This document shows positions 1 through 64,000 of a stretch of DNA of 64,000 bases, piece after piece. The first letter of the stretch is position 1. Each line of letters starts with the position of its first letter. Position numbers and translations under genes: made by a program. The DNA is taken from IMG/VR virus record IMGVR_UViG_3300032248_000171, positions 1 to 64,000 of that record; one strand, written 5' to 3'. The notes beneath the pieces are model-generated. The model made no database searches, was not told the origin of the DNA, and was given only the letters and a program-made list of their open reading frames with translations. The stretch comes from a virus. Its lineage: Duplodnaviria; Caudoviricetes.

Positions 1-1629
1 ATCTCTGGTAATGCTGTTCCAAAATCTACTAATATTACTTCTGGGTCTGGTTCGCTATTCTCTGGTGGATTCTATAGCAACCTACAAGCTACATTCAACC
101 CACCAGAAGATACTTATCTATTCGATATTTCTGGATCAGCATCACAAAGTCAAACAAATCGCATTGCAGGTTCTGGATCTATATCTGTATCTGGTCAACA
201 TGGAAATGGAGTATTTGTTCCTAATTGGATTTCACAGGGTTCAATAACAACTAGTGCATCTGGTTCTGCTTCCGTTACATTTAACCCACCAGAAGACACT
301 TATCTGTTTGGTGTTTTTGGTTCTAGTGACTTTAAACAGACCAATACATATCCAAAAACAAATTCAAATCTATTTGATTTTAGTGAGCAGTTTGATAATA
401 GTTATTGGAGTAAAACATTCTTAAATGGAACTATAACTGCCAATCAAACTACTGCTCCTGACGAAACTATTACTGCAGATTTATATCAAGAAGGTGCGAC
501 CAATACTGCAAAATATCTAAGTAAGAGTGAATTTTTCACACAAGGAATACAATCTACAATATCAATATGGGCAAAGAAATCATTTGGAACCAGATATCTT
601 GGATTAGTTTTACCTACTGCTGCATTTGGTGTTGCTGTACAAGCTGCTTTTACTCTTTCTGATGCTGGTAGTTATACTATTAATATTTCTGGAACTAATA
701 CTTCAGCTAGAATTATACCATATCCAAATGGATGGTATAGATGTTATTTAACCAGTCAGGCAACTGCTACTAATTCTTCCAATATTCAAATTCGTCTTAG
801 TAACTCCCCCACTGATGCAACTGTTACCTATCAGGGAGATGGAACATCTGGTATCTATCTGTGGGGAGCACAATTAGAATATGGAAATGTTGCAACTTCA
901 TATACTTCTGATAGTGGAATTATATTATATGATAACTTTATCAATATTAATGGAACTTCTACTACTAAAATTATCAACAGTTTTAGTGGATCTGGAACAA
1001 TTAATGTAAGTAACCAAGCATCTGCTTCTGTAACATTTAACCCACCAGAAGATACTTATCTATTCGGCATTTCTGGTCAACATGGATCTAGAGTATTTGT
1101 TCCTAATTGGAATTCAAGTGGTTCAATAACAACTAGTGCATCTGGTTCTGCTTCCGTTACATTTAACCCACCAGAAGACACTTATTTGTTTGGTATTTCT
1201 GGTTCATCTTCATCAGCAACAATTAATATTACTTCTGGGTCTGGTTCTTTATTATCCAGTGCATCTGGTTCTGCTAAGGTAACATTTAACCCACCAGAAG
1301 ACACTTATCTATTCAGTGTTTCTGGTCAACATGGAACTAAAGTATTTGTTCCTAATTGGAATTCAAGCGGTTCAATAACAATATCTGGTCAACATGGATC
1401 TAGAGTATTTGTTCCTAATTGGAATTCAAGTGGTTCAATATTTGAATTTGGAGAATCTTATCAAAATAGAACTATTGTTCCTATTGTTGGTAATTTTACT
1501 TACAATTTTAGTGGTTCAGCAAATATTGTTCGTAAATTTGCGTATGAATCAAATATATCAATAAATATTTACGGATTAGTAATTGTGCGAACGGTTTTCC
1601 AAGAAAACATATTTGCAACAATTATTTAA
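1..1629 (+). CDS. Repeat-rich tail fibre/structural protein, 5' truncated, with an embedded carbohydrate-binding-like beta-sandwich domain
   Basis: Frame 1 reads open from base 1 to TAA at 1629 (the ORF track shows only 1186-1629). It is Ser/Gly/Thr-rich with repeated TFNPPEDTYLF and SGQHGxxVFVPNW modules. The stretch ~370-900 has the NLFDFSEQFDNSYW...NGWYRC...GIYLWGAQLE pattern typical of phage tail lectin-like domains. Confidence 0.75.
   Translation: MSGNAVPKSTNITSGSGSLFSGGFYSNLQATFNPPEDTYLFDISGSASQSQTNRIAGSGSISVSGQHGNGVFVPNWISQGSITTSASGSASVTFNPPEDTYLFGVFGSSDFKQTNTYPKTNSNLFDFSEQFDNSYWSKTFLNGTITANQTTAPDETITADLYQEGATNTAKYLSKSEFFTQGIQSTISIWAKKSFGTRYLGLVLPTAAFGVAVQAAFTLSDAGSYTINISGTNTSARIIPYPNGWYRCYLTSQATATNSSNIQIRLSNSPTDATVTYQGDGTSGIYLWGAQLEYGNVATSYTSDSGIILYDNFININGTSTTKIINSFSGSGTINVSNQASASVTFNPPEDTYLFGISGQHGSRVFVPNWNSSGSITTSASGSASVTFNPPEDTYLFGISGSSSSATINITSGSGSLLSSASGSAKVTFNPPEDTYLFSVSGQHGTKVFVPNWNSSGSITISGQHGSRVFVPNWNSSGSIFEFGESYQNRTIVPIVGNFTYNFSGSANIVRKFAYESNISINIYGLVIVRTVFQENIFATII
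91..1440 (+). repeat. Interspersed in-frame direct repeats, two module types
   Basis: Module A (acattYaacccaccagaagaYacttat..) at 91, 277, 1033, 1159, 1282. Module B (tctggtcaacatgga...gtatttgttcctaattgg) at 190, 1072, 1321, 1384. Bases 238-303 and 1120-1185 are an identical 66-nt copy. Confidence 0.95.
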
Positions 1630-1633
1630 AGTC

Positions 1634-1640
1634 ATAAATA
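1634..1640 (+). promoter_or_regulatory. T4-type late promoter (ATAAATA)
   Basis: ATAAATA lies in the intergenic gap upstream of the GAGG RBS and the ATG at 1678. Confidence 0.7.
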
Positions 1641-1677
1641 CAAAAAGAAAGAAAATAAATTACGAGGAACTCGTTCG

Positions 1678-4600
1678 ATGGCAAGAAAAGTACAAATGGA
1701 TGCTAGTTATATTTTTGTTCCTAGTGCCAACCGAATTACTATTGACAAAGCAATTCCTCAGGAAAAATTATTATTAATTACTAATCTCTCTAGCAATACA
1801 GTAATTTATAATTTTTCCGACAACAATTTAAGAGTATCAACATATACAAGAACAAGAGAAACACAGATTGCTGTTACGGGTACTCCTGGAACAACCAGCG
1901 TAACTAATCTATGGCCTTCCATTACACCAATTGTCGGTCAAAGAATCAATGGTTATGGAATTCCAGCAAACACATACATCTCTTCTGTTACTGGAACAAC
2001 ACTGACTTTATCAAACGCTATCACAGCAGATCCTTATACAAATCAACACACACCTTCAACTTTATTTGGTACTGTAATTGTTCTCAATTACAATACTTCT
2101 GGAATGAACTCATCCGATAAACTTCAGATTTTTATTGATGAGTATGATGAATCTTTTCGCCCATCAGAAACTTTGATGGATCCAGTATCAAAGCAAAGAG
2201 TTTCGGAACCAGAATCACTAATTGATACTGACTTTGAATATGGTCTACAACCAACTAAATGGGAAACATGCCAATTAATTGGTAATCGCCCATCATATTT
2301 TTACAATAGTACTACTCCAATTAATAACAGAGAAATTTCAATAACTTCTGGCAGCACTTCTCCTCGCGCTATTAACGTTGATTCAAAAATATTATTATCT
2401 GGTACACATACTACTGCAACTGGCAACGCGACAGTTACTGGTGCAGGAACCAGATATTTAACAGAGTTAAAAACTGGTTCTGTTTTATATGATAACACTG
2501 GTGTTTTTATTGGATATGTTTCATCAGTTGCAAATGATACTTCTGCTACTTTAAAAGCAAACGGTGCTGTTGCCATTACTGGTGCTACTGCACTTGCAAC
2601 TGGCCAAAGATTTAGCGACAACGGTGCGCCTGGATCTGGTATTTTTTCACCAACTGGCACTATTGCCAACACTGCAGCACAAACTGCAGTAACTGGAACT
2701 AACACACTTTTCCTCTCTCAAATAAGAGTAGGTGATTACCTTTATAATCAGGCAGGTGCTCTTGTTGGTGTAGTTGGTTCAATTGCATCAGATACTTCAT
2801 TAACTCTAACGGCTGGATCAAGTAATGCTGCTTCAGGTTTTTACGGAACCTCTCAATATTCAATATCAACTTCCACAAGTGCGAACCCAATTTTTGTTCA
2901 GTTAACTACTAACCCAGATGCAAATGGTTCTTTCCTAATTACTGGACCAACTACTCCAGCAACTACTATTGGTGCGGCAACCATTTTTTCATATGATATG
3001 GAAGTTAATGCAATTGTTCCATCAACAAATATAGCAACTACTGCTGCTTCTGGATCTGGCACCATAGCAACTCTTACTTTTGCTGCTCAGACTGTTGCTC
3101 CATACTCAGTTGGTTCAACAATTCTTGTTTCTGGTGTAACTCCAGTTACATATAATACCCCAGCCTCAGGAGCTCAAGTACTTTCTTGTAGCACAACTCA
3201 AGTTACTTATCTATCTAGTGGCACTGGTAGTCAAACAGTTGCTGGTAATATCACATCTCTAACAATTTTAGATTCTCCATCTACATATGCTTATCCTGGT
3301 AATTTTTTCTCGGGTGCTCAGATTGGTGGTTCTACTCAAGTATCTCTCGCAACTGATGCTGGAAGCCCATATTCCATCATCACTGTTACCACTGGAACTG
3401 GTCACAATTTACAAGTAGGCAATCCAATTTTTGTAACTGGAGTAAGTACAGCTACAGCATGTAATGGCAACTGGTATGTTGCTAGAGTAGTTTCACCAAC
3501 TGTATTTGAATATGTCACACAGGCTCAGGTATCATCAATCTCACCAGCTAATCAAGGTAGAGTGTATGCAAGACAACTTGGTAATGTTCTACATAGACCT
3601 ACTGATGGTGGTGTTAAAATTACTGCTGGAACCAACTCACCAAATGCTCAACTAATTCGCCAAACTAGAAGATATTTTAGATACCAATCTGGTAAAGGTA
3701 TTCAATACAGCACTGGTACAATTTTTAAACCATCCATTTTTGTAGATAGTTTATCTTCTAATGGAACAAGAGTAACGGTAACTTGCAAAGATGCTCACAA
3801 TTTATACCCAGGCGCATCTATAACTATTTCAGGAGCAACTGCTACTAGTGGAACGTTTAATGGCACATATACTGTAGATGTAACTGGATTAACAATTACC
3901 AAATTTACATATATTCCTTCATCTGTTCCAACTTCTCAAACTGCTGGTGGATTTCCAATTAACGTATGTATTAATAGTTGGGTAGGGGCACAAAATCGTT
4001 TGGGAATGTTTGATTCCCAAAACGGTATTTACTTCAAATTTGATGGAACTACCTTGTTTGCTTGCCGTCGTTCAAGCACAGACCAATTGCCAGGAACACT
4101 TGCAGTAACAAATGGTTCTTCTGCAGTAGTAGGAACTGGCACTAGATTTACCACTCTTCTAAAACCAGGCAACATGGTGGTTATTCGTGGTATGTCTTAT
4201 ACGGTAACTCAGATTACTTCTGATACCACAATGAATATTTCACCTGAATATAGAGGAACTACAATTACAAGTGGTGTTAAAATTACAAAAACAATTGATT
4301 TAGAAATTCCACAATCAGATTGGAATATTGATAGGTGTGATGGCACTGGTCCTTCTGGATTTAACCTAGATTTAACCAGAATGCAAATGTGGTATCTTGA
4401 CTATTCGTGGTATGGTGCTGGCGCTATTCGTTACGGATTCAAAGATCAAAGAGGTGAAGTAATTTATTGTAACCGAATTTCTCATGCTAACAGCAAGACA
4501 GAAGCATACATGAGATCTGGTAACCTACCAGCTCGTTATGAAACAAACACTATGTCATATTCCACCACATTATCTGCTACTCTATCATCAGCAACAACTG

Positions 4601-5697
4601 TTGGTGGAACTGTTTCAGTTGCTGATGCTTCTCAATTCCCATCTAGCGGATTTGTTTATATTAATCCATCATCATCAACTAATAGTGGTTTAGGTGAATT
4701 GATTGAATATAGTTCAAAAAATACTGCAGTTTCACCAAATACTTTAACAATTGCTTCCAGAGCATTGGCTGGTGGGACAGCTTCAGGCTCTACTATTACA
4801 ACTGGTAGTAATATCGTTACAAACGCTACTTCTTTTGCGACAACTGTACAAAAATTTATGCATGTTCATGGGCCTGGTATTCCAGTTGGTACATATGTAG
4901 TTGGTGTTTCTGGAACAACTGTATATCTGTCTAATGCTGCAACGGATACTAACGGTTCAGTATCACTTGTATTCAAATCATTTGCTGCTACTGCTGCTCA
5001 AACTTATACATATAATGCTTCAACTCCAGTTGGCGTTTCATTCTACAACCCACAATTTGCTCCAAACATCAGTCACTGGGGTTCATCAGCAATTATGGAT
5101 GGTAAATACGATAATGATAAAGCACTTGTATTCACTGGTGGTATGCCCACTTCTTCATCAATTCCTGCTGCTGCCGTAGCAAATACTGCTGGTCAACCAG
5201 TTGCATTGATTAGTATTCGTATTTCTCCTTCTGTTGATACTGGTATTGGTGATATTCTCGGAAGAAAAGAAATTGTTAATAGGATGCAACTTCAATTAAA
5301 CTCTGCTGGTATTTCCACTGATAGAAGATTACTTGTAGATCTTCGTTTGAATGGTCAATTATCTGGTGGATCTTGGCAATCTCTTGGTGGTTCATCTTTG
5401 GCACAAGTATGCTACCATACTAATACTGGTGGGAGTTACACATCCATCTCTGGAGGAGAATCAGTATATTCATTCTTCACTAGCTCACAGGGAAATGGAG
5501 TATTTGATATATCATCAATTGATCTAATTAAAGTAAGAGATTTAGGAAATAGTGTTTTGGGTGGTGGAACATCATTAAATGTAAATAGTGGAATTTATCC
5601 AGATGGTCCAGACACACTTACAATTGTAGCAAGAAATCTAGAAACAACTGCTGGTAATGCTCTTGCTCGTATTTCGTGGACAGAAGCACAAGCATGA
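1678..5697 (+). CDS. Large virion structural protein (fibre/baseplate-associated), 1339 aa
   Basis: Thr/Gly/Ser-rich beta repeats (e.g. GTxxVTxGSxxVxGxGTxF; H-N-L-x-x-G repeats), a late promoter upstream, and position just before g13. Confidence 0.7.
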   Translation: MARKVQMDASYIFVPSANRITIDKAIPQEKLLLITNLSSNTVIYNFSDNNLRVSTYTRTRETQIAVTGTPGTTSVTNLWPSITPIVGQRINGYGIPANTYISSVTGTTLTLSNAITADPYTNQHTPSTLFGTVIVLNYNTSGMNSSDKLQIFIDEYDESFRPSETLMDPVSKQRVSEPESLIDTDFEYGLQPTKWETCQLIGNRPSYFYNSTTPINNREISITSGSTSPRAINVDSKILLSGTHTTATGNATVTGAGTRYLTELKTGSVLYDNTGVFIGYVSSVANDTSATLKANGAVAITGATALATGQRFSDNGAPGSGIFSPTGTIANTAAQTAVTGTNTLFLSQIRVGDYLYNQAGALVGVVGSIASDTSLTLTAGSSNAASGFYGTSQYSISTSTSANPIFVQLTTNPDANGSFLITGPTTPATTIGAATIFSYDMEVNAIVPSTNIATTAASGSGTIATLTFAAQTVAPYSVGSTILVSGVTPVTYNTPASGAQVLSCSTTQVTYLSSGTGSQTVAGNITSLTILDSPSTYAYPGNFFSGAQIGGSTQVSLATDAGSPYSIITVTTGTGHNLQVGNPIFVTGVSTATACNGNWYVARVVSPTVFEYVTQAQVSSISPANQGRVYARQLGNVLHRPTDGGVKITAGTNSPNAQLIRQTRRYFRYQSGKGIQYSTGTIFKPSIFVDSLSSNGTRVTVTCKDAHNLYPGASITISGATATSGTFNGTYTVDVTGLTITKFTYIPSSVPTSQTAGGFPINVCINSWVGAQNRLGMFDSQNGIYFKFDGTTLFACRRSSTDQLPGTLAVTNGSSAVVGTGTRFTTLLKPGNMVVIRGMSYTVTQITSDTTMNISPEYRGTTITSGVKITKTIDLEIPQSDWNIDRCDGTGPSGFNLDLTRMQMWYLDYSWYGAGAIRYGFKDQRGEVIYCNRISHANSKTEAYMRSGNLPARYETNTMSYSTTLSATLSSATTVGGTVSVADASQFPSSGFVYINPSSSTNSGLGELIEYSSKNTAVSPNTLTIASRALAGGTASGSTITTGSNIVTNATSFATTVQKFMHVHGPGIPVGTYVVGVSGTTVYLSNAATDTNGSVSLVFKSFAATAAQTYTYNASTPVGVSFYNPQFAPNISHWGSSAIMDGKYDNDKALVFTGGMPTSSSIPAAAVANTAGQPVALISIRISPSVDTGIGDILGRKEIVNRMQLQLNSAGISTDRRLLVDLRLNGQLSGGSWQSLGGSSLAQVCYHTNTGGSYTSISGGESVYSFFTSSQGNGVFDISSIDLIKVRDLGNSVLGGGTSLNVNSGIYPDGPDTLTIVARNLETTAGNALARISWTEAQA

Positions 5698-5700
5698 TAT

Positions 5701-5752
5701 TATAAATACTACTTGCTTATAAATACCTCTAGGAAACTAGGGGTATTTTTTT
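5701..5752 (+). promoter_or_regulatory. Two late promoters (TATAAATA at 5701 and 5718), the second overlapping an intrinsic terminator hairpin
   Basis: TATAAATA occurs twice. The hairpin AAATACCTCTAG-GAAA-CTAGGGGTATTT is followed by a T-run immediately before the g13 ATG. Confidence 0.8.
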
Positions 5753-6559
5753 ATGGCAAAGCCCGCCAGTAGGGAGCAACTAAAAGAGTACTGCCTCAGG
5801 AAGTTAGGTGCTCCCGTATTAGAAATTAATGTTGATGACGACCAGTTAGAAGATCGTATTGATGAAGCGTTGCAATATTTTGGCGAGCGTCATTTTGATG
5901 GTGCCGAGAGAATGTATTTGAAGCACACAATGACATCTGCTGATATCACTCGTTTCAAATCATCAAACACCACTCATACTGCTTCTGACGGAACAACATT
6001 TACTGAAAGAAATAACTACCTACAACTACCAGATCACATCATTGGTATTGAAAGAATTTTTGGTGTAACTTCTAGTAGTATTAGAGGAGATTTATTTGGT
6101 GTTGAATATCAAATCTTTTTGAATGACTTGTATGCTTTTGGTTCTATTGACATTTTAAATTATTATATGACCAAGACATATATTGAGACACTTGATATGG
6201 TGCTCAATACTGGTTCAATTGTTCAGTATAGATTTACAAAAAGAAACGGTAAATTGTATATTGATTACGACGCAACATTGATGACAGAGGGTAAAATTTT
6301 TATTATTGATTGTTATAGAGCATTAGACCCAACCCAGTTAACAAAAATTTGGGATGACTTCTGGTTAAAACGTTATACTGTAGCACTATTCAAACGCCAG
6401 TGGGGAGAAAATTTAATTAAGTTTAATGGTGTTCAACTTCCTGGTGGTGTTTCAATTAATGGTCGTCAAATTTTTGAAGATGCTTTAAGAGAAATTGAGG
6501 AGATTGAAACTAAGATGATTTCTGATTATGAAATTCCACCAATGGATGCTATAGGATAA
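5753..6559 (+). CDS. g13: Neck protein gp13
   Basis: N-terminus MAKPASREQLKEYCLRKLGAPVLEINVDDDQ and C-terminal KRQWGENLIKF..QLPGGV motif; synteny. Confidence 0.95.
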   Translation: MAKPASREQLKEYCLRKLGAPVLEINVDDDQLEDRIDEALQYFGERHFDGAERMYLKHTMTSADITRFKSSNTTHTASDGTTFTERNNYLQLPDHIIGIERIFGVTSSSIRGDLFGVEYQIFLNDLYAFGSIDILNYYMTKTYIETLDMVLNTGSIVQYRFTKRNGKLYIDYDATLMTEGKIFIIDCYRALDPTQLTKIWDDFWLKRYTVALFKRQWGENLIKFNGVQLPGGVSINGRQIFEDALREIEEIETKMISDYEIPPMDAIG

Positions 6560-7470
6560 TGAAAAGCGTATATTTTCCTCAGTACGGTGGAGTAAACACC
6601 GAACAACAATTAGTTCAAGATTTGGTTGACGAACAGATTAAACTGTTTGGCATGGATGTTTATTATATCCCGCGCCAGATGGTAATTGACAAAGCATTAA
6701 ATGATGTCGTGCTTTCCAAATTTAAACAATTTTATTTGATTGAAATGATGCTACTGAATGTTGAGGGATTTGGTGGTTCTGGATCTCTTGCTATGTCTAA
6801 ATTTGGTTTAAAAATTAGTGATGAAATTTCATTTGCTGTATCTAAACGTAGATGGAAACAATTTGTTGGAACTAAAATTAGTACAACTGTTGCTGGTAGA
6901 CCAAACGAAGGGGATTTAATTTATGTACCAATGACTAAAAACTCATACGAAATTAAATATGTAGAAAGAGAAGCACCATTTTATCAATTAGGTAAAAATT
7001 ATATTTACTCTATGGATTGTGAACTCATGCAAAATGCTGATAACCAATTTGAAACTGGTGTTGATGAACTCGACGATTTAGACCAAGAACCATATGGTTT
7101 CTGGATTACCCTCAAGCAAGGAGGCACTGGTTCATATATTGAGGGAGAAAAAATTACACAAACATACACACCAAATAATGTATCAGCACCTGTTACTATT
7201 ACTGCAACAGTATCTGATTGGAGACCTCTAGAGCGTAGAGTAAAGATAACATATTTGAAGGGCGATGGAAACATCACACCAGATATTCCTATCATTGGAT
7301 TGGAAAGTGGAGCAACTTGGGTAGCAGATACATTCTCTAGCTTGGATATAGATATTGCTAATTTTGATAACAATGAGAATAAATACTACGAAGATATGGG
7401 CGACGTGCTAATTGATTTTAGTGAAGGTAATCCATTCGGTGAATTTGGAAATCTAGGAGATGCATTCTAA
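6559..7470 (+). CDS. g14: Neck protein gp14
   Basis: EQxLVQDLVDEQIKLFGMDVYYIPR, RPNEGDLIYVP, PFYQLGK and DFSEGNPFG motifs; synteny. Confidence 0.95.
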   Translation: MKSVYFPQYGGVNTEQQLVQDLVDEQIKLFGMDVYYIPRQMVIDKALNDVVLSKFKQFYLIEMMLLNVEGFGGSGSLAMSKFGLKISDEISFAVSKRRWKQFVGTKISTTVAGRPNEGDLIYVPMTKNSYEIKYVEREAPFYQLGKNYIYSMDCELMQNADNQFETGVDELDDLDQEPYGFWITLKQGGTGSYIEGEKITQTYTPNNVSAPVTITATVSDWRPLERRVKITYLKGDGNITPDIPIIGLESGATWVADTFSSLDIDIANFDNNENKYYEDMGDVLIDFSEGNPFGEFGNLGDAF

Positions 7471-8267
7471 TGTTAGGACATACATTTTATCACGGTATTA
7501 TTCGAAAGACAGTAGTTGGTTTTGGCACAATTTTTAATAATGTAGAAATTGTTAAAAAAGACCCAGAGACTGGAGCAGTTATTCGTAAAGAAAAAGTTGC
7601 TATTGCTTACGGACCAAAGAGTAAGTTCTTGGCTCGTTTAGAACAAGACCCAAATACAGAAAGGAAAGTAAGTATTACTATGCCTCGTCTATCTTTTGAG
7701 ATGACAAGTATTAATTACGACCCATCTAGAAAGACAAGTCCAATTCAAAAGTATTTAAAAACTGAAGATGGACAATCAGTAAAGCAACAATTCATGCCAG
7801 TGCCATATAACATTGGATTTGAATTGGGTATTCTTTCCTTGTCTCAAGATGATGCTCTACAAATTCTTGAACAGATTCTACCATTTTTTCAACCACATTT
7901 CAATCTCACTATGGAACTTGTTCCAGACATGGATGAGAAAAAAGATATTGCATATGTTTTAAATAGCATCGGATATGAAGATGATTACACAGATGATATG
8001 ATGACTCGTAGAACTATTACATACACTTTAGATTTTACTGCTAAAACTTATCTTTACGGTCCAGTAACAAAAAGCGAAATTATTCGTAAAGCAACTGTAT
8101 ACGAAACACTTGGAGATTTACAACAAAGCAGAAGAGCATTGCGTTACGATATCTCTGCTCAAGCATTGGAAGACATGGATAATGATGGTGATATCGATAG
8201 CACAGATAACTCACTGCTTATGCCAGATGACGACTTCGGATTCAATGAAGGTATCACATTACTATGA
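7470..8267 (+). CDS. g15: Tail sheath stabiliser/terminator gp15
   Basis: MLGHTFYHGIIRKTVVGFGTIFNN and PVPYNIGFEL...QILEQILPFFQP motifs. Confidence 0.95.
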   Translation: MLGHTFYHGIIRKTVVGFGTIFNNVEIVKKDPETGAVIRKEKVAIAYGPKSKFLARLEQDPNTERKVSITMPRLSFEMTSINYDPSRKTSPIQKYLKTEDGQSVKQQFMPVPYNIGFELGILSLSQDDALQILEQILPFFQPHFNLTMELVPDMDEKKDIAYVLNSIGYEDDYTDDMMTRRTITYTLDFTAKTYLYGPVTKSEIIRKATVYETLGDLQQSRRALRYDISAQALEDMDNDGDIDSTDNSLLMPDDDFGFNEGITLL

Positions 8268-8686
8268 GTAAATTTGAAGACAACATGGAAGAAATCTTTG
8301 ATATTGATGTAACTGCTATAGAGGCAAAGGGTGAAATGATTAAACAAATTGATACCGAAATGTCTGTTGATGCTACAAAAGATTACGAATACACCAGAGC
8401 AAATCTATACAATCTCATCGACAAAGCATCAGAGGCAATCAACGATGTGCTTGATTTAGCACGAGAAAGTAACCACCCAAGAGCTTATGAGGTTGCTGGT
8501 AACTTCATTAAGCAGACAGCAGATATGACTGATAAATTGATTGACCTTCAAAAGAAAATCAAAGACCTTGATAAGGTAGACAAGAAAACTGCTGCTATCA
8601 ATGGTAATGTAACAAATAATATGTTTTTTGGAACTACTGCTGACCTTCAGTTGATGTTGAAGCGTGGCAAAGTGGAAGAAGAATAA
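8264..8686 (+). CDS. g16: Terminase small subunit gp16
   Basis: DYEYTRANLY...HPRAYEVAG...NNMFFGTTADLQ motifs; synteny. Confidence 0.93.
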   Translation: MSKFEDNMEEIFDIDVTAIEAKGEMIKQIDTEMSVDATKDYEYTRANLYNLIDKASEAINDVLDLARESNHPRAYEVAGNFIKQTADMTDKLIDLQKKIKDLDKVDKKTAAINGNVTNNMFFGTTADLQLMLKRGKVEEE

Positions 8687-8708
8687 ATATAAAATAAACG
8701 AAAGCATT

Positions 8709-8954
8709 ATGGCATTAAAAGTATTGGCGGCGGAGACCACACTTACGGCAGCTACGAATGTTGACTCAGCAACTGTTGTTAGAGTTTTGAATACTAGCAC
8801 AGCAGCAGTAGTAACTCGCAAAGATAGCGGTGGTGCTACGATTGGTAGTTTCACAATGGCAGCAAATGAAGTTGCTTATGTTGAGAAAGAACCAACCGAC
8901 ACACTAGAAGGAGGCGCGGCATTCAAAGCATCTAAAGTTGCGTATTCAATCTGA
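8709..8954 (+). CDS. Small beta-rich late protein, unknown function (likely start ATG 8709)
   Basis: Late promoter ATAAATA at 8683-8689; 81-aa Thr/Ala/Val-rich ORF; TGATG coupling to the next gene. Confidence 0.7.
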   Translation: MALKVLAAETTLTAATNVDSATVVRVLNTSTAAVVTRKDSGGATIGSFTMAANEVAYVEKEPTDTLEGGAAFKASKVAYSI

Positions 8955-10513
8955 TGGCACAGTTTAACAAAACAAGTCAGGCATTTCTCAACCAAGAGAA
9001 AACACTTTATGAAGTGATGATGCTTGCCAATAAGGATGGAGCACCTATTGACCAAGCAAATCCACTTCATGTTTCTTTGGGAACAGAAAATGTTACCATT
9101 AGTGGAACAGTAAATGTAGGAACAGAAGTTAAAGTAAACAATACAACTGCTCAGGGTATTCCCATTAAGAATGATAATGGTGGTGCTTTGAGTGTTTCGG
9201 TATCCAATTTTCCAGCAACTCAAACAGTATCTGGTAGTGTTAATATCGGCACGATGCCAGAAGTAGAAATCAAAAATGATTTAAACAATCCAATTCCTGT
9301 AACTGGAACATTTGTAACTACAGCACCAACAGGAACTACGGATGCTTTCGGTCGTCAAAGAGTATCAGCACCTCTTACTCTGTTTGATAGTTCCCACAGA
9401 TACAGAGATAATAACCTGTGGGCAACTGCTACCACTGGCACTGCTTCTGCTACTTTTAGTGCTAACGAAGGTCTGGTTAATCTAACAGTGAATAATGCTT
9501 CTGGGGCACAAGTTATTCGTGAGACCACAAAAGTATTTGCGTATCAGCCAGGTAAATCTTTGCTTGTGATGAATACCTTTGTTCCTGCCACACCGAAAGC
9601 AAACTTGAGACAGAGAGTTGGATATTTTGGTGCCGACAATGGAATGTATTTTGAGATTAATGGCACGACACCTTACTTTGTAGAAAGGAGTTTATCTACT
9701 GGAACTCAAACAGAAGTAGCACAAGCAAATTGGAATGGTGATAAGTTAAATGGAACTGGTCCGTCTGGTATTACATTAGATACAACCAAAGCACAAATCA
9801 TTTGGATGGATATTGAATGGTTGGGTCTTGGTACTGTAAGAATGGGATTTGTAATAAACGGACAGTTTATTCTCTGTCATTCATTCCACCACGCAAACTT
9901 AATCACTTCAACTTATATCACAACAGCATCACTTCCTTTGAGATATGAGATTACTAATACTGGTGCTACAAGTGGTAGTAGCACGATGAAGCAAGTTTGC
10001 TCTACTGCCATTTCCGAAGGTGGATATGAACTTAGTGGAATACAGCAGGCAGTTGGTATACCAATCAATTCCCCAAAAACATTAGGAACTGCGGGAACAT
10101 TTTATCCTGTAATATCTTTGCGTCTCAAAACATCACCAAATCGTTTAGATGCTATTGTAATTCTCACAGCACTTTCTATAATGCCAATTAGCACTGGTAA
10201 TTATAATTGGCAGGTAATTGCCACTGGTACTACTACTGGTGGAACTTGGACGAGTGCTGGCACCGATAGTGCTGTTGATTATAACATCACTGGCACTTCT
10301 TTTGCTGGGGGAAGAATACTAGCAAGTGGATTTTTCAACGCATCAAATCAAGGAGCAAGTCAAGTTGATATTTTAAAAGAAGCATTATTTAAATTTCAGT
10401 TAGAAAGAAATGGATTAACTGGAAGTCCTTATGAACTTACACTTGTGGTTGCTTCTGGTGGTGGTAATGATACTGTTGTTGCTTCTATGGACTGGGAGGA
10501 AATTAGCAGATGA
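8954..10513 (+). CDS. Putative virion structural protein, paralogue of the core of 1678-5697
   Basis: Shares ordered motifs with the 1339-aa protein (RQRVS, RETTKVFAYQPGK, NWNxDKLNGTGPSG, WMDIEWLGLG, LPLRYE, terminal WEE). Confidence 0.7.
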   Translation: MAQFNKTSQAFLNQEKTLYEVMMLANKDGAPIDQANPLHVSLGTENVTISGTVNVGTEVKVNNTTAQGIPIKNDNGGALSVSVSNFPATQTVSGSVNIGTMPEVEIKNDLNNPIPVTGTFVTTAPTGTTDAFGRQRVSAPLTLFDSSHRYRDNNLWATATTGTASATFSANEGLVNLTVNNASGAQVIRETTKVFAYQPGKSLLVMNTFVPATPKANLRQRVGYFGADNGMYFEINGTTPYFVERSLSTGTQTEVAQANWNGDKLNGTGPSGITLDTTKAQIIWMDIEWLGLGTVRMGFVINGQFILCHSFHHANLITSTYITTASLPLRYEITNTGATSGSSTMKQVCSTAISEGGYELSGIQQAVGIPINSPKTLGTAGTFYPVISLRLKTSPNRLDAIVILTALSIMPISTGNYNWQVIATGTTTGGTWTSAGTDSAVDYNITGTSFAGGRILASGFFNASNQGASQVDILKEALFKFQLERNGLTGSPYELTLVVASGGGNDTVVASMDWEEISR

Positions 10514-11277
10514 AAAAGAGAGTTCCTACAGAGCAAGAGATTGTTAAGAAGCATGGTGTTTCACTTGACTATGTTACTCGTCAAGCAGAGATTGGTTCTA
10601 CCGTTGAGCGTGAGCATGTAACTACACATGAAGAAGCTTATGGTATTGCCCTTCAACATATTATGGAGTTCCCAGATTACTACAAGCACTTACTACCTAT
10701 GGAAGACAAACTAAAAAAAGAATGGAAGAAAAAGAAAACTGTTAAGGAGATGCGCGAGATTTGGGAGAATCACATTGCTGTTGCGATGGGTAGAGAACTT
10801 GATGATGAAGGTGGAATGATTATGAGTCAACTTGATACTATCGAGAATGCCGTTACTCGTCTTCGCTCAGTAGTTCAAGACCCCAAAATGCAACTTCCTG
10901 CTTGGGTTCAATCTAAGGTCACCCTCGCTACTGATTATATTGATACTGCTGCTGATTATATGAGCAGCAAGAATGAAGAGTTTGCTGGAAATTATGACGG
11001 TCCACTATATGCTCCACACCCAGATATCATAAATGAAGGAGCCGCTTGGACAAAAAAATCTGGTAAGAATTCTGAAGGTGGATTAAATGAAAAAGGTAGA
11101 AAATCTTACGAACGTGAACATCCTGGAAGCGACCTCAAAGCACCTTCGAAGAAAGTTGGTAATCCCCGCAGAAAGAGTTTTTGTGCGAGAATGAAAGGAA
11201 TGCGTAAGAGACAAAAGGATAGTAATAATACTGGCGAAGACCGCCTATCTAAATCACTAAGAGCTTGGAATTGCTAA
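10510..11277 (+). CDS. Modular basic protein, candidate internal head protein
   Basis: Distinct short modules (EREH..ALQHIMEFPDYY; LPAWVQSKVTLATDYI; AAWTKKSGKNSEGGLNEKGRKSY...RRKSFCARM...RAWNC) separated by acidic xxE linkers. Confidence 0.6.
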   Translation: MKKRVPTEQEIVKKHGVSLDYVTRQAEIGSTVEREHVTTHEEAYGIALQHIMEFPDYYKHLLPMEDKLKKEWKKKKTVKEMREIWENHIAVAMGRELDDEGGMIMSQLDTIENAVTRLRSVVQDPKMQLPAWVQSKVTLATDYIDTAADYMSSKNEEFAGNYDGPLYAPHPDIINEGAAWTKKSGKNSEGGLNEKGRKSYEREHPGSDLKAPSKKVGNPRRKSFCARMKGMRKRQKDSNNTGEDRLSKSLRAWNC

Positions 11278-11278
11278 T

Positions 11279-11497
11279 ATGGATACTAAAACCTGCCCCA
11301 AGTGTGGGGCTTGCTGGATAGGTGGTCAACACTATTGGTCTGGTACTCACAAGAAAGGTGACGAAACTTTATTAGCAAGTTTAATATGTGATAAATTTGG
11401 TGATGATACTTGTATCAACCCAGTAAAAGGAACTACTGACGGCACTGGATGGGAGAAGAGAATGGAAAATCTAAATAACATGGAAAGCGAATATTAA
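11279..11497 (+). CDS. Small Cys-rich hypothetical protein
   Basis: CPKCGACW...C...CINP in a 72-aa ORF tightly packed before g17. Confidence 0.7.
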   Translation: MDTKTCPKCGACWIGGQHYWSGTHKKGDETLLASLICDKFGDDTCINPVKGTTDGTGWEKRMENLNNMESEY

Positions 11498-11503
11498 TAT
11501 TTT

Positions 11504-13165
11504 ATGTCTGATAATGTATATCTTGGTAATCCCAATTTAAAAAAAGCAAATACTCCAATCAATTTTACCAAAAAACAAATTGAGGAGTTTATTAAATGTA
11601 GGGAAAACCCTGTATATTTTGCGAAAAACTATGTGAAAATTATTTCACTTGATGAAGGTTTAATTCCTTTTGAGATGTATGATTTCCAAGAGGAGTTAAT
11701 TAATAATTTTCATAATCATCGATTTAACATTGCAAAACTTCCAAGACAAACAGGAAAGTCAACAACTGTTATTTCATATCTACTTCATTATGCTGTCTTC
11801 AACGACAACATTAAGATTGCTATTCTAGCAAACAAGGCAGAAACGTCAAGAGAACTTCTGTCTCGTTTACAGCTGGCATATGAGAACCTCCCTAAGTGGA
11901 TGCAGCAAGGCATTGTAGCGTGGAACAAAGGTTCTTTGGAACTAGATAACGGTTCCAAGATTATCGCTGCCTCAACGTCTTCCAGCGCCGTTAGAGGAAA
12001 CTCTTTCAACATCATCTTCCTTGACGAGTTTGCGTTCGTTCCTAACCACATGGCAGAGCAGTTCTTCTCCTCTGTGTATCCTACTATCTCATCTGGTAAG
12101 ACAACAAAGGTTATTATCATTTCTACCCCACAGGGTATGAATATGTTTTATAAGCTATGGCATGACGCAGAGCGTGGAAGGAACGGTTACGTGCCCTTGG
12201 AGGTTCACTGGAGTGCCGTTCCTGGGCGAGATGAGGCATGGAAGCAGGAGACTATCAGGAACACCTCTGAGAGGCAGTTTACACAGGAGTTTGAGTGTGA
12301 GTTCCTAGGGTCGGTTGATACACTAATCTCCGCTGCTAAACTAAGAGCATTAGCATATGACGAACCAATCCAAGATAACGGTAAGGGATTAAAAGTTTAT
12401 GAAGCGGTTAAGGAAGATAGAGATTATATCATGACCGTTGATGTTTCGAGAGGAACCAACAATGACTTCTCGGCATTTGTAGTATTTGATGTCACTACAC
12501 TGCCTTGGAAGATTGTTGCCAAATATCGAAACAACGAAATTAAACCAATTCTATTCCCAAATATCATAGACCAAGTTGCTCGCAACTATAACAATTCCTA
12601 TATACTTATTGAAATAAATGATATTGGTGAGCAGGTTGGAAACATCCTCCACTATGATTTAGAGTATCCAAATATTTTGATGTGTGCTATGAGAGGAAGA
12701 GCTGGGCAAATGGTCGGGCAAGGTTTCTCTGGCACCAAATCCCAACTTGGTTTGAAGATGTCTAAAGTGACCAAGAAGATTGGATGCTCCAATTTAAAAA
12801 CGCTGATTGAAGACGACAAGCTCGTTATTCCAGATTATGAAATCATTAGCGAACTAACAACATTTATTCAAAAGAACCAATCATTTGAAGCAGATGATGG
12901 TTACAATGATGACTTAGTAATGTGTCTAGTTATTTTTGCATGGTTAGCAGTTCAACCCTACTTCAGGGAAATGACTGACAACGATGTTCGCAAGAGAATT
13001 TACGACGAACAAAAAAATCAAATTGAACAAGACATGGCACCATTTGGTTTTATATCAGATGGGTTGGATGACGAAGAAAAAATTATTGATGAAGACGGAA
13101 ATGTTTGGTATACCGATGGATATGGAAATCCACACGAAGATGTAAGATACATGTTCGGATACTGA
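11504..13165 (+). CDS. g17: Terminase large subunit gp17
   Basis: YLGNPNLKKAN N-terminus, Walker A PRQTGKST, Walker B IIFLDEFAF, RNase H-like VDVSRG and DDLVM motifs. Confidence 0.98.
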   Translation: MSDNVYLGNPNLKKANTPINFTKKQIEEFIKCRENPVYFAKNYVKIISLDEGLIPFEMYDFQEELINNFHNHRFNIAKLPRQTGKSTTVISYLLHYAVFNDNIKIAILANKAETSRELLSRLQLAYENLPKWMQQGIVAWNKGSLELDNGSKIIAASTSSSAVRGNSFNIIFLDEFAFVPNHMAEQFFSSVYPTISSGKTTKVIIISTPQGMNMFYKLWHDAERGRNGYVPLEVHWSAVPGRDEAWKQETIRNTSERQFTQEFECEFLGSVDTLISAAKLRALAYDEPIQDNGKGLKVYEAVKEDRDYIMTVDVSRGTNNDFSAFVVFDVTTLPWKIVAKYRNNEIKPILFPNIIDQVARNYNNSYILIEINDIGEQVGNILHYDLEYPNILMCAMRGRAGQMVGQGFSGTKSQLGLKMSKVTKKIGCSNLKTLIEDDKLVIPDYEIISELTTFIQKNQSFEADDGYNDDLVMCLVIFAWLAVQPYFREMTDNDVRKRIYDEQKNQIEQDMAPFGFISDGLDDEEKIIDEDGNVWYTDGYGNPHEDVRYMFGY

Positions 13166-13178
13166 AAGTGACTTTTTA

Positions 13179-13185
13179 ATAAATA
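13179..13185 (+). promoter_or_regulatory. Late promoter for g18
   Basis: ATAAATA upstream of the GAGGAG RBS. Confidence 0.75.
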
Positions 13186-13227
13186 CTTTTAGATAAAAAA
13201 TGAACTATTTTTCACGAGGAGAAAAAC

Positions 13228-15468
13228 ATGGCAGGTCAAGTATCACCTGGAATTGTTCTAAGAGAACGTGACTTAACAGCGCAAACTATCGTAAACCAGC
13301 AAGCAAATACTGCTGCGTTGGTTGGTAGTTTCGAGAAAGGACCAGTAGGAGTAATTACAAGTATTGCTACTGAAAGAGAACTCTTTAACACATTCGGTGC
13401 CCCAAATAACAATAACTACGAAGATTGGTTTACAGCATCAACCTTCCTTTCATACGGCGGTCAACTTCAGATTGTAAGAATTGCCGACGACACTCTTAAA
13501 AATGGCACAACAGAAGTAGGAACAGCAACTACAGACGCAACCAAATTAAATGTTGTTAATGCTATCGGATTTACATCTGGCGATTATGTCAAAGTTGATA
13601 ATGAATTTTTTGTAATTGGAACAGTAACAACAGGTGGTTCTGATTCCCTAGCAGTTACTTCCAGAGGACAACTTGGGTCAACTGGGTCACCAGTCACTCA
13701 TGCCAACGGCGCAACCGCAACCAAGTGGTCTCTTATTGAAACTGCAACTTCCAGTGGTATCTTGACGGAACCTGATGCAAATCCAGAATTATCTACAACT
13801 GAAACATTTATTTCAGTTACTTCCGTAACTGGTTTTGCTGCTGGTGATTATGTAAAGATTAAGAGAGTTCCTGTTGGTGGTACTGGTCCTGTTACTACTT
13901 TTGAATATGCATTAATAACTAGTATAGACACAGAAGCTAAAATTTTTGAAGTTGTTCGTGGTCAATTAGGAACTCCTGCAATTTCATTTGAAGACGAAGT
14001 AACACCAACAGTTGAAAGTACTGTAACGGTTACTGTTTTCAAGATGACATTTGAAAGTACTGCAACAACAACTACTTTAACAACTGCATTCCCAAATGTA
14101 ACAACTGCTGGTGCTACTGCTCCGTTGATTAAATCATATGATGATTACCTAGCAAATTATTCTGGTTATGCTTGGAAGTTTGCTGCTCGCACTGCTGGCA
14201 CATGGGCAAACAATATCAAGGTTGTAACGATTGATGCTACTATTACAGGTACTAACTATAATATTGCTACTCTTTACGGTTCAACTTTGTGGAGCACTAT
14301 TGCATTAGCTCCAGGCACTTCGACTTATGCTGCATCTAGAATTCCAGCTCAATCTAATGATCAAATGCATATTGTTGTACTTGATGCAAATAATAATGTT
14401 TTAGAATCATTTACATATGTTTCTAGGTTAGCAGGAGCAAGAGATGAACAGGGTGCATCAACATACTACGTTGATGTAATTGCCGCAAAGTCATCTTACA
14501 TCTATGCTGGTACAGTTGCTCCTGCCGCTGGCAACCAAACTCTAACATTCAGTGCTGGCGTTGATGCTTGGACAATCGACACAGGAAAGATTGATACTGC
14601 TTATACTCTTTTTGCGGATATTGAGACTGTTTCAACTGATTTTATTCTTTGTGGTGGTAGTCTTCCTTCATCAGCAAATCAAAAAATCAAAGCACAAAAA
14701 GCGATGGAAATTGCTTCATCAAGAAAAGATTGTATTGCTTTTGTTTCTCCCCATAAAATATTTGTTTCACAGACTGACCCCACACAACAAAGAGACTCAA
14801 TTATAAGTTTCTTTAGTGGATTTGGCAGCAATTCATATGCAATTTTTGACAGTGGATACAAATACATGCGCGATGAATATAATGATACTTATCGTTACAT
14901 TCCATGTTGTGCTGATATTGCTGGTCTCTGTGTACAAATTTCAGAAACTGCTGAAGATTGGATATCCCCAGCTGGTGTAAACAAAGGAGGTATCAAGAAT
15001 GCTGTTAAACTAGCATACACTCCAGCAAAATTAGATAGAGATAAATTATATCAAAATAGAATTAATCCAATTACAACTTTCCCTGGTCAAGGAACAGTTC
15101 TTTTTGGAGACAAAACTGCAATGGCAACTCCAAGTGCATTCGACAGAATCAACGTTCGTCGTTTGTTCCTAGCAGTTGAGAAGAAGATTTCTGAGCTAGG
15201 GAAGTCAGTTCTATTTGAATTGAATGATAGTGCAACTAGAGCATCATTCTCTTCTGCAGCAAATTCATATCTTGCAGAAGTTAAATCAAAGAGAGGTGTT
15301 ACCGATTATTTAATTGTCTGTGATGAAACCAACAACACCGCAGATGTAATTGATAGAAATGAATTTGTTGCTGAAATTTACATGAAGCCTTCACGTTCAA
15401 TTAATTACATCACTATTACATTTGTTGCCACCAGATCTGGTGTAAGTTTTACTGAAATAACTGGTTAA
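13228..15468 (+). CDS. g18: Tail sheath protein gp18
   Basis: SPGIVLRERDLT N-terminus; C-terminal LYQNRINPI...FGDKT...AFDRINVRRLF...KPSRSINYITITFVATR. Confidence 0.98.
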   Translation: MAGQVSPGIVLRERDLTAQTIVNQQANTAALVGSFEKGPVGVITSIATERELFNTFGAPNNNNYEDWFTASTFLSYGGQLQIVRIADDTLKNGTTEVGTATTDATKLNVVNAIGFTSGDYVKVDNEFFVIGTVTTGGSDSLAVTSRGQLGSTGSPVTHANGATATKWSLIETATSSGILTEPDANPELSTTETFISVTSVTGFAAGDYVKIKRVPVGGTGPVTTFEYALITSIDTEAKIFEVVRGQLGTPAISFEDEVTPTVESTVTVTVFKMTFESTATTTTLTTAFPNVTTAGATAPLIKSYDDYLANYSGYAWKFAARTAGTWANNIKVVTIDATITGTNYNIATLYGSTLWSTIALAPGTSTYAASRIPAQSNDQMHIVVLDANNNVLESFTYVSRLAGARDEQGASTYYVDVIAAKSSYIYAGTVAPAAGNQTLTFSAGVDAWTIDTGKIDTAYTLFADIETVSTDFILCGGSLPSSANQKIKAQKAMEIASSRKDCIAFVSPHKIFVSQTDPTQQRDSIISFFSGFGSNSYAIFDSGYKYMRDEYNDTYRYIPCCADIAGLCVQISETAEDWISPAGVNKGGIKNAVKLAYTPAKLDRDKLYQNRINPITTFPGQGTVLFGDKTAMATPSAFDRINVRRLFLAVEKKISELGKSVLFELNDSATRASFSSAANSYLAEVKSKRGVTDYLIVCDETNNTADVIDRNEFVAEIYMKPSRSINYITITFVATRSGVSFTEITG

Positions 15469-15510
15469 TAATTATTACTCATAAAATATTCAACAGAGAG
15501 GTAACAAACA

Positions 15511-16110
15511 ATGGCCGCTAATAGCAACGTAAAAGATTTTCTATCAAAGATTAATCAAGGCGTAAAACCTAATTTATTTTACGTCAATTTTAACTTTCCA
15601 AATAATTTAGCAAATAAATTGACTGGAGATGATGCTGCTCTTACAAATTTACTTTGTAAATCAGCAGCATTACCAGCTTCAAACTTGGGAGTAATTGAAG
15701 TTCCCTTCAGAGGAAGAACAGTTAAGATTGCAGGAGACAGAACCTTCGATACTTGGACTGCCACTTTCATTGGAGATAGAGACTTCAAGATTCGTGGAGT
15801 TATGGAGCGTTGGATGAGAGCAATGAATGCTCATGAAGCAAACACTGCTGAACTCATCAAACCACAAACAAATGAAGGATACACTGCTGATATTATTGTA
15901 CAACAACTCGAAAGAGATGCAACAGTTACAGATCCAGGTGGTTCTGTTCTAAGAACATACAAATTGATTCAATGTTTCCCAACCAACGTTTCTCAAATTG
16001 ATCTTGCTTATGATAGCAACGACCAAATTGAAGATTTCACAGTTGAGTTCCAACTCCAATACTGGACTTGTGGAACTAATGCTCCTGAATATAATAATTT
16101 GATCTCCTGA
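15511..16110 (+). CDS. g19: Tail tube protein gp19
   Basis: CKSAALPASNLGVIEVPFRGRTVKIAGDRTFDTW and IEDFTVEFQLQYW motifs. Confidence 0.97.
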   Translation: MAANSNVKDFLSKINQGVKPNLFYVNFNFPNNLANKLTGDDAALTNLLCKSAALPASNLGVIEVPFRGRTVKIAGDRTFDTWTATFIGDRDFKIRGVMERWMRAMNAHEANTAELIKPQTNEGYTADIIVQQLERDATVTDPGGSVLRTYKLIQCFPTNVSQIDLAYDSNDQIEDFTVEFQLQYWTCGTNAPEYNNLIS

Positions 16111-16144
16111 TAAATACAGTATAAGTAAGTGAGATATTTAAAAT

Positions 16145-17764
16145 ATGAGTCAGTTATTTGGATTTTCTATTAAAAGTAAACAGGAGGAATTGAAAGGGCA
16201 ATCTCCAATTCCTCCTGCAGCTGATGACGCAGTAACCACTGTAGCAGGTGGTTATTTTGGTTCGTATGTAGATATTGATGGCGTAGCGCGTAATGAGTTT
16301 GATCTCATTAGGCGTTATCGTGATATGTCAATGCATCCAGAAGTTGACTCTGCTATTGATGAAATTGTTAATGAGTCAATCAATTCTGGTATGGATGATT
16401 CACCAGTATCTATTGAACTTTCAAATTTGCAAGTTGGAGAACCAATTAAAAAAAGAATTAGAGAAGAGTTTGATTATATAAAACGTCTATTGCATTTTGA
16501 TACCAGAGCTCATGAAATTTTTAGAACTTGGTATATTGATGGTAGGTTATATTATCATAAAGTTATTGATCTTGCTAATCCTAAAGCAGGTATTCTTGAA
16601 CTCAGATACATCGATCCACTCAGAATCAAGAAAGTAAGAGTTCAAAATAAAGATCCAAAACTAGCACAAAATTTACAAGGAATTCAAGGAACTGCTTACC
16701 AATATGATTTTGGTGAGTATATTGATTACTACATGTATAATCCAAAGGGATTTATCAGTTCAACCTTTGACGTTAATAACGCAACAAGTGGCGTCAAGAT
16801 TGCTAACGATGCCATTACTTATGTTCAATCAGGTATTCAAGATCTCAACAAAAAGATGGTCTTGAGTTTTTTACACAAGGCAATCAAATCACTTAACCAG
16901 ATTCGCATGATTGAAGATGCGCTGGTTATCTATCGTTTGTCACGCGCACCAGAAAGAAGAATTTTTTACATCGATGTAGGTAATCTACCAAAGGTAAAAG
17001 CGGAGCAATACCTACGCGAGACAATGGCGCGTTACAGAAACAAACTTGTTTATGACGCACAGACAGGTGAGATTCGTGACGACAAAAAGCATATGAGTAT
17101 GCTTGAAGATTTTTGGCTCCCTCGTCGTGAAGGTGGCAGAGGAACTGAAATCACAACTCTGCCTGGTGGTCAAAATCTGGGAGAGTTGAAGGATGTTGAA
17201 TACTTTAAAAAGAAACTATATAACTCATTGAACCTTCCACCATCGCGTTTGGATGATGCCAACCAAGGATTCTCTCTAGGTCGTTCATCTGAAATCTTGC
17301 GTGATGAACTTAAGTTTTCTAAGTGGATTGGAAGACTCCGCAAGAAGTTTAGCGTATTGTTCCACGATATGCTCAAAACTCAACTCATTCTAAAGGGTGT
17401 TATTGCACCAGAAGACTGGGAGGAGATGCAAGAGCACATCCAATATGACTATCATTTTGATAATCATTTTGAAGAACTCAAACAAGCAGAACTTATGGGC
17501 AACCGCATACAAGTTGCTGCCCAACTGGATCCTTTCTTGGGTAAATATTATTCTATTGAATATGTCAGAAAGCAAGTTCTAATGCAATCCGATACTGAAT
17601 ATGATGAGATTACCAAACAAATGACTGACGAGATTGCTGAAGGTAAGATTCCCGATCCTATCCACACCAATCTAATGAATGCAGCAACACTGGAAGTTGG
17701 AGCAATGCCTCCACCACCTCCAGCTCCTGCTGCTCCATCTAAACCCAAAACATCAGAAAAATAA
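16145..17764 (+). CDS. g20: Portal vertex protein gp20
   Basis: IYRLSRAPERRIFYIDVGNLPK and EDFWLPRREGGRGTEITTLPGGQNLG motifs; late promoter at 16110-16116. Confidence 0.98.
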   Translation: MSQLFGFSIKSKQEELKGQSPIPPAADDAVTTVAGGYFGSYVDIDGVARNEFDLIRRYRDMSMHPEVDSAIDEIVNESINSGMDDSPVSIELSNLQVGEPIKKRIREEFDYIKRLLHFDTRAHEIFRTWYIDGRLYYHKVIDLANPKAGILELRYIDPLRIKKVRVQNKDPKLAQNLQGIQGTAYQYDFGEYIDYYMYNPKGFISSTFDVNNATSGVKIANDAITYVQSGIQDLNKKMVLSFLHKAIKSLNQIRMIEDALVIYRLSRAPERRIFYIDVGNLPKVKAEQYLRETMARYRNKLVYDAQTGEIRDDKKHMSMLEDFWLPRREGGRGTEITTLPGGQNLGELKDVEYFKKKLYNSLNLPPSRLDDANQGFSLGRSSEILRDELKFSKWIGRLRKKFSVLFHDMLKTQLILKGVIAPEDWEEMQEHIQYDYHFDNHFEELKQAELMGNRIQVAAQLDPFLGKYYSIEYVRKQVLMQSDTEYDEITKQMTDEIAEGKIPDPIHTNLMNAATLEVGAMPPPPPAPAAPSKPKTSEK

Positions 17765-17789
17765 ATAGTTTATTATAAGGTTAAATTAA

Positions 17790-17981
17790 ATGGACACTAT
17801 TGAAGTTGTAAATGCCGTGCGCGATGGCAACCGCCTCGCTGCCGTAGATAAGATTGCTGACATCCTCTATGGAAAAGCAGCGCAAGCAATGGGTGACTAC
17901 AAACAAATTGTTGCTAAGTCATTCTTTGATTCTCCAGAAGAGGAGGTAGAGTTCGAATCACCAGAGGAAGAAGAGCAATGA
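17790..17981 (+). CDS. Small acidic prohead core protein (gp67/68-like position)
   Basis: 63-aa ORF with an acidic tail between g20 and g21; late promoter at 17761-17767. Confidence 0.75.
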   Translation: MDTIEVVNAVRDGNRLAAVDKIADILYGKAAQAMGDYKQIVAKSFFDSPEEEVEFESPEEEEQ

Positions 17982-18625
17982 AACTAATCACCGAGGGCAA
18001 TTTTGAGGACGTACAAGTTCTCGAAGAAGAATCAAACGGTAGAAAAAATCTGTATATTGAGGGAGTTTTCCTTCAAGCAGATATCAAAAACCGCAATGGT
18101 CGTGTATATCCATTTGGCGTTTTAGAGCGCGAAGTTGGTAGATACAATGAGCAGTATGTTGGTGCTGGTCGTGCCCTTGGTGAACTAGGACATCCTGATG
18201 GTCCTACTGTAAATCTTGATCGCGTCTCACATAAAATTGTTTCTCTCAAAGCAGAAGGAAGTAATTTTATTGGTAAGGCACAAATTCTTACAACTCCTAT
18301 GGGAGATATTGCAAAGAATCTTTTAGAGAACGGAGTTAAACTTGGTGTTTCATCTAGAGGCATGGGTTCTATCGAAGAGAAGAACGGAGCAAACTATGTT
18401 CGTGATGATTTCATGCTAGCAACTGCTGCAGATATTGTTTCAGATCCTTCCGCACCTGATGCATTTGTTAACGGAATTATGGAAGGAAAAGAGTGGGTAT
18501 GGGAAAATGGTATCATCAAGGAAGTAAATGTTGCTAAATACAAAAGATATATTTCTGAATCTACCAGAAAAAATCTTGAAGAGAGGTCGTTAAAAGTGTT
18601 TAACCATTTCTTACAAAGTTTGTAA
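17978..18625 (+). CDS. g21: Prohead protease gp21
   Basis: MKLITE, NRNGRVYP, GELGHP, GVSSRGMGS and DIVSDPSAPDAFV motifs. Confidence 0.97.
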   Translation: MKLITEGNFEDVQVLEEESNGRKNLYIEGVFLQADIKNRNGRVYPFGVLEREVGRYNEQYVGAGRALGELGHPDGPTVNLDRVSHKIVSLKAEGSNFIGKAQILTTPMGDIAKNLLENGVKLGVSSRGMGSIEEKNGANYVRDDFMLATAADIVSDPSAPDAFVNGIMEGKEWVWENGIIKEVNVAKYKRYISESTRKNLEERSLKVFNHFLQSL

Positions 18626-18678
18626 TTTAATAAATAATTATAGAATAAACATATAGTAGAATTTACGAGGAATCTCAA

Positions 18679-19803
18679 ATGTCACTAAACTTAAACGAAA
18701 AGTTTGAGGAGCTTGTAACTGAGTCAGAAGTTGGACTAAGTGCTCTCTCTCCTTCAATTGTTCCTGGTCAATCTTCTGGTAGTCAGTTCATGCAACCAGT
18801 AGGCGGAGCAGTAAGCGATGCTCAAACTAGAGGTAAAGGGAAAGATCCTGCACCAACAGTTCCAACTTCCGTTGTTCCTTCTGAATCAGAAGTAGACAAT
18901 GGTGGTTCGGATTTTGAAGATCCAGAAGGCGAAGAAAATCCAGGCGCTAAAGCCGCTAACGGAATTAAAAAAGTTAGCGATGCTCAAACTAGAGGTAAGG
19001 GTCAAGATCCAGCACCTTCGGTTAAGGCATCTGGTTATGGTCTTGAGTCAACGACTCAAAACACAGTAAAAGTATTTGGTATGGAAGCAATCAACTATTC
19101 CGCAGAGGAAGATGTTGCTGCTCTTACCGAAGGTGGAGAGTTCTCCGAAGATTTCAAAGCAAAAGCATCAACAATCTTCGAAGCTGCTGTTAAGTCAAGA
19201 ATCGAAGAGCAAGTAAATGCTATCGCTTCTTCACTCGAAGAGCAGTTCTCTGCCAAACTCCAAGAAGAGATTGCGACACTCGCAAGTAAAGTTGATGAAA
19301 CACTCAACTACGCAATCACTACTTGGGTAGAAGAGAACCAAGTGGCTCTCGATGCTGGTCTCAAACTTGAGATTGCAGAAGAGTTCATGGGTGGTCTCAA
19401 AAAAGTTTTTGAAGAAAACTACCTCGATCTCCCTTCGGAGAAAGTCAATGTTGTAGAAACAATGACTGAGGAGCTTTGTGAAATGGAAGGTCGCCTCAAC
19501 GAACAACTTGAGCGTAACATTGAACTTAATAATAAACTCGCTGGTTATCACAAAACCGTCGTACTCAATCAAATGAGCGAAGGTCTAGTTGATACCCAAA
19601 GAGAAAAACTTGCTTCTCTTGCTGAAGGAGTGGAGTTTGTTTCCGAAGAAGACTTCAAGAACAAAGTCGCAACTCTCATTAGCAGCTACTTTCCTAAGCA
19701 TGTAGTGACTGAGCAAGTTTCTGATGAAGCAGTAGTAGAAGGTCAAGAGAATATGTCACCAGCAATGGCGGCATATGTCAAGACACTCGCTCGCTGGCAG
19801 TAA
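18679..19803 (+). CDS. g22: Prohead scaffold protein gp22
   Basis: Acidic coiled-coil with FSEDFKAKASTIFEAAV and WVEENQVA; late promoter at 18630-18636. Confidence 0.95.
   Translation: MSLNLNEKFEELVTESEVGLSALSPSIVPGQSSGSQFMQPVGGAVSDAQTRGKGKDPAPTVPTSVVPSESEVDNGGSDFEDPEGEENPGAKAANGIKKVSDAQTRGKGQDPAPSVKASGYGLESTTQNTVKVFGMEAINYSAEEDVAALTEGGEFSEDFKAKASTIFEAAVKSRIEEQVNAIASSLEEQFSAKLQEEIATLASKVDETLNYAITTWVEENQVALDAGLKLEIAEEFMGGLKKVFEENYLDLPSEKVNVVETMTEELCEMEGRLNEQLERNIELNNKLAGYHKTVVLNQMSEGLVDTQREKLASLAEGVEFVSEEDFKNKVATLISSYFPKHVVTEQVSDEAVVEGQENMSPAMAAYVKTLARWQ
18811..19017 (+). repeat. Duplicated 15-codon segment in g22 (VSDAQTRGKGxDPAP)
   Basis: agcgatgctcaaactagaggtaa occurs at ~18814 and ~18976. 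Confidence 0.85.
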
Positions 19804-19853
19804 TCATTTCTATAAATAATTAAAACCCAAACACTCAAAGGAGTTTAAAGCAA

Positions 19854-21290
19854 ATGTCAGATTCAAGACTTTTGCAGGAAAAGTGGGCACCTGTCCTTAA
19901 CGCTAATGGCGCTGGTCTCTCAGAGATCAAAGACCCATATCGTAGAGCAGTTACCGCCGCCCTGCTAGAAAACCAAGAAAAAGCAGTCCGTGAAGAGTAC
20001 GGAATGCTAAACGAAGTATCAGTCAACAGCCTTGGTGGCGTTGGCGGTTACGCTGGAACTGGTGCTCTTAGCGCAAGTTCAGGTTCAACAGGACTTGCTG
20101 GTTTCGATCCAATTCTAATCAGCCTAATCCGCCGTTCGATGCCTAACCTTGTCGCTTATGACATCGCTGGTGTTCAACCAATGAGCGGTCCTACTGGACT
20201 TATCTTCGCAATGAGAGCTCGTTACGAAGATCGTGGTGGTGCTGAGGCACTTTACTACGAACCAGATTCAGGATTCTCTGCTGGTTCAGATGCTTCACGC
20301 GCTGCTTATGCTGTTCGTGATGCTGACGGTACTTCATCTTCTGGTGGTTCAACCTCAGATGGTAACAACCCTGCAGTTCTTAACGATGCATCACCTGGAG
20401 CTTACGAAGTTGCTCGCGGCATGACCCGTGAGACTTCTGAAATTCTAGGCGAAGCAGGAACTCTGTTCCGTGAAATGAGCTTCAGCATTGAGAAGACTTC
20501 GGTTACTGCAAAGACCCGTGCTCTCAAAGCTGACTACACTCTAGAACTCGCACAAGACCTCAAGGCTATTCATGGTCTTGATGCTGAGCAGGAACTAGCA
20601 AACATTCTCTCCAGCGAAATCCTTGCTGAAATCAACAGAGAGATCATCCGTACTGTTTACACCGTTGCTCAGGCAGGTGCTCAACAAGACGTTGCTACTC
20701 CTGGTACTTTCGACCTTGACGTTGACTCAAACGGTCGTTGGCAGGCAGAGAAGTTCAAGGGTATGCTCTTCCAACTTCAGCGCGATGCTAATGCTATCGG
20801 TCAGTTGACACGTAGAGGAAAAGGTAACTTTGTTATCTGTTCTTCAGACGTTGCTTCAGCTCTTAACCTTGCTGGCGCTCTTGATTACGCTCCTGCTCTC
20901 AACACTTCATTGAATGTTGATGACACTGGTAACGTATTCGCTGGTGTTCTTCAAGGCGGTATCCGCGTTTACATCGACCCATTCGGTGCTCCTGTTTATT
21001 CACAGACATCAAGTGCTAAGCACTACTACGTCATGGGTTATAAGGGCACATCACCTTATGATGCTGGTCTCTTCTATTGCCCATACGTTCCCCTCCAAAT
21101 GGTTCGTTCGATCAATCCCGACACCTTCCAGCCTAAGATTGGCTTCAAGACTCGTTACGGCATGGTCAGCAACCCATTCGTTTCAACCACTCAATCTAGT
21201 GGTATTGCTGGTGCAACTCCAGACGGTTCAACTCTTACTGCTGGTACTAACCAGTATTACAGAAGAGTTAAGGTTATCAACCTCACCTGA
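19854..21290 (+). CDS. g23: Major capsid protein gp23
   Basis: LLQEKWAPVL, GVQPMSGPTGLIFAMR, LAQDLKAIHGLDAE and FQPKIGFKTRYG motifs; TATAAATA at 19811-19818. Confidence 0.99.
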   Translation: MSDSRLLQEKWAPVLNANGAGLSEIKDPYRRAVTAALLENQEKAVREEYGMLNEVSVNSLGGVGGYAGTGALSASSGSTGLAGFDPILISLIRRSMPNLVAYDIAGVQPMSGPTGLIFAMRARYEDRGGAEALYYEPDSGFSAGSDASRAAYAVRDADGTSSSGGSTSDGNNPAVLNDASPGAYEVARGMTRETSEILGEAGTLFREMSFSIEKTSVTAKTRALKADYTLELAQDLKAIHGLDAEQELANILSSEILAEINREIIRTVYTVAQAGAQQDVATPGTFDLDVDSNGRWQAEKFKGMLFQLQRDANAIGQLTRRGKGNFVICSSDVASALNLAGALDYAPALNTSLNVDDTGNVFAGVLQGGIRVYIDPFGAPVYSQTSSAKHYYVMGYKGTSPYDAGLFYCPYVPLQMVRSINPDTFQPKIGFKTRYGMVSNPFVSTTQSSGIAGATPDGSTLTAGTNQYYRRVKVINLT

Positions 21291-21308
21291 TTTTCAGGTT
21301 ACTCTTTC

Positions 21309-21336
21309 AGACCTCCCTCACGGGGGGTCTTTTTTT
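21309..21336 (+). terminator. Intrinsic terminator after g23
   Basis: AGACCTCCC-TCAC-GGGGGGTCT followed by a T-run. Confidence 0.9.
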
Positions 21337-21367
21337 ATGGGAATAAATACAAGAAAAGGATTTAGTT

Positions 21368-21883
21368 ATGGCATCAAAATGGTATAACGACCAACCAAAA
21401 AATAGAAATTTTCTCGCTCCAACTGGGTTTAAATTGGAGTTAGCATTATATGCTGGTGTTGATTTTTATTGTCAAGAAGCTAACATACCAGATATCAGTG
21501 CTCCATCAGTTGAAGTGCCGACCAGATTCAGAGGTATTCCTATTGCAGCATCAGGTGGCGTTACTTATGGAGATCTTCGTTTAAAATTTATCATAGATGA
21601 AGATATGCAAAATTATTTAACTATTCATAAATGGATTAGAAAAAATAATTTAGCAGATGAAATGGATACTCAATCAGATCCAGAATATTCACAGGGACAA
21701 TTAATTATATTGAATAGTAATTTTAACGCAAATATTATTATTGATTATGATGATTTATTTCCAGTTGATTTATCGGGAGTTGATTTTAATGTTGCTGATA
21801 CAGATGTTGATTACTTAACTGCAACAGCAACTTTTAAATTTACAGATTTTAGATTTACTAATAAGCAAAACAAAAGGATTTAA
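21368..21883 (+). CDS. g3: Tail completion/tube terminator gp3
   Basis: NRNFLAPTGFK, FYCQEANIP and FIIDEDMQNY motifs; late promoter at 21343; synteny after g23. Confidence 0.88.
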   Translation: MASKWYNDQPKNRNFLAPTGFKLELALYAGVDFYCQEANIPDISAPSVEVPTRFRGIPIAASGGVTYGDLRLKFIIDEDMQNYLTIHKWIRKNNLADEMDTQSDPEYSQGQLIILNSNFNANIIIDYDDLFPVDLSGVDFNVADTDVDYLTATATFKFTDFRFTNKQNKRI

Positions 21884-21886
21884 TTT

Positions 21887-22363
21887 ATGAAGTTTGAAGA
21901 TTTGAAAACACTTTTTGATCATGTTAAATCAGAATGGCAAGAAGATTCACATATAGATTTTCAATTTAAAAGCAAACAATATTCAGCAGACCTAGCACAA
22001 ATCTCACTAGACATCCCTTACCAACACAATAAATACTTAAACTTCTACACAGATTTCTCTACTGAGAAGACGGGATTGGAATTCCAATATCGTATGAAGC
22101 TCAAAGAGAAACGAGAATATTATCAAGGTGAAGCAGACCCAGAGGTATATAAAGAAAAACCATTTGGGCAATCCATCAAAACTTCTGAGAAGATGAAAGT
22201 TTATCTCGAAGCAGACCAAGATTTAATTAACATCGAAATGAAAATAGAGTTTATTAATAAGGCACTATTCTTTTTGGATAATATTTTAAAGATGATTTCC
22301 AACAGAAGTTTCCAAATTAAAAACGCTATTGAATGGGAGAAATTTATTAACGGAAACACATAA
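21887..22363 (+). CDS. uvsY: Recombination mediator UvsY
   Basis: YYQGEADPEVYKEKPF and ISNRSFQIKNAIEWEKF motifs. Confidence 0.92.
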   Translation: MKFEDLKTLFDHVKSEWQEDSHIDFQFKSKQYSADLAQISLDIPYQHNKYLNFYTDFSTEKTGLEFQYRMKLKEKREYYQGEADPEVYKEKPFGQSIKTSEKMKVYLEADQDLINIEMKIEFINKALFFLDNILKMISNRSFQIKNAIEWEKFINGNT

Positions 22364-23841
22364 TGTCAAATCTGGTAGTAGCAAAGAAGAACAATATCTT
22401 CTTGACAATTAATGCAGAACCCCACGTTCACTATGAACTCTCTGACTATTTCACATTCGACATTCCTAACGCTAAGTTCATGCCTCAGTATAGGAGCGGA
22501 GTGTGGGATGGAAAGATTCGCCTATACTCTCCAGGAACAGGAGAACTCTATTGCGGTCTCATCAGCCACCTTAAAGAATGGTGTGGAATCAAAAATTATT
22601 CAATTGACTTCAAACCAAACAAGTTCTACGGAGATGTTGAAGAACACAACGACTACATTACACTAGAAGGTGTAAAAGGTTTCATGGGAGTTGTGTGCCC
22701 TAACCACACCCCACGCGACTATCAAGTTCAAGCAGTGTATGAAGCATTGCTACACAATCGTAGGTTGCTACTATCACCAACAGCATCAGGTAAATCATTG
22801 ATGATTTATTCTTTGGTGCGTTATTACTATGCTTTGGAATACAAAAAGACAGGAAAGAAAACTCTTATCATTGTTCCTACTACTTCTCTGGTGGAACAGA
22901 TGTATAAAGATTTTGAAGATTATGGTTGGGATGTAGAAGAGAACTGCCATAAAATCTACGGTGGTAAAGATAAAAACGTAGAGAAAGCAGTTATCATTTC
23001 TACGTGGCAATCTATCTACAAGTTTCCCAAAAGATGGTTTGATGACTTCTCCTGTGTCATCGGTGACGAAGCACACCTGTTTAAATCAAAATCACTTACT
23101 GGCATCATGACTAAATTGCATGAAGCTAAGTATCGTTTTGGTTTCACTGGCACCCTAGATGGTTCTGCTACACACAAGTGGGTGTTGGAAGGATTGTTTG
23201 GTGAATGTAAAGATGTTATTAAAACTGACAAACTGATTAAAGACGGTCACCTATCTGATTTCAGAATCAAAGTGCTGTTACTGAAACATGAGAGAGAAGA
23301 GTTCTTTGATTACCAATCTGAGATTGATGCGATTGTTGATTGTCAGAAGCGTAATCGTTTAATTAAAAATCTTGTGCGTGACCTTGAAGGTAATACTCTT
23401 GTGTTGTTCAACTATGTTGAGCGTCACGGAATGCCTTTACACGAGAGCATAAATAATGTTGTTAAAGAAGGTCGTAAAGTTTTTCTGGTCTATGGTGGAG
23501 TAGACACAGAAGAACGCGAAGAGATTAGAAGACTCACTGAGATTGAAAACGATGCAGTGATTATAGCTTCATACGGAACATTCAGCACAGGCATTAACAT
23601 TCGTAATCTTCATAATGTTGTATTTGCTTCTCCATCAAAATCAAGAGTAAGAAACTTACAATCTATTGGTAGGGTGCTTCGTAAAGGTCATAACAAAACC
23701 TACGCAACTCTTTACGATATAGCAGATGAATTCTGCAGAACCCCTCAGAAAAATTATACCCTGAAGCACCTAGATGAAAGATTGAAAATTTATGAAGAAG
23801 AAAAATTTAATGTAGAAATCATAAAAATCGATTTAAAATAA
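22363..23841 (+). CDS. uvsW: SF2 helicase UvsW
   Basis: SPTASGKS, GDEAH, GFTGTL and LQSIGRVLR motifs. Confidence 0.97.
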   Translation: MSNLVVAKKNNIFLTINAEPHVHYELSDYFTFDIPNAKFMPQYRSGVWDGKIRLYSPGTGELYCGLISHLKEWCGIKNYSIDFKPNKFYGDVEEHNDYITLEGVKGFMGVVCPNHTPRDYQVQAVYEALLHNRRLLLSPTASGKSLMIYSLVRYYYALEYKKTGKKTLIIVPTTSLVEQMYKDFEDYGWDVEENCHKIYGGKDKNVEKAVIISTWQSIYKFPKRWFDDFSCVIGDEAHLFKSKSLTGIMTKLHEAKYRFGFTGTLDGSATHKWVLEGLFGECKDVIKTDKLIKDGHLSDFRIKVLLLKHEREEFFDYQSEIDAIVDCQKRNRLIKNLVRDLEGNTLVLFNYVERHGMPLHESINNVVKEGRKVFLVYGGVDTEEREEIRRLTEIENDAVIIASYGTFSTGINIRNLHNVVFASPSKSRVRNLQSIGRVLRKGHNKTYATLYDIADEFCRTPQKNYTLKHLDERLKIYEEEKFNVEIIKIDLK

Positions 23842-23842
23842 T

Positions 23843-24262
23843 ATGGAAGAAGAGTTTTATGCGTCAATGAAACTAACATCTGGTGAAGAGGTTGTAGCAA
23901 AAGTTTGTTACGACCATGATGATGATGTAGTTATTGTTTTCAATCCTCGTGTGGTTGAGAAAGTTGAGATGAATAAAAGAAATATGATTGTAGAAGGAAT
24001 TGTATTTGACGATTGGTTAAATGCTACTGATGAAGATATGTTTATTATTCCTCGTAATCAAATTATTACGATGGTCGAACTCGACAAGCGCATCGAAGGT
24101 TTCTACGAAGATCATCTAAGTGATAAGAGTTTGTATAGAAAATCAAGATCTAAACAATCAAACTCAAACTCAAAAAGACAAAACCCCAAGAACCATCAAG
24201 GTTACTTAGGGTCAATTAAAGAAGCTAAAAGAAATTTAGAACAGATATATAACCAATCTTGA
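23843..24262 (+). CDS. Conserved hypothetical protein with an Sm-like N-terminal pattern
   Basis: YASMKLTSGEEVVAKV N-terminus and GYLGSIKEAKRNLEQIY C-terminus; usual position between uvsW and g55. Confidence 0.75.
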   Translation: MEEEFYASMKLTSGEEVVAKVCYDHDDDVVIVFNPRVVEKVEMNKRNMIVEGIVFDDWLNATDEDMFIIPRNQIITMVELDKRIEGFYEDHLSDKSLYRKSRSKQSNSNSKRQNPKNHQGYLGSIKEAKRNLEQIYNQS

Positions 24263-24277
24263 AAGCGCAACACTGCT

Positions 24278-24306
24278 ATTATATCTGATTCAGAGGGTCT
24301 TGTCAA
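24278..24306 (-). promoter_or_regulatory. Perfect sigma70 consensus promoter on the minus strand (antisense)
   Basis: Reverse complement reads TTGACA-agaccctctgaatcaga(17)-TATAAT. Confidence 0.7.
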
Positions 24307-24311
24307 GCCCC

Positions 24312-24340
24312 TTTACAAACCCCCTGTTACGTGCTATACT
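24312..24340 (+). promoter_or_regulatory. Sigma70-type promoter for g55
   Basis: TTTACA-N17-TATACT with an extended -10 TG. Confidence 0.75.
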
Positions 24341-24363
24341 AAGAGCATGAAACAATAAAATAC

Positions 24364-24882
24364 ATGTTAACAGTAGACAAACCAATGGGTAAAAGAACCG
24401 CCACGAAAGAAAATTACGTCAACAACCGCGAGTTCCTTGATGCCCTCATGGTCTATCGTCAACAAGTTGCTGCAGCAAAAGAATCAGGAACTCCCAAACC
24501 AAAAGTACCAAATTACATTGGAGAATGTTTTTTAAAAATTGCTACTCACTTATCATACAAACCAAACTTTGTTAACTATATGTTTAGGGAAGATATGATT
24601 TGTGATGGCATTGAAAATTGTTTACAATATATTTACAATTTTAATCCAGAAAAATCTACCAATCCTTTTGCTTACTTTACTCAAATTATTTACTTCGCTT
24701 TTCTTCGTCGTATTCAAAAAGAAAAAAAACAATTAGAAATTAAATCAAAAATTCTTGAAAGGTCTGGATTTGATGAAGTTTTGCATATGGATAGCCACAG
24801 TGGTGACATGTATGGTTATAGTAGTAGTTCCGCTGACATGAACAGCATCAAAGAAAACCTTGAAATGAGATCTAAACGATGA
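24364..24882 (+). CDS. g55: Late sigma factor gp55
   Basis: YVNNREFL, YIGECFLKIATHLSYKPNFVNY and NPFAYFTQIIYFAFLRRI motifs. Confidence 0.97.
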   Translation: MLTVDKPMGKRTATKENYVNNREFLDALMVYRQQVAAAKESGTPKPKVPNYIGECFLKIATHLSYKPNFVNYMFREDMICDGIENCLQYIYNFNPEKSTNPFAYFTQIIYFAFLRRIQKEKKQLEIKSKILERSGFDEVLHMDSHSGDMYGYSSSSADMNSIKENLEMRSKR

Positions 24883-25928
24883 CGATTGCTCTTATTACGG
24901 ATCAACATTTGGATGGCAGGAAAGGAAGTATTGCATTTTGGGAATACTTTCAAAAGTTTTATGATGATATTTTCTTCCCCACACTAGAAAAACATAACAT
25001 CAAACAAATTGTTGATCTTGGCGATACTTTTGATAATCGTAAAGGTATCGATTTTAATGTATGGAATCGTGTGCGTAAACATTACTTCCAGCGTCTAGAA
25101 GATATGGGAATTTATGTTCACATGATTCTTGGCAATCATTGTGTGTATTACAAAAACACCAATGAAATTAATTCACCCGAACTTCTATTAAAAGATTTTA
25201 GTAACATTGAAATCTATTCCAAACCAGAAACAGTAATGATTGAGGATACTAAAATCCTTATGATGCCATGGATTAACTCTCAGAACTATGAAGAAACCAT
25301 GCGTTGGATTGAAGATACCAATGCTGAGATTGCTATGGGTCATTTAGAATTAGATGGATTTGAAATAACTCCTGGCATGAAACATGAAGGTGGCATGAAT
25401 CCAAAACTTTTTTCTAAATTCAAACAAGTATTTTCTGGTCACTACCACCACAAATCATCTAAAGGTAATATTACTTATCTTGGTAATCCTTACCAGATGT
25501 TCTGGAATGATTATAAAGACGAACGAGGATTTCATCTCTATGAACCAAAGACAAATAAACTCAAGCGGGTCAAGAACCCTTATGAGATTTTCACGAAAGT
25601 ATATTACAATGATGTTACTAATCCTGATATCAGCATCGATCCCGCTGAGTTTACAAATACTTTTGTCAAGATTTTCGTAGAAGAAAAGCGAGATTATCTT
25701 TTGTTTGAAAAGTTTATGGATATCATTTACGCTTCAAACCCACATGATGTTAAGATTATCGAAACTTTAGTTCAAGATAATGTAGAAGACATCGAAGAAA
25801 ACTTGGAGGTTAAGGATACATTAACACTTCTTAATGAATATATTGATGAGGTGGAGTTATCCGTCAACAAAGATAAACTCAAGATGCTAATGAAAACCCT
25901 ATATACAGAAAGCTGTGAAGTAGTATAA
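24879..25928 (+). CDS. g47: Recombination nuclease gp47 (Mre11/SbcD-like)
   Basis: Metallophosphoesterase motifs ITDQH, DLGDTFDNRK, GNH and SGHYH. Confidence 0.96.
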   Translation: MTIALITDQHLDGRKGSIAFWEYFQKFYDDIFFPTLEKHNIKQIVDLGDTFDNRKGIDFNVWNRVRKHYFQRLEDMGIYVHMILGNHCVYYKNTNEINSPELLLKDFSNIEIYSKPETVMIEDTKILMMPWINSQNYEETMRWIEDTNAEIAMGHLELDGFEITPGMKHEGGMNPKLFSKFKQVFSGHYHHKSSKGNITYLGNPYQMFWNDYKDERGFHLYEPKTNKLKRVKNPYEIFTKVYYNDVTNPDISIDPAEFTNTFVKIFVEEKRDYLLFEKFMDIIYASNPHDVKIIETLVQDNVEDIEENLEVKDTLTLLNEYIDEVELSVNKDKLKMLMKTLYTESCEVV

Positions 25929-26215
25929 TGTTCCTTATCACTCTCCAAGAGCATCCCGATGGAGTATACTCGGTCATTGACGACGAGGGTGATCATGTGG
26001 TATACTTCTTTGAAGACGAAGACGATGCCGATAGGTATCTGGGATTACTGGAAGCGAATGATGCTGAAGGTGATCTTCCCCCTCTTAGAACATATGAAGT
26101 CGATGCCAAAGCAGGTATCGGCATGTGTGAATTAAGGGGTATGAAATACATCGTAGTTCAACCCGACGATATTATTATTCCACCGCCCAATTATGATAAT
26201 CTTCAAGACGATTAA
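25928..26215 (+). CDS. Conserved acidic hypothetical protein
   Basis: 95-aa ORF (FEDEDDADRY..LLE, DIIIPP) between g47 and g46, translationally coupled. Confidence 0.75.
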   Translation: MFLITLQEHPDGVYSVIDDEGDHVVYFFEDEDDADRYLGLLEANDAEGDLPPLRTYEVDAKAGIGMCELRGMKYIVVQPDDIIIPPPNYDNLQDD

Positions 26216-27917
26216 ATGGAAGAACTTTCTTTCAACTGGAACTCAATTTACTGAAGTTGATTTAACAAATACAAAAAGCACTATCATCGTTGGGTCTAAC
26301 GGAGCTGGTAAATCTACTATTCTAGATGCTCTGACATTCTCTTTGTTTGGTAAACCATTTCGTAAAATCAATAAACCTCAACTAGTCAACTCCATCAACC
26401 AAACAGATTGTGTTGTTGAGTTGACTTTTGATATTGGTAGGAATAAATACAAAGTGATTCGTGGTATCAAACCTGCCAAGTTTGAGATCTACCAGAATGG
26501 AGCGATGCTAGATCAAAACGCTTCTGCGGTAGATCAGCAAAAATATTTTGAACAAACACTTCTCAAAATGAACTATAAATCTTTCACACAGATTGTAGTT
26601 CTGGGTTCATCTACTTTCGTTCCCTTTATGAGATTGCCATTAGCATCTCGCAGGGAAATCATTGAAGACATTCTTGACATTCAAATCTTCTCAACGATGA
26701 ATGTTAATTTAAAAGAAAAAGTAAAAATTATTAATGATGAACTGAAAGACCACGAATATAAACTGTCACTTGTCAAAGAGAAGATTGACATGCAGAAGCA
26801 GTTTATGCTTGACATCGAAAAGAAAAACAAAGAAGATATCGAAGTTAAGGAGAACAGGAAACAAGAACTCCTAATAGAGGCACTTAATCATGAGACAACA
26901 ATTCTCAATAACGACACGGAAATCGACACTAAGACCACTGCCGTTTCAGACACGCAGAAAATTAAAGCAACGATCTCTAAGGTTGATTCGTTACGAAACA
27001 AAATTGCATCCAAACAAAAGTCACATCATAAGGAAAAAATATTCTTTGAGCAGAATGATTCATGCCCGACATGCGGACAGAACATTGAGGAGCATTTTAA
27101 ACAAGAGAAGATCCAAGTTCTCTCGGATAAACTTGTTGAGGTGGAGAAAGCTATGTCTGATTTGGGACAACAACTTTCCAACCTCCAAACTCAAGAGAAT
27201 ACCTTTGTTCTTCTGATTGATGAGATAAACGAACTCAATCAGCAAAACAGACAATTGAATAATGAAATTAAATCACTTCATAGAAGAATTGAGGAACTGG
27301 ACCACGACATCAGAAAACTGCGGGATTCAGATGTCAATCAACGGGAGCAGTTTTCAATACTTAAATCGCTCGACGAAGACAGCAAGCAAACTCAAAAGGT
27401 CATTTCAGAAACGAAAGAAGAAAAAGATTGCTTGCTTACCGCCACCCAACTCCTCAAAGACTCGGGCATCAAAACGCGGATCATCAAAAAATACCTCCCA
27501 ACGATGAACAAACTTATCAATGGGTATCTAGAAAAAATGGAGTTTGCTTCTAGTTTTACTTTAAATGAAAACTTTGAAGAAGTAATCAAGTCACGATATA
27601 GGGATGAGTTTAGTTATGAATCTTTCAGCGAAGGAGAGAAGGCTAGGATTGATATCGCTCTGTTGCTTACTTGGCGTTCTGTTGCTAAACTTAAGAATAG
27701 TGTGGATACTAACCTCCTTATACTAGATGAAATTTTTGACGGTTCACTAGACCAATCTGGCAACAGTGATCTAGGATGGATTCTAAAAACCTTTGATGAT
27801 AAAACAAACGTGTTTGTTATTTCTCACCGAGATAATATCGCAGATAAGTTTGACCGCTGCCTCAGATTTGAGAAGCATAAGAACTACTCATACGTCACAG
27901 AGGAAGTATCAGAATAA
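26193..27917 (+). CDS. g46: Recombination ATPase gp46 (Rad50/SbcC-like)
   Basis: GSNGAGKST, zinc-hook CPTCGQ, FSEGEKARID and LILDEIFDGSLD motifs. Confidence 0.97.
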   Translation: MIIFKTIKWKNFLSTGTQFTEVDLTNTKSTIIVGSNGAGKSTILDALTFSLFGKPFRKINKPQLVNSINQTDCVVELTFDIGRNKYKVIRGIKPAKFEIYQNGAMLDQNASAVDQQKYFEQTLLKMNYKSFTQIVVLGSSTFVPFMRLPLASRREIIEDILDIQIFSTMNVNLKEKVKIINDELKDHEYKLSLVKEKIDMQKQFMLDIEKKNKEDIEVKENRKQELLIEALNHETTILNNDTEIDTKTTAVSDTQKIKATISKVDSLRNKIASKQKSHHKEKIFFEQNDSCPTCGQNIEEHFKQEKIQVLSDKLVEVEKAMSDLGQQLSNLQTQENTFVLLIDEINELNQQNRQLNNEIKSLHRRIEELDHDIRKLRDSDVNQREQFSILKSLDEDSKQTQKVISETKEEKDCLLTATQLLKDSGIKTRIIKKYLPTMNKLINGYLEKMEFASSFTLNENFEEVIKSRYRDEFSYESFSEGEKARIDIALLLTWRSVAKLKNSVDTNLLILDEIFDGSLDQSGNSDLGWILKTFDDKTNVFVISHRDNIADKFDRCLRFEKHKNYSYVTEEVSE

Positions 27918-27928
27918 CTTAACAGGGG

Positions 27929-27957
27929 TTGCCATGGCACCCCCTTTGTCGTATAGT
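27929..27957 (+). promoter_or_regulatory. Sigma70-type promoter with the -35 inside an inverted repeat
   Basis: TTGCCA-N17-TATAGT; GGGG-T-TGCCATGGCA-CCCC palindrome. Confidence 0.6.
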
Positions 27958-27980
27958 AGGTTCAACAACGCAAGAGACCA

Positions 27981-30107
27981 GTGACTTTCAACCTAGAAGT
28001 AAAGGGCGGTCTCGCCCGCCTCCTCGCTACTGAGAACCTGATTGTAGAGCACCGCCCTGTCGAAACTGCTTGTTTCGATATTAAAAATCGTGTGCTGACT
28101 CTGCCTATGTGGGAGCGAGCAACTGAAGACGTGTATGATATGCTGGTTGGTCATGAAGTTGGCCATGCTCTTTATACTCCTGATGAGTATGGTGAAGATC
28201 ATGGTGTGCCCCAATCCTATCTGAATGTGGTTGAGGATGCCCGTATTGAGAAGATGATGAAGCGTAAGTTTCCTGGTCTTGCTCGTAACTTCTACGCAGC
28301 ATATCGTCAACTTGCTGATAAAGATTTCTTTGAGATTGGTGACCGTAGCATGGATAGCTACACTCTGATTGACCGTATCAACCTTCACTTCAAGGTTGGT
28401 GTTCATGCTGCCACTCTGATTCCATTTAATGAAGCAGAGAAGACCCTAGTAGATGTAGTTGCCGCCGCAGACACCTTCCAGCAGGTTGTAGATGCCGCTA
28501 AGCGTATCCTAGAATACACTAAGGAACAGGAGCAAGATAAGATTGAAGTGCCCCAAAATGCTCCTACTCAAGGTGGGGGTGATAGCACCCAGTCTGGGGG
28601 TGATGCTTCCTTAGACCAATCTGGGGGGCAGAGTCAAGGGCAGAGTCAGGAGCAGGGTGAGCAAGGCGAACCTAGTGATGTAGACCCAGACAATAGTGGT
28701 GGTGGCACTTCTGGTGGTGACCACAACTACGAATCTGAAACTGATAAAGCATTCAGTGAATCTCAGAAACAACTTGCTAGTAAGTATGGCAATCAAATCA
28801 ACTACATTGAGTTACCTAATCTCAAAGTAGATAGCCTTGTGATTCCTAACAAGCAAGTGATGATAGATTGTGCTGAGCATTATGACCAACAATCTCATCT
28901 TGCTTTTGCTGAAGTTGATAAAGAATACCAGAAGTTTCGCACTGAAGCTCAGCGTGAGGTTAATTACCTCGTGAAAGAGTTTGAGATGCGTAAATCTGCT
29001 GACCAGTATGCTCGTTCTTCGGTTGCTAAAACTGGTGTGCTTGATACTCAGAAACTCCACACCTACAAGTGGAATGAAGATGTGTTTAAGAAAATCAATG
29101 TGGTGCCTGATGGTAAGAATCACGGTCTAATCTTTGTGTTAGATTGGTCTGGTTCTATGGGTGGTTGTCTGACTGACACTGCTAAGCAGCTTCTTAACCT
29201 TGCTTGGTTCTGTCGTAAAGTTCAGATTCCATTTGACATCTATGCTTTCACTAATGAATATAGATGGCAGCGTCTATTCAACTACCAGAGCATGACTCGC
29301 GTTTCTAGTGCCGAACACCACAAAAAAATTCCTGGTCAGGTTTATATTCACAATACTTTCTGTATGATGAATCTGGTTAGCAGTTCTGGTAAGAACAGTG
29401 GAGATTTGGAGAAGCAACTTAAAAACTTCTGGCGTCTTGTCAGGGGAGAATCTGGTTACTCTGGGTATAGCAACCCAGTAGGATATGGTTTGTCTGGCAC
29501 TCCACTGAATGAATCTGTTATTTCTCTGACTGCTATTATTCCTGACTTTAAGAAGCGCACTAAAGCTCAGAAAGTTAGTGTGATTATGCTGAGTGATGGT
29601 GAAGGTCAATCCATTAACTATTGTGTTGAGTTCAAACGCAATGGTATTGCCAAGCAAGGATTGAACTATGTTGATAGTGATTGTATGTTGAGAGACCGTC
29701 AAACTGGGCGAGTGTATCCTCGTTTTTCTTCTTCTTACAATTCGTCAGATAAAGTGACTGGAGTTTTCCTTCAAGCAGTTCGTGACCGATTCCCCGATGT
29801 TAACCTTGTTGGCATTCGATTGATTCGTGGTCGTGAACTTAACAGCACCTACAACAATAGTGAAATCAAAACTCCTTATTCTGAGATTCAGAAACAGTGG
29901 AAGAAATCTAAATCAGCAGAGCTGGTTGGCGCCAATGGATATCAATCTCTTTATGTGATTGGTATCGAAGGTCTATCTGCTACGGGTGAGTTTGAAGTGG
30001 ATGATGATGCCTCTATCAAAGATATTGGTGTAGCATTTGCTCAATCACTTGCTAAAAAAAGTGTCAATAAGAAGATGCTGACTTCCTTTGCTTCACTCAT
30101 CAGTTAA
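27981..30107 (+). CDS. HExxH peptidase-like plus vWA domain protein (CobT-like partner of CobS)
   Basis: HEVGH..NVVEDARIE in the N-domain, a Gly/Gln/Ser linker, and vWA MIDAS motifs LDWSGSM, GTPL, MLSDGE. Confidence 0.85.
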   Translation: MTFNLEVKGGLARLLATENLIVEHRPVETACFDIKNRVLTLPMWERATEDVYDMLVGHEVGHALYTPDEYGEDHGVPQSYLNVVEDARIEKMMKRKFPGLARNFYAAYRQLADKDFFEIGDRSMDSYTLIDRINLHFKVGVHAATLIPFNEAEKTLVDVVAAADTFQQVVDAAKRILEYTKEQEQDKIEVPQNAPTQGGGDSTQSGGDASLDQSGGQSQGQSQEQGEQGEPSDVDPDNSGGGTSGGDHNYESETDKAFSESQKQLASKYGNQINYIELPNLKVDSLVIPNKQVMIDCAEHYDQQSHLAFAEVDKEYQKFRTEAQREVNYLVKEFEMRKSADQYARSSVAKTGVLDTQKLHTYKWNEDVFKKINVVPDGKNHGLIFVLDWSGSMGGCLTDTAKQLLNLAWFCRKVQIPFDIYAFTNEYRWQRLFNYQSMTRVSSAEHHKKIPGQVYIHNTFCMMNLVSSSGKNSGDLEKQLKNFWRLVRGESGYSGYSNPVGYGLSGTPLNESVISLTAIIPDFKKRTKAQKVSVIMLSDGEGQSINYCVEFKRNGIAKQGLNYVDSDCMLRDRQTGRVYPRFSSSYNSSDKVTGVFLQAVRDRFPDVNLVGIRLIRGRELNSTYNNSEIKTPYSEIQKQWKKSKSAELVGANGYQSLYVIGIEGLSATGEFEVDDDASIKDIGVAFAQSLAKKSVNKKMLTSFASLIS

Positions 30108-30123
30108 CCTAATCAATGGGGGG

Positions 30124-30152
30124 TTGCGCTCCGACCCCCTTTCCCCTATAAT
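30124..30152 (+). promoter_or_regulatory. Sigma70-type promoter with the -35 inside a hairpin
   Basis: TTGCGC-N17-TATAAT; GGGGGTTG-CGCTC-CGACCCCC hairpin. Confidence 0.65.
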
Positions 30153-30177
30153 ACTTACATACGAAACGACCCACACC

Positions 30178-31275
30178 ATGAAAAACCTTGAAGTTTCTAA
30201 TCTGATTGCCCGCTTTGGTAGCGTTGTTACTGCTGCTGACCTTCGCACCTATGCTGACGAGGTTGGTGTTACCTACCAAACCCTGACCAAAAAACTTGAT
30301 TCATTTAAAGTTCAGCGTGGTCTGTGGCATTTGACTGCTGTTGAGCAACTCGAAAATGCCCTCGCTCAACCTGCGGTCGAACCTATGTCTGAAACTCCTG
30401 TATCGTTTATTCCTAAGAAAGATGGTTCCTTTGTCAGCTTTGGTAACTTTGCGGATATTAAGAAAGTTATTTCTTCTCGTCAATATTACCCTATCTTCAT
30501 CACTGGTCTATCTGGTAACGGCAAAACTTTTGGTGTTGAACAAGCTTGTGCTCAACTTAAGCGTGAGTTGATTCGTGTCAACATCACCATCGAAACTGAT
30601 GAAGATGATTTGATTGGTGGTTTCCGTCTTGTCAATGGTGAAACTGTGTGGCATGATGGCCCTGTTGTTCAAGCGATGGAGCGTGGTGCTATTCTTCTGC
30701 TTGACGAGATTGACCTTGCTTCTAATAAAATCATGTGTCTTCAGTCGGTGCTTGAAGGTAACGGCACCTTCCTTAAAAAGATTGGTCGTTATGTGAAACC
30801 TGCCGAAGGATTCAATGTAGTTGCTACTGCTAACACCAAAGGTAAAGGTAGTGATGATGGGCGCTTCATCGGCACCAATGTTCTTAACGAAGCATTCCTT
30901 GAGCGTTTCCCTGTAACCTTTGAGCAATCGTATCCTACTGCTAAAGTAGAAACTGCGATTCTTAAGAAAGTTGCTGAGAGTTTGAATGCTTACGATGAAG
31001 AGTTTGTTCAGCAATTGGTCAAGTGGGCAGAGATGATTCGTAAAACCTTCTACGATGGTGGTGCTGATGAAATCATTTCTACTCGTCGTCTGGTGCATGT
31101 TATTCGTGCCTACGCTATCTTTGGTAAGCGCAAGAAAGCTATCGAGGTTTGTGTAAATCGTTTTGACGAGGAAACCAAGCAACAGTTCATGTCTCTCTAT
31201 TCTAAGATTGATGCGACTATCGATGCTCCTAGCGAAACGATTACTGATGATGAAATTCTTGAAGTTATTGGTTGA
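30178..31275 (+). CDS. cobS: CobS-like (MoxR-family) AAA+ ATPase
   Basis: Walker A GLSGNGKT, Walker B LLLDEID, ATANTKGKG and NEAFLERF. Likely start is ATG 30178, downstream of the promoter. Confidence 0.9.
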   Translation: MKNLEVSNLIARFGSVVTAADLRTYADEVGVTYQTLTKKLDSFKVQRGLWHLTAVEQLENALAQPAVEPMSETPVSFIPKKDGSFVSFGNFADIKKVISSRQYYPIFITGLSGNGKTFGVEQACAQLKRELIRVNITIETDEDDLIGGFRLVNGETVWHDGPVVQAMERGAILLLDEIDLASNKIMCLQSVLEGNGTFLKKIGRYVKPAEGFNVVATANTKGKGSDDGRFIGTNVLNEAFLERFPVTFEQSYPTAKVETAILKKVAESLNAYDEEFVQQLVKWAEMIRKTFYDGGADEIISTRRLVHVIRAYAIFGKRKKAIEVCVNRFDEETKQQFMSLYSKIDATIDAPSETITDDEILEVIG

Positions 31276-31478
31276 TGTTTGATAACCTCCCTCGCCACAC
31301 CCTCATTCGCATGAAGAATGGGGGTATTTTTTTAATCAAGTGTAAAATTTATGAATGGCATAGCATGAAAAAAGTTCCAGCTTACTTAGGTCATTTGTAT
31401 AAAGATGACACGAGGCTTGACTACGAACCCTCAACATGCTATATTTGGATGATTGATTCTGTAATGGAGAACCTTTAA
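31272..31478 (+). CDS. Hypothetical protein
   Basis: 68-aa ORF coupled to both flanking genes. Confidence 0.55.
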   Translation: MMFDNLPRHTLIRMKNGGIFLIKCKIYEWHSMKKVPAYLGHLYKDDTRLDYEPSTCYIWMIDSVMENL

Positions 31479-31479
31479 T

Positions 31480-31767
31480 ATGCAATGGAAATACAACGAG
31501 GAAGAAATCCTCAATGAACTGCGAGATTATATCTCTAAAACTTATCAACAGCATTATTCTGCTGGTGATGATAAGATCCAAACTCTGGATTTAATTGAAG
31601 CATGTGGAGACGGAGAAGCATTCTGCCGTAGTAACATTCTCAAATATGCTTCTCGTTACGATAAGAAAGGTAGTGCCCGTATGGATATCATGAAGGTGCT
31701 ACATTACGCAGTTCTTCTTATGAACTTTAATGATAAAAATGCAACCCGTGAAGATTACAACCGATGA
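31480..31767 (+). CDS. Conserved hypothetical protein (DUF3310/SaV-like pattern)
   Basis: YQQHYS...IQTLDLI...FCRSNILKYASRYDKKG...DIMKVLHYA; family name recalled from motif, not searched. Confidence 0.8.
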   Translation: MQWKYNEEEILNELRDYISKTYQQHYSAGDDKIQTLDLIEACGDGEAFCRSNILKYASRYDKKGSARMDIMKVLHYAVLLMNFNDKNATREDYNR

Positions 31768-32426
31768 GCACAGTAGCCCTTTCCCCCTCTACCCTTCAGA
31801 TTCTAAAGAACTTCGCAACTATCAATACCTCTATTGTTATCACTAAAGGTAATACTCTGCGAACGATTAGCAATGCCGAGAACATCCTTGCCTCTGCTAA
31901 TGTAGAAGAATCTTTCCCTCGCACCTTTGCTATCTACGACTTAAACCAGTTCCTTGCTGGTCTCTCGTTGTTTGATTCTCCTTCTCTGGTGTTTGATAAT
32001 GATGATTATGTTACCATCACTGGTGGCAAGAGTCGTGTTAAGTATTACTTCTCCGACCCAGAGATTACTCTTAAGACGGCACCCGATAAAAAAGTAAACT
32101 ATCCTGGCTCCGATATTCAGTTTACTTTGAGTGCTGAGGATATCAGTTCTATTCAAAAGGCAAAGGGTATCTATGATATTCCCGACCTTAACATCAGCAC
32201 CGATGAAGAGATTGTGTTGTCTGTTCGTGACAACGAGAGCGCAACCTCCAACACTTATGATATGATTGTTCCTGGAACATTCGAAGGTGAACACTCCCTC
32301 AACTTGAAAGTGGAAAACATTAGATTGCTTCAAGGGGATTATCAAGTAGGAGTTTCCAAACATTTTATTACGGAATGGAAACATCTGAATCGTGACCTTA
32401 CTTATTACATTGCGTTGGAACCTTGA
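31764..32426 (+). CDS. g45: Sliding clamp gp45
   Basis: TLQILKNFATINTSI, FAIYDLNQFL and C-terminal YYIALEP. Confidence 0.95.
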   Translation: MSTVALSPSTLQILKNFATINTSIVITKGNTLRTISNAENILASANVEESFPRTFAIYDLNQFLAGLSLFDSPSLVFDNDDYVTITGGKSRVKYYFSDPEITLKTAPDKKVNYPGSDIQFTLSAEDISSIQKAKGIYDIPDLNISTDEEIVLSVRDNESATSNTYDMIVPGTFEGEHSLNLKVENIRLLQGDYQVGVSKHFITEWKHLNRDLTYYIALEP

Positions 32427-33367
32427 TGAAAAGTTTTCTGTGGGTGGAAGAATACAGACCTCATACTATTGAGGATTGTATTCTCCCTAATTCGTTAAAG
32501 AAAGTATTTACTGGATTTCTAGAACAGGGTGAGATTTCTAATCTTCTTCTGACTGGTCCTCCAGGTGTTGGTAAAACTACTGTTGCTAAAGCTCTATGTG
32601 AAGAACTAGACCTAAGTTATATTGTTATCAATGGTTCTGATGAAGGTCGTTTCCTTGATACCATTCGCACTCGTGTCAAAACATTTGCTACTACAAAATC
32701 TTTAGTTGGTGGAGGAAAGCATAAAGTTGTTATCATTGACGAAGCAGACAATACGACTCCTGATGTACAGCTATCTCTACGCACATTTATTGAAGAGTAT
32801 CATTCTAATTGTAGGTTCATTTTCACCTGTAATTTCATCAACAAAATTGCCTCTCCCCTCCACTCCCGCTGCACCGTCGTGGACTTCCGTATTAAGGCGG
32901 GAGAGCAGCAGAAACTCCAGTCACTGTTCTTCGAGCGCCTCAAGGGCATCCTGGACGCCTCTGGCGTGACATATGAGGACAAGGTGCTGGTCAAACTGAT
33001 TCAGCGTTACTATCCCGACTGGCGCCGTTTGCTGAATGAAGCACAACGTCACTCAACTGGTGGTTCACTAGATACTACAGTTCTCTGTGATATCGCTGAT
33101 GTGAATATTGATCAACTCATGCGAGCCATGAAGAACAAGGAATACAATGTTGTGCGTCAATGGGTTGTTGATAATATGGATAGTGACCCTAACACTATCA
33201 TTCGCAAGATCTATAACTCTCTTGCTGAAGTGTTGGAACCAGTTACTATTCCTCCTGCCGTGTTGGTGCTTGCTAAGTATCAATACCAGATTGCCTTTGT
33301 GGCAGATCAAGAAATTAACCTTCTCGCTTGTCTAACTGAAATTATGGTGGAGTGTAAATTCAAATGA
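32423..33367 (+). CDS. g44: Clamp loader large subunit gp44
   Basis: LWVEEYRP, GPPGVGKTT, IIDEAD and LHSRC motifs. Confidence 0.97.
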   Translation: MMKSFLWVEEYRPHTIEDCILPNSLKKVFTGFLEQGEISNLLLTGPPGVGKTTVAKALCEELDLSYIVINGSDEGRFLDTIRTRVKTFATTKSLVGGGKHKVVIIDEADNTTPDVQLSLRTFIEEYHSNCRFIFTCNFINKIASPLHSRCTVVDFRIKAGEQQKLQSLFFERLKGILDASGVTYEDKVLVKLIQRYYPDWRRLLNEAQRHSTGGSLDTTVLCDIADVNIDQLMRAMKNKEYNVVRQWVVDNMDSDPNTIIRKIYNSLAEVLEPVTIPPAVLVLAKYQYQIAFVADQEINLLACLTEIMVECKFK

Positions 33368-33702
33368 AATTTTGTATAAAATGTGGAGTTGAGAAACCCA
33401 TAGATTTATTCAAAACAGATAAACGTGGCACTAGAAATGTCTGTATTCAATGTCGCAACTATCATTTAAATGTAGCATCACGAGGAAGAAAACGTTGGTT
33501 GAAAGAAGGAAAACTAATTCCATTGAACTGTCAATGTTGTAATAAACAAACCGACAAACTTGTGTATGATCATGACCACACAACTTTAGAATTTCGTGGA
33601 TGGATTTGTCAACAATGCAATCAAGGATTGGGTCTGCTTGGAGATACCATTGAAAGTATTGAAAATGTAAAAAATTACTTAATGGAGTGTAAGTTTAAAT
33701 GA
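33364..33702 (+). mobile_element. Free-standing EndoVII/HNH-type homing endonuclease gene
   Basis: N-terminal CxxC..CxxC; CQCC..YDHDH..RGWICQQCNQGLG EndoVII motif; flanked by a 23-nt near-duplication of the g44 3' end. Confidence 0.8.
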
Positions 33703-34589
33703 AATCACTAAAGACGCCTCTTCGTTATCCTGGTGGCAAATCTCGTGCCACCAAGTATCTTATTCCTAGGATGCCCAAAGACATTACAGAATACCGTGAA
33801 CCTTTTATTGGTGGCGGTAGTGTTGCTATAGCATTCACCAAAGAGAATCCAGACATTCCTGTGTGGGTGAATGACCTGTATGAACCGCTGGTAAACTTCT
33901 GGCAACAACTTCAATCAAATGGAGATGACCTACAACACGAATTGGTGTTGTATAAGGAAGAAGCAGACACTCCCCATATGGCAAGACAACTATTCCATAT
34001 GGCGAAAGAGAAATTGAATGACACGGAAAGTTCTGCTATTACGAGAGCTGCTGCTTTCTACATTCTCAACAAGTGTTCTTTCTCTGGTCTGACTGAAAGT
34101 TCTTCTTTCTCTCCACAGGCAAGTGTTTCTAACTTCTCCATGAATGGTATTCTGAAACTCTCTGCGTATGGTGAATTGATTAAAAACTGGAAGATTACTT
34201 GTGCTCCTTATTGGGAGATGATGATGACATCTGCTCCAGTCAATACCTTCTGGTTCCTTGACCCTCCCTACGATATCAAAGATAATCTGTATGGTAAAAA
34301 AGGTGCTCTTCATAAAGGATTTAATCACGAAGAGTTCCATGCTTGGATGACTCAGGGTAATGTGAAAGATCGCTGGATGATTACTTATAATACTAATCCA
34401 ACTCTTGTTGATTGGTATAAAGATTACAACCAAATCAAATGGGATTTAACCTATACTATGCGTTCAGTAGGTGACTACATGAATGAGCAAAAAGATCGTG
34501 CTGAACTTTTGATTACTAACTATGACGAAACCAACTCTGAACGACTACCTGACTTCAATAAACCAAAGCAAGAAGTCGGTAGTTATTGA
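33699..34589 (+). CDS. dam: DNA adenine methyltransferase (Dam/D12 class)
   Basis: LRYPGGKSRA, EPFIGGGSV, FLDPPY and ELLITNY motifs. Confidence 0.92.
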   Translation: MKSLKTPLRYPGGKSRATKYLIPRMPKDITEYREPFIGGGSVAIAFTKENPDIPVWVNDLYEPLVNFWQQLQSNGDDLQHELVLYKEEADTPHMARQLFHMAKEKLNDTESSAITRAAAFYILNKCSFSGLTESSSFSPQASVSNFSMNGILKLSAYGELIKNWKITCAPYWEMMMTSAPVNTFWFLDPPYDIKDNLYGKKGALHKGFNHEEFHAWMTQGNVKDRWMITYNTNPTLVDWYKDYNQIKWDLTYTMRSVGDYMNEQKDRAELLITNYDETNSERLPDFNKPKQEVGSY

Positions 34590-34908
34590 CGACGAATCCG
34601 AAAAAGCATATCCACCTTACATTGTAAACAAGTGCCTTGCTGCCTTTCATGATACGGTGTTGTTTGCTAACGAGATGAATATCTATCCTCATCTTGATAA
34701 GAAGTTACAATATGACTTTTTTATAAATAGTATCAATCCCCGTAAAAGGTTTTCACCTTGGGCGAAAAAAACATCTATAGACTACCTTGGTGCGATCAAA
34801 GAGTATTATGGTTATAATGACGATAAGGCTTTACAAGCATTGAGAATTTTATCTAAAGATCAACTTGAACACATCAAAAAACTTGTATACAAAGGTGGAA
34901 AGAAATGA
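34522..34908 (+). CDS. g62: Clamp loader small subunit gp62
   Basis: YLTSINQSKK, YPPYIVNKCL, LQYDFFINSI..RKRFSPW and KEYYGY motifs. Confidence 0.95.
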   Translation: MTKPTLNDYLTSINQSKKSVVIDDESEKAYPPYIVNKCLAAFHDTVLFANEMNIYPHLDKKLQYDFFINSINPRKRFSPWAKKTSIDYLGAIKEYYGYNDDKALQALRILSKDQLEHIKKLVYKGGKK

Positions 34909-35330
34909 CTCCTGATATTGAAATTGAATGGAAGCAAGCTGATATGGTTGAGGTGACTCTCAATGAACCTGATGACTTCCTTAAAGTTCGTGAAACACTA
35001 ACACGCATTGGTGTTGCTTCGCGCAAAGAAAAAAAAATTTACCAATCTTGTCATATCCTTCACAAGCAAGGCAAGTATTACATCGTTCACTTCAAGGAGC
35101 TGTTTGCCCTTGATGGAAAGAATACCAATCTTTCAGTGAATGATGTTCAACGCAGAAATAGAATCATCCAATTACTTTCTGATTGGGGATTGATTGCTGT
35201 TGTTAATGCAGAACTAATTGCCGACGTTGCTCCTCTTAACCAGATTAAAGTTCTGGCTTTCAAAGAGAAAGATGAGTGGACGCTAGAAAGCAAGTATAAC
35301 ATTGGTCGTAAAAAAACTGTTGAAGAATGA
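34905..35330 (+). CDS. regA: Translational repressor RegA
   Basis: DDFLKVRETLTRIGVASRK...QSCHILHKQGKYYIVHFKELFALDG. Confidence 0.98.
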   Translation: MTPDIEIEWKQADMVEVTLNEPDDFLKVRETLTRIGVASRKEKKIYQSCHILHKQGKYYIVHFKELFALDGKNTNLSVNDVQRRNRIIQLLSDWGLIAVVNAELIADVAPLNQIKVLAFKEKDEWTLESKYNIGRKKTVEE

Positions 35331-36022
35331 TTGAAAACATTTTAGATAATGCTAATTGTAAAATAAAAAATACACATCCAAATTTACATCGTTGGAAAAA
35401 TTGGGAAGCAAACACACCATTTGCTCCCATCTTTGATGTTCCTTTGTGGATAGAAGATTTAAATCCATGTTTTCTTGAGAAAATTGTAAAAATAATTAAG
35501 CAAAAAAATTGCGGTAATTATACGGATACTTGGAAACTATATAATATTTTTACTTGGGAAGACGAACCAATCCGTTTTCTTAAAGCAAGTATCTATAGAA
35601 TCTATATTGATTACATGAAAGAATTGCAATTTGAACCAGAACAAGATTTGTGGATTCGTGGTTGGGCAGTTAATTTGGGAGAGAATGAAGGGTTGCCAAT
35701 TCATTCTCATTCCTACCACGAGAATACTTATCTTAGTGGTAATATAATGATTAGTTCAAATCCAACTACAACTGATTATGTTATTCCGCATCTCAGCACC
35801 TACTATGGATTCTATAGAGTAGAGAATGCACCAGCTAGAATGACTTTGTTTCCTTCGTGGGTTCAGCATAAAGTTGATCCTATAGTAGATGAAGAAAGAA
35901 TTTCAATTGGATTTGATATTTTTACTTTTAATACTATGGAATACTTATCTAAAGCAAAACAAAATGATTCAAATTTTCAAGATCCTATACTGAATGCAAT
36001 TCCATTAGTGACATCCGAATAA
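35327..36022 (+). CDS. Putative 2OG-Fe(II) oxygenase
   Basis: W.V....E.LPIHSH...LSG...LFPSWVQHKV...ERISIGFD, matching the double-stranded beta-helix HxH..H..RxS pattern. Confidence 0.85.
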   Translation: MIENILDNANCKIKNTHPNLHRWKNWEANTPFAPIFDVPLWIEDLNPCFLEKIVKIIKQKNCGNYTDTWKLYNIFTWEDEPIRFLKASIYRIYIDYMKELQFEPEQDLWIRGWAVNLGENEGLPIHSHSYHENTYLSGNIMISSNPTTTDYVIPHLSTYYGFYRVENAPARMTLFPSWVQHKVDPIVDEERISIGFDIFTFNTMEYLSKAKQNDSNFQDPILNAIPLVTSE

Positions 36023-36028
36023 TATTGT

Positions 36029-36052
36029 AGGGAGTTCCACACTCCCTTTTTT
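36029..36052 (+). terminator. Intrinsic terminator
   Basis: AGGGAGT-TCCAC-ACTCCCT followed by a T-run. Confidence 0.85.
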
Positions 36053-36075
36053 AATGCTATTAAATATATAATAGT

Positions 36076-36129
36076 GAGAGATGCCTTTGGGGTCTCAAAC
36101 ATAAACTCGCTTTTAAAAGGAGAATAACA
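36076..36129 (+). promoter_or_regulatory. Structured hsp20 5' UTR, ROSE-like RNA thermometer candidate
   Basis: Hairpin GAGAUGCC-UUUG-GGGUCUC, then CUCGCUUUUAAAAGGAG in which UCGCU pairs with the SD AGGAG leaving a bulged G. Confidence 0.6.
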
Positions 36130-36612
36130 ATGGATACAACTACTTGGCAATTATACGCCCCGTTTGGTGTAGGTTTAGATAGTGTTTTTAATCGACTAGA
36201 TGCTATGTCTGGTCACAACACAAACTACCCACCCTACAATATCATCAAAAACGATGCCGCTAATTACGAAATTGAAATCGCTCTGGCTGGATTTAAAGCA
36301 GAGGAGATTGAAATCTCTACAGAACAGAACATTCTCAGAGTTGCCTCAAAAGTTACGAAACGAGATACCGAAAAAACCTATCTTCACAAAGGTCTTTCCA
36401 AACGATCATTCTCGAATACCTGGCAACTTGGTGATGATGTCAGAGTATCCTCTGTAGACTTTACCGATGGGTTACTAACAATCTCATTGGAAAAAATTGT
36501 TCCAGAGCATCAGAAGAAAATAACTTATGATATTGGTAGGCACTTAGATCCTAAATTTTTGACAGAAGACAGAGATTCAAATTTCTCTGGAGAAAACACA
36601 ATAAATAATTGA
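36130..36612 (+). CDS. hsp20: Small heat-shock protein (Hsp20/IbpA-like)
   Basis: NYPPYNI, IEIALAGF, YLHKGLSKRSF and DGLLTISLEKIVPE motifs. Confidence 0.96.
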   Translation: MDTTTWQLYAPFGVGLDSVFNRLDAMSGHNTNYPPYNIIKNDAANYEIEIALAGFKAEEIEISTEQNILRVASKVTKRDTEKTYLHKGLSKRSFSNTWQLGDDVRVSSVDFTDGLLTISLEKIVPEHQKKITYDIGRHLDPKFLTEDRDSNFSGENTINN

Positions 36613-36626
36613 GTATTGTCGCCGCT

Positions 36627-36669
36627 GGAGCCTCCCCTGGCAAATATCAGGGTTGGCTCCCATTTTTTT
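36627..36669 (+). terminator. Long hairpin terminator after hsp20
   Basis: GGAGCC-TC-CCCTGG..loop..TCAGGG-TT-GGCTCC followed by CA and T7. Confidence 0.75.
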
Positions 36670-36672
36670 GGC

Positions 36673-36701
36673 TTGACAACTGGCAAAAATTACCTTATAA
36701 T
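36673..36701 (+). promoter_or_regulatory. Consensus sigma70 promoter
   Basis: TTGACA-N17-TATAAT. Confidence 0.85.
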
Positions 36702-36725
36702 AAAAATGTCTTGGTTTAAATTTTT

Positions 36726-37079
36726 ATGGATAATGCAAAAATAATTGTGTTGCAGAATGGAAACAAAATTATTTGTCTTTTGAATGAAGTGATGGATGAA
36801 AACAATAAAGGAATTTGCTTTTCTGTTCAAGAACCATATGTACTTGGTCATCAAATAAATGAAAATGCAAAAAATACAAATGATTTACTAATTACTTTTG
36901 AAAGATGGATTCCATATTCATCACAAACTGAGTTTAAAATTCCTTATAATCAAATAGTTACGATTGGAGAAGTTCAATCTTCATTACTTAATGGTTATAT
37001 AGAACGACTTGAACCTATTGAAATTTCTAAATCATCTGATAACACAACAAATACAATTACACAAAATAACAATGATTAA
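36726..37079 (+). CDS. Hypothetical protein, Sm-like paralogue 1
   Basis: KIIVLQNGNKII...PYVL...WIPYS....FKIPYNQIVTI. Confidence 0.75.
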   Translation: MDNAKIIVLQNGNKIICLLNEVMDENNKGICFSVQEPYVLGHQINENAKNTNDLLITFERWIPYSSQTEFKIPYNQIVTIGEVQSSLLNGYIERLEPIEISKSSDNTTNTITQNNND

Positions 37080-37449
37080 ACTTATTTTAACAAGAACAGG
37101 TGAACAAATTATTTCTGGTATAAAGGATTATCTTGATGAGGAAGGTAAGCCAGTATGCTATGTTTTAATTAGCCCATATGTTTTAACTTTAATTCCATCA
37201 GAAGAAGTGGATGATAATGAACAACCAGTTTCATTTAAAATCAATTACAAAAAATGGATGCCTTGCTCTAACGATATAGAGTATAAAGTTCCATATGATT
37301 TTATTGCAACAATTGCTACACCAGATGATCAAATTTTGCAGTCATTCCTTTCGAGATTTGGAGATATTTTAAATGACAACGACGCCGTACAACCCAGTGA
37401 TTCAAGTGATACTGCTGAAGACGCAGGAGTATCTGATAGCGGAGATTGA
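37072..37449 (+). CDS. Hypothetical protein, Sm-like paralogue 2 (likely start ATG 37072)
   Basis: MIKLILTRTGEQII...PYVL...WMPCS...YKVPYDFIATI. Confidence 0.75.
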   Translation: MIKLILTRTGEQIISGIKDYLDEEGKPVCYVLISPYVLTLIPSEEVDDNEQPVSFKINYKKWMPCSNDIEYKVPYDFIATIATPDDQILQSFLSRFGDILNDNDAVQPSDSSDTAEDAGVSDSGD

Positions 37450-37762
37450 AGAGAGGGAAGAATCGCCTGAATGTCTTCTAACCAATGCTTACAAGATTGA
37501 GAATATTACATACTTTGATCATTCAAATTGTGATTATAAAAACATTCCTAATCCAAAAGCTTTGTTCATTGATGAACAAACAGAACACGAAAAAGATAAA
37601 AATGGTGAAGAAGTGATCTGCACTCAATCAAACTATATTCTTCTCGAAAAATTTCCAAAGTATACAAACCAGAATCAGGTCTACCTGAGGGCAGATGACA
37701 TCCTCACCCTTGCGGATCCCTCCCATCTTGTGGTAGAATACTACAAGAAGACGGTGGGTTGA
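37373..37762 (+). CDS. Hypothetical protein, Sm-like paralogue 3
   Basis: IQVILLKTQEYLIAEI...CLLTNAY...FPKYTNQ..VYLRADDILTLADP. Confidence 0.75.
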   Translation: MTTTPYNPVIQVILLKTQEYLIAEIEEREESPECLLTNAYKIENITYFDHSNCDYKNIPNPKALFIDEQTEHEKDKNGEEVICTQSNYILLEKFPKYTNQNQVYLRADDILTLADPSHLVVEYYKKTVG

Positions 37763-37765
37763 CGC

Positions 37766-40258
37766 ATGAGGTTTTATACGAACATTGAACAGGCGGGGAA
37801 TCGCATCCTCGTTCGTGGTTACGAAAATGGTGATAGAGTTCAGTATCGTGTAAACTATAATCCTAGTTTGTATGTGGTTGCTAACAAGCAGACCGATCAT
37901 AAGAGCCTAGATGGGCGTTACCTCAAAGAGGTGCGCCCTGGTTCTATTAATGATTGTCGCCAGTTTATCAATCAGTATGAGGGTGTGGAAGGGTTTGAAA
38001 TTCATGGAAATACTAGATACTTGTATCAGTATATCAACGAGGCATATCCCGAAGATGAGATTCGTTTCGATTCGTCACTCGTTCGCACCTTTACTATGGA
38101 TATTGAGACAGGTGCTGAAAATGGATTCCCTGACATTGAAACAGCAGATCAAGAGATTCTGCTTATTTCTCTCCGTGATTCTTTTACAAACAGGATCACT
38201 GTCTGGGGATCAAAGAGTTTCAAGAATGAAGACAGACAAGTTGATTACATCCATTGCGACAATGAGACGAAACTCCTTTCGTGCTTCCTCAAATGGTGGC
38301 AGGAGAATACTCCAGACGTAGTAACTGGTTGGAATGTTCAGCTCTTCGATATTCCATACATCTGTAATCGAATGAATCGTGTGCTTGGTGAAGAGCATAC
38401 TAAACTGCTCTCGCCTTGGAAACTTGTTTCTAGTCGTGAAATTTATATCAAGGGTCGCAAACAGATTGCGTATGACATCACTGGTGTTGCGTGTTTAGAT
38501 TACCTCGAACTTTATAAGAAGTTTACATACACAAACCAAGAATCATACCGTCTCGATCATATCGCGTCGGTAGAACTTGATGCCAAGAAACTTGACCACT
38601 CTGAGTTTGATACCTTCAAAGAATTCTACACTAAGGATTGGGATAAGTTTGTCAAGTATAACATCATTGACGTTCGCCTTGTTGACCAATTGGAAGACAA
38701 GATGAAGTTGATTGAACTTGCTTTGACAATGGCATATGACGCTAAGGTAAACTATGAGGATGTTTATTCTCAGGTTCGTATGTGGGATAACATCATCTAC
38801 ATCTATCTGGATAAGATGAATGTGGTGATTCCTCCTAAGAAAGATAGCGTCAAGAATGACAAGTATGCTGGTGCGTATGTGAAAGAACCTGTGCCTGGTA
38901 TGTATGACTGGGTGGTGAGCTTTGACTTGAACTCACTGTATCCTCACTTGATCATGCAATACAACCTGTCGCCAGAGACCCTCCTAGACCGCCGTAGCAG
39001 CGTCAACGTTGACATGCTGCTGGATAAGGCATTCGACACTAGCGACCTTGTGGGGGAGACCCTGTGCGCCAATGGGACGCACTACACCACCAAGCAGCAG
39101 GGGTTCCTGCCCAAACTGATGGAGAAGATTTACCAAGACCGAACCATCTACAAAAAGAAGATGCTTGCTGCCAAACAGCAGTATGAGAAAACTCCAACAA
39201 TTGAGTTGAAGAAAGAGATTTCTCGTTGCAATAACATTCAGATGGCACGTAAGATTCAACTCAACTCTGCTTATGGTGCTATTGGTAACGAGCACTTTCG
39301 TTATTACAAACTTGAAATCGCTGAGGCAATCACTCTTTCTGGTCAGCTTTCTATTCGTTGGATTCAGAATAAGATGAATGCTTATCTCAATAAGATTCTA
39401 AAAACAAAAGGTGCTGATTATGTTATTGCTTGTGATACCGATTCCATGTATCTTAATCTGGGCCCTCTGGTTGAGACTGTATACAAGGGAAGAGAGAAAA
39501 CTGCTGAGAGCATTGTCACGTTCCTTGATAAGGTCTGTGCAATGGAACTTGAAAAGTTTATTGAAAGTTCTTACCAAGAACTGGCGGACTACCTCAACGC
39601 CTACGCGCAGATGATGAAGATGAAGCGGGAGAATATTGCTGAGCGTGGTTTTTGGACCGCCAAGAAACGCTATGTTCTCAACGTGTGGGATAGTGAAGGT
39701 GTGCGTTATGCTAAACCAAAGATGAAAATCTGTGGTATGGAGACGGCACGTTCTTCCACGCCAGCTTACTACCGTGATAAACTGGAGCAAGCATATCGTA
39801 TCATCGTTACTAAAACTAATGAGGATGTGCTTGAGTTTATCAATGAAATCAAGGAAGATACTAAGAAACAGAACTACCTTGATATTGCATTCCCTCGTGG
39901 TTGCAATGGTCTGAAGAAGTATCGAAGCAGTGCTGACATCTATGCTAAGGGTTGTCCCATTCAAGTACGTGGTGCGTTGCTGTATAATTACTATGTAAAA
40001 AAGAATAACTTAGAACACAAATATCCTTTGATACAGGAGGGGGAGAAGATTAAGTTTATGTATCTTAAGACTCCCAACACTATTGGCGAAAATGTAATCG
40101 CTTTCTTTCAACAACTTCCTAAGGAACTTAACCTTGAGAAGTATGTTGACTACACCACTCAGTTTGAAAAGTCATTCTTCGAACCATTGAAAAATGTGCT
40201 AGAATGTATTGACTGGCAATACGAACGTCGTGGTTCACTTACAAGTTTTTTTAGTTGA
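37766..40258 (+). CDS. g43: Family B DNA polymerase gp43
   Basis: Exonuclease DIET and GWNVQLFDIPY; polymerase SFDLNSLYP, KIQLNSAYG and CDTDS. Promoter-like TTGCGG-N18-TAGAAT at 37710-37739. Confidence 0.99.
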   Translation: MRFYTNIEQAGNRILVRGYENGDRVQYRVNYNPSLYVVANKQTDHKSLDGRYLKEVRPGSINDCRQFINQYEGVEGFEIHGNTRYLYQYINEAYPEDEIRFDSSLVRTFTMDIETGAENGFPDIETADQEILLISLRDSFTNRITVWGSKSFKNEDRQVDYIHCDNETKLLSCFLKWWQENTPDVVTGWNVQLFDIPYICNRMNRVLGEEHTKLLSPWKLVSSREIYIKGRKQIAYDITGVACLDYLELYKKFTYTNQESYRLDHIASVELDAKKLDHSEFDTFKEFYTKDWDKFVKYNIIDVRLVDQLEDKMKLIELALTMAYDAKVNYEDVYSQVRMWDNIIYIYLDKMNVVIPPKKDSVKNDKYAGAYVKEPVPGMYDWVVSFDLNSLYPHLIMQYNLSPETLLDRRSSVNVDMLLDKAFDTSDLVGETLCANGTHYTTKQQGFLPKLMEKIYQDRTIYKKKMLAAKQQYEKTPTIELKKEISRCNNIQMARKIQLNSAYGAIGNEHFRYYKLEIAEAITLSGQLSIRWIQNKMNAYLNKILKTKGADYVIACDTDSMYLNLGPLVETVYKGREKTAESIVTFLDKVCAMELEKFIESSYQELADYLNAYAQMMKMKRENIAERGFWTAKKRYVLNVWDSEGVRYAKPKMKICGMETARSSTPAYYRDKLEQAYRIIVTKTNEDVLEFINEIKEDTKKQNYLDIAFPRGCNGLKKYRSSADIYAKGCPIQVRGALLYNYYVKKNNLEHKYPLIQEGEKIKFMYLKTPNTIGENVIAFFQQLPKELNLEKYVDYTTQFEKSFFEPLKNVLECIDWQYERRGSLTSFFS

Positions 40259-40264
40259 GGTATT

Positions 40265-41272
40265 ATGAGTTTTTTACAATCTGTTATTAAGGAGTTAGAT
40301 AATGAATACGCAAATGTTGTGGATGATTCCATTGTATGTAAATCGTTTGTTGATACTGGGTCTTACATACTCAATGCCCTTATTTCTGGTAGCATCTTTG
40401 GTGGTCTCCCCTCCAACAAAATCACCGCGCTTGCTGGGGAAAGTAGCACTGGTAAAACATTTTTCGCTCTTTCAATAGTCAAGCACTTCCTTGACAACAA
40501 CCCAGAATCACAAGTAATCTATTTTGAATCTGAATCAGCTATCGAAAAGGATATGCTTGCTGAGCGTGGTATTGATATCAAGCGTGTGGGTCTGGTTCCT
40601 GTCACTACCGTTCAAGAGTTTCGCACTCAAAGTATCAAGGTAGTTGACGAGTATATGAAACTTAAGAAAGAGGCTAGACCACCGCTGCTTTTTGTGTTAG
40701 ACTCCTTAGGGATGCTCTCTACTACCAAAGAGGTTGAGGATGCTACTGCTGGAAAGGAAACCAGAGACATGACTCGTGCTCAGGTTATCAAATCTATCTT
40801 TAGGATTCTGTCACTGAAACTTGGTCAAGCAGAGATTCCTATGATTGTTACTAACCATACATACGATGTGGTTGGCGCTTATGTGCCTACCAAAGAAATG
40901 GGTGGTGGTAGTGGTTTGAAGTATTCTGCTTCCAGTATTCTTTTCCTTTCTAAAAAGAAAGAGAAAGATGGCACTGAGGTGGTTGGTAACATCATTAAAG
41001 TGAAGGCACAAAAGTCTCGCTTTACCAAAGAAAATTCTGACATTGAAACGAGGTTGTATTATGACGCCAGAGGTCTTGACAAGTATTACGGATTACTGGA
41101 GTTGGGTGAGAAATACGGAGTCTTCGAGCGTGTGGGTAACCGTATTAAACTTGATGGTGGTAGTGTTTATCCTTCGGTCATTTATAAGGATCCAGATAAA
41201 TACTTCACCCCAGAAATCCTCCAAGCCCTAGATGAATGTGCTAAGAAAGAATTTTTGTATGGCAGTGAGTAA
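40265..41272 (+). CDS. uvsX: RecA-like recombinase UvsX
   Basis: [25 protein letters not shown] and [12 protein letters not shown] motifs. Confidence 0.97.
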
Positions 41273-42657
41273 TGAGTGAAAGAATCGAGACAACTATATT
41301 GCGTAACCTTCTCTGTAATGAACCCTATTACAGAAAGGTTGTGCCTTTTGTGAAACCAGATTACTTCAATGAAACCCATGAAAAGGTTATCTATGAAGAA
41401 GTGTGGAACTTTGCTAGCAACTATGAGATGTTGCCAACAGCAGAAGTATTGATTATCAATCTTGAAAGTAGGAAAGATTTAAATGAGGAAGTATATCAAA
41501 ACGCAGTTAAGACGATTCAAGGTCTTACTACTGCCCCAGTCGAACACAACTGGTTGCTCGACACCACAGAGAAGTGGTGTAAAGACAGAGCAATCTATCT
41601 CGCCCTCCTTGAGTCAATCAAGATTGCGGATGGAGGCAATCAAAAAGTATCACCAGATGCGATCCCCGCTATACTTCAAGAGGCCCTGGCAGTATCGTTC
41701 GACGAACATGTAGGTCACGATTACCTAGAGAATGGTGCTGAGCGTTATGCTTTCTACCATTTGACTGAGGAAAAAATCCCATTCCACCTAGAATACTTCA
41801 ATAAGATTACGAAGGGTGGTCTACCCAACAAGACATTGAATGTAGCACTTGCTGGCACAGGTGTTGGTAAGTCACTCTTCATGTGTGACTATGCTGCTAA
41901 CTGCCTATCACTTGGTCGTAATGTTCTCTACATTACTATGGAGATGGCAGAGGAAAAGATTGCTGAGCGTATTGATGCTAACTTGTTTAACGTCAATATC
42001 AAAGACCTTGTAGATTTACCAGAATCAATCTTTAATAATCGTATTAACGAACTGAAGAGAAAAACACAAGGTCGTCTTATCATCAAAGAATATCCAACAG
42101 CTGCTGCTCACGTTGGTCATTTCAAAGGTCTTCTCAATGAACTATCATTGAAGAAGGTATTTAAACCCGACATTATCTTTGTCGATTATCTAAACATCTG
42201 TGCTTCATCAAGATATAAAGGAGCAATTGTAAACTCTTATACCTATGTCAAGGCAATCGCAGAAGAACTTAGAGGATTGGCAGTCGAACACAACGTTCCA
42301 ATTGTCACTGCTACACAGACTACTAGGAGTGGTTATGGTAATAGTGATGTCGATCTCACTGATACCAGTGAGTCTTTTGGGTTGCCAGCTACTGCTGACT
42401 TTATGTTTGCTCTCATCGCTACAGAGGATCTGGAGAAAGATGGCAAGATAATGGTGAAGCAGTTGAAGAACAGATACAATGACCCCACCATGTATAAGAG
42501 ATTCTTAGTTGGGGTTGACAGAGCACGAATGAAGCTCTATAATGTTGATAATGCTGTTGACTTATCCTCTGATAAAGAAGAGGAATATGACTTCGAAGAG
42601 ATGGCAGCGAAACAAAGCAAAGATACTAAAAGCAAATTTACCAGTTTTATTTTATGA
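41272..42657 (+). CDS. g41: Replicative helicase gp41
   Basis: LAGTGVGKSLFMC, IFVDYLNIC, SESFGLPATAD and KQLKNRY motifs. Confidence 0.97.
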   Translation: MSERIETTILRNLLCNEPYYRKVVPFVKPDYFNETHEKVIYEEVWNFASNYEMLPTAEVLIINLESRKDLNEEVYQNAVKTIQGLTTAPVEHNWLLDTTEKWCKDRAIYLALLESIKIADGGNQKVSPDAIPAILQEALAVSFDEHVGHDYLENGAERYAFYHLTEEKIPFHLEYFNKITKGGLPNKTLNVALAGTGVGKSLFMCDYAANCLSLGRNVLYITMEMAEEKIAERIDANLFNVNIKDLVDLPESIFNNRINELKRKTQGRLIIKEYPTAAAHVGHFKGLLNELSLKKVFKPDIIFVDYLNICASSRYKGAIVNSYTYVKAIAEELRGLAVEHNVPIVTATQTTRSGYGNSDVDLTDTSESFGLPATADFMFALIATEDLEKDGKIMVKQLKNRYNDPTMYKRFLVGVDRARMKLYNVDNAVDLSSDKEEEYDFEEMAAKQSKDTKSKFTSFIL

Positions 42658-43064
42658 GTAAGCAAGTTGACCTAGTTAAGTATACTCAGTTTGTTGATGG
42701 CACTACGAGTTATCCTTCTAAATCTAATGAAGAATTCATTGCTCGTATCCGACAACTTGCTGAGGGTGATGTTCCCATCGCTCGTTTGATGACTGCTGCT
42801 GTAGGTCTCTCGGCTGAAGCAGGTGAGTTCACTGAGATTATTAAGAAGATTGCCTTTCAAGGTAAGGAACTGACTGAAGATAACCGTACCCATCTTATCA
42901 AAGAACTTGGTGATGTGTATTGGTATTTCACTCAAGCAATGCTTGGGTTGGATGTTGACCTGAATGAAGTAGTGCTGACCAATGTTATGAAACTCACTGC
43001 TCGATACCCAGAGGGTGCCTTCGATGTGTTCCGATCCGAGAACCGCGTAGAAGGCGACATCTGA
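42654..43064 (+). CDS. mazG: MazG-family nucleotide pyrophosphohydrolase
   Basis: GLSAEAGEFTEIIKK..FQGK...KELGDVYWY...N..KL..RYP. Confidence 0.93.
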   Translation: MSKQVDLVKYTQFVDGTTSYPSKSNEEFIARIRQLAEGDVPIARLMTAAVGLSAEAGEFTEIIKKIAFQGKELTEDNRTHLIKELGDVYWYFTQAMLGLDVDLNEVVLTNVMKLTARYPEGAFDVFRSENRVEGDI

Positions 43065-43121
43065 CCCGAACCTGTGCTATGATGGGGGTGACCTAAATAA
43101 AGGAGACCCCCTTCTGGCACA

Positions 43122-44330
43122 ATGAGTAAGAACACTCACCTAGAGCACCTAGAAGACAGCATCTTGTTCGACGGAGAACAAGGGGCCAAAGATGCGTTTG
43201 CCTTCCTAGACTCTCTCACTAAAACTTTTAGTGGCACTCAAAACAGTAATTTTAAAATTACCACCAAATGGGATGGAGCACCTGCTATCATTTGTGGTAT
43301 TGATCCAGAATTTAAAAAATTCTTTGTGGGCACAAAATCAGTGTTTAACAAAGATGGTAAAATAAACTATACCGAAGATGATATCCAAGCAAATCATGGT
43401 CATGCTCCTGGTCTAGTTGAAAAATTAAAAGTAGCATTAGAATACTTCCCACAATTAAACATCAAGGGCATCGTTCAAGGTGACTTATTATTTACTGATG
43501 AAGGTAAGGATGCTAAGATTGATGGGGAAGATTATTTTACTTTCACTCCTAACACCATTACCTACGCTATTCCAAAAGGCACTCCTGCCTACGAGAAAGC
43601 TAAGAAGGCAAAGATTGGTGTGGTATTTCACACTCGTTATGTGGGAACTAGCATTGCTTCTTCTCATGCTACCTTTGGTGTAGACATTTCTAAGTTCGTG
43701 GAAACTGATGACATCTTTGTTATCAGTGCTGAAGTAGATACTTTGGGTTCTAATTTTCTTTTAAATGCTAGAGAAAAAAGAACTTTGGATACTATGACTA
43801 GAGTTGGTCTAGCACAAGTGAAAGGGTGTAAAACTTTACTGAATGATATTTCTGTATTGATTGAAGCTAATGATTTGCTTACTGTTGGCCCTCGTCTCAA
43901 AACTTACTTCAACACCTATGTGCGGGAAGGTCGCAAAGTAAATAATGTTCCAGGATTCATCAACAACTTCAAAAAATATTTTGAGGGTGTTGTGATGAAG
44001 GAAGTTGACAAAGCAAAGATGGCAAAGACTAAAGCAGCAAAACTTAAAAAACTTTATGATGGTCTGGAGTTGATTGACAACAACCTGGAGGCATTTAAAA
44101 AACTGGTAGTGCTATATAACACTATAAACAATGCTAAACTTTTCTTTGTTAAGAAGTTGGAATCTGCTGATTCAACCCGCACCTTCCTTCGTACCGAGCA
44201 TGGATTTAAAGTCACTGCGCCTGAGGGATTTGTTGCTATCAAAGATGGCGCTGCCACTAAGCTAGTTGACCGTTTGGAGTTTAGTGTTGCTAACTTTACT
44301 ATAGATAAAAACTGGGTTAAAGGAGACTAA
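43122..44330 (+). CDS. Conserved T4-like protein with a putative covalent nucleotidyltransferase (RNA/DNA ligase-like) fold
   Basis: TTKWDG (motif I KxDG), IVQGDLLF (III), PEGFVA (IV), TKLVDR (V); N-terminus KNTHLEHLED. Confidence 0.65.
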   Translation: MSKNTHLEHLEDSILFDGEQGAKDAFAFLDSLTKTFSGTQNSNFKITTKWDGAPAIICGIDPEFKKFFVGTKSVFNKDGKINYTEDDIQANHGHAPGLVEKLKVALEYFPQLNIKGIVQGDLLFTDEGKDAKIDGEDYFTFTPNTITYAIPKGTPAYEKAKKAKIGVVFHTRYVGTSIASSHATFGVDISKFVETDDIFVISAEVDTLGSNFLLNAREKRTLDTMTRVGLAQVKGCKTLLNDISVLIEANDLLTVGPRLKTYFNTYVREGRKVNNVPGFINNFKKYFEGVVMKEVDKAKMAKTKAAKLKKLYDGLELIDNNLEAFKKLVVLYNTINNAKLFFVKKLESADSTRTFLRTEHGFKVTAPEGFVAIKDGAATKLVDRLEFSVANFTIDKNWVKGD

Positions 44331-44884
44331 TGAAACGAGTAGTCGTAACTTTTGGAAGATTTAATCCTCCAACCACAGGGCACGAAAAACTACTAGATGC
44401 TGTTAAGAAACAGGCAGGCACTGACGACTATAAAATCTATACAGGTCACACTCAAGATAAGAAAGGAAAAAATCCTCTACCTTCTGATGTGAAGGTAGAG
44501 TTTATGAAAGAGATGTTTCCCTCTCACAAAAATCATATTATGTATGACAACAAGTTAAAAACTATTATTCACGTTCTTCAAAGTTTACAGGGTGAGTATG
44601 CTGATTTAACTTTAGTGGTTGGAAGTGATAGAGTTAGCGAAATGGATTTACTTATTCAGAAGTATAATGGAAAAGATTATACTTTTAGAAAGTTAGAAAC
44701 AGTTTCTGCTGGTGAGCGTGACCCAGATGCTGATGATGTATCTGGAATGTCAGCAAGTAAAATGCGAAAAGCTATTGCTGAAGATGATATGATTACCTTT
44801 ATGTCTGGTCTTCCTGATGGATTCAAAAAAGATTCTAATAATGTAAAAAAATTGTATAAAATAGTTAAGGAGAATTTACCCTAA
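44330..44884 (+). CDS. HxGH-type nucleotidyltransferase (cytidyltransferase/NMNAT-like)
   Basis: TFGRFNPPTTGH, KNPL, VVGSDR and MSASKMR motifs. Confidence 0.88.
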   Translation: MKRVVVTFGRFNPPTTGHEKLLDAVKKQAGTDDYKIYTGHTQDKKGKNPLPSDVKVEFMKEMFPSHKNHIMYDNKLKTIIHVLQSLQGEYADLTLVVGSDRVSEMDLLIQKYNGKDYTFRKLETVSAGERDPDADDVSGMSASKMRKAIAEDDMITFMSGLPDGFKKDSNNVKKLYKIVKENLP

Positions 44885-46845
44885 TGGGATATAATTTTAG
44901 AGTAACTGACAAAGTAGAAGGTATTACTGCCTTACTTGAGTCTGATAAAACTGGCGGCGTTACGCCAACTATCTACGGAATGATATGGGATTATGCTATA
45001 GAAAAATTAAATATGGATGATATCGAGATAGGAAATTATCTCGCTATTGATAAAACCAAAAGTGTATTTAAAGTGCATCCACAGGTTGTTATAAAAGTAG
45101 ATCCTACTATTGAAGAAGGTAGTTCATCTGATAAAGCTAAAAGATTTATAGAAGCACTTAAAAATAAAATAGGTGTTGGAAATTATCCAGACGCACTTGA
45201 TCGTATTGGCAGAGGAAAAGGTAATGTTGCTCTTGGTAGCATTTTTGATGTGGGTGCTGGGTCTGGCGGATCTGCAATTTCAACAACTGACCAAGAAAAT
45301 TTACAAGTATTAGCTCTTGCGTGGTATCAAGCTTGTAATACTTTGGGAACTTCAACTAGTGCTGATGCTTTTAATGCTTTCGTACAGGTAGCAGCAGATT
45401 CTACGTGGAAAGATGCAAATGAATATAGAAGAGTTGGTAGTATGGTAGCTGGAAGTACTCGGTTTAAATTAAAATCTTCTACTGGATCATCTGGGTGGGT
45501 TACTCCTAAACTAGGAACTGCTAATCTTGTTGGCATTTCTAAAGTTTGTAAAATAGCACATAAAGATAAAGATTGGATAACCGCAGCGTGGAGAAATGCG
45601 GATAAATTACATAGCAGTCATTCACAAATCAATTACAAATCATCTGATCTTTATATATTTTCTCATGTAGAAGCGACTGGATATAAATGGTTTAAAGAAA
45701 AGTATAATGAACTTAGGAAAAAACTAGTGCCAAATCCACTGGGAATAAATGTGATGATGGAGGGAAATAAATGGAATCCAGCTGATGCTTTAGCTGTAAA
45801 CATTAATTCTTTTAGAAAAAAAGAAAATGTATCAAAAGCTACTACGATAATAAATGGAAACACAACAGATCATCTTGCGGCTCTTGCTGCCTACAATAAT
45901 TTAATTCTCCAATGGTTTGAAGAAGGGAATATTATTCCTATATCTTTAAAAAAATCAAGTAAATCTCCTAAGATTAAATTTATGAATTACAGTGGTGTGG
46001 GTGGAACAGACAAAATGCAAGATTCTGTCATGGAAACAATGAGTGATATTTCCAAAGCGAAGACAGAAAAACAAAAACTTGATATCATGAATAAACTTGT
46101 AATCATTGATAAGGTAGAATATAATGTAAACATTCTTAAAACTAAAGTATATTTTTCTTTAGATCTCAACAGGAATGGAACTCCAGATCCTTCAGAACAA
46201 TTTTATTTTGATGCTAGACCATTTGGTGGTGACAAAGTAGAAGATATTAAAGTTCAACTATTGCCAGCTAAGGGAGCATCTGCTGCCTTGGGTAGAGCAG
46301 AATTTTCTGTGATGGAAGAGTTGATAAAAAGTTACAATTCTACTCATTTTAATTTTTTGAAAAAGAAGAGACAAGATGCAGTTAATTATATTTTAAAGAA
46401 AAGGGGAATGAAAGAATCCGAAATAAGAGGACCATTTCGTGCAACCCTAGAACAATTTAAAAAAATAGATTTATTTACTAGATTTGGAAAGGGTAGTAGT
46501 AATTTTTCGGATACTCTTATTGGAAAATTATACAATAATCAGGTGGGGAAAGAGATACTGGCGGAATACATAGGGTCTATAAGTAATACTAAAGGATCGC
46601 ATATAGACTCTTTGAGTGGTAAATTAGATAATTCAAAACATTATAGAGTTAAGTTACAATCAAATGAATTTGCGAGTTTATTTGATATCTCGGATGTCTC
46701 TGAAATAATACGCAAAAAAATATTACTTACTATCTTCTTTTATATTTCGTCTAGAGGTATATACGCATTTTTGGATGATAGTGATGTTGAAAAAATAAAA
46801 AATAGCGCAATAAGATCTTCTCCCTTCATTATTCTAGGTGGATAA
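44884..46845 (+). CDS. Large hypothetical protein, putative PD-(D/E)xK nuclease
   Basis: 653 aa; NKWNPADALAV...IIPISLKK motif pair; visibly more AT-rich codon usage than its neighbours. Confidence 0.55.
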   Translation: MGYNFRVTDKVEGITALLESDKTGGVTPTIYGMIWDYAIEKLNMDDIEIGNYLAIDKTKSVFKVHPQVVIKVDPTIEEGSSSDKAKRFIEALKNKIGVGNYPDALDRIGRGKGNVALGSIFDVGAGSGGSAISTTDQENLQVLALAWYQACNTLGTSTSADAFNAFVQVAADSTWKDANEYRRVGSMVAGSTRFKLKSSTGSSGWVTPKLGTANLVGISKVCKIAHKDKDWITAAWRNADKLHSSHSQINYKSSDLYIFSHVEATGYKWFKEKYNELRKKLVPNPLGINVMMEGNKWNPADALAVNINSFRKKENVSKATTIINGNTTDHLAALAAYNNLILQWFEEGNIIPISLKKSSKSPKIKFMNYSGVGGTDKMQDSVMETMSDISKAKTEKQKLDIMNKLVIIDKVEYNVNILKTKVYFSLDLNRNGTPDPSEQFYFDARPFGGDKVEDIKVQLLPAKGASAALGRAEFSVMEELIKSYNSTHFNFLKKKRQDAVNYILKKRGMKESEIRGPFRATLEQFKKIDLFTRFGKGSSNFSDTLIGKLYNNQVGKEILAEYIGSISNTKGSHIDSLSGKLDNSKHYRVKLQSNEFASLFDISDVSEIIRKKILLTIFFYISSRGIYAFLDDSDVEKIKNSAIRSSPFIILGG

Positions 46846-46863
46846 ATATCAATAAAACAATAC

Positions 46864-47154
46864 ATGAAATCACTTAAAGATTTACTACAGCAATCGAAAC
46901 AGAAAACCTATATGCTGGGGCAAGCATTTGCTGAAGGCACATGGGTTGAGAATACGAATGGAGAGGTGGGAAAGATTCATCGTCGTGGAGTTAACTATAT
47001 TATTGCTGTAACTTCTGAGGGTAAGATGTTTCGTTCGTGGGTAAAGGATATCAAAGAACATTGTGGATGTGAAGCACCTAAGCAAACAACTGCTAAGGAT
47101 AGTATCAAGAGTTTTATAAATAAGAATAAAAGAAAAAAGACCAATGACGATTGA
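46864..47154 (+). CDS. Small SH3/KOW-like beta protein, late
   Basis: GTWVEN..GEVGKIHRRGVNYIIAV..GKMFRSWVKD; late promoter at 46842-46848. Confidence 0.75.
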   Translation: MKSLKDLLQQSKQKTYMLGQAFAEGTWVENTNGEVGKIHRRGVNYIIAVTSEGKMFRSWVKDIKEHCGCEAPKQTTAKDSIKSFINKNKRKKTNDD

Positions 47155-48139
47155 AGAGTTTTCTAAACAACTGATTGAAAAATCATTGCTCAACCTTGCT
47201 GAGAAGTCGGGAACATGTAATAGCACTGGTGCTGGAACATCCTGCCCTAGACATGGAGATGCTGATTGTAACTCCTCTAAGCAGAATCGTGCTGAAGGAT
47301 TGATGCCAGAAGAATTAGTAGGAACTACTTATGAAATAGTCATGGAAGATGGCGAAACAATCATCATCGAAAAAGTTAAGATGGATGGCAAGGATGACAA
47401 CGGATTCAAGTCATGCTGGAAGGGATATAGAAAAACAGGCACCAAAATGAAGGGCGGCAAAGAAGTTAATAACTGTGTGAAGTCGGAAGAGTGGGAAGGA
47501 AGCAAAGAAGATAAGGGTGAAGATAAGAAACTTGCTAAGAAGAACAAAATGTCTCTCAAGGATTGGGAGAAATCAGATGCTGATAAGAAACATGACATGA
47601 AGAAAGAAGAGACGGAGAAGAAAGAATCAGAGAAAGACGAAGGTGGTAAGCATAAAGAATACAAACATGCTCCAGGCAAAGAAGAGAAGGGTGAGAAGAA
47701 GACTGAGAAGGAGATGAAGAAAGAAGCAAAGGATTATCTACCTGGAAATCAAGAGAAACTAGATGCTAATAAGAATGGTAAACTAGATGCTGATGATTTC
47801 AAAAAACTTCGTGCTAAGAAAGGAAAGACAGTAAAAGAAATGTGGCAGGTTGCTGAGGGTAAGAAAGTAGAAATCGAAATCATGCCTCAGGTTGATACTC
47901 CTAATGATCCAGAGCCACCTAAGAGTCAGGAAGATTTAAAGAAGAAGACAAAGAAGAAGCAAGCAAACGAGCAAGTTGAACTAGAAGAAAAAAAACTTTC
48001 TGCTAAGGAAACTGCTAAGAAAGAAAAGTTTGTTAAGGGTATGAAGAAAAAGTATGGTTCTTTCAAATCAAAGTATGGTGAGAAAGCACAATCGGTGATG
48101 TATGGATCTGCCACCAACATGGCAAAGAAGGCAGCATAA
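47144..48139 (+). CDS. Lys/Glu-rich modular protein, candidate internal head polyprotein
   Basis: Modules CPRHGDADC, CWKGY..GTKMKGGKEVNNCVK, EF-hand-like LDANKNGKLDADDF and KEKFVKGMKK..YG..VMYGSAT; TATAAATA at 47115. Confidence 0.7.
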   Translation: MTIEEFSKQLIEKSLLNLAEKSGTCNSTGAGTSCPRHGDADCNSSKQNRAEGLMPEELVGTTYEIVMEDGETIIIEKVKMDGKDDNGFKSCWKGYRKTGTKMKGGKEVNNCVKSEEWEGSKEDKGEDKKLAKKNKMSLKDWEKSDADKKHDMKKEETEKKESEKDEGGKHKEYKHAPGKEEKGEKKTEKEMKKEAKDYLPGNQEKLDANKNGKLDADDFKKLRAKKGKTVKEMWQVAEGKKVEIEIMPQVDTPNDPEPPKSQEDLKKKTKKKQANEQVELEEKKLSAKETAKKEKFVKGMKKKYGSFKSKYGEKAQSVMYGSATNMAKKAA

Positions 48140-48170
48140 ATAAAGCCGACCCATATAACCAGAGGTTACT

Positions 48171-48350
48171 ATGTCAGCTCTAATCGCATGGGCAATCGCT
48201 AACCAAGCACTTATCGCAACTGTTCTTTTCGCAGTTTCAGAAGCACTTGGAGCAAACCCAAAAGTCAAGGCAAACGGTCTTCTTTCACTCATCCTTTTAC
48301 AAGTTCAAGGACAACTAAAAGCAAAGGGTGCTAAAGACGTTACCCCCTGA
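48171..48350 (+). CDS. Small membrane protein, 59 aa (not in ORF track)
   Basis: MSALIAWAIANQALIATVLFAVSEALGANPKVKANGLLSLILLQ...; own late promoter (48136), GAGG RBS and downstream terminator. Confidence 0.75.
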   Translation: MSALIAWAIANQALIATVLFAVSEALGANPKVKANGLLSLILLQVQGQLKAKGAKDVTP

Positions 48351-48372
48351 TTTACAAATCTAAATACACACT

Positions 48373-48404
48373 GGGGATGTTCACATCCCCTTTTTTTATA
48401 AATA
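48373..48404 (+). terminator. Intrinsic terminator followed by a late promoter
   Basis: GGGGATG-TTCA-CATCCCC plus T7, then TATAAATA at 48397. Confidence 0.85.
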
Positions 48405-48440
48405 CTTCTTAGAATAAGAATATTTTCACAGAGGAAACCG

Positions 48441-49565
48441 ATGGCAATTTTCGGAAAAATCGACGCGAAGGCGTTGGCAAATAATGTAAGTGTTACTAAC
48501 GGTAGCACTACAGTAACTACAACTGGTGATTTCACCAATAAAACAACAGCAGATTTTATTCAGAATGGTGATGTTCTTTCACTTAGTACAGTTCAGTATA
48601 CGGTTGAGTCAGTAGTTTCAGCAACTACACTTAAACTTAGAACTGCATATGCTGGTTCAACTGGAACTGTTACTGCTGCTAATGCTCTTCGCAGAACTCC
48701 TCCTAAGGAAGTTGCAACTCTTCTGATTGATGAGAATGGTCAGAACGCACACTATTCATCTGGCACAAGTATTGTCTTCGTTGATAAAACTGAAGCTGCT
48801 TTGGAAGAAAACAAGGCTCGCGGTCTTAAGTTTCCAGGTTGGTGGACATACAGAACTTATGTTGATGCTGATGGCAACACTCGTTATAAGACAGAGTGCA
48901 TAGCATTTGTGAAAGAAACTGCTGCTAATGCTGGTGATTTTGATACCGACAACGTTGCTGCTGACGTAACTTCAACTATCACTATTTCTAGTCAACCATC
49001 TAACCAGTCAACCTCTGGTCCTCTTGGCGCTATCCTTACATTCACCCGCGCTGGTACTGCCGCTGCTGGAACTGCTGGACCTTACACTATCACTGGTGCC
49101 ACTACTGGTAACGTAATTACTAACGTTTCTGGTGGTGCTGCTCCAGCTTCTACTGGATATGAGTTCACAGTTTCTCGTGCTGGTGGGGTATACACTGTCG
49201 CGGTTGTAACTGGTGGTTCTGGTTTTGCTGCTACTGATACAATTCTTGTTAAGGGTAGTCAACTTGGTGGTGTTGATTCAACTAATGACCTCACAATTAC
49301 TGTTTCTACAGTTGCTGCTGCTACCGCGACATTCGCTGTTACTGCTTCTGTTGGAACTGGAACCCTTGCCTATCAGTGGCAAGTACAAACCGCTGCTTCT
49401 ACAACGAAGTGGACCAATGTTGTTAGTGCTACTTCGGCTTCACTCGCACTCAGTACTCTCACAAGTGCTGATTCTGGTAAGAAGTATAGAGTTAAGATTA
49501 CTGGAACTGCTGGTCCAACTGAACTTATTTCCAGCACTGCAACACTTACCGTAACCGCTGCCTGA
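48441..49565 (+). CDS. Virion structural/fibre protein with an Ig-like C-terminus
   Basis: Thr/Ala/Gly-rich; PGWWTYRTYVDADGNTRYKTE motif; Ig-like ITISSQP...LAYQWQ...ADSGKKYRVKI...ATLTV. Confidence 0.75.
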   Translation: MAIFGKIDAKALANNVSVTNGSTTVTTTGDFTNKTTADFIQNGDVLSLSTVQYTVESVVSATTLKLRTAYAGSTGTVTAANALRRTPPKEVATLLIDENGQNAHYSSGTSIVFVDKTEAALEENKARGLKFPGWWTYRTYVDADGNTRYKTECIAFVKETAANAGDFDTDNVAADVTSTITISSQPSNQSTSGPLGAILTFTRAGTAAAGTAGPYTITGATTGNVITNVSGGAAPASTGYEFTVSRAGGVYTVAVVTGGSGFAATDTILVKGSQLGGVDSTNDLTITVSTVAAATATFAVTASVGTGTLAYQWQVQTAASTTKWTNVVSATSASLALSTLTSADSGKKYRVKITGTAGPTELISSTATLTVTAA

Positions 49566-49571
49566 TGATAT

Positions 49572-49931
49572 ATGATTTTTCATGAATTGACACCAGACAA
49601 CTGGTTGTTATTTGCTATTAAAAACTATGACAACCCGTTGTCTGTAACATATGATGATTTTGAAGAGGACTTACAAAAGTTCAAATATATTAAAAGATTA
49701 CTTCGTCGTTATGATACTACAGGTGAATTGAAACACCACTTAATTCTCAATCATATCATTACCCTATATAATGTATTCAATGACGCAGCAACGCTGCTTC
49801 TATTCTATAAAATAGAATCGCAATACTGGTCAATCTTGAAAGCATTTATGGTATTCCTTGATAGATTGCCAGAGAATGTAGATACAAAAGATGTAGATGA
49901 ACAATGTCTGAAACTTCTAAAACTAATATGA
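49572..49931 (+). CDS. Conserved T4-like hypothetical protein
   Basis: FAIKNYDNP...FEEDLQKFKYIKRLLRRY..TGELK..LILNHII. Confidence 0.85.
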   Translation: MIFHELTPDNWLLFAIKNYDNPLSVTYDDFEEDLQKFKYIKRLLRRYDTTGELKHHLILNHIITLYNVFNDAATLLLFYKIESQYWSILKAFMVFLDRLPENVDTKDVDEQCLKLLKLI

Positions 49932-50722
49932 ATGAAATGATGGCAGGTGATGGATCGTCACTAGCACTTCCTCCTGCCTTTGTGTTTGTAAATACAAAGA
50001 AAAAATCTAAAGTAAAACTTCTCAGAAGAAAACCAGAAGAGAAGGTTGATGGTCGCAAAAAAAGTGCTAAAAAATTAATCCAACGTGTAATGTCCAGGAG
50101 GAAAACTAAAATGTCTGAAGAGATTAAAGAAGTTATTGTGGAGGCAATCTCGGATACCGAGAAGGCACAGAAGCAGATTAAAGCTTCAAAGGAAATGAGA
50201 GCAAAGCGTGACCTTCAATCGAAGCGTAGCGATGCTAAGAAAAAAATGTCTGATAAAGCAGACGAAATGAATACTCTACTTCGTGCTCGTATGTCTGACT
50301 TCAAAAAGAAATCGGCAGAGAAGCAACAGAGGGCAGACAAGCAAGTTCAAAAGAACTCATACGACCCACAGGGTAATGTAATTTCGGAGATGGATAATAT
50401 GGATTGGAATAGAAGCCCCGTGACGGGAGCGATTCCTCGTGGTGGTTCAGCAGGCGGTGTAGATGTATTCACTACTGCTATGAAAGTAGCTGAAGAAGGT
50501 TCAGCATATGGAAGAGACCCTGAGATTTCATTTGCTAATCTTGTATTCCAGGATGGCACAGCGGGAAGAATTGGCGTCTTTGATGCTAAGAGAATCCTTG
50601 CTACATATGAGGGTCTATCCCCAGAGAACAGAGACAAGTTCCGTGTGATGCTAAACATGAGTAATACTACATATCAGAAAGCACTAGATTTTGCGGTTCG
50701 TAACATTCCTAACTCATACTGA
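49928..50722 (+). CDS. Basic modular hypothetical protein
   Basis: Likely ATGA-coupled start at 49928; Lys/Arg-rich segments separated by IVE/ISE linkers. Confidence 0.7.
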   Translation: MNEMMAGDGSSLALPPAFVFVNTKKKSKVKLLRRKPEEKVDGRKKSAKKLIQRVMSRRKTKMSEEIKEVIVEAISDTEKAQKQIKASKEMRAKRDLQSKRSDAKKKMSDKADEMNTLLRARMSDFKKKSAEKQQRADKQVQKNSYDPQGNVISEMDNMDWNRSPVTGAIPRGGSAGGVDVFTTAMKVAEEGSAYGRDPEISFANLVFQDGTAGRIGVFDAKRILATYEGLSPENRDKFRVMLNMSNTTYQKALDFAVRNIPNSY

Positions 50723-50734
50723 TAGAGGGGAATC

Positions 50735-51130
50735 ATGGCTTTCGGATTTGGAAAAACTGAAATATCAGTTTTAGAAGCAAAATTTTCTATCTATGAAGAT
50801 CTCTCAAAAGAGATGCTTGATAAACTTGAGAGAGCAGTAGATAAAATTAGCGAGAGCAACCACAATGTTGCTCTCATCCTTGAAAAACATGAATCTAGAT
50901 TGGAACAAGCGGATAGGGCAGACAAAGCAATTATGAATCTAATCGAGAGAGTAGAAAAAAAACTTGACGATCTAGAAAATAGAGTGGATAGCATTGCTAA
51001 GTTCCGTTGGATGACGGTTGGCATCGCTACTGCTGCTGCTGTTGTGATTGGATCGTCAGGTTTTTTTGCTAACCTCTTGACACATGGTAGCAACGGTGCT
51101 ATCATAGAGGAGAAGATCAACGTCAAATAG
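50735..51130 (+). CDS. Coiled-coil protein with a C-terminal transmembrane helix
   Basis: Heptad region followed by FRWMTVGIATAAAVVIG. Confidence 0.75.
   Translation: MAFGFGKTEISVLEAKFSIYEDLSKEMLDKLERAVDKISESNHNVALILEKHESRLEQADRADKAIMNLIERVEKKLDDLENRVDSIAKFRWMTVGIATAAAVVIGSSGFFANLLTHGSNGAIIEEKINVK
51077..51105 (+). promoter_or_regulatory. Sigma70 promoter for primase/nrdAB
   Basis: TTGACA-N17-TATCAT with an extended TG. Confidence 0.75.
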
Positions 51131-51133
51131 ATT

Positions 51134-52120
51134 ATGAGTTACATTGACACCAAGTTTATTGGTCTTTTATCATGCCAACTTCTAAAATTCACTGAGAAAA
51201 AGAAAGGAACTTACAACTTCCGATGCCCTTATTGTGGTGACTCAGAGAAGAAACAAAATAAAGCACGAGGCTATCTCTTTTCCATGAGAGATAGTTTTGT
51301 TTTTAAGTGCCATAATTGTGGTGTTACCAGAAACTTTTCTCAGTTTCTTAAAGACCAAAACACTACCCTTCATGATGAGTATGTCATGGAGCGTTATAAA
51401 GAAGGCATGACTGGTAAGAACTATCAGGTAAAAGCACCTGATCTTAAAAAGTTTAATGCTAAACCAGTATTTAAAAAAAATATTTTCAGTGAACTGCCAA
51501 CCATCGAGTCACTAAATAATACACACCCAGCAAAGCAATATCTGCTCGCCCGAAAGATACCAGAGAAATACTTCTCAACCTTCTATTACGCAGATGATTT
51601 TAATGCTTGGGAAAAGAATGACAACACAATCAAAGAAGGACGAATCATCCTCCCGCTTGTATCATCTGATGGGAAAGTGTTTGGGTATCAAGGGCGATCT
51701 CTTAATAAAAATTCAAACTTACGTTATATCACTACCATCTTGGATAAAGAATATCCTAAACTATTTGGACTTGATCGTATAGATGCTAATGAAAATATTT
51801 ACGTCACAGAGGGTCCGTTCGACTCTCTTTTCTTGTCTAATGGATTGGCGATGTGTGGCGCTGACGTTGTACTTGACAGCATACGTTTCCCTACTCGTAC
51901 ATTTGTTTACGACAATGAACCCAGAAACAAGCAAATCATTAACAGATATGAAAAGTGTATCGCACAAGGAGAAAGTATTGTTATCTGGCCATCATCAATA
52001 AAGGAAAAAGATATTAACGATATGGTCATGGCTGGTCATAACGTGGAAAGTGTGGTAAGATGGAACACATACAACGGTTTAGAAGCAAAAGTTAAACTTA
52101 ACGACTGGAAAAAAATATGA
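51134..52120 (+). CDS. g61: DNA primase gp61
   Basis: Zinc ribbon FRCPYCGDS...FKCHNCG; TOPRIM VTEGPFDS, YDNEPRN and KDINDM. Confidence 0.97.
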   Translation: MSYIDTKFIGLLSCQLLKFTEKKKGTYNFRCPYCGDSEKKQNKARGYLFSMRDSFVFKCHNCGVTRNFSQFLKDQNTTLHDEYVMERYKEGMTGKNYQVKAPDLKKFNAKPVFKKNIFSELPTIESLNNTHPAKQYLLARKIPEKYFSTFYYADDFNAWEKNDNTIKEGRIILPLVSSDGKVFGYQGRSLNKNSNLRYITTILDKEYPKLFGLDRIDANENIYVTEGPFDSLFLSNGLAMCGADVVLDSIRFPTRTFVYDNEPRNKQIINRYEKCIAQGESIVIWPSSIKEKDINDMVMAGHNVESVVRWNTYNGLEAKVKLNDWKKI

Positions 52121-54429
52121 GTAACGGCACCAATGTTAAAAAGCGCGATGGATCTACAGAGTCACTTAACCTAGACAAGATTCATCTGATGGTAGAATGT
52201 GCATGTGAAAACCTGTCTGGCGTATCACCATCGCAAGTAGAAATCCAATCAGGTATCCAATTTTACGATGGCATCACAACACAAGAAATTCAAGAAATCC
52301 TTATCAGGTCAGCTAGTGACCTTATTAATTTGGATTCTCCAAACTATCAGTTTGTTGCTGCTCGTCTCCTTCTGTTCTCTTTATATAAGCAGGTCTTTGG
52401 AGATAGTTGGAAGAACGGTTTTCCACCGCTAGCAGCACATCTATGTGAAGGTGTCACCAAAGGCATCTACGATAATGAGTTGCCTTCTAAATATACTGAT
52501 GAAGAATGGAATAAGATTAGTTCGTGGGTTGACCATGACCGTGATTATCTATTCACCTATGCTGGTCTTCGCCAAGTAGTTGATAAGTATTTGGTTCAGG
52601 ATCGCAGCAGTGGAAGTGTCTTTGAGACACCACAATACGCTTATATGTTGGTTTCAGCAACCATCTTCTCTAACTATCCACAAGCAACTCGTCTCTCATA
52701 TGTGAGGAGATACTATGACGCAATCAGCAAGCACAAAATCAACGTGCCAACTCCCATCCTCGCGGGAGTTAGAACGCCTCTCAGACAATTTGCGTCTTGT
52801 GTTCTTGTTGATAGTGATGACACCCTCGATAGCATCTTTAGCAGTGACATGGCTATTGGTCGCTATGTTGCTCAACGTGCAGGCATCGGCATCAACGCAG
52901 GTCGCATCCGTGCTCTCAACAGCAAAATTAGAGGGGGCGAAGTGGCTCACACTGGAGTTATACCGTTTCTCAAAAAGTTTGAAGCAACTGTCCGTTGTTG
53001 TACGCAAAATGGTATACGAGGAGGAAGCGCGACAGTCCACTTCCCAATCTGGCACAGGGAAATCGAAGACATCTTAGTATTAAAAAATAACAAAGGAACA
53101 GAGGATAACCGTGTTCGTAAGTTAGACTACAGTATTCAAATCAGTAAACTGTTCTATGAACGATTCATCACTAACCAAGAAATCTCACTCTTCTCTCCAC
53201 ACGACGTTCCAGGCTTGTCTGATACTTTTGGTCTTGCTGGATTTGATGAGTTATACAATGCTTACGAACGAGATACTTCTATTGCAAGAAAAACTATTAG
53301 TGCTCAAGAACTATTTCTTTCACTCCTAAAAGAGAGAGCAGAGACTGGTCGTATCTACATTATGAATATCGACCACTGTAACGAGCACTCTTCCTTCAAG
53401 GATAAAGTTTGGATGAGTAACCTATGCCAAGAGATTACACTTCCCACTAAACCACTACAGCATATCGATGATCCAGAAGGTGAGATTGCTCTTTGTATTC
53501 TTTCTGCGGTTAACGTTGGCAAGATTAAGCATCTAGAAGACATGGAAGAACTTTGTGATCTTTCAGTTCGTGCGCTAGACGAATTGATTGACTATCAAGG
53601 ATATCCTATTGAAGCAGCACGAATCTCTACGCAGAATCGTCGTTCACTTGGGGTTGGTTACATTGGTCTTGCTCACTATCTTGCTCGTCATGGTGAACAT
53701 TATGATGATCCAGGTGCTTGGAAATTAGTTCATGATTTATCGGAAGCATTCCAATACTATCTACTCAAATCTTCAAATGAACTTGCCAAACAAAAAGGAC
53801 GTTGTGGATACTTTGATCGTACTAAGTATTCTGATGGTATTCTTCCTATCGATACTTACAAAAAAGATGTTGATGCAATTGTCTCTCACAAGTTGAATTA
53901 TGATTGGGAATCTCTTAGGGCATCTATCCGTGAACACGGTCTCAGGAACTCAACATTGTCTGCACAAATGCCATCGGAAAGCAGTTCCGTTGTGTCAAAC
54001 GAAACTAATGGAATCGAGCCACCTAGAGCATACTTGTCCGTTAAGAAATCGAAGAAGGGTGTTCTCAAGCAGATTGTTCCCCAGTATACATCTCTTAAAA
54101 ACAATTATACATTGCTTTGGGATATGTCTGGGAATACTGGTTATATTAATATTGTTGCAGTTATGCAGAAGTTCTTCGATCAAGCGATTTCTGGAAACTG
54201 GTCATATAATCCAGAGCATTATGAAAATAATGAAGTTCCTGTTTCAGTAATGGCACAAGATCTTCTCACTACATATAAACTGGGATGGAAGACTTCTTAT
54301 TATCAAAACACATATGATGCTAAGAAAGATGCTGACGATGATGAGAAGAAAAAAGATATAGAAAATTTACTCAATTCAATTCTAGAAAACGCACAGGAGG
54401 AGGATGATTGTGATAGCTGCAAAATTTAA
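52117..54429 (+). CDS. nrdA: Ribonucleotide reductase class Ia alpha subunit
   Basis: ATP-cone VKKRDG, PTPILAG, QFASCVL, SNLCQEI, MPSESSS and C-terminal CDSCKI. Confidence 0.98.
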   Translation: MSNGTNVKKRDGSTESLNLDKIHLMVECACENLSGVSPSQVEIQSGIQFYDGITTQEIQEILIRSASDLINLDSPNYQFVAARLLLFSLYKQVFGDSWKNGFPPLAAHLCEGVTKGIYDNELPSKYTDEEWNKISSWVDHDRDYLFTYAGLRQVVDKYLVQDRSSGSVFETPQYAYMLVSATIFSNYPQATRLSYVRRYYDAISKHKINVPTPILAGVRTPLRQFASCVLVDSDDTLDSIFSSDMAIGRYVAQRAGIGINAGRIRALNSKIRGGEVAHTGVIPFLKKFEATVRCCTQNGIRGGSATVHFPIWHREIEDILVLKNNKGTEDNRVRKLDYSIQISKLFYERFITNQEISLFSPHDVPGLSDTFGLAGFDELYNAYERDTSIARKTISAQELFLSLLKERAETGRIYIMNIDHCNEHSSFKDKVWMSNLCQEITLPTKPLQHIDDPEGEIALCILSAVNVGKIKHLEDMEELCDLSVRALDELIDYQGYPIEAARISTQNRRSLGVGYIGLAHYLARHGEHYDDPGAWKLVHDLSEAFQYYLLKSSNELAKQKGRCGYFDRTKYSDGILPIDTYKKDVDAIVSHKLNYDWESLRASIREHGLRNSTLSAQMPSESSSVVSNETNGIEPPRAYLSVKKSKKGVLKQIVPQYTSLKNNYTLLWDMSGNTGYINIVAVMQKFFDQAISGNWSYNPEHYENNEVPVSVMAQDLLTTYKLGWKTSYYQNTYDAKKDADDDEKKKDIENLLNSILENAQEEDDCDSCKI

Positions 54430-54433
54430 ACTA

Positions 54434-55594
54434 ATGGAAAATTCACCTATTAAAGTCGATGGCATGACAGTATTTAACTCGAATAAAGTTGACCTCAAAA
54501 AACAACCGATGTTCTTTGGTGCTCCACTAGGTATTCAAAGATATGATACCTACAAGTATCCTATTTTTGATAAGCTGACACAACAACAACTTGGATATTT
54601 TTGGAGACCTGAAGAGGTCTCCCTCTCTAAAGATAGAGGTGACTATTTAACACTTAGACCAGAGCAAAAGCATATCTATACTGCTAATCTTAAGTATCAG
54701 ATTATGCTTGACTCTGTGCAGGGTCGTGGTCCTGGTATGGCATTCATTCCTTATTGCTCGCTCCCTGAACTGGAAGCAGCAATGACTATCTGGGAAACAA
54801 TGGAGATGATCCACTCTCGTTCGTATACATACATTATTAAGAATGTTTATTCTGATCCATCAGAAGTATTCGATACTATCCTTGATGACCAGAATATCTT
54901 AGAGAGAGCAAAAAGCGTAACGGAAGCATACGATGATTTCATCCGTGCTGCCCAAGAATATTCATCTGGTAACCAGTGGCAACATCAACTTGAAGGAGTA
55001 GATGCTGCCAAAGAAACTCTTTATGAATTGAAGCGTAAGCTCTATCGTGCTGTGATTAATGTTAACATCTTGGAGGGGATTAGATTTTATGTTTCGTTCG
55101 CATGTTCGTTCGCTTTTGGCGAACTTAAAATTATGGAGGGATCCGCTAAAATTATCTCTCTCATCGCCAGAGACGAAAGCCAACATCTTGTCATTACGCA
55201 AAACATTATCAATAAGTGGCATGACGGAGATGACCCAGACATCATGGCAATCGCTAAGGAAGAAGAGCAGTGGGTTATTGAACAGTTTAAGAAGACGGTA
55301 GATGAAGAGAAGCGTTGGGCGCAGTATCTATTCAAAGATGGTAGCATCATTGGATTGAATGATAAACTACTCAACTCATATGTTGAGTATATTGCTAACC
55401 GCCGCATGAGAGCGATTGGTTTGAAACCTGTGTTTGATACTCCTATGTCAAACAATCCACTGCCATGGACTCAGCACTGGTTGTCATCTAAGGGTCTACA
55501 AGTTGCCCCACAAGAAACAGAGGTTGAGAGTTATGTTATTGGTGGTATTAAACAAGACGTTACGAAAGATACGTTTGCTGGTTTCCAACTGTGA
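54434..55594 (+). CDS. nrdB: Ribonucleotide reductase beta subunit
   Basis: FWRPEEVSL, EMIHSRSY, LEGIRFYVSFAC, IARDESQH and VAPQETEVESY motifs. Confidence 0.98.
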   Translation: MENSPIKVDGMTVFNSNKVDLKKQPMFFGAPLGIQRYDTYKYPIFDKLTQQQLGYFWRPEEVSLSKDRGDYLTLRPEQKHIYTANLKYQIMLDSVQGRGPGMAFIPYCSLPELEAAMTIWETMEMIHSRSYTYIIKNVYSDPSEVFDTILDDQNILERAKSVTEAYDDFIRAAQEYSSGNQWQHQLEGVDAAKETLYELKRKLYRAVINVNILEGIRFYVSFACSFAFGELKIMEGSAKIISLIARDESQHLVITQNIINKWHDGDDPDIMAIAKEEEQWVIEQFKKTVDEEKRWAQYLFKDGSIIGLNDKLLNSYVEYIANRRMRAIGLKPVFDTPMSNNPLPWTQHWLSSKGLQVAPQETEVESYVIGGIKQDVTKDTFAGFQL

Positions 55595-55728
55595 AAAAAA
55601 GAAAGATAGAAAAACTACAAAAGAAACTAGAAGAGCAGCAGAAAAACATGGAGAATCTAAACCATCAACAAAGATGGATACTAGACATCCTACTGAAAAA
55701 ATTCCAGACCCCTGGTTCAATTGAATAG
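55591..55728 (+). CDS. Possible 45-aa basic coiled-coil peptide
   Basis: GTGA overlap with the nrdB stop; reads VKKRKIEKLQKKLEEQQKNMENLNHQQRWILDILLKKF... Confidence 0.35.
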   Translation: MKKRKIEKLQKKLEEQQKNMENLNHQQRWILDILLKKFQTPGSIE

Positions 55729-55757
55729 ATAAATACCTCCATCATGGAGGTTTTTTA
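55729..55757 (+). terminator. Late promoter overlapping a terminator hairpin
   Basis: ATAAATA, then ACCTCC-ATCAT-GGAGGT and a T-run. Confidence 0.75.
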
Positions 55758-55759
55758 TT

Positions 55760-56113
55760 ATGAATCCAAGTTCGGCAAAGGCAAAGGGTCGCCGTTTGCA
55801 ACAATGGGTAAGAGATAAATTGATTGAGATGCTTGAAGTTCACCCCGAAGATATTGAATCCCGTAGCATGGGAGCAGGTGGAGAAGACCTTATCATGGCT
55901 CGTGCTGCTAGGTTAAAGTTCCCTCACAGCATTGAATGTAAAAACGTGGAGAAGCTAAATATATGGGATGCTTATGAACAAGCATCTGCCAACTCGGGTG
56001 ACTATGAACCGCTTGTCGTCATTAAAAAGAATGGAAAAAAACCGCTAGCAGTGGTTGACGCAGAGTATTTCATACGTTTATTCGGAGACAAAAATGACGC
56101 TAGACCTTCATAA
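55760..56113 (+). CDS. PD-(D/E)xK endonuclease (Holliday junction resolvase-like)
   Basis: SAKAKGRRLQQ...GEDLI...SIECKN motif spacing. Confidence 0.8.
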   Translation: MNPSSAKAKGRRLQQWVRDKLIEMLEVHPEDIESRSMGAGGEDLIMARAARLKFPHSIECKNVEKLNIWDAYEQASANSGDYEPLVVIKKNGKKPLAVVDAEYFIRLFGDKNDARPS

Positions 56114-56765
56114 CTTTTTTAAATTTTATGATGACAATAATGATAATCATGTAGCAGCAGTTCAGTGGTTAGAGGATAACCTACCTGCTCAATTCCTTGA
56201 TGATTCAGAATCAGATTGGATTGGAATTTTTAGAACTAAACCACCTACACCAGCAGTTCTAGCAGTTCCATATTTCAACCAAGTAGATAACTATAGAGAC
56301 GCACATAGAACTTGTAACAGTTCATCGTGTGCTATGTGCCTTGCTTTCCTCAAACCAGGAAGTATTAAAGGCGATGACGAGTATGTTAAAAAAGTGTTTG
56401 CTATTGGTGACACAACTGACCATGCCGTACAGACCCGTGTTCTACAAGGTTATGGTGTTAAGTCACACTTTAGTTACAATCTTTCTTTTAATGATATTGA
56501 TAAGAGTCTTGATGCTGGGAAACCCGTTGTTATTGGTATTCTCCACAGGGGCTCTTTATCTGCTCCTACTGGCGGGCACATGGTTGTAGTTATTGGTAAG
56601 ACACCAGATGGTAAAGGTTACTACTGTAATGATCCATATGGTTCATGTAATGACAATTACACTGGACCAGTAACAAATGGTAAGAAGACCGTTTATACAA
56701 AGGCAATGCTTAAGCATCGTTGGTGCCCAGGTGGCAACGATGGTTGGGGACGTATTTTTGATTGA
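56094..56765 (+). CDS. C39-like (papain-fold) peptidase
   Basis: LAVPYFNQVDN...TCNSSSCAM...GKPVVIG...GGHMVVVIG...NDPYG. Confidence 0.85.
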   Translation: MTLDLHNFFKFYDDNNDNHVAAVQWLEDNLPAQFLDDSESDWIGIFRTKPPTPAVLAVPYFNQVDNYRDAHRTCNSSSCAMCLAFLKPGSIKGDDEYVKKVFAIGDTTDHAVQTRVLQGYGVKSHFSYNLSFNDIDKSLDAGKPVVIGILHRGSLSAPTGGHMVVVIGKTPDGKGYYCNDPYGSCNDNYTGPVTNGKKTVYTKAMLKHRWCPGGNDGWGRIFD

Positions 56766-56783
56766 TAACTAAGGAGAACAACA

Positions 56784-57455
56784 ATGGCAAGAATCGATTT
56801 ACACAACTTCTTCAAGTTCTATGACGAGAAGAATCCTAATCACGTTAAAGCTGTTCAGTGGTTGGAAGATAATTTACCAGTCAAATATCTAGAAGATAAC
56901 ATCGATTGGGCGGAGATCTATAGAGGAAAAAAGGGTAATGCGGCACCAGCATCAACATCATCTGCTGCCGCTTCTGTAGTTGGTGGTGATGATGTTCCAC
57001 AAATGGGTATCAAATTGGTTAAGGAATTTGAAGGATGCCGTTTGAATGCTTATCCAGATCCACTCTCTGGTGGGTTGCCGATCACTATTGGTTGGGGTTC
57101 CACTAGAAATAAGAATGGACAACCATTCCATATGGGCGATAGTATCACTCAAGCAGAAGCAGATGAACTATTGATTGAGGAAGCGAAGCATCACTTCCTT
57201 CCAGCACTTCGTAAAATTCCACACTGGAATGAAATGTCTGATGGAAAAAGAGGTGCCCTATTATCCTTCGCTTATAATTTGGGCGCTGGGTTTTATGGCG
57301 GTGATAATTTTAATACTATCACTCGTGTTCTGAAAAACAAAGAATGGGATAAGGTGCCCGATGCGCTTTACCTCTACAGAAATCCTGGTTCAAATGTAGA
57401 AGCAGGACTAGCACGTAGAAGAAAAGCAGAAGGTGAAGCTTGGAAAAAAGGTTAA
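56784..57455 (+). CDS. Lysozyme/endolysin (GH24-like)
   Basis: KEFEGCRLNAYPDP...TIGWGST, ALLSFAYNLG and GLARRRKAE motifs. Confidence 0.92.
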   Translation: MARIDLHNFFKFYDEKNPNHVKAVQWLEDNLPVKYLEDNIDWAEIYRGKKGNAAPASTSSAAASVVGGDDVPQMGIKLVKEFEGCRLNAYPDPLSGGLPITIGWGSTRNKNGQPFHMGDSITQAEADELLIEEAKHHFLPALRKIPHWNEMSDGKRGALLSFAYNLGAGFYGGDNFNTITRVLKNKEWDKVPDALYLYRNPGSNVEAGLARRRKAEGEAWKKG

Positions 57456-57471
57456 CCTCGCATAAGGACAA

Positions 57472-57825
57472 ATGGAAAACAACAAAAGAGAAAAATGTAT
57501 GAGCACAATTATTAGGATTAGTGTTTTGAGTTGGAGTGCTGCTCTTCTCACTGCTAGTTATGCTGGTCTTCTTGCTAAGATGGACCCTACATTTATTGCT
57601 ACAGTATTTACTGCTGCCGCAGCAACTTTTGGAGTTGATACTTTGAAGAAGGGAGAGGATAAAGAAGATGCCGATAAACCCGCTGGAAGGAATCCAGAAC
57701 CTGAATTCATCATCGATACCCCAGCTCCAACCGAGCCAACTATCGCCACTACAGCAACCGAAGGTTGCCCAGAATGCGGTGCAGGGGATTCTCCCGACTA
57801 TAGTAGAGCAACTACCGCCAGCTAA
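57472..57825 (+). CDS. Two-TM membrane protein, holin candidate
   Basis: Two hydrophobic helices (ISVLSWSAALLTASY; FIATVFTAAAATFGV) directly after the lysozyme. Confidence 0.6.
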   Translation: MENNKREKCMSTIIRISVLSWSAALLTASYAGLLAKMDPTFIATVFTAAAATFGVDTLKKGEDKEDADKPAGRNPEPEFIIDTPAPTEPTIATTATEGCPECGAGDSPDYSRATTAS

Positions 57826-58414
57826 AACTCAGGTTCCTGTTACCAATGGATTGGAGCGTCCAGTATTTGACGCTCCTGATCCTTCTATCAAATATCCTGT
57901 GATTAATGTTCCTACACAGGAGGAATTTGATGCGGCTGTGAGAGCAGAGAAACAAAAAGAACAGCAGGAAAAAGAAGAGAAGGAAAGAAAACTTCCTGAT
58001 TCTCCACCACCAGTAATACCAGCAATTAACGCTGTTCAACCACAAGATAAATCAGAGTCAACTACTCAACCTACCACCGACAAACCCGTAACAGCTGAGA
58101 TACAGGTGCCTATCCTAGGAGCGGTTCCAGTGCCCACAAACAAAGAAGTGGCACTGGCAGGCACCACAGCAATGGCAGCAACCGCAGCGGCGCTTCTAGG
58201 CAAGTCTGCGGTCGATTTTTTATTGAAGTTTTTTAAACCTATTGCCAATCAAATTTGGATTCGTGGCAAAAAACTTCTATCTAAAGATTTAACTGACTAT
58301 GAGTTACAACTATTCTTTGCTTTTGAAAAAGATAAGCAGATGAAAGCAGTTGCCAAGAAGTTAAAAAAAGAATTTAAACTAGAAAAGAAACGTCAGCATA
58401 ACTTGGGTAAGTAA
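57668..58414 (+). CDS. Pro/Gln-rich membrane-anchored hypothetical protein
   Basis: GGAGAGGA RBS; Pro-rich N-half, hydrophobic Ala-rich helix, basic C-terminus; overlaps the upstream ORF by 158 nt. Confidence 0.7.
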   Translation: MPINPLEGIQNLNSSSIPQLQPSQLSPLQQPKVAQNAVQGILPTIVEQLPPAKTQVPVTNGLERPVFDAPDPSIKYPVINVPTQEEFDAAVRAEKQKEQQEKEEKERKLPDSPPPVIPAINAVQPQDKSESTTQPTTDKPVTAEIQVPILGAVPVPTNKEVALAGTTAMAATAAALLGKSAVDFLLKFFKPIANQIWIRGKKLLSKDLTDYELQLFFAFEKDKQMKAVAKKLKKEFKLEKKRQHNLGK

Positions 58415-58828
58415 TTACTTCTTACGCTTAGCATCTAACTCAGCAAAGTTTTTCTTTTTGGTCCCGCCATCATACGTCCAAGCATAACCTTCAACAATCA
58501 TTTGATCATTCAATGATGTCTCTTGGTCGTTGATGAATAGATGACCGATGATTCTACCATACTTTTCTGTGCTATCTGGTAGTTCGGTCTTAATCAAAAT
58601 GTGTTCAGCATTTTCTACTTTATGCTTAAGCCATTCTTTAGATTCGAGACCATATTTCTTTTCATTAGCATCAGCTGTTCTGCTCTCTGGGGTATCGACA
58701 CCAGCAAGACGAATTCGCTTAGTAAGGGAGATATCAAAACCAAGATCAATGTCAGCATCAATAGTGTCGCCATCGATTACCTTTGTGATTTGTTTGATAC
58801 GATAGATGTATGGATCTTTTAATGACAT
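58415..58828 (-). CDS. Thermonuclease (SNase-like) family protein
   Basis: VIDGDTID...RIRLAGVDTPE...KYGRIIG...LNDQMIVEGYA. Confidence 0.9.
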   Translation of the reverse strand: MSLKDPYIYRIKQITKVIDGDTIDADIDLGFDISLTKRIRLAGVDTPESRTADANEKKYGLESKEWLKHKVENAEHILIKTELPDSTEKYGRIIGHLFINDQETSLNDQMIVEGYAWTYDGGTKKKNFAELDAKRKK

Positions 58829-59040
58829 CAGAATGGGAGTTTAAACTTCTCTGTATTTAGTTTAGGGATGGGTAGTTTTCCCAATGCTTTTGATATTTGT
58901 TTCTCTACCACAGCACCTACAAACTCTTCTGGGTTGTCTAAAATCTTCTGTGCCTTCTGATAAGTTATGTAAGCACCATAGCAAAGCACGGCACTAACGC
59001 TCAAACTCAATACTGATAATCCTAATGCTAGTTTGTTCAT
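58828..59040 (-). CDS. Small membrane protein
   Basis: N-terminal hydrophobic helix; TGATG coupling to the nuclease gene. Confidence 0.7.
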   Translation of the reverse strand: MNKLALGLSVLSLSVSAVLCYGAYITYQKAQKILDNPEEFVGAVVEKQISKALGKLPIPKLNTEKFKLPF

Positions 59041-59231
59041 TCTCTTCCCTCTTCTTTGTGTATAAAAACTTTTAAATCTTTGACATATTTTCTTAGTATC
59101 TGTGCCTGTTCCTCATGCCAAAAATCACCCGTCTCTAAATGAAGACGGGTGTGATTGTCTATGGCTTTGAGTATCTGGTGAATAGGTTTGTTCCAGCATT
59201 CACGTTTTGGAGTGTCCCACTCTCTCGACAT
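59037..59231 (-). CDS. Small hypothetical protein
   Basis: 64 aa with a GAGG RBS and ATGA coupling. Confidence 0.7.
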   Translation of the reverse strand: MSREWDTPKRECWNKPIHQILKAIDNHTRLHLETGDFWHEEQAQILRKYVKDLKVFIHKEEGRE

Positions 59232-59237
59232 AAAACC

Positions 59238-59831
59238 TCATTGTTTTTTAACTTGCCCAATGCTTAGTGGCGCAGGTAACGTAGTATTTATCTGGGGATA
59301 CCTTACAACTATGTCAGCACATACTGAATAGTAAGGAGAATTAGGGTGAAATGTAACACCTAATTTTATAGCTTCTCCACACTTAAGTAATCTAACTAAC
59401 TCAAAATCTAAACGTGCTTTATCTGCTTCGGCATTCTGTCTTTTTATTTCTGTTCTTGCTCTTTCCTTACATAATTCCATTAATGTGCCATCAAGTGGTA
59501 CATTAAGACCAGCAGAGATACCCCAGTTATGACTACTTGAATCAAATGATTCTGGGTCCATGCTAGAGTTTCCACTCTTCAACATAAATGGAGATATCGA
59601 AAATGTAGCACCTTGGCAGGCAACACCATTACCATATGTGTTCATAGCATATGGTCCTTGTAATACTTGAACTGCCTGGTTAGTTACGTTACCTGTGGCA
59701 GATGCCGAAGGTCCAGCAATGTTTGTGTTGGAAGGAGCTTGTTGAGCAAAAGCACTGCCAGCAAATACTACTGAGTAAAGACAGATATAGAGTTTGTTGT
59801 AGAGTCTTGTGTAGTTGTTCTGTCTATCCAT
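59238..59831 (-). CDS. Exported/envelope protein of unknown function
   Basis: Signal-like segment ending GSAFA|QQ; beta-rich region (CQG..FSISPF..WGISAGLNVPL) then a helical Cys-containing region. Confidence 0.75.
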   Translation of the reverse strand: MDRQNNYTRLYNKLYICLYSVVFAGSAFAQQAPSNTNIAGPSASATGNVTNQAVQVLQGPYAMNTYGNGVACQGATFSISPFMLKSGNSSMDPESFDSSSHNWGISAGLNVPLDGTLMELCKERARTEIKRQNAEADKARLDFELVRLLKCGEAIKLGVTFHPNSPYYSVCADIVVRYPQINTTLPAPLSIGQVKKQ

Positions 59832-60133
59832 GTTTCTTTAGCTACTCCAGGTCCGAGATAAGTCTCACTAAACTGGAACGGAGCACCTTGATTCATAATA
59901 GAGTAACTAGTTCCTGGCGCAGGTGACCCAGGAATATTGATATTAGTTCCAGTTACAGTATAAGATGTGCCAGTTGTATATTCTATTTGTCTAATAGTCT
60001 CAACAATTTCTGTTCGAGACTTAGTTTCTGCTGTGATAGTTCCTCTAGTAAAATTGGGCACAACACTTTCAGCATAAGCGGGAGTACAAATGACTCCCGC
60101 TGCTAAAAGCAATACGGGAGTTATATGTCTCAC
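59768..60133 (-). CDS. Exported beta-rich protein
   Basis: Signal peptide ending PAYA|ES; YTVTGTNI...GAPFQFSET...SISVFTQ. Confidence 0.78.
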   Translation of the reverse strand: MRHITPVLLLAAGVICTPAYAESVVPNFTRGTITAETKSRTEIVETIRQIEYTTGTSYTVTGTNINIPGSPAPGTSYSIMNQGAPFQFSETYLGPGVAKETWIDRTTTQDSTTNSISVFTQ

Positions 60134-60591
60134 TTAAATACGCTCAACTCAACACTACGTTGTGCTGTTGCTGTGGTTCCTGCTCCACCAGCAGTAACTG
60201 TGGGAACACCAGTTGTTGATAGAGTACCAGCGAGAGAACCTTTGTCTCCTGCTAACTGAGTAACACTATCCCCATAAAGGTTGGGAGAAGCAATAACTCC
60301 AGCACTGACCGACTGAGTGGTGACTGATGTATCAGCAGACCTTGAAGTTTCTGAAAAAACAAATCCTTGACCAGCTGAGTTAACTTCATATGAACCAGTG
60401 GAACCAACACCACCAAATGTATTTGCTTTAATATTTGAACCAGAGACTGAGTATTCCCCTCCAAGTCTCGTAGATTGTACCGCTGCACCCTGAACGTTTA
60501 ATTGTATTGAATCAGTAATCCTAGATGTGATTTCACCTGCAAAAACAGGAGTAGTTAAGAATAACGAAAAGACAAATGCTAATCTTTTCAT
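60130..60591 (-). CDS. Exported beta-rich protein, paralogue of 59768-60133
   Basis: MKRLAFVFSLFLTTPVFA| signal peptide; YSVSGSNI...GQGFVFSET...ELSVFK. Confidence 0.78.
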   Translation of the reverse strand: MKRLAFVFSLFLTTPVFAGEITSRITDSIQLNVQGAAVQSTRLGGEYSVSGSNIKANTFGGVGSTGSYEVNSAGQGFVFSETSRSADTSVTTQSVSAGVIASPNLYGDSVTQLAGDKGSLAGTLSTTGVPTVTAGGAGTTATAQRSVELSVFK

Positions 60592-60617
60592 TTTTTTGTA
60601 TAAAATACGACTATATG

Positions 60618-60624
60618 TATTTAT
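60618..60624 (-). promoter_or_regulatory. Late promoter for the minus-strand operon
   Basis: TATTTAT on + equals ATAAATA on -, about 27 nt upstream of the start codon at 60591. Confidence 0.7.
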
Positions 60625-60652
60625 GTTTCGTAGTGGTTCGGAAAGCACCCCC

Positions 60653-60681
60653 TTGACAAAATCCTAAATACTTGCTATATT
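60653..60681 (+). promoter_or_regulatory. Sigma70 promoter with a nested late-like CTAAATA
   Basis: TTGACA-N17-TATATT with an extended TG. Confidence 0.75.
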
Positions 60682-60708
60682 ATGGTGTTCATCATGAGAA
60701 CGTGAGTG

Positions 60709-60770
60709 ACATTAGAGCCGTGGAAGGTGCCTCCCGAGAGGGTTGGTATACCCCCCTTCTATACGGATGT
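60709..60770 (+). ncRNA. Structured 5' leader RNA candidate
   Basis: Nested stems ACAU/AUGU, CCGU/ACGG, GGAAGG/CCUUCU, GUGCC/GGUAU and a CCC-GAGA-GGG GNRA loop. Confidence 0.5.
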
Positions 60771-60788
60771 AGAGTTCAATTAAACTAA

Positions 60789-61427
60789 ATGCAAAATATC
60801 TTTACAGTAGCCCTGCCGATTTTGGCATCGGTTACAACCAGTACGGCAACACTGCCTGGTTTATTTCCTCCTCCCCCATTGAGTGCTCCGCCACCATATT
60901 CTGTTATTAAGGAGTTTGAGACCAAGACAGCGACCAAAGAGGTTGCTCCCGAAAAGCCAAAAGAGAAAAGGCTAATTTGTAAAGGGTGTTCGAATCAAGA
61001 ACAAATTGCTCTTGATTATTTCCAAGACGTTGGAATCAAAGACAGAAACGCCCTTGCTACCATCATGGGTAACATTAAACAGGAATCAACATTCGTGTCT
61101 AATATTTGTGAAGGTGGTAGCAGAAAGAATTACCGTAATTGCTATGGTGGTTATGGTTTAATTCAGTGGACATCTGCCAATCGTTACTATGGATTGGGTG
61201 AATTTGCTAAAAAGTTTGGTGGTTCTCCATCAGACATCCACACACAACTTCGTTATTTGACCAGTGAAGTTCAATGGAAACAGATTGAAAACCATATGAA
61301 ACAAGGTGGTAAATCAATCTATTCCTACATGAACTATGCTTATGATTGGATTGGTTGGGGCTATCATGGTGCCCGCACATCTTATGCTCATGATTATGCT
61401 TCCAAACTAATCTCAGTAGAGGTTTGA
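60789..61427 (+). CDS. Phage tail-type lysozyme/cell-wall hydrolase with an N-terminal signal-like segment
   Basis: ALATIMGNIKQES...GYGLIQWT...QLRYL motifs; hydrophobic, Pro-rich N-terminus. Confidence 0.82.
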   Translation: MQNIFTVALPILASVTTSTATLPGLFPPPPLSAPPPYSVIKEFETKTATKEVAPEKPKEKRLICKGCSNQEQIALDYFQDVGIKDRNALATIMGNIKQESTFVSNICEGGSRKNYRNCYGGYGLIQWTSANRYYGLGEFAKKFGGSPSDIHTQLRYLTSEVQWKQIENHMKQGGKSIYSYMNYAYDWIGWGYHGARTSYAHDYASKLISVEV

Positions 61428-61468
61428 ATCTAGGATAAATAATGGGGAGTGGCGCCGCTCCCCTTCCT

Positions 61469-61870
61469 ATGTTTAACTTCGGTAAAAAGAAACCAGATAT
61501 AAAACAATATGCTATAATCAGTGTAGTGTTAACAACTATTATTGCCACTCTTTCTCAATGCACGGGAATTAAACAAGATAGTATTTGGGATTTACTTGAT
61601 GAAGTTCAAAGAAGATATTTCCCCCAAACTATTATCAACGACTTTATCATAAAAGACCCAGAGAAACTAGACCGAAGAATTCATAGAGATGTTGACAGAG
61701 CAATAGATGATTACTGGAGACAATCTGGTTTATCAAAAGCAGAGGTATCAAAACCTCGCTATATAGAAGAAGCAAACGACGAAACATTATGTTACAGCGA
61801 AGAGTGTAAGACACTCGCCCCACCCATGAGGTTATGTGCCCCATGGCTTGACACCTGCCCCAAGCAGTGA
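61469..61870 (+). CDS. Membrane-anchored hypothetical protein
   Basis: Late promoter at 61435; MFNFGKKKP then a TM helix; C-terminal CYSEEC...CAPW..C. Confidence 0.7.
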   Translation: MFNFGKKKPDIKQYAIISVVLTTIIATLSQCTGIKQDSIWDLLDEVQRRYFPQTIINDFIIKDPEKLDRRIHRDVDRAIDDYWRQSGLSKAEVSKPRYIEEANDETLCYSEECKTLAPPMRLCAPWLDTCPKQ

Positions 61871-61876
61871 TATAAT
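61848..61876 (+). promoter_or_regulatory. Consensus sigma70 promoter for tRNAs
   Basis: TTGACA-N17-TATAAT, ending 12 nt before tRNA-Arg. Confidence 0.85.
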
Positions 61877-61888
61877 ACTCTCATACGA

Positions 61889-61964
61889 GGGCACGTAGCA
61901 TAATGGATAATGCATCATCCTTCTAAGATGTCGATTGCTGGTTCGACCCCAGCCGTGCCTGCCA
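61889..61964 (+). tRNA. tRNA-Arg(TCT)
   Basis: Acceptor GGGCACG/CGTGCCT, anticodon loop CTTCTAA, T-arm GGTTCGAC, encoded CCA. Confidence 0.92.
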
Positions 61965-62037
61965 GGGAGATTAACTCAGCGGTTAGAGTGTCTGATTTAC
62001 ATTCAGAAGGTCATTGGTTCGAATCCGATATTTCCCA
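61965..62037 (+). tRNA. tRNA-Val(TAC)
   Basis: Acceptor GGGAGAT/ATTTCCC, anticodon arm TCTGA-TTTACAT-TCAGA, GGTTCGAATC; no encoded CCA. Confidence 0.92.
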
Positions 62038-62045
62038 TACGAATT

Positions 62046-62273
62046 ATGAATACATATTATATCTCAATAGCAACGATTGCTGCTATCGTATACATACTCT
62101 GGCAAGACCCTAATGTGCCGAGATTTATTGAATTGATGTATCAATTGGCAAAGATTAATGTAATTCGTTTTTTTATGAAAATTAAAATGAAACGACAACT
62201 TGATAAAGATTACAATGAAATGCAAAAAGCTATGAAGGAATGGTTAAAAGAAAATGGCAAAGATAAGATGTAA
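62046..62273 (+). CDS. Small membrane protein
   Basis: MNTYYISIATIAAIVYILWQDPNV; the ATG follows tRNA-Val. Confidence 0.7.
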   Translation: MNTYYISIATIAAIVYILWQDPNVPRFIELMYQLAKINVIRFFMKIKMKRQLDKDYNEMQKAMKEWLKENGKDKM

Positions 62274-62511
62274 AGCATGTGGAACTGAGATAGAGTTAAC
62301 ACAAGCAAATAAAAGTAAAGCATGTGGATGTAGTAACCAGACATTTCTGCGTTTGGATAGAAATGGAATGCCCATAATCACAGGTAACGATTTGAATTTG
62401 GTGACTGCCATTGATGGTCTATCCAAACCTAAAGAAAAAAAGCTTGACATCTCACCAGTATCAGGTTATACTAAGCGGGTTCCGAGAAAATTGGATTTTG
62501 AGGTCCGATAA
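62254..62511 (+). CDS. Zinc-ribbon hypothetical protein
   Basis: CKACG...ACGCSN; C-terminal RKLDFEVR. Confidence 0.75.
   Translation: MAKIRCKACGTEIELTQANKSKACGCSNQTFLRLDRNGMPIITGNDLNLVTAIDGLSKPKEKKLDISPVSGYTKRVPRKLDFEVR
62444..62472 (+). promoter_or_regulatory. Sigma70 promoter
   Basis: TTGACA-N17-TATACT inside the upstream CDS. Confidence 0.7.
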
Positions 62512-62536
62512 ATAATTAAACAATCAATTAACTATC

Positions 62537-62674
62537 ATGCCAACAATTTTTAGTTACGTTCTTGGAAGACGTGCATCACTTCAAACAATTGAAGAAGTTC
62601 TAGAAGAAGCACCTGCTGTTGACCCACTAGCAGATGCTCCAACATCTACATCAGAAGAAACACCTGCTGAATAA
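62537..62674 (+). CDS. Small acidic peptide, 45 aa
   Basis: MPTIFSYVLGRRASLQTIEEVLEEAPAVDPLADAPTSTSEETPAE; late promoter at 62508. Confidence 0.55.
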   Translation: MPTIFSYVLGRRASLQTIEEVLEEAPAVDPLADAPTSTSEETPAE

Positions 62675-62681
62675 TCTGACT

Positions 62682-62769
62682 GGAAGATTGGCCGAGCGGC
62701 TTAAGGCAGCAGTTTGCTAAACTGCCGAAGGAGTCAATCCTTCCGATGGTTCGAATCCATCATCTTCCG
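62682..62769 (+). tRNA. tRNA-Ser(GCT)
   Basis: Acceptor GGAAGAT/ATCTTCC, anticodon arm GCAGT-TTGCTAA-ACTGC, long variable arm GAAGGA..TCCTTC, GGTTCGAATCC. Confidence 0.93.
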
Positions 62770-62807
62770 TTGCCCTCTGGGCATTTTGTAAACTAACAAT
62801 AAAAAGT

Positions 62808-64000
62808 ATGAAAATCAAACAACTGATGCTTGCACCTGTTGCTTTGGGAATGATTGCTCCTGTTGCTGCGAATGCCGCAGACCTTAACTTGGCAGCAGTC
62901 AATCAATATTCCTCTAGCGATCAGGTTACAAGCGTTTCGCAACTCTCTGATGTGAAACCTACTGACTGGGCTTACCAAGCACTTTCTAGTTTGGTTGATC
63001 GTTATGGTTGTGTTGCTGGTTATCCCAATGGCACCTTTGGTGGTGCTAAACCAATGACTCGTTTTGAGGCAGCTGCTCTTCTGAACTCTTGCCTTGATCG
63101 TGTCACTGAAGTAACCGATGAACTTAAGCGTCTTCTTGCTGAGTTTGATAAAGAACTAACCATTCTTACTGCTCGTGTGGATGGACTCGAGAGTAAAGTC
63201 GGTCAACTTCAAGCAACTCAATTCTCTACTACTACCAAACTTAAGGGTGAAGCAAACTTCGTTCTTGGTGGTGTTCCTGGTTATAAGACTACTACTGGTG
63301 CTAGTGCTGGTAATACCGCATTTAACTATGACCTTCGTATCAACCTTGATACATCGTTCACTGGTAAGGATTTGCTCCGTACTCGTCTGCGTTCTGGTAA
63401 CTTCTCCAGTCAACCTTTCGGTTCTTCTTCGTCACTACTCAAACTTGACAAAGCAGAAACCTCTACTGCTGGCGACAGCAATGTGTGGTTGGATCGTCTG
63501 TATTACACCTTCCCTGCTGGTAAGAATGTAAAACTAACTGCTGGTGCTCTTGTTCGTAACACTGAACTGGCATGGATTGCTTCAGCATACAAGTCTGAAG
63601 TTCTTGACTTCTTCCAACTTGGTGGTGCTTCAGGTGTCTATAACAAGGCAACTGGTCAAGGTTTCGGTGCTCAATACACTCAACCAGGAACTCAAGGTTT
63701 GGTTGCTAACCTAAACTATGTTGCTATCACTGGTTCTTCTAGTTCCACTGGTGTCTTTGATTCCTCTGGTGGTCTGAACGTTCTTGCTCAGGTTGGTTAT
63801 CGTGCTCCTCGGTGGGGCGTGGCAGTCGGTTACCGCTATGGCACCGAGGGTTCACGGGTTCGTAACTTCAACGCTCTTGGCGGCGGTTCTGGCGCCCTTA
63901 CACACGGTCAGGATTCCAACAGCGTAGCATTCAATGCTTACTGGCAACCTAAGACTTCTGGCATCGTTCCTTCCATCAGCTTTGGTTATGGATATAACGG
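62808..64000 (+). CDS. Cyanobacterial-type outer-membrane porin with an SLH domain (SomA/B-like), 3' truncated
   Basis: Absent from the ORF track because there is no stop in the window. Reads MKIKQLMLAPVALG.. signal, QVTSVSQLSDVKPTDWAYQALSSLVDRYGCVAGYPNGTF..MTRFEAAA, QFSTTTKLKGE, LDTSFTGKDLLRTRLRSGN. Confidence 0.93.
   Translation, partial: MKIKQLMLAPVALGMIAPVAANAADLNLAAVNQYSSSDQVTSVSQLSDVKPTDWAYQALSSLVDRYGCVAGYPNGTFGGAKPMTRFEAAALLNSCLDRVTEVTDELKRLLAEFDKELTILTARVDGLESKVGQLQATQFSTTTKLKGEANFVLGGVPGYKTTTGASAGNTAFNYDLRINLDTSFTGKDLLRTRLRSGNFSSQPFGSSSSLLKLDKAETSTAGDSNVWLDRLYYTFPAGKNVKLTAGALVRNTELAWIASAYKSEVLDFFQLGGASGVYNKATGQGFGAQYTQPGTQGLVANLNYVAITGSSSSTGVFDSSGGLNVLAQVGYRAPRWGVAVGYRYGTEGSRVRNFNALGGGSGALTHGQDSNSVAFNAYWQPKTSGIVPSISFGYGYN

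Follow-up and report, generated by a model that had tools for sequence, protein, structure and literature searches.

DUF6267, a conserved phage protein with a predicted ligase fold, is genetically coupled to a HIGH-class nucleotidyltransferase in T4-like marine phages

Introduction

In phage T4, rnlA (gp63, Rnl1) is annotated both as an RNA ligase and as the catalyst of tail-fibre attachment. The T4-like cyanophages and pelagiphages, which are among the ocean's most abundant viruses, have been described in reviews since 2005 as lacking DNA ligase, RNA ligase and polynucleotide kinase in any recognisable form (PMC1079782, PMC2984593); cyanomyoviruses have neither a gp30 nor an rnh homologue, ‘distant homologues not yet identified’ being left possible (PMC2984593; PMC1079782). 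Here we analyse a module in a 64,000-nucleotide stretch of DNA (the window) from an uncultured T4-like (Kyanoviridae-like) phage, in which a DUF6267 gene is followed by a gene for a HIGH-class nucleotidyltransferase. No literature on this module was found.

Results

The locus comprises four tightly packed plus-strand genes, with mazG upstream and virion-associated genes downstream:

43065–43121, + strand: mazG/DUF6267 spacer, 57 nt, with CTAAATA (43093–43099) and an AAGGAG ribosome-binding site (RBS), both within a stable RNA hairpin
43122–44330, + strand: gene 1, DUF6267 protein, 402 aa, predicted ligase-fold covalent nucleotidyltransferase (PF19782, E 4.5e-117; invariant motifs; AF2 model; structural matches)
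44330–44884, + strand: gene 2, (T/H)xGH-class (‘HIGH’) nucleotidyltransferase, 184 aa (PF01467, 30.2 bits, cut-off 21; phrog_3041, E 2.9e-64)
44884–46845, + strand: gene 3, phrog_1462 (T4-GC_533) family protein, 653 aa, candidate PD-(D/E)xK-like nuclease (phrog_1462, E 3e-14)
46864–47154, + strand: gene 4, small protein, 96 aa, detached C-terminal (SH3-like?) domain of the HIGH transferase (phrog_395 match)

All four open reading frames and the translational coupling given in the original prediction were confirmed (TAATG stop/start overlaps at 44328–44332 and 44882–44886, with AAGGAG ahead of each), and every motif that it listed was located in the 402-, 184- and 653-aa proteins.

The 402-aa protein carries K49-W-D-G52, Q119-G-D121, E368-G-F-V371 and K380. 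Across 107 homologues sharing 33–54% identity with it, K49 (the KxDG lysine), D51, G52, K72, D121, Y148, H170, E368, G369 and K380 were invariant, an invariance across divergent sequences that makes the motifs more than chance. Their order is that of ligase motifs I, Ia, III, IIIa, IV and V (K49-x-D51-G52, K72, D121, Y148, E368-G369, K380). An AF2 model (pLDDT 94.8, pTM 0.91) places the motif residues on or beside strands 44–49, 67–70, 117–125, 146–151, 369–374 and 377–381, with a helical insert of approximately 145 residues (208–351) separating motifs IIIa and IV. There is no OB domain of the kind found in DNA ligases and capping enzymes: the chain ends 22 residues past K380, with one short helix only.

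Structural comparison returned mostly ligases among full-span matches, in which over 15 ligase structures, drawn from separate families, are represented. Ligases were also among the best PDB matches in Foldseek, and annotated viral RNA ligases among those from BFVD; nothing in the PDB was matched by Foldseek at E ≤ 0.001. The best structural Z score, 8.4, is graded only ‘middling’ by the tool, and the case for a ligase therefore depends on the consistency of the matches together with the motifs. The top matches were RNA-ligase-like, the difference in Z between RNA and DNA ligases being small (1–2 units). At the level of sequence, neither phmmer against the PDB nor hmmsearch linked DUF6267 to any ligase family, a Pfam scan of the 402-aa protein found no family besides DUF6267 (no PF01068, no PF09511), and hhalign, run between the DUF6267 alignment and one of 33 Rnl1 sequences, matched only motifs IV–V, at 2.4% probability. 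Membership of the PF01068, OB-type ATP-dependent DNA ligases was ruled out, neither feature being present, as was sequence-profile membership of the Rnl1 family (PF09511, RNA_lig_T4_1), given the missing PF09511 match and the hhalign result. From the model and its matches, the DUF6267 protein is strongly predicted to share its nucleotidyltransferase fold with ATP-dependent RNA/DNA ligases. The predicted fold and the conserved lysine were as originally proposed. DUF6267 always carries the label ‘hypothetical’.

Gene 2 contains G9-R-F-N-P-P-T-T-G-H18 (including T15-T-G-H18) and S141-A-S-K-M-R146, with G9, R10, N12, P13, G17, H18, S141 and R146 invariant in 42 transferase sequences. Its orthologues are annotated ‘cytitidyltransferase’ in cyanophage genomes. 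The protein had been called an HxGH-class, NMNAT-like transferase; the class is genuine (PF01467, above), but the protein resembles NMNAT no more than it does PPAT. Among solved structures its closest relatives are PPAT, NadR and archaeal NMNAT (E 0.02–0.08), similarity to NadR, NadD and PPAT is weak, with PPAT scoring equally to NMNAT in the PDB search, and the curated NMNAT cut-offs were all missed (TIGR01526, 28.5 against 341; TIGR00482, 24.8 against 112; NF006479, 20.1 against 164). These scores do not place it within the curated NMN/NaMN adenylyltransferase families (NadR, NadD, NadM).

The product of gene 4, originally taken for a separate SH3-like protein, proved to be the transferase's C-terminal domain, here detached: in one polypeptide in each of 33 related loci, the transferase domain is followed, after a linker of approximately 30 aa, by this same domain of approximately 60 aa. 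It matches positions 212–298 of phrog_395 (‘cytidyltransferase’) and is 40% identical to S-MbCM7 gp155. Relatives of the transferase are fused to Pol-beta NTase, AAA_33 kinase (P-loop), PAP2 phosphatase or DUF5824 domains, and jumbo phages carry members of the transferase family in the absence of DUF6267. The fused Pol-beta domains matched PF01909, PF18765 and PF22600, with PF10127 (RlaP) not among the matches; an RlaP identity was accordingly ruled out.

Adjacency and fusion tie DUF6267 firmly, at the genetic level, to a (T/H)xGH transferase carrying a small C-terminal beta-rich domain. The pairing first noticed at this locus recurs in 39/44 related loci with enough sequence to be informative, the transferase being downstream of DUF6267 or fused to it, and 16/37 long representatives are fusions, in both domain orders (the S-PM2 fusion has 591 aa). 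In one relative there is a fusion to a RimK ATP-grasp ligase. Stand-alone AAA_33/zeta-type kinases are found in 18 loci, with no detectable PseT-like similarity, and adenylate kinase in 11. The DUF6267 gene sits within the DNA replication block (gp43-uvsX-gp41-mazG ... gp61), its position between gp41/mazG and gp61 being conserved. It is matched in 466 cultured phage records, and in metagenomes its homologues fall into at least 8000 clusters when grouped at 90% identity and 2467 when grouped at 50%.

A canonical ligase was not found in 7/8 complete DUF6267 phages. PF01068, PF01653 and PF09414 had no match in five complete genomes, and in Melnitz and HTVC008M, searched for two DNA-ligase families only, neither family was found; phage DLP6 has the DUF6267 module and a PF01068 ATP-dependent DNA ligase together.

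The 653-aa protein has W297-N-P-A-D301 and I353-S-L-K356, with E138, W297-x-P-x-D301 and S354-L-K356 invariant in its family, a PD...SxK pattern. Relatives in phrog_1462 usually lie directly upstream of DUF6267, and an HMM built from 25 such upstream genes detects the 653-aa protein. The motifs behind its description as a putative nuclease are present, but there is little to indicate a nuclease fold: the AF2 model has a pLDDT of 75.9, and it resembles MspI and a Cas4-like protein only weakly. We read it as a loosely attached, probably nuclease-like accessory.

The late-promoter-like CTAAATA lies 22 nt ahead of the DUF6267 ATG. The window shows no excess of the motif (9 copies against 13 expected), 8/9 copies being on the coding strand, but in relatives [ACT]TAAATA occurs ≤90 nt upstream of the module in 40/75 loci, compared with 206/882 for all genes. 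Folding of 43060–43135 gave ΔG −29.1 kcal/mol and z −4.7 (0/200 shuffles equally stable). CTAAATA and the RBS within a hairpin, with enrichment of the motif in relatives, speak for late control of the module. Late expression or virion delivery, as originally suggested, gains partial support from elsewhere: in purified S-SZBM1 virions the transferase orthologue and its downstream neighbour were detected, whereas the ligase-fold protein is absent from the list (PMC9146016).

Discussion

Given its predicted ligase fold, its invariant motifs and its tie to an NMNAT/PPAT-like transferase, DUF6267 may represent the ligase supposedly missing from cyanophages. The reading we prefer, tentatively and at a little short of even confidence, is that the module encodes a late-expressed, repair-type system for joining polynucleotide ends, with a previously unrecognised, Rnl1-like ligase family at its core working with an adenylyltransferase. 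K49 would attack the alpha-phosphate of ATP (or NAD+), giving a ligase-Lys-AMP intermediate, the AMP would be transferred to a 5′-phosphate end, and attack by a 3′-OH would then seal the break. The helical insert (208–351) could act as a clamp or in substrate recognition, the role of OB or C-terminal domains elsewhere, and the HIGH transferase might nucleotidylate or prepare an end, or synthesise the ligase's adenylyl donor. Since the Pol-beta NTase, P-loop kinase and PAP2 domains fused in relatives suggest end healing as well as sealing, we favour broken RNA (e.g. tRNA) over DNA as the putative substrate, and the coexistence in DLP6 of the module and a PF01068 ligase argues for non-redundancy with DNA ligase. 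We know of no role for a HIGH-type transferase in RNA repair. Position in the replication block and absence of DNA ligase fit a role on DNA equally well.

Such a role is the substance of a rather unlikely alternative: that DUF6267 is the missing replicative/repair DNA ligase of cyanomyoviruses, replacing T4 gp30 and sealing Okazaki and recombination nicks before packaging, with the transferase supplying or recycling the adenylyl donor (e.g. NMN + ATP → NAD+). The lack of a gp30 homologue in cyanomyoviruses (PMC2984593; PMC1079782), the absence of DNA-ligase family matches from the five complete genomes, Melnitz and HTVC008M, and the conserved position between gp41/mazG and gp61 all suit it; a neighbouring adenylate kinase would remove the AMP product, the transferase is weakly NadR/NadD-like, and DNA ligases are among the structural matches. 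However, DLP6 also has a canonical ATP-dependent DNA ligase, DUF6267 has no OB domain (its chain ending 22 residues past motif V) and no LigA-type domain Ia, motif Ia and the top structural matches are RNA-ligase-like, and a late-type promoter with a masked RBS would be odd for a replication enzyme. It is a distinctly doubtful further proposal that DUF6267 and the NMNAT/PPAT-like transferase form a two-enzyme ligase making its own adenylyl donor in situ (e.g. NMN + ATP → NAD+), a self-sufficient nick-sealing equivalent of gp30 in T4-like cyanophages and pelagiphages that would work despite depletion of host NAD+ by defence or starvation.

It is also improbable that the pair acts on small molecules, in an NAD+/dinucleotide or dephospho-CoA-like cofactor or signal pathway in which the Lys-AMP of the ligase fold is passed to a phosphorylated metabolite. 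PPAT, NadR and archaeal NMNAT as nearest solved relatives, the weak NCBIfam NMNAT matches, the adenylate kinase and small-molecule-type P-loop (zeta/AAA_33) kinases nearby, the RimK ATP-grasp fusion, the adjoining MazG and the jumbo-phage transferases without DUF6267 point this way, but the NMNAT cut-offs were widely missed (28.5 bits against 341), and the extra small domain and the Pol-beta NTase of relatives suit a polymer substrate. We know of no member of the ligase superfamily that is dedicated to a small-molecule acceptor, which also counts against this pathway.

A merely coincidental likeness to ligases, in a protein of common alpha/beta arrangement and unrelated function, is very unlikely: Foldseek gave no PDB hit at E ≤ 0.001 and the profile–profile comparison was not significant, but chance would have to explain full-span matches to more than 15 ligase structures from distinct families and six ligase motifs in the right order on the right strands. 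We give hardly any credence to a mainly morphogenetic or virion-associated role with catalysis secondary or lost, modelled on T4 gp63 in tail-fibre attachment, for although the module has late-type promoters and the transferase orthologue and its neighbour are in S-SZBM1 virions, the DUF6267 protein is unlisted there (PMC9146016), and the invariance of all catalytic motif residues across so large and diverse a family (2467 clusters at 50% identity) argues, from sequence, that catalysis is retained.

Predicting a ligase-superfamily enzyme from a conserved ‘hypothetical’ gene turns an old ligase gap into a directly testable hypothesis. The predicted architecture would be new, with a helical domain inside the nucleotidyltransferase fold, no OB domain and a seemingly obligate HIGH-transferase partner, a partnership that, to our knowledge, no repair or replication system described so far includes. 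Should the partner supply or edit the reaction of the ligase, its chemistry too would be new, and could bear on phage–host conflict over tRNA cleavage or NAD+ depletion and provide a possible enzyme tool.

Comparison with known systems

DUF6267 would fill the same gap in a T4-type replisome (the cyanophage gap, PMC2984593) as T4 gp30 or Chlorella virus DNA ligase, but differs from these in having no OB domain, latch or PF01068 match, and DLP6 has both proteins. In Naegleria gruberi NgrRnl (Rnl5) an OB domain lies at the N terminus, and in T4 Rnl2 a helical domain at the C terminus; both are missing from DUF6267, which is only 11–15% identical to these enzymes in structural alignments.

Gene 2 shares G-R-F-N-P-P-T-x-G-H and S-A-S-K-M-R with HxGH enzymes (PPAT/CoaD, NadR/NadD/archaeal NMNAT, glycerol-3-phosphate cytidylyltransferase), and has a PPAT-like K-N-P-L element. 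Its family is set apart by its own invariant blocks (G-S-D-R, Y-N and S-A-G-E-R-D-P-D) and by the added C-terminal small domain, to which relatives add Pol-beta NTase, kinase, PAP2 or DUF5824. The 653-aa protein shares E...PxD...SxK, on helix, strand and strand, with CCGG-group Type II restriction endonucleases (MspI, HpaII), and its nearest named ESM Atlas clusters are RE_HpaII and RE_HaeIII (score 0.82), all scores being in the range of chance; unlike those enzymes, it has no methyltransferase partner, and a conserved Asn (N368) follows K356 where they have an acidic residue.

RNA repair cassettes (T4 Pnkp-Rnl1; ligase with RlaP and kinase/phosphatase, PMC7824862) likewise combine ligase, kinase, phosphatase and template-independent nucleotidyltransferase, as the DUF6267 family does. 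The constant partner of DUF6267, a HIGH transferase, is absent from them, however, the Pol-beta domain is not PF10127, and in the window the components are limited to the ligase-fold protein, its transferase partner, the small domain and the phrog_1462 family member. Compared with T4 Rnl1 (gp63) and fungal/plant Trl1, DUF6267 has no RNA_lig_T4_1 match or significant profile similarity, instead of a C-terminal domain a helical one of approximately 145 residues inserted between motifs IIIa and IV, an N-terminal H-L-E-H-L-E-D invariant only in its own family, and a HIGH transferase rather than Pnkp as partner. What it has in common with them is motif I (T-K-x-D-G) followed after approximately 20 residues by motif Ia ([ST]-K-[SG]), motifs IV–V of the form EG[FY]VA...K-hydrophobic, the lack of an OB domain, and phage encoding.

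Organisation of the four-gene region

The window spans the opening 64 kb of a record, 102 kb long and 55% complete, from an uncultured virus, and its + strand holds nearly every gene. The order gp43 DNA polymerase (37766–40258), UvsX, gp41 helicase and MazG (42654–43064) is as in T4-like cyanophages, and the four genes studied here come directly after MazG:

43122–44330, + strand: gene 1, DUF6267 protein, 402 aa (full-length Pfam match, E 4.5e-117)
44330–44884, + strand: gene 2, HIGH nucleotidyltransferase, 184 aa (PF01467, 30.2 bits against a cut-off of 21)
44884–46845, + strand: gene 3, 653 aa (phrog_1462 match, E 3e-14)
46864–47154, + strand: gene 4, 96 aa (~60-residue domain found after the transferase in relatives)

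These reading frames, re-derived from the sequence, have the coordinates originally predicted. Both TAATG overlaps were recovered, each preceded by AAGGAG, as were the CTAAATA 22 nt ahead of the first ATG (gene 1) and every quoted peptide motif in the translated proteins; the accompanying structural reading, of gene 1 as a ligase-fold protein, was judged right. The window had no DNA-level match to cultured phages, and the closest cultured relative of gene 1 at the protein level is in Synechococcus phage S-MbCM7 (58% identity).

DUF6267 and the ligase superfamily

DUF6267 is common in the ocean. Its relatives form at least 8000 clusters at 90% identity and 2467 at 50%, and 466 cultured phage records match it, almost all of them cyanomyoviruses; the few others are Pelagibacter, Methylophilales, Vibrio, Pseudoalteromonas and Stenotrophomonas phages. 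The family appears to be undescribed so far, and a literature search found no papers on DUF6267 or on ‘cytitidyltransferase’.

In an alignment of 107 representatives (33–54% identity to the query), 15 columns were invariant, including K49, D51 and G52 (KxDG), K72, D121, Y148, H170, E368, G369 and K380. The AlphaFold2 model made with this alignment (pLDDT 94.8, pTM 0.91) places the invariant residues on or beside consecutive beta strands, like ligase motifs I, Ia, III, IIIa, IV and V. A helical bundle of ~145 residues (208–351) is inserted ahead of motif IV and, because the chain stops 22 residues past motif V, the protein is without an OB domain. Compared with the sequence of T4 RNA ligase 1 (Rnl1), motif I (T-K-x-D-G) is followed ~20 residues on by F-x-x-[ST]-K-[SG], the Rnl1/Trl1 style of motif Ia.

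Foldseek matches of the model in the PDB were weak, the best rows including T4 Rnl1, human Lig1 and Lig3, archaeal ligases and the LigA adenylation domain; nothing reached E ≤ 0.001 for the models of either the 402-aa or the 653-aa protein. In BFVD the model matched other DUF6267 proteins, among them a 591-aa fusion from S-PM2 (TM 0.95), and, more remotely, annotated viral RNA ligases (E 0.016–0.07). Searching the PDB with the 402-aa sequence and with the family profile gave low-complexity noise only, and hhalign comparisons of DUF6267 were not significant against single sequences of T4 Rnl1, Rnl2 and gp30 (DNA ligase) or against a 33-member Rnl1 alignment, in which motifs IV–V were the only part aligned. 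We consider it very probable that DUF6267 belongs to the ligase superfamily, within which it is a new architectural variant. The ligase reading is directly testable.

The HIGH transferase and its detached domain

Gene 2 contains both the (T/H)xGH and SxSxxR motifs, and a 42-sequence alignment revealed invariant blocks peculiar to its family. Since the nearest solved proteins (PPAT, NadR and archaeal NMNAT) all lay at E 0.02–0.08, and gene 2 missed the cut-offs of curated NMNAT models by a wide margin, gene 2 represents a distinct HIGH-transferase subfamily.

The transferase accompanies DUF6267 closely. Eighty related virus loci were fetched, 44 with enough downstream sequence to score the transferase, which was fused or downstream in 39 of these. 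Among DUF6267 representatives longer than 450 aa, 16/37 were fused to a transferase domain, C-terminal in 11 and N-terminal in 5. The transferase family is broader than DUF6267 (558 phage records). Erwinia jumbo phage pEa_SNUABM_49 (358 kb) encodes a HIGH transferase (28% identity; locus L089, 4528–5327) followed by a 93-aa gene, and no DUF6267 match was found in this phage; the transferase family therefore also lives outside the module of DUF6267 gene plus transferase.

Because in 33 loci the transferase runs on, through a linker of ~30 residues, into the ~60-residue domain of gene 4 within one polypeptide, gene 4 is the C-terminal domain of the transferase, detached as a separate gene. Its counterpart in S-MbCM7 and S-CAM1 is the next small gene. 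Language-model neighbours of gene 4 gave a hint of small beta-barrel families, at a score below the useful level.

Gene 3 and the upstream slot

Close relatives of gene 3 are scarce (six by word-based search). Pfam and NCBIfam gave no match, tblastn against 50,697 cultured phage records found nothing, and nor did a profile search of the PDB. The phrog_1462 family is that of S-MbCM7 gp152 (T4-GC_533), which directly adjoins DUF6267 upstream in that phage, and an HMM built solely from 25 genes so placed in the fetched loci recovers gene 3. Invariant positions are E138, W231, W297, P299, D301, S354, L355, K356 and G470. In the AF2 model (pLDDT 75.9; residues 70–130 disordered), E138 lies on a helix, D301 directly ahead of a strand, and S-L-K ends the next strand, a predicted layout that is PD-(D/E)xK-like.

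Gene 3 stands between the transferase and the detached domain in the window and in two fetched loci (L003 and L020), and upstream of DUF6267 in most relatives. This change of place was noted from the window, L003, L020 and L001 (4391–6001); the window's clade and one S-PM2-like locus have the phrog_1462 gene between transferase and detached domain. That gene 3 is the middle part of other phages' long transferase proteins was rejected, transferase and small domain being only ~30 residues apart there.

The phrog_1462 gene is not constant, occurring in 24/66 loci with room for it. The place just ahead of DUF6267 is hypervariable, holding in the remaining loci at least six mutually unrelated ORFan families (230–600 aa; L002–L082), none with a Pfam match, and its genes often overlap the DUF6267 start codon; it has the look of an accessory or specificity site that evolves fast. 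A single divergent family was rejected for these genes: HMM, motif scan and hhalign joined some pairs only, and none to phrog_1462.

Expression and virion association

Ahead of gene 1, the CTAAATA and the ribosome-binding site AAGGAG both sit inside a stable hairpin (43060–43135; dG −29.1 kcal/mol, z −4.7). On transcripts that read through from mazG the hairpin would mask the ribosome-binding site, and transcripts begun just past the promoter-like box, without the hairpin's 5′ arm, would leave DUF6267 translation unmasked late; the enclosure of both elements suggests such a switch. Some late genes of T4 use this masking logic. Late promoters of the NATAAATA type are documented in cyanomyoviruses, and in 40/75 related loci the module has [ACT]TAAATA no more than 90 nt ahead of it, compared with 23% of all genes. 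Statistical over-representation of CTAAATA in the window was discarded, since its count showed none.

A perfect T4-type TATAAATA lies at 47115–47122, within the 96-aa gene at its 3′ end and 21 nt ahead of where an overlapping 331-aa gene starts, and GATAAATA lies at 46841–46848, 15 nt ahead of the 96-aa gene; because of these two sites the module may have internal late promoters.

Mass spectrometry of S-SZBM1 virions detected the transferase orthologue and the protein encoded next to it downstream (L088, 4694–7183), whereas no DUF6267 protein was listed (PMC9146016). This orthologue, a ‘cytidylyltransferase’ 48% identical to the window's transferase, corresponds to the 184-aa protein plus the small domain. 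The downstream virion protein (457 aa) and window positions 47144–48139 have in common a 22-residue Cys-flanked motif, 82% identical.

Possible roles and comparison with RNA repair

Our preferred reading, held tentatively, is of an Rnl1-like polynucleotide ligase and a HIGH adenylyltransferase with a late end-repair role. Ranked second, and unlikely, is that the module substitutes for the replicative DNA ligase. Reviews describe cyanomyoviruses as without gp30 and rnh, holding undetected distant homologues possible (PMC2984593, PMC1079782). No match was found to PF01068 (ATP-dependent DNA ligase), PF01653 or PF09414 in five complete DUF6267 genomes, to PF01068 or PF01653 in Melnitz and HTVC008M, or to PF01068 or PF09511 (Rnl1 family) in the window's own, 55% complete, record; cyanophages were not among the ten commonest organism names in a gp30 tblastn search. 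Stenotrophomonas phage DLP6 (L083/L086), alone among eight complete genomes checked, has both the module and a canonical 532-aa PF01068 ligase. DUF6267 and the canonical enzyme are therefore not simply interchangeable, and plain replacement of gp30 is weakened. Small-molecule chemistry, ranked third, we regard as improbable.

Transferase proteins of other lineages are 600–1100 aa long and have further domains: N-terminally a Pol-beta nucleotidyltransferase (PF01909, PF18765, MTPAP-like), a P-loop kinase of the AAA_33 type or a phosphatase of the PAP2 type, and C-terminally DUF5824. Between the two core genes stands a separate AAA_33/zeta-type kinase in 18 loci and a separate adenylate kinase in 11. 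Among four loci (L012, L011, L016 and L052), adenylate kinase directly follows DUF6267, and the transferase is fused either with PAP2 plus Pol-beta nucleotidyltransferase or with an AAA_33 kinase. One metagenomic representative (P0264, 1325 aa) joins DUF6267, transferase, RimK ATP-grasp and Zn-protease in one protein.

RNA end-healing and sealing systems combine kinase, phosphatase, template-independent nucleotidyltransferase and ligase (PMC7824862). Across the wider partners of DUF6267 the parts list of these systems is matched, but the module's relatives differ in that their fused Pol-beta domain is not RlaP, the RNA-ligase-associated type (PF10127), an assignment the Pfam domain search did not support, and their neighbouring P-loop kinase is not detectably PseT-like (BLAST not significant, no PDB match).
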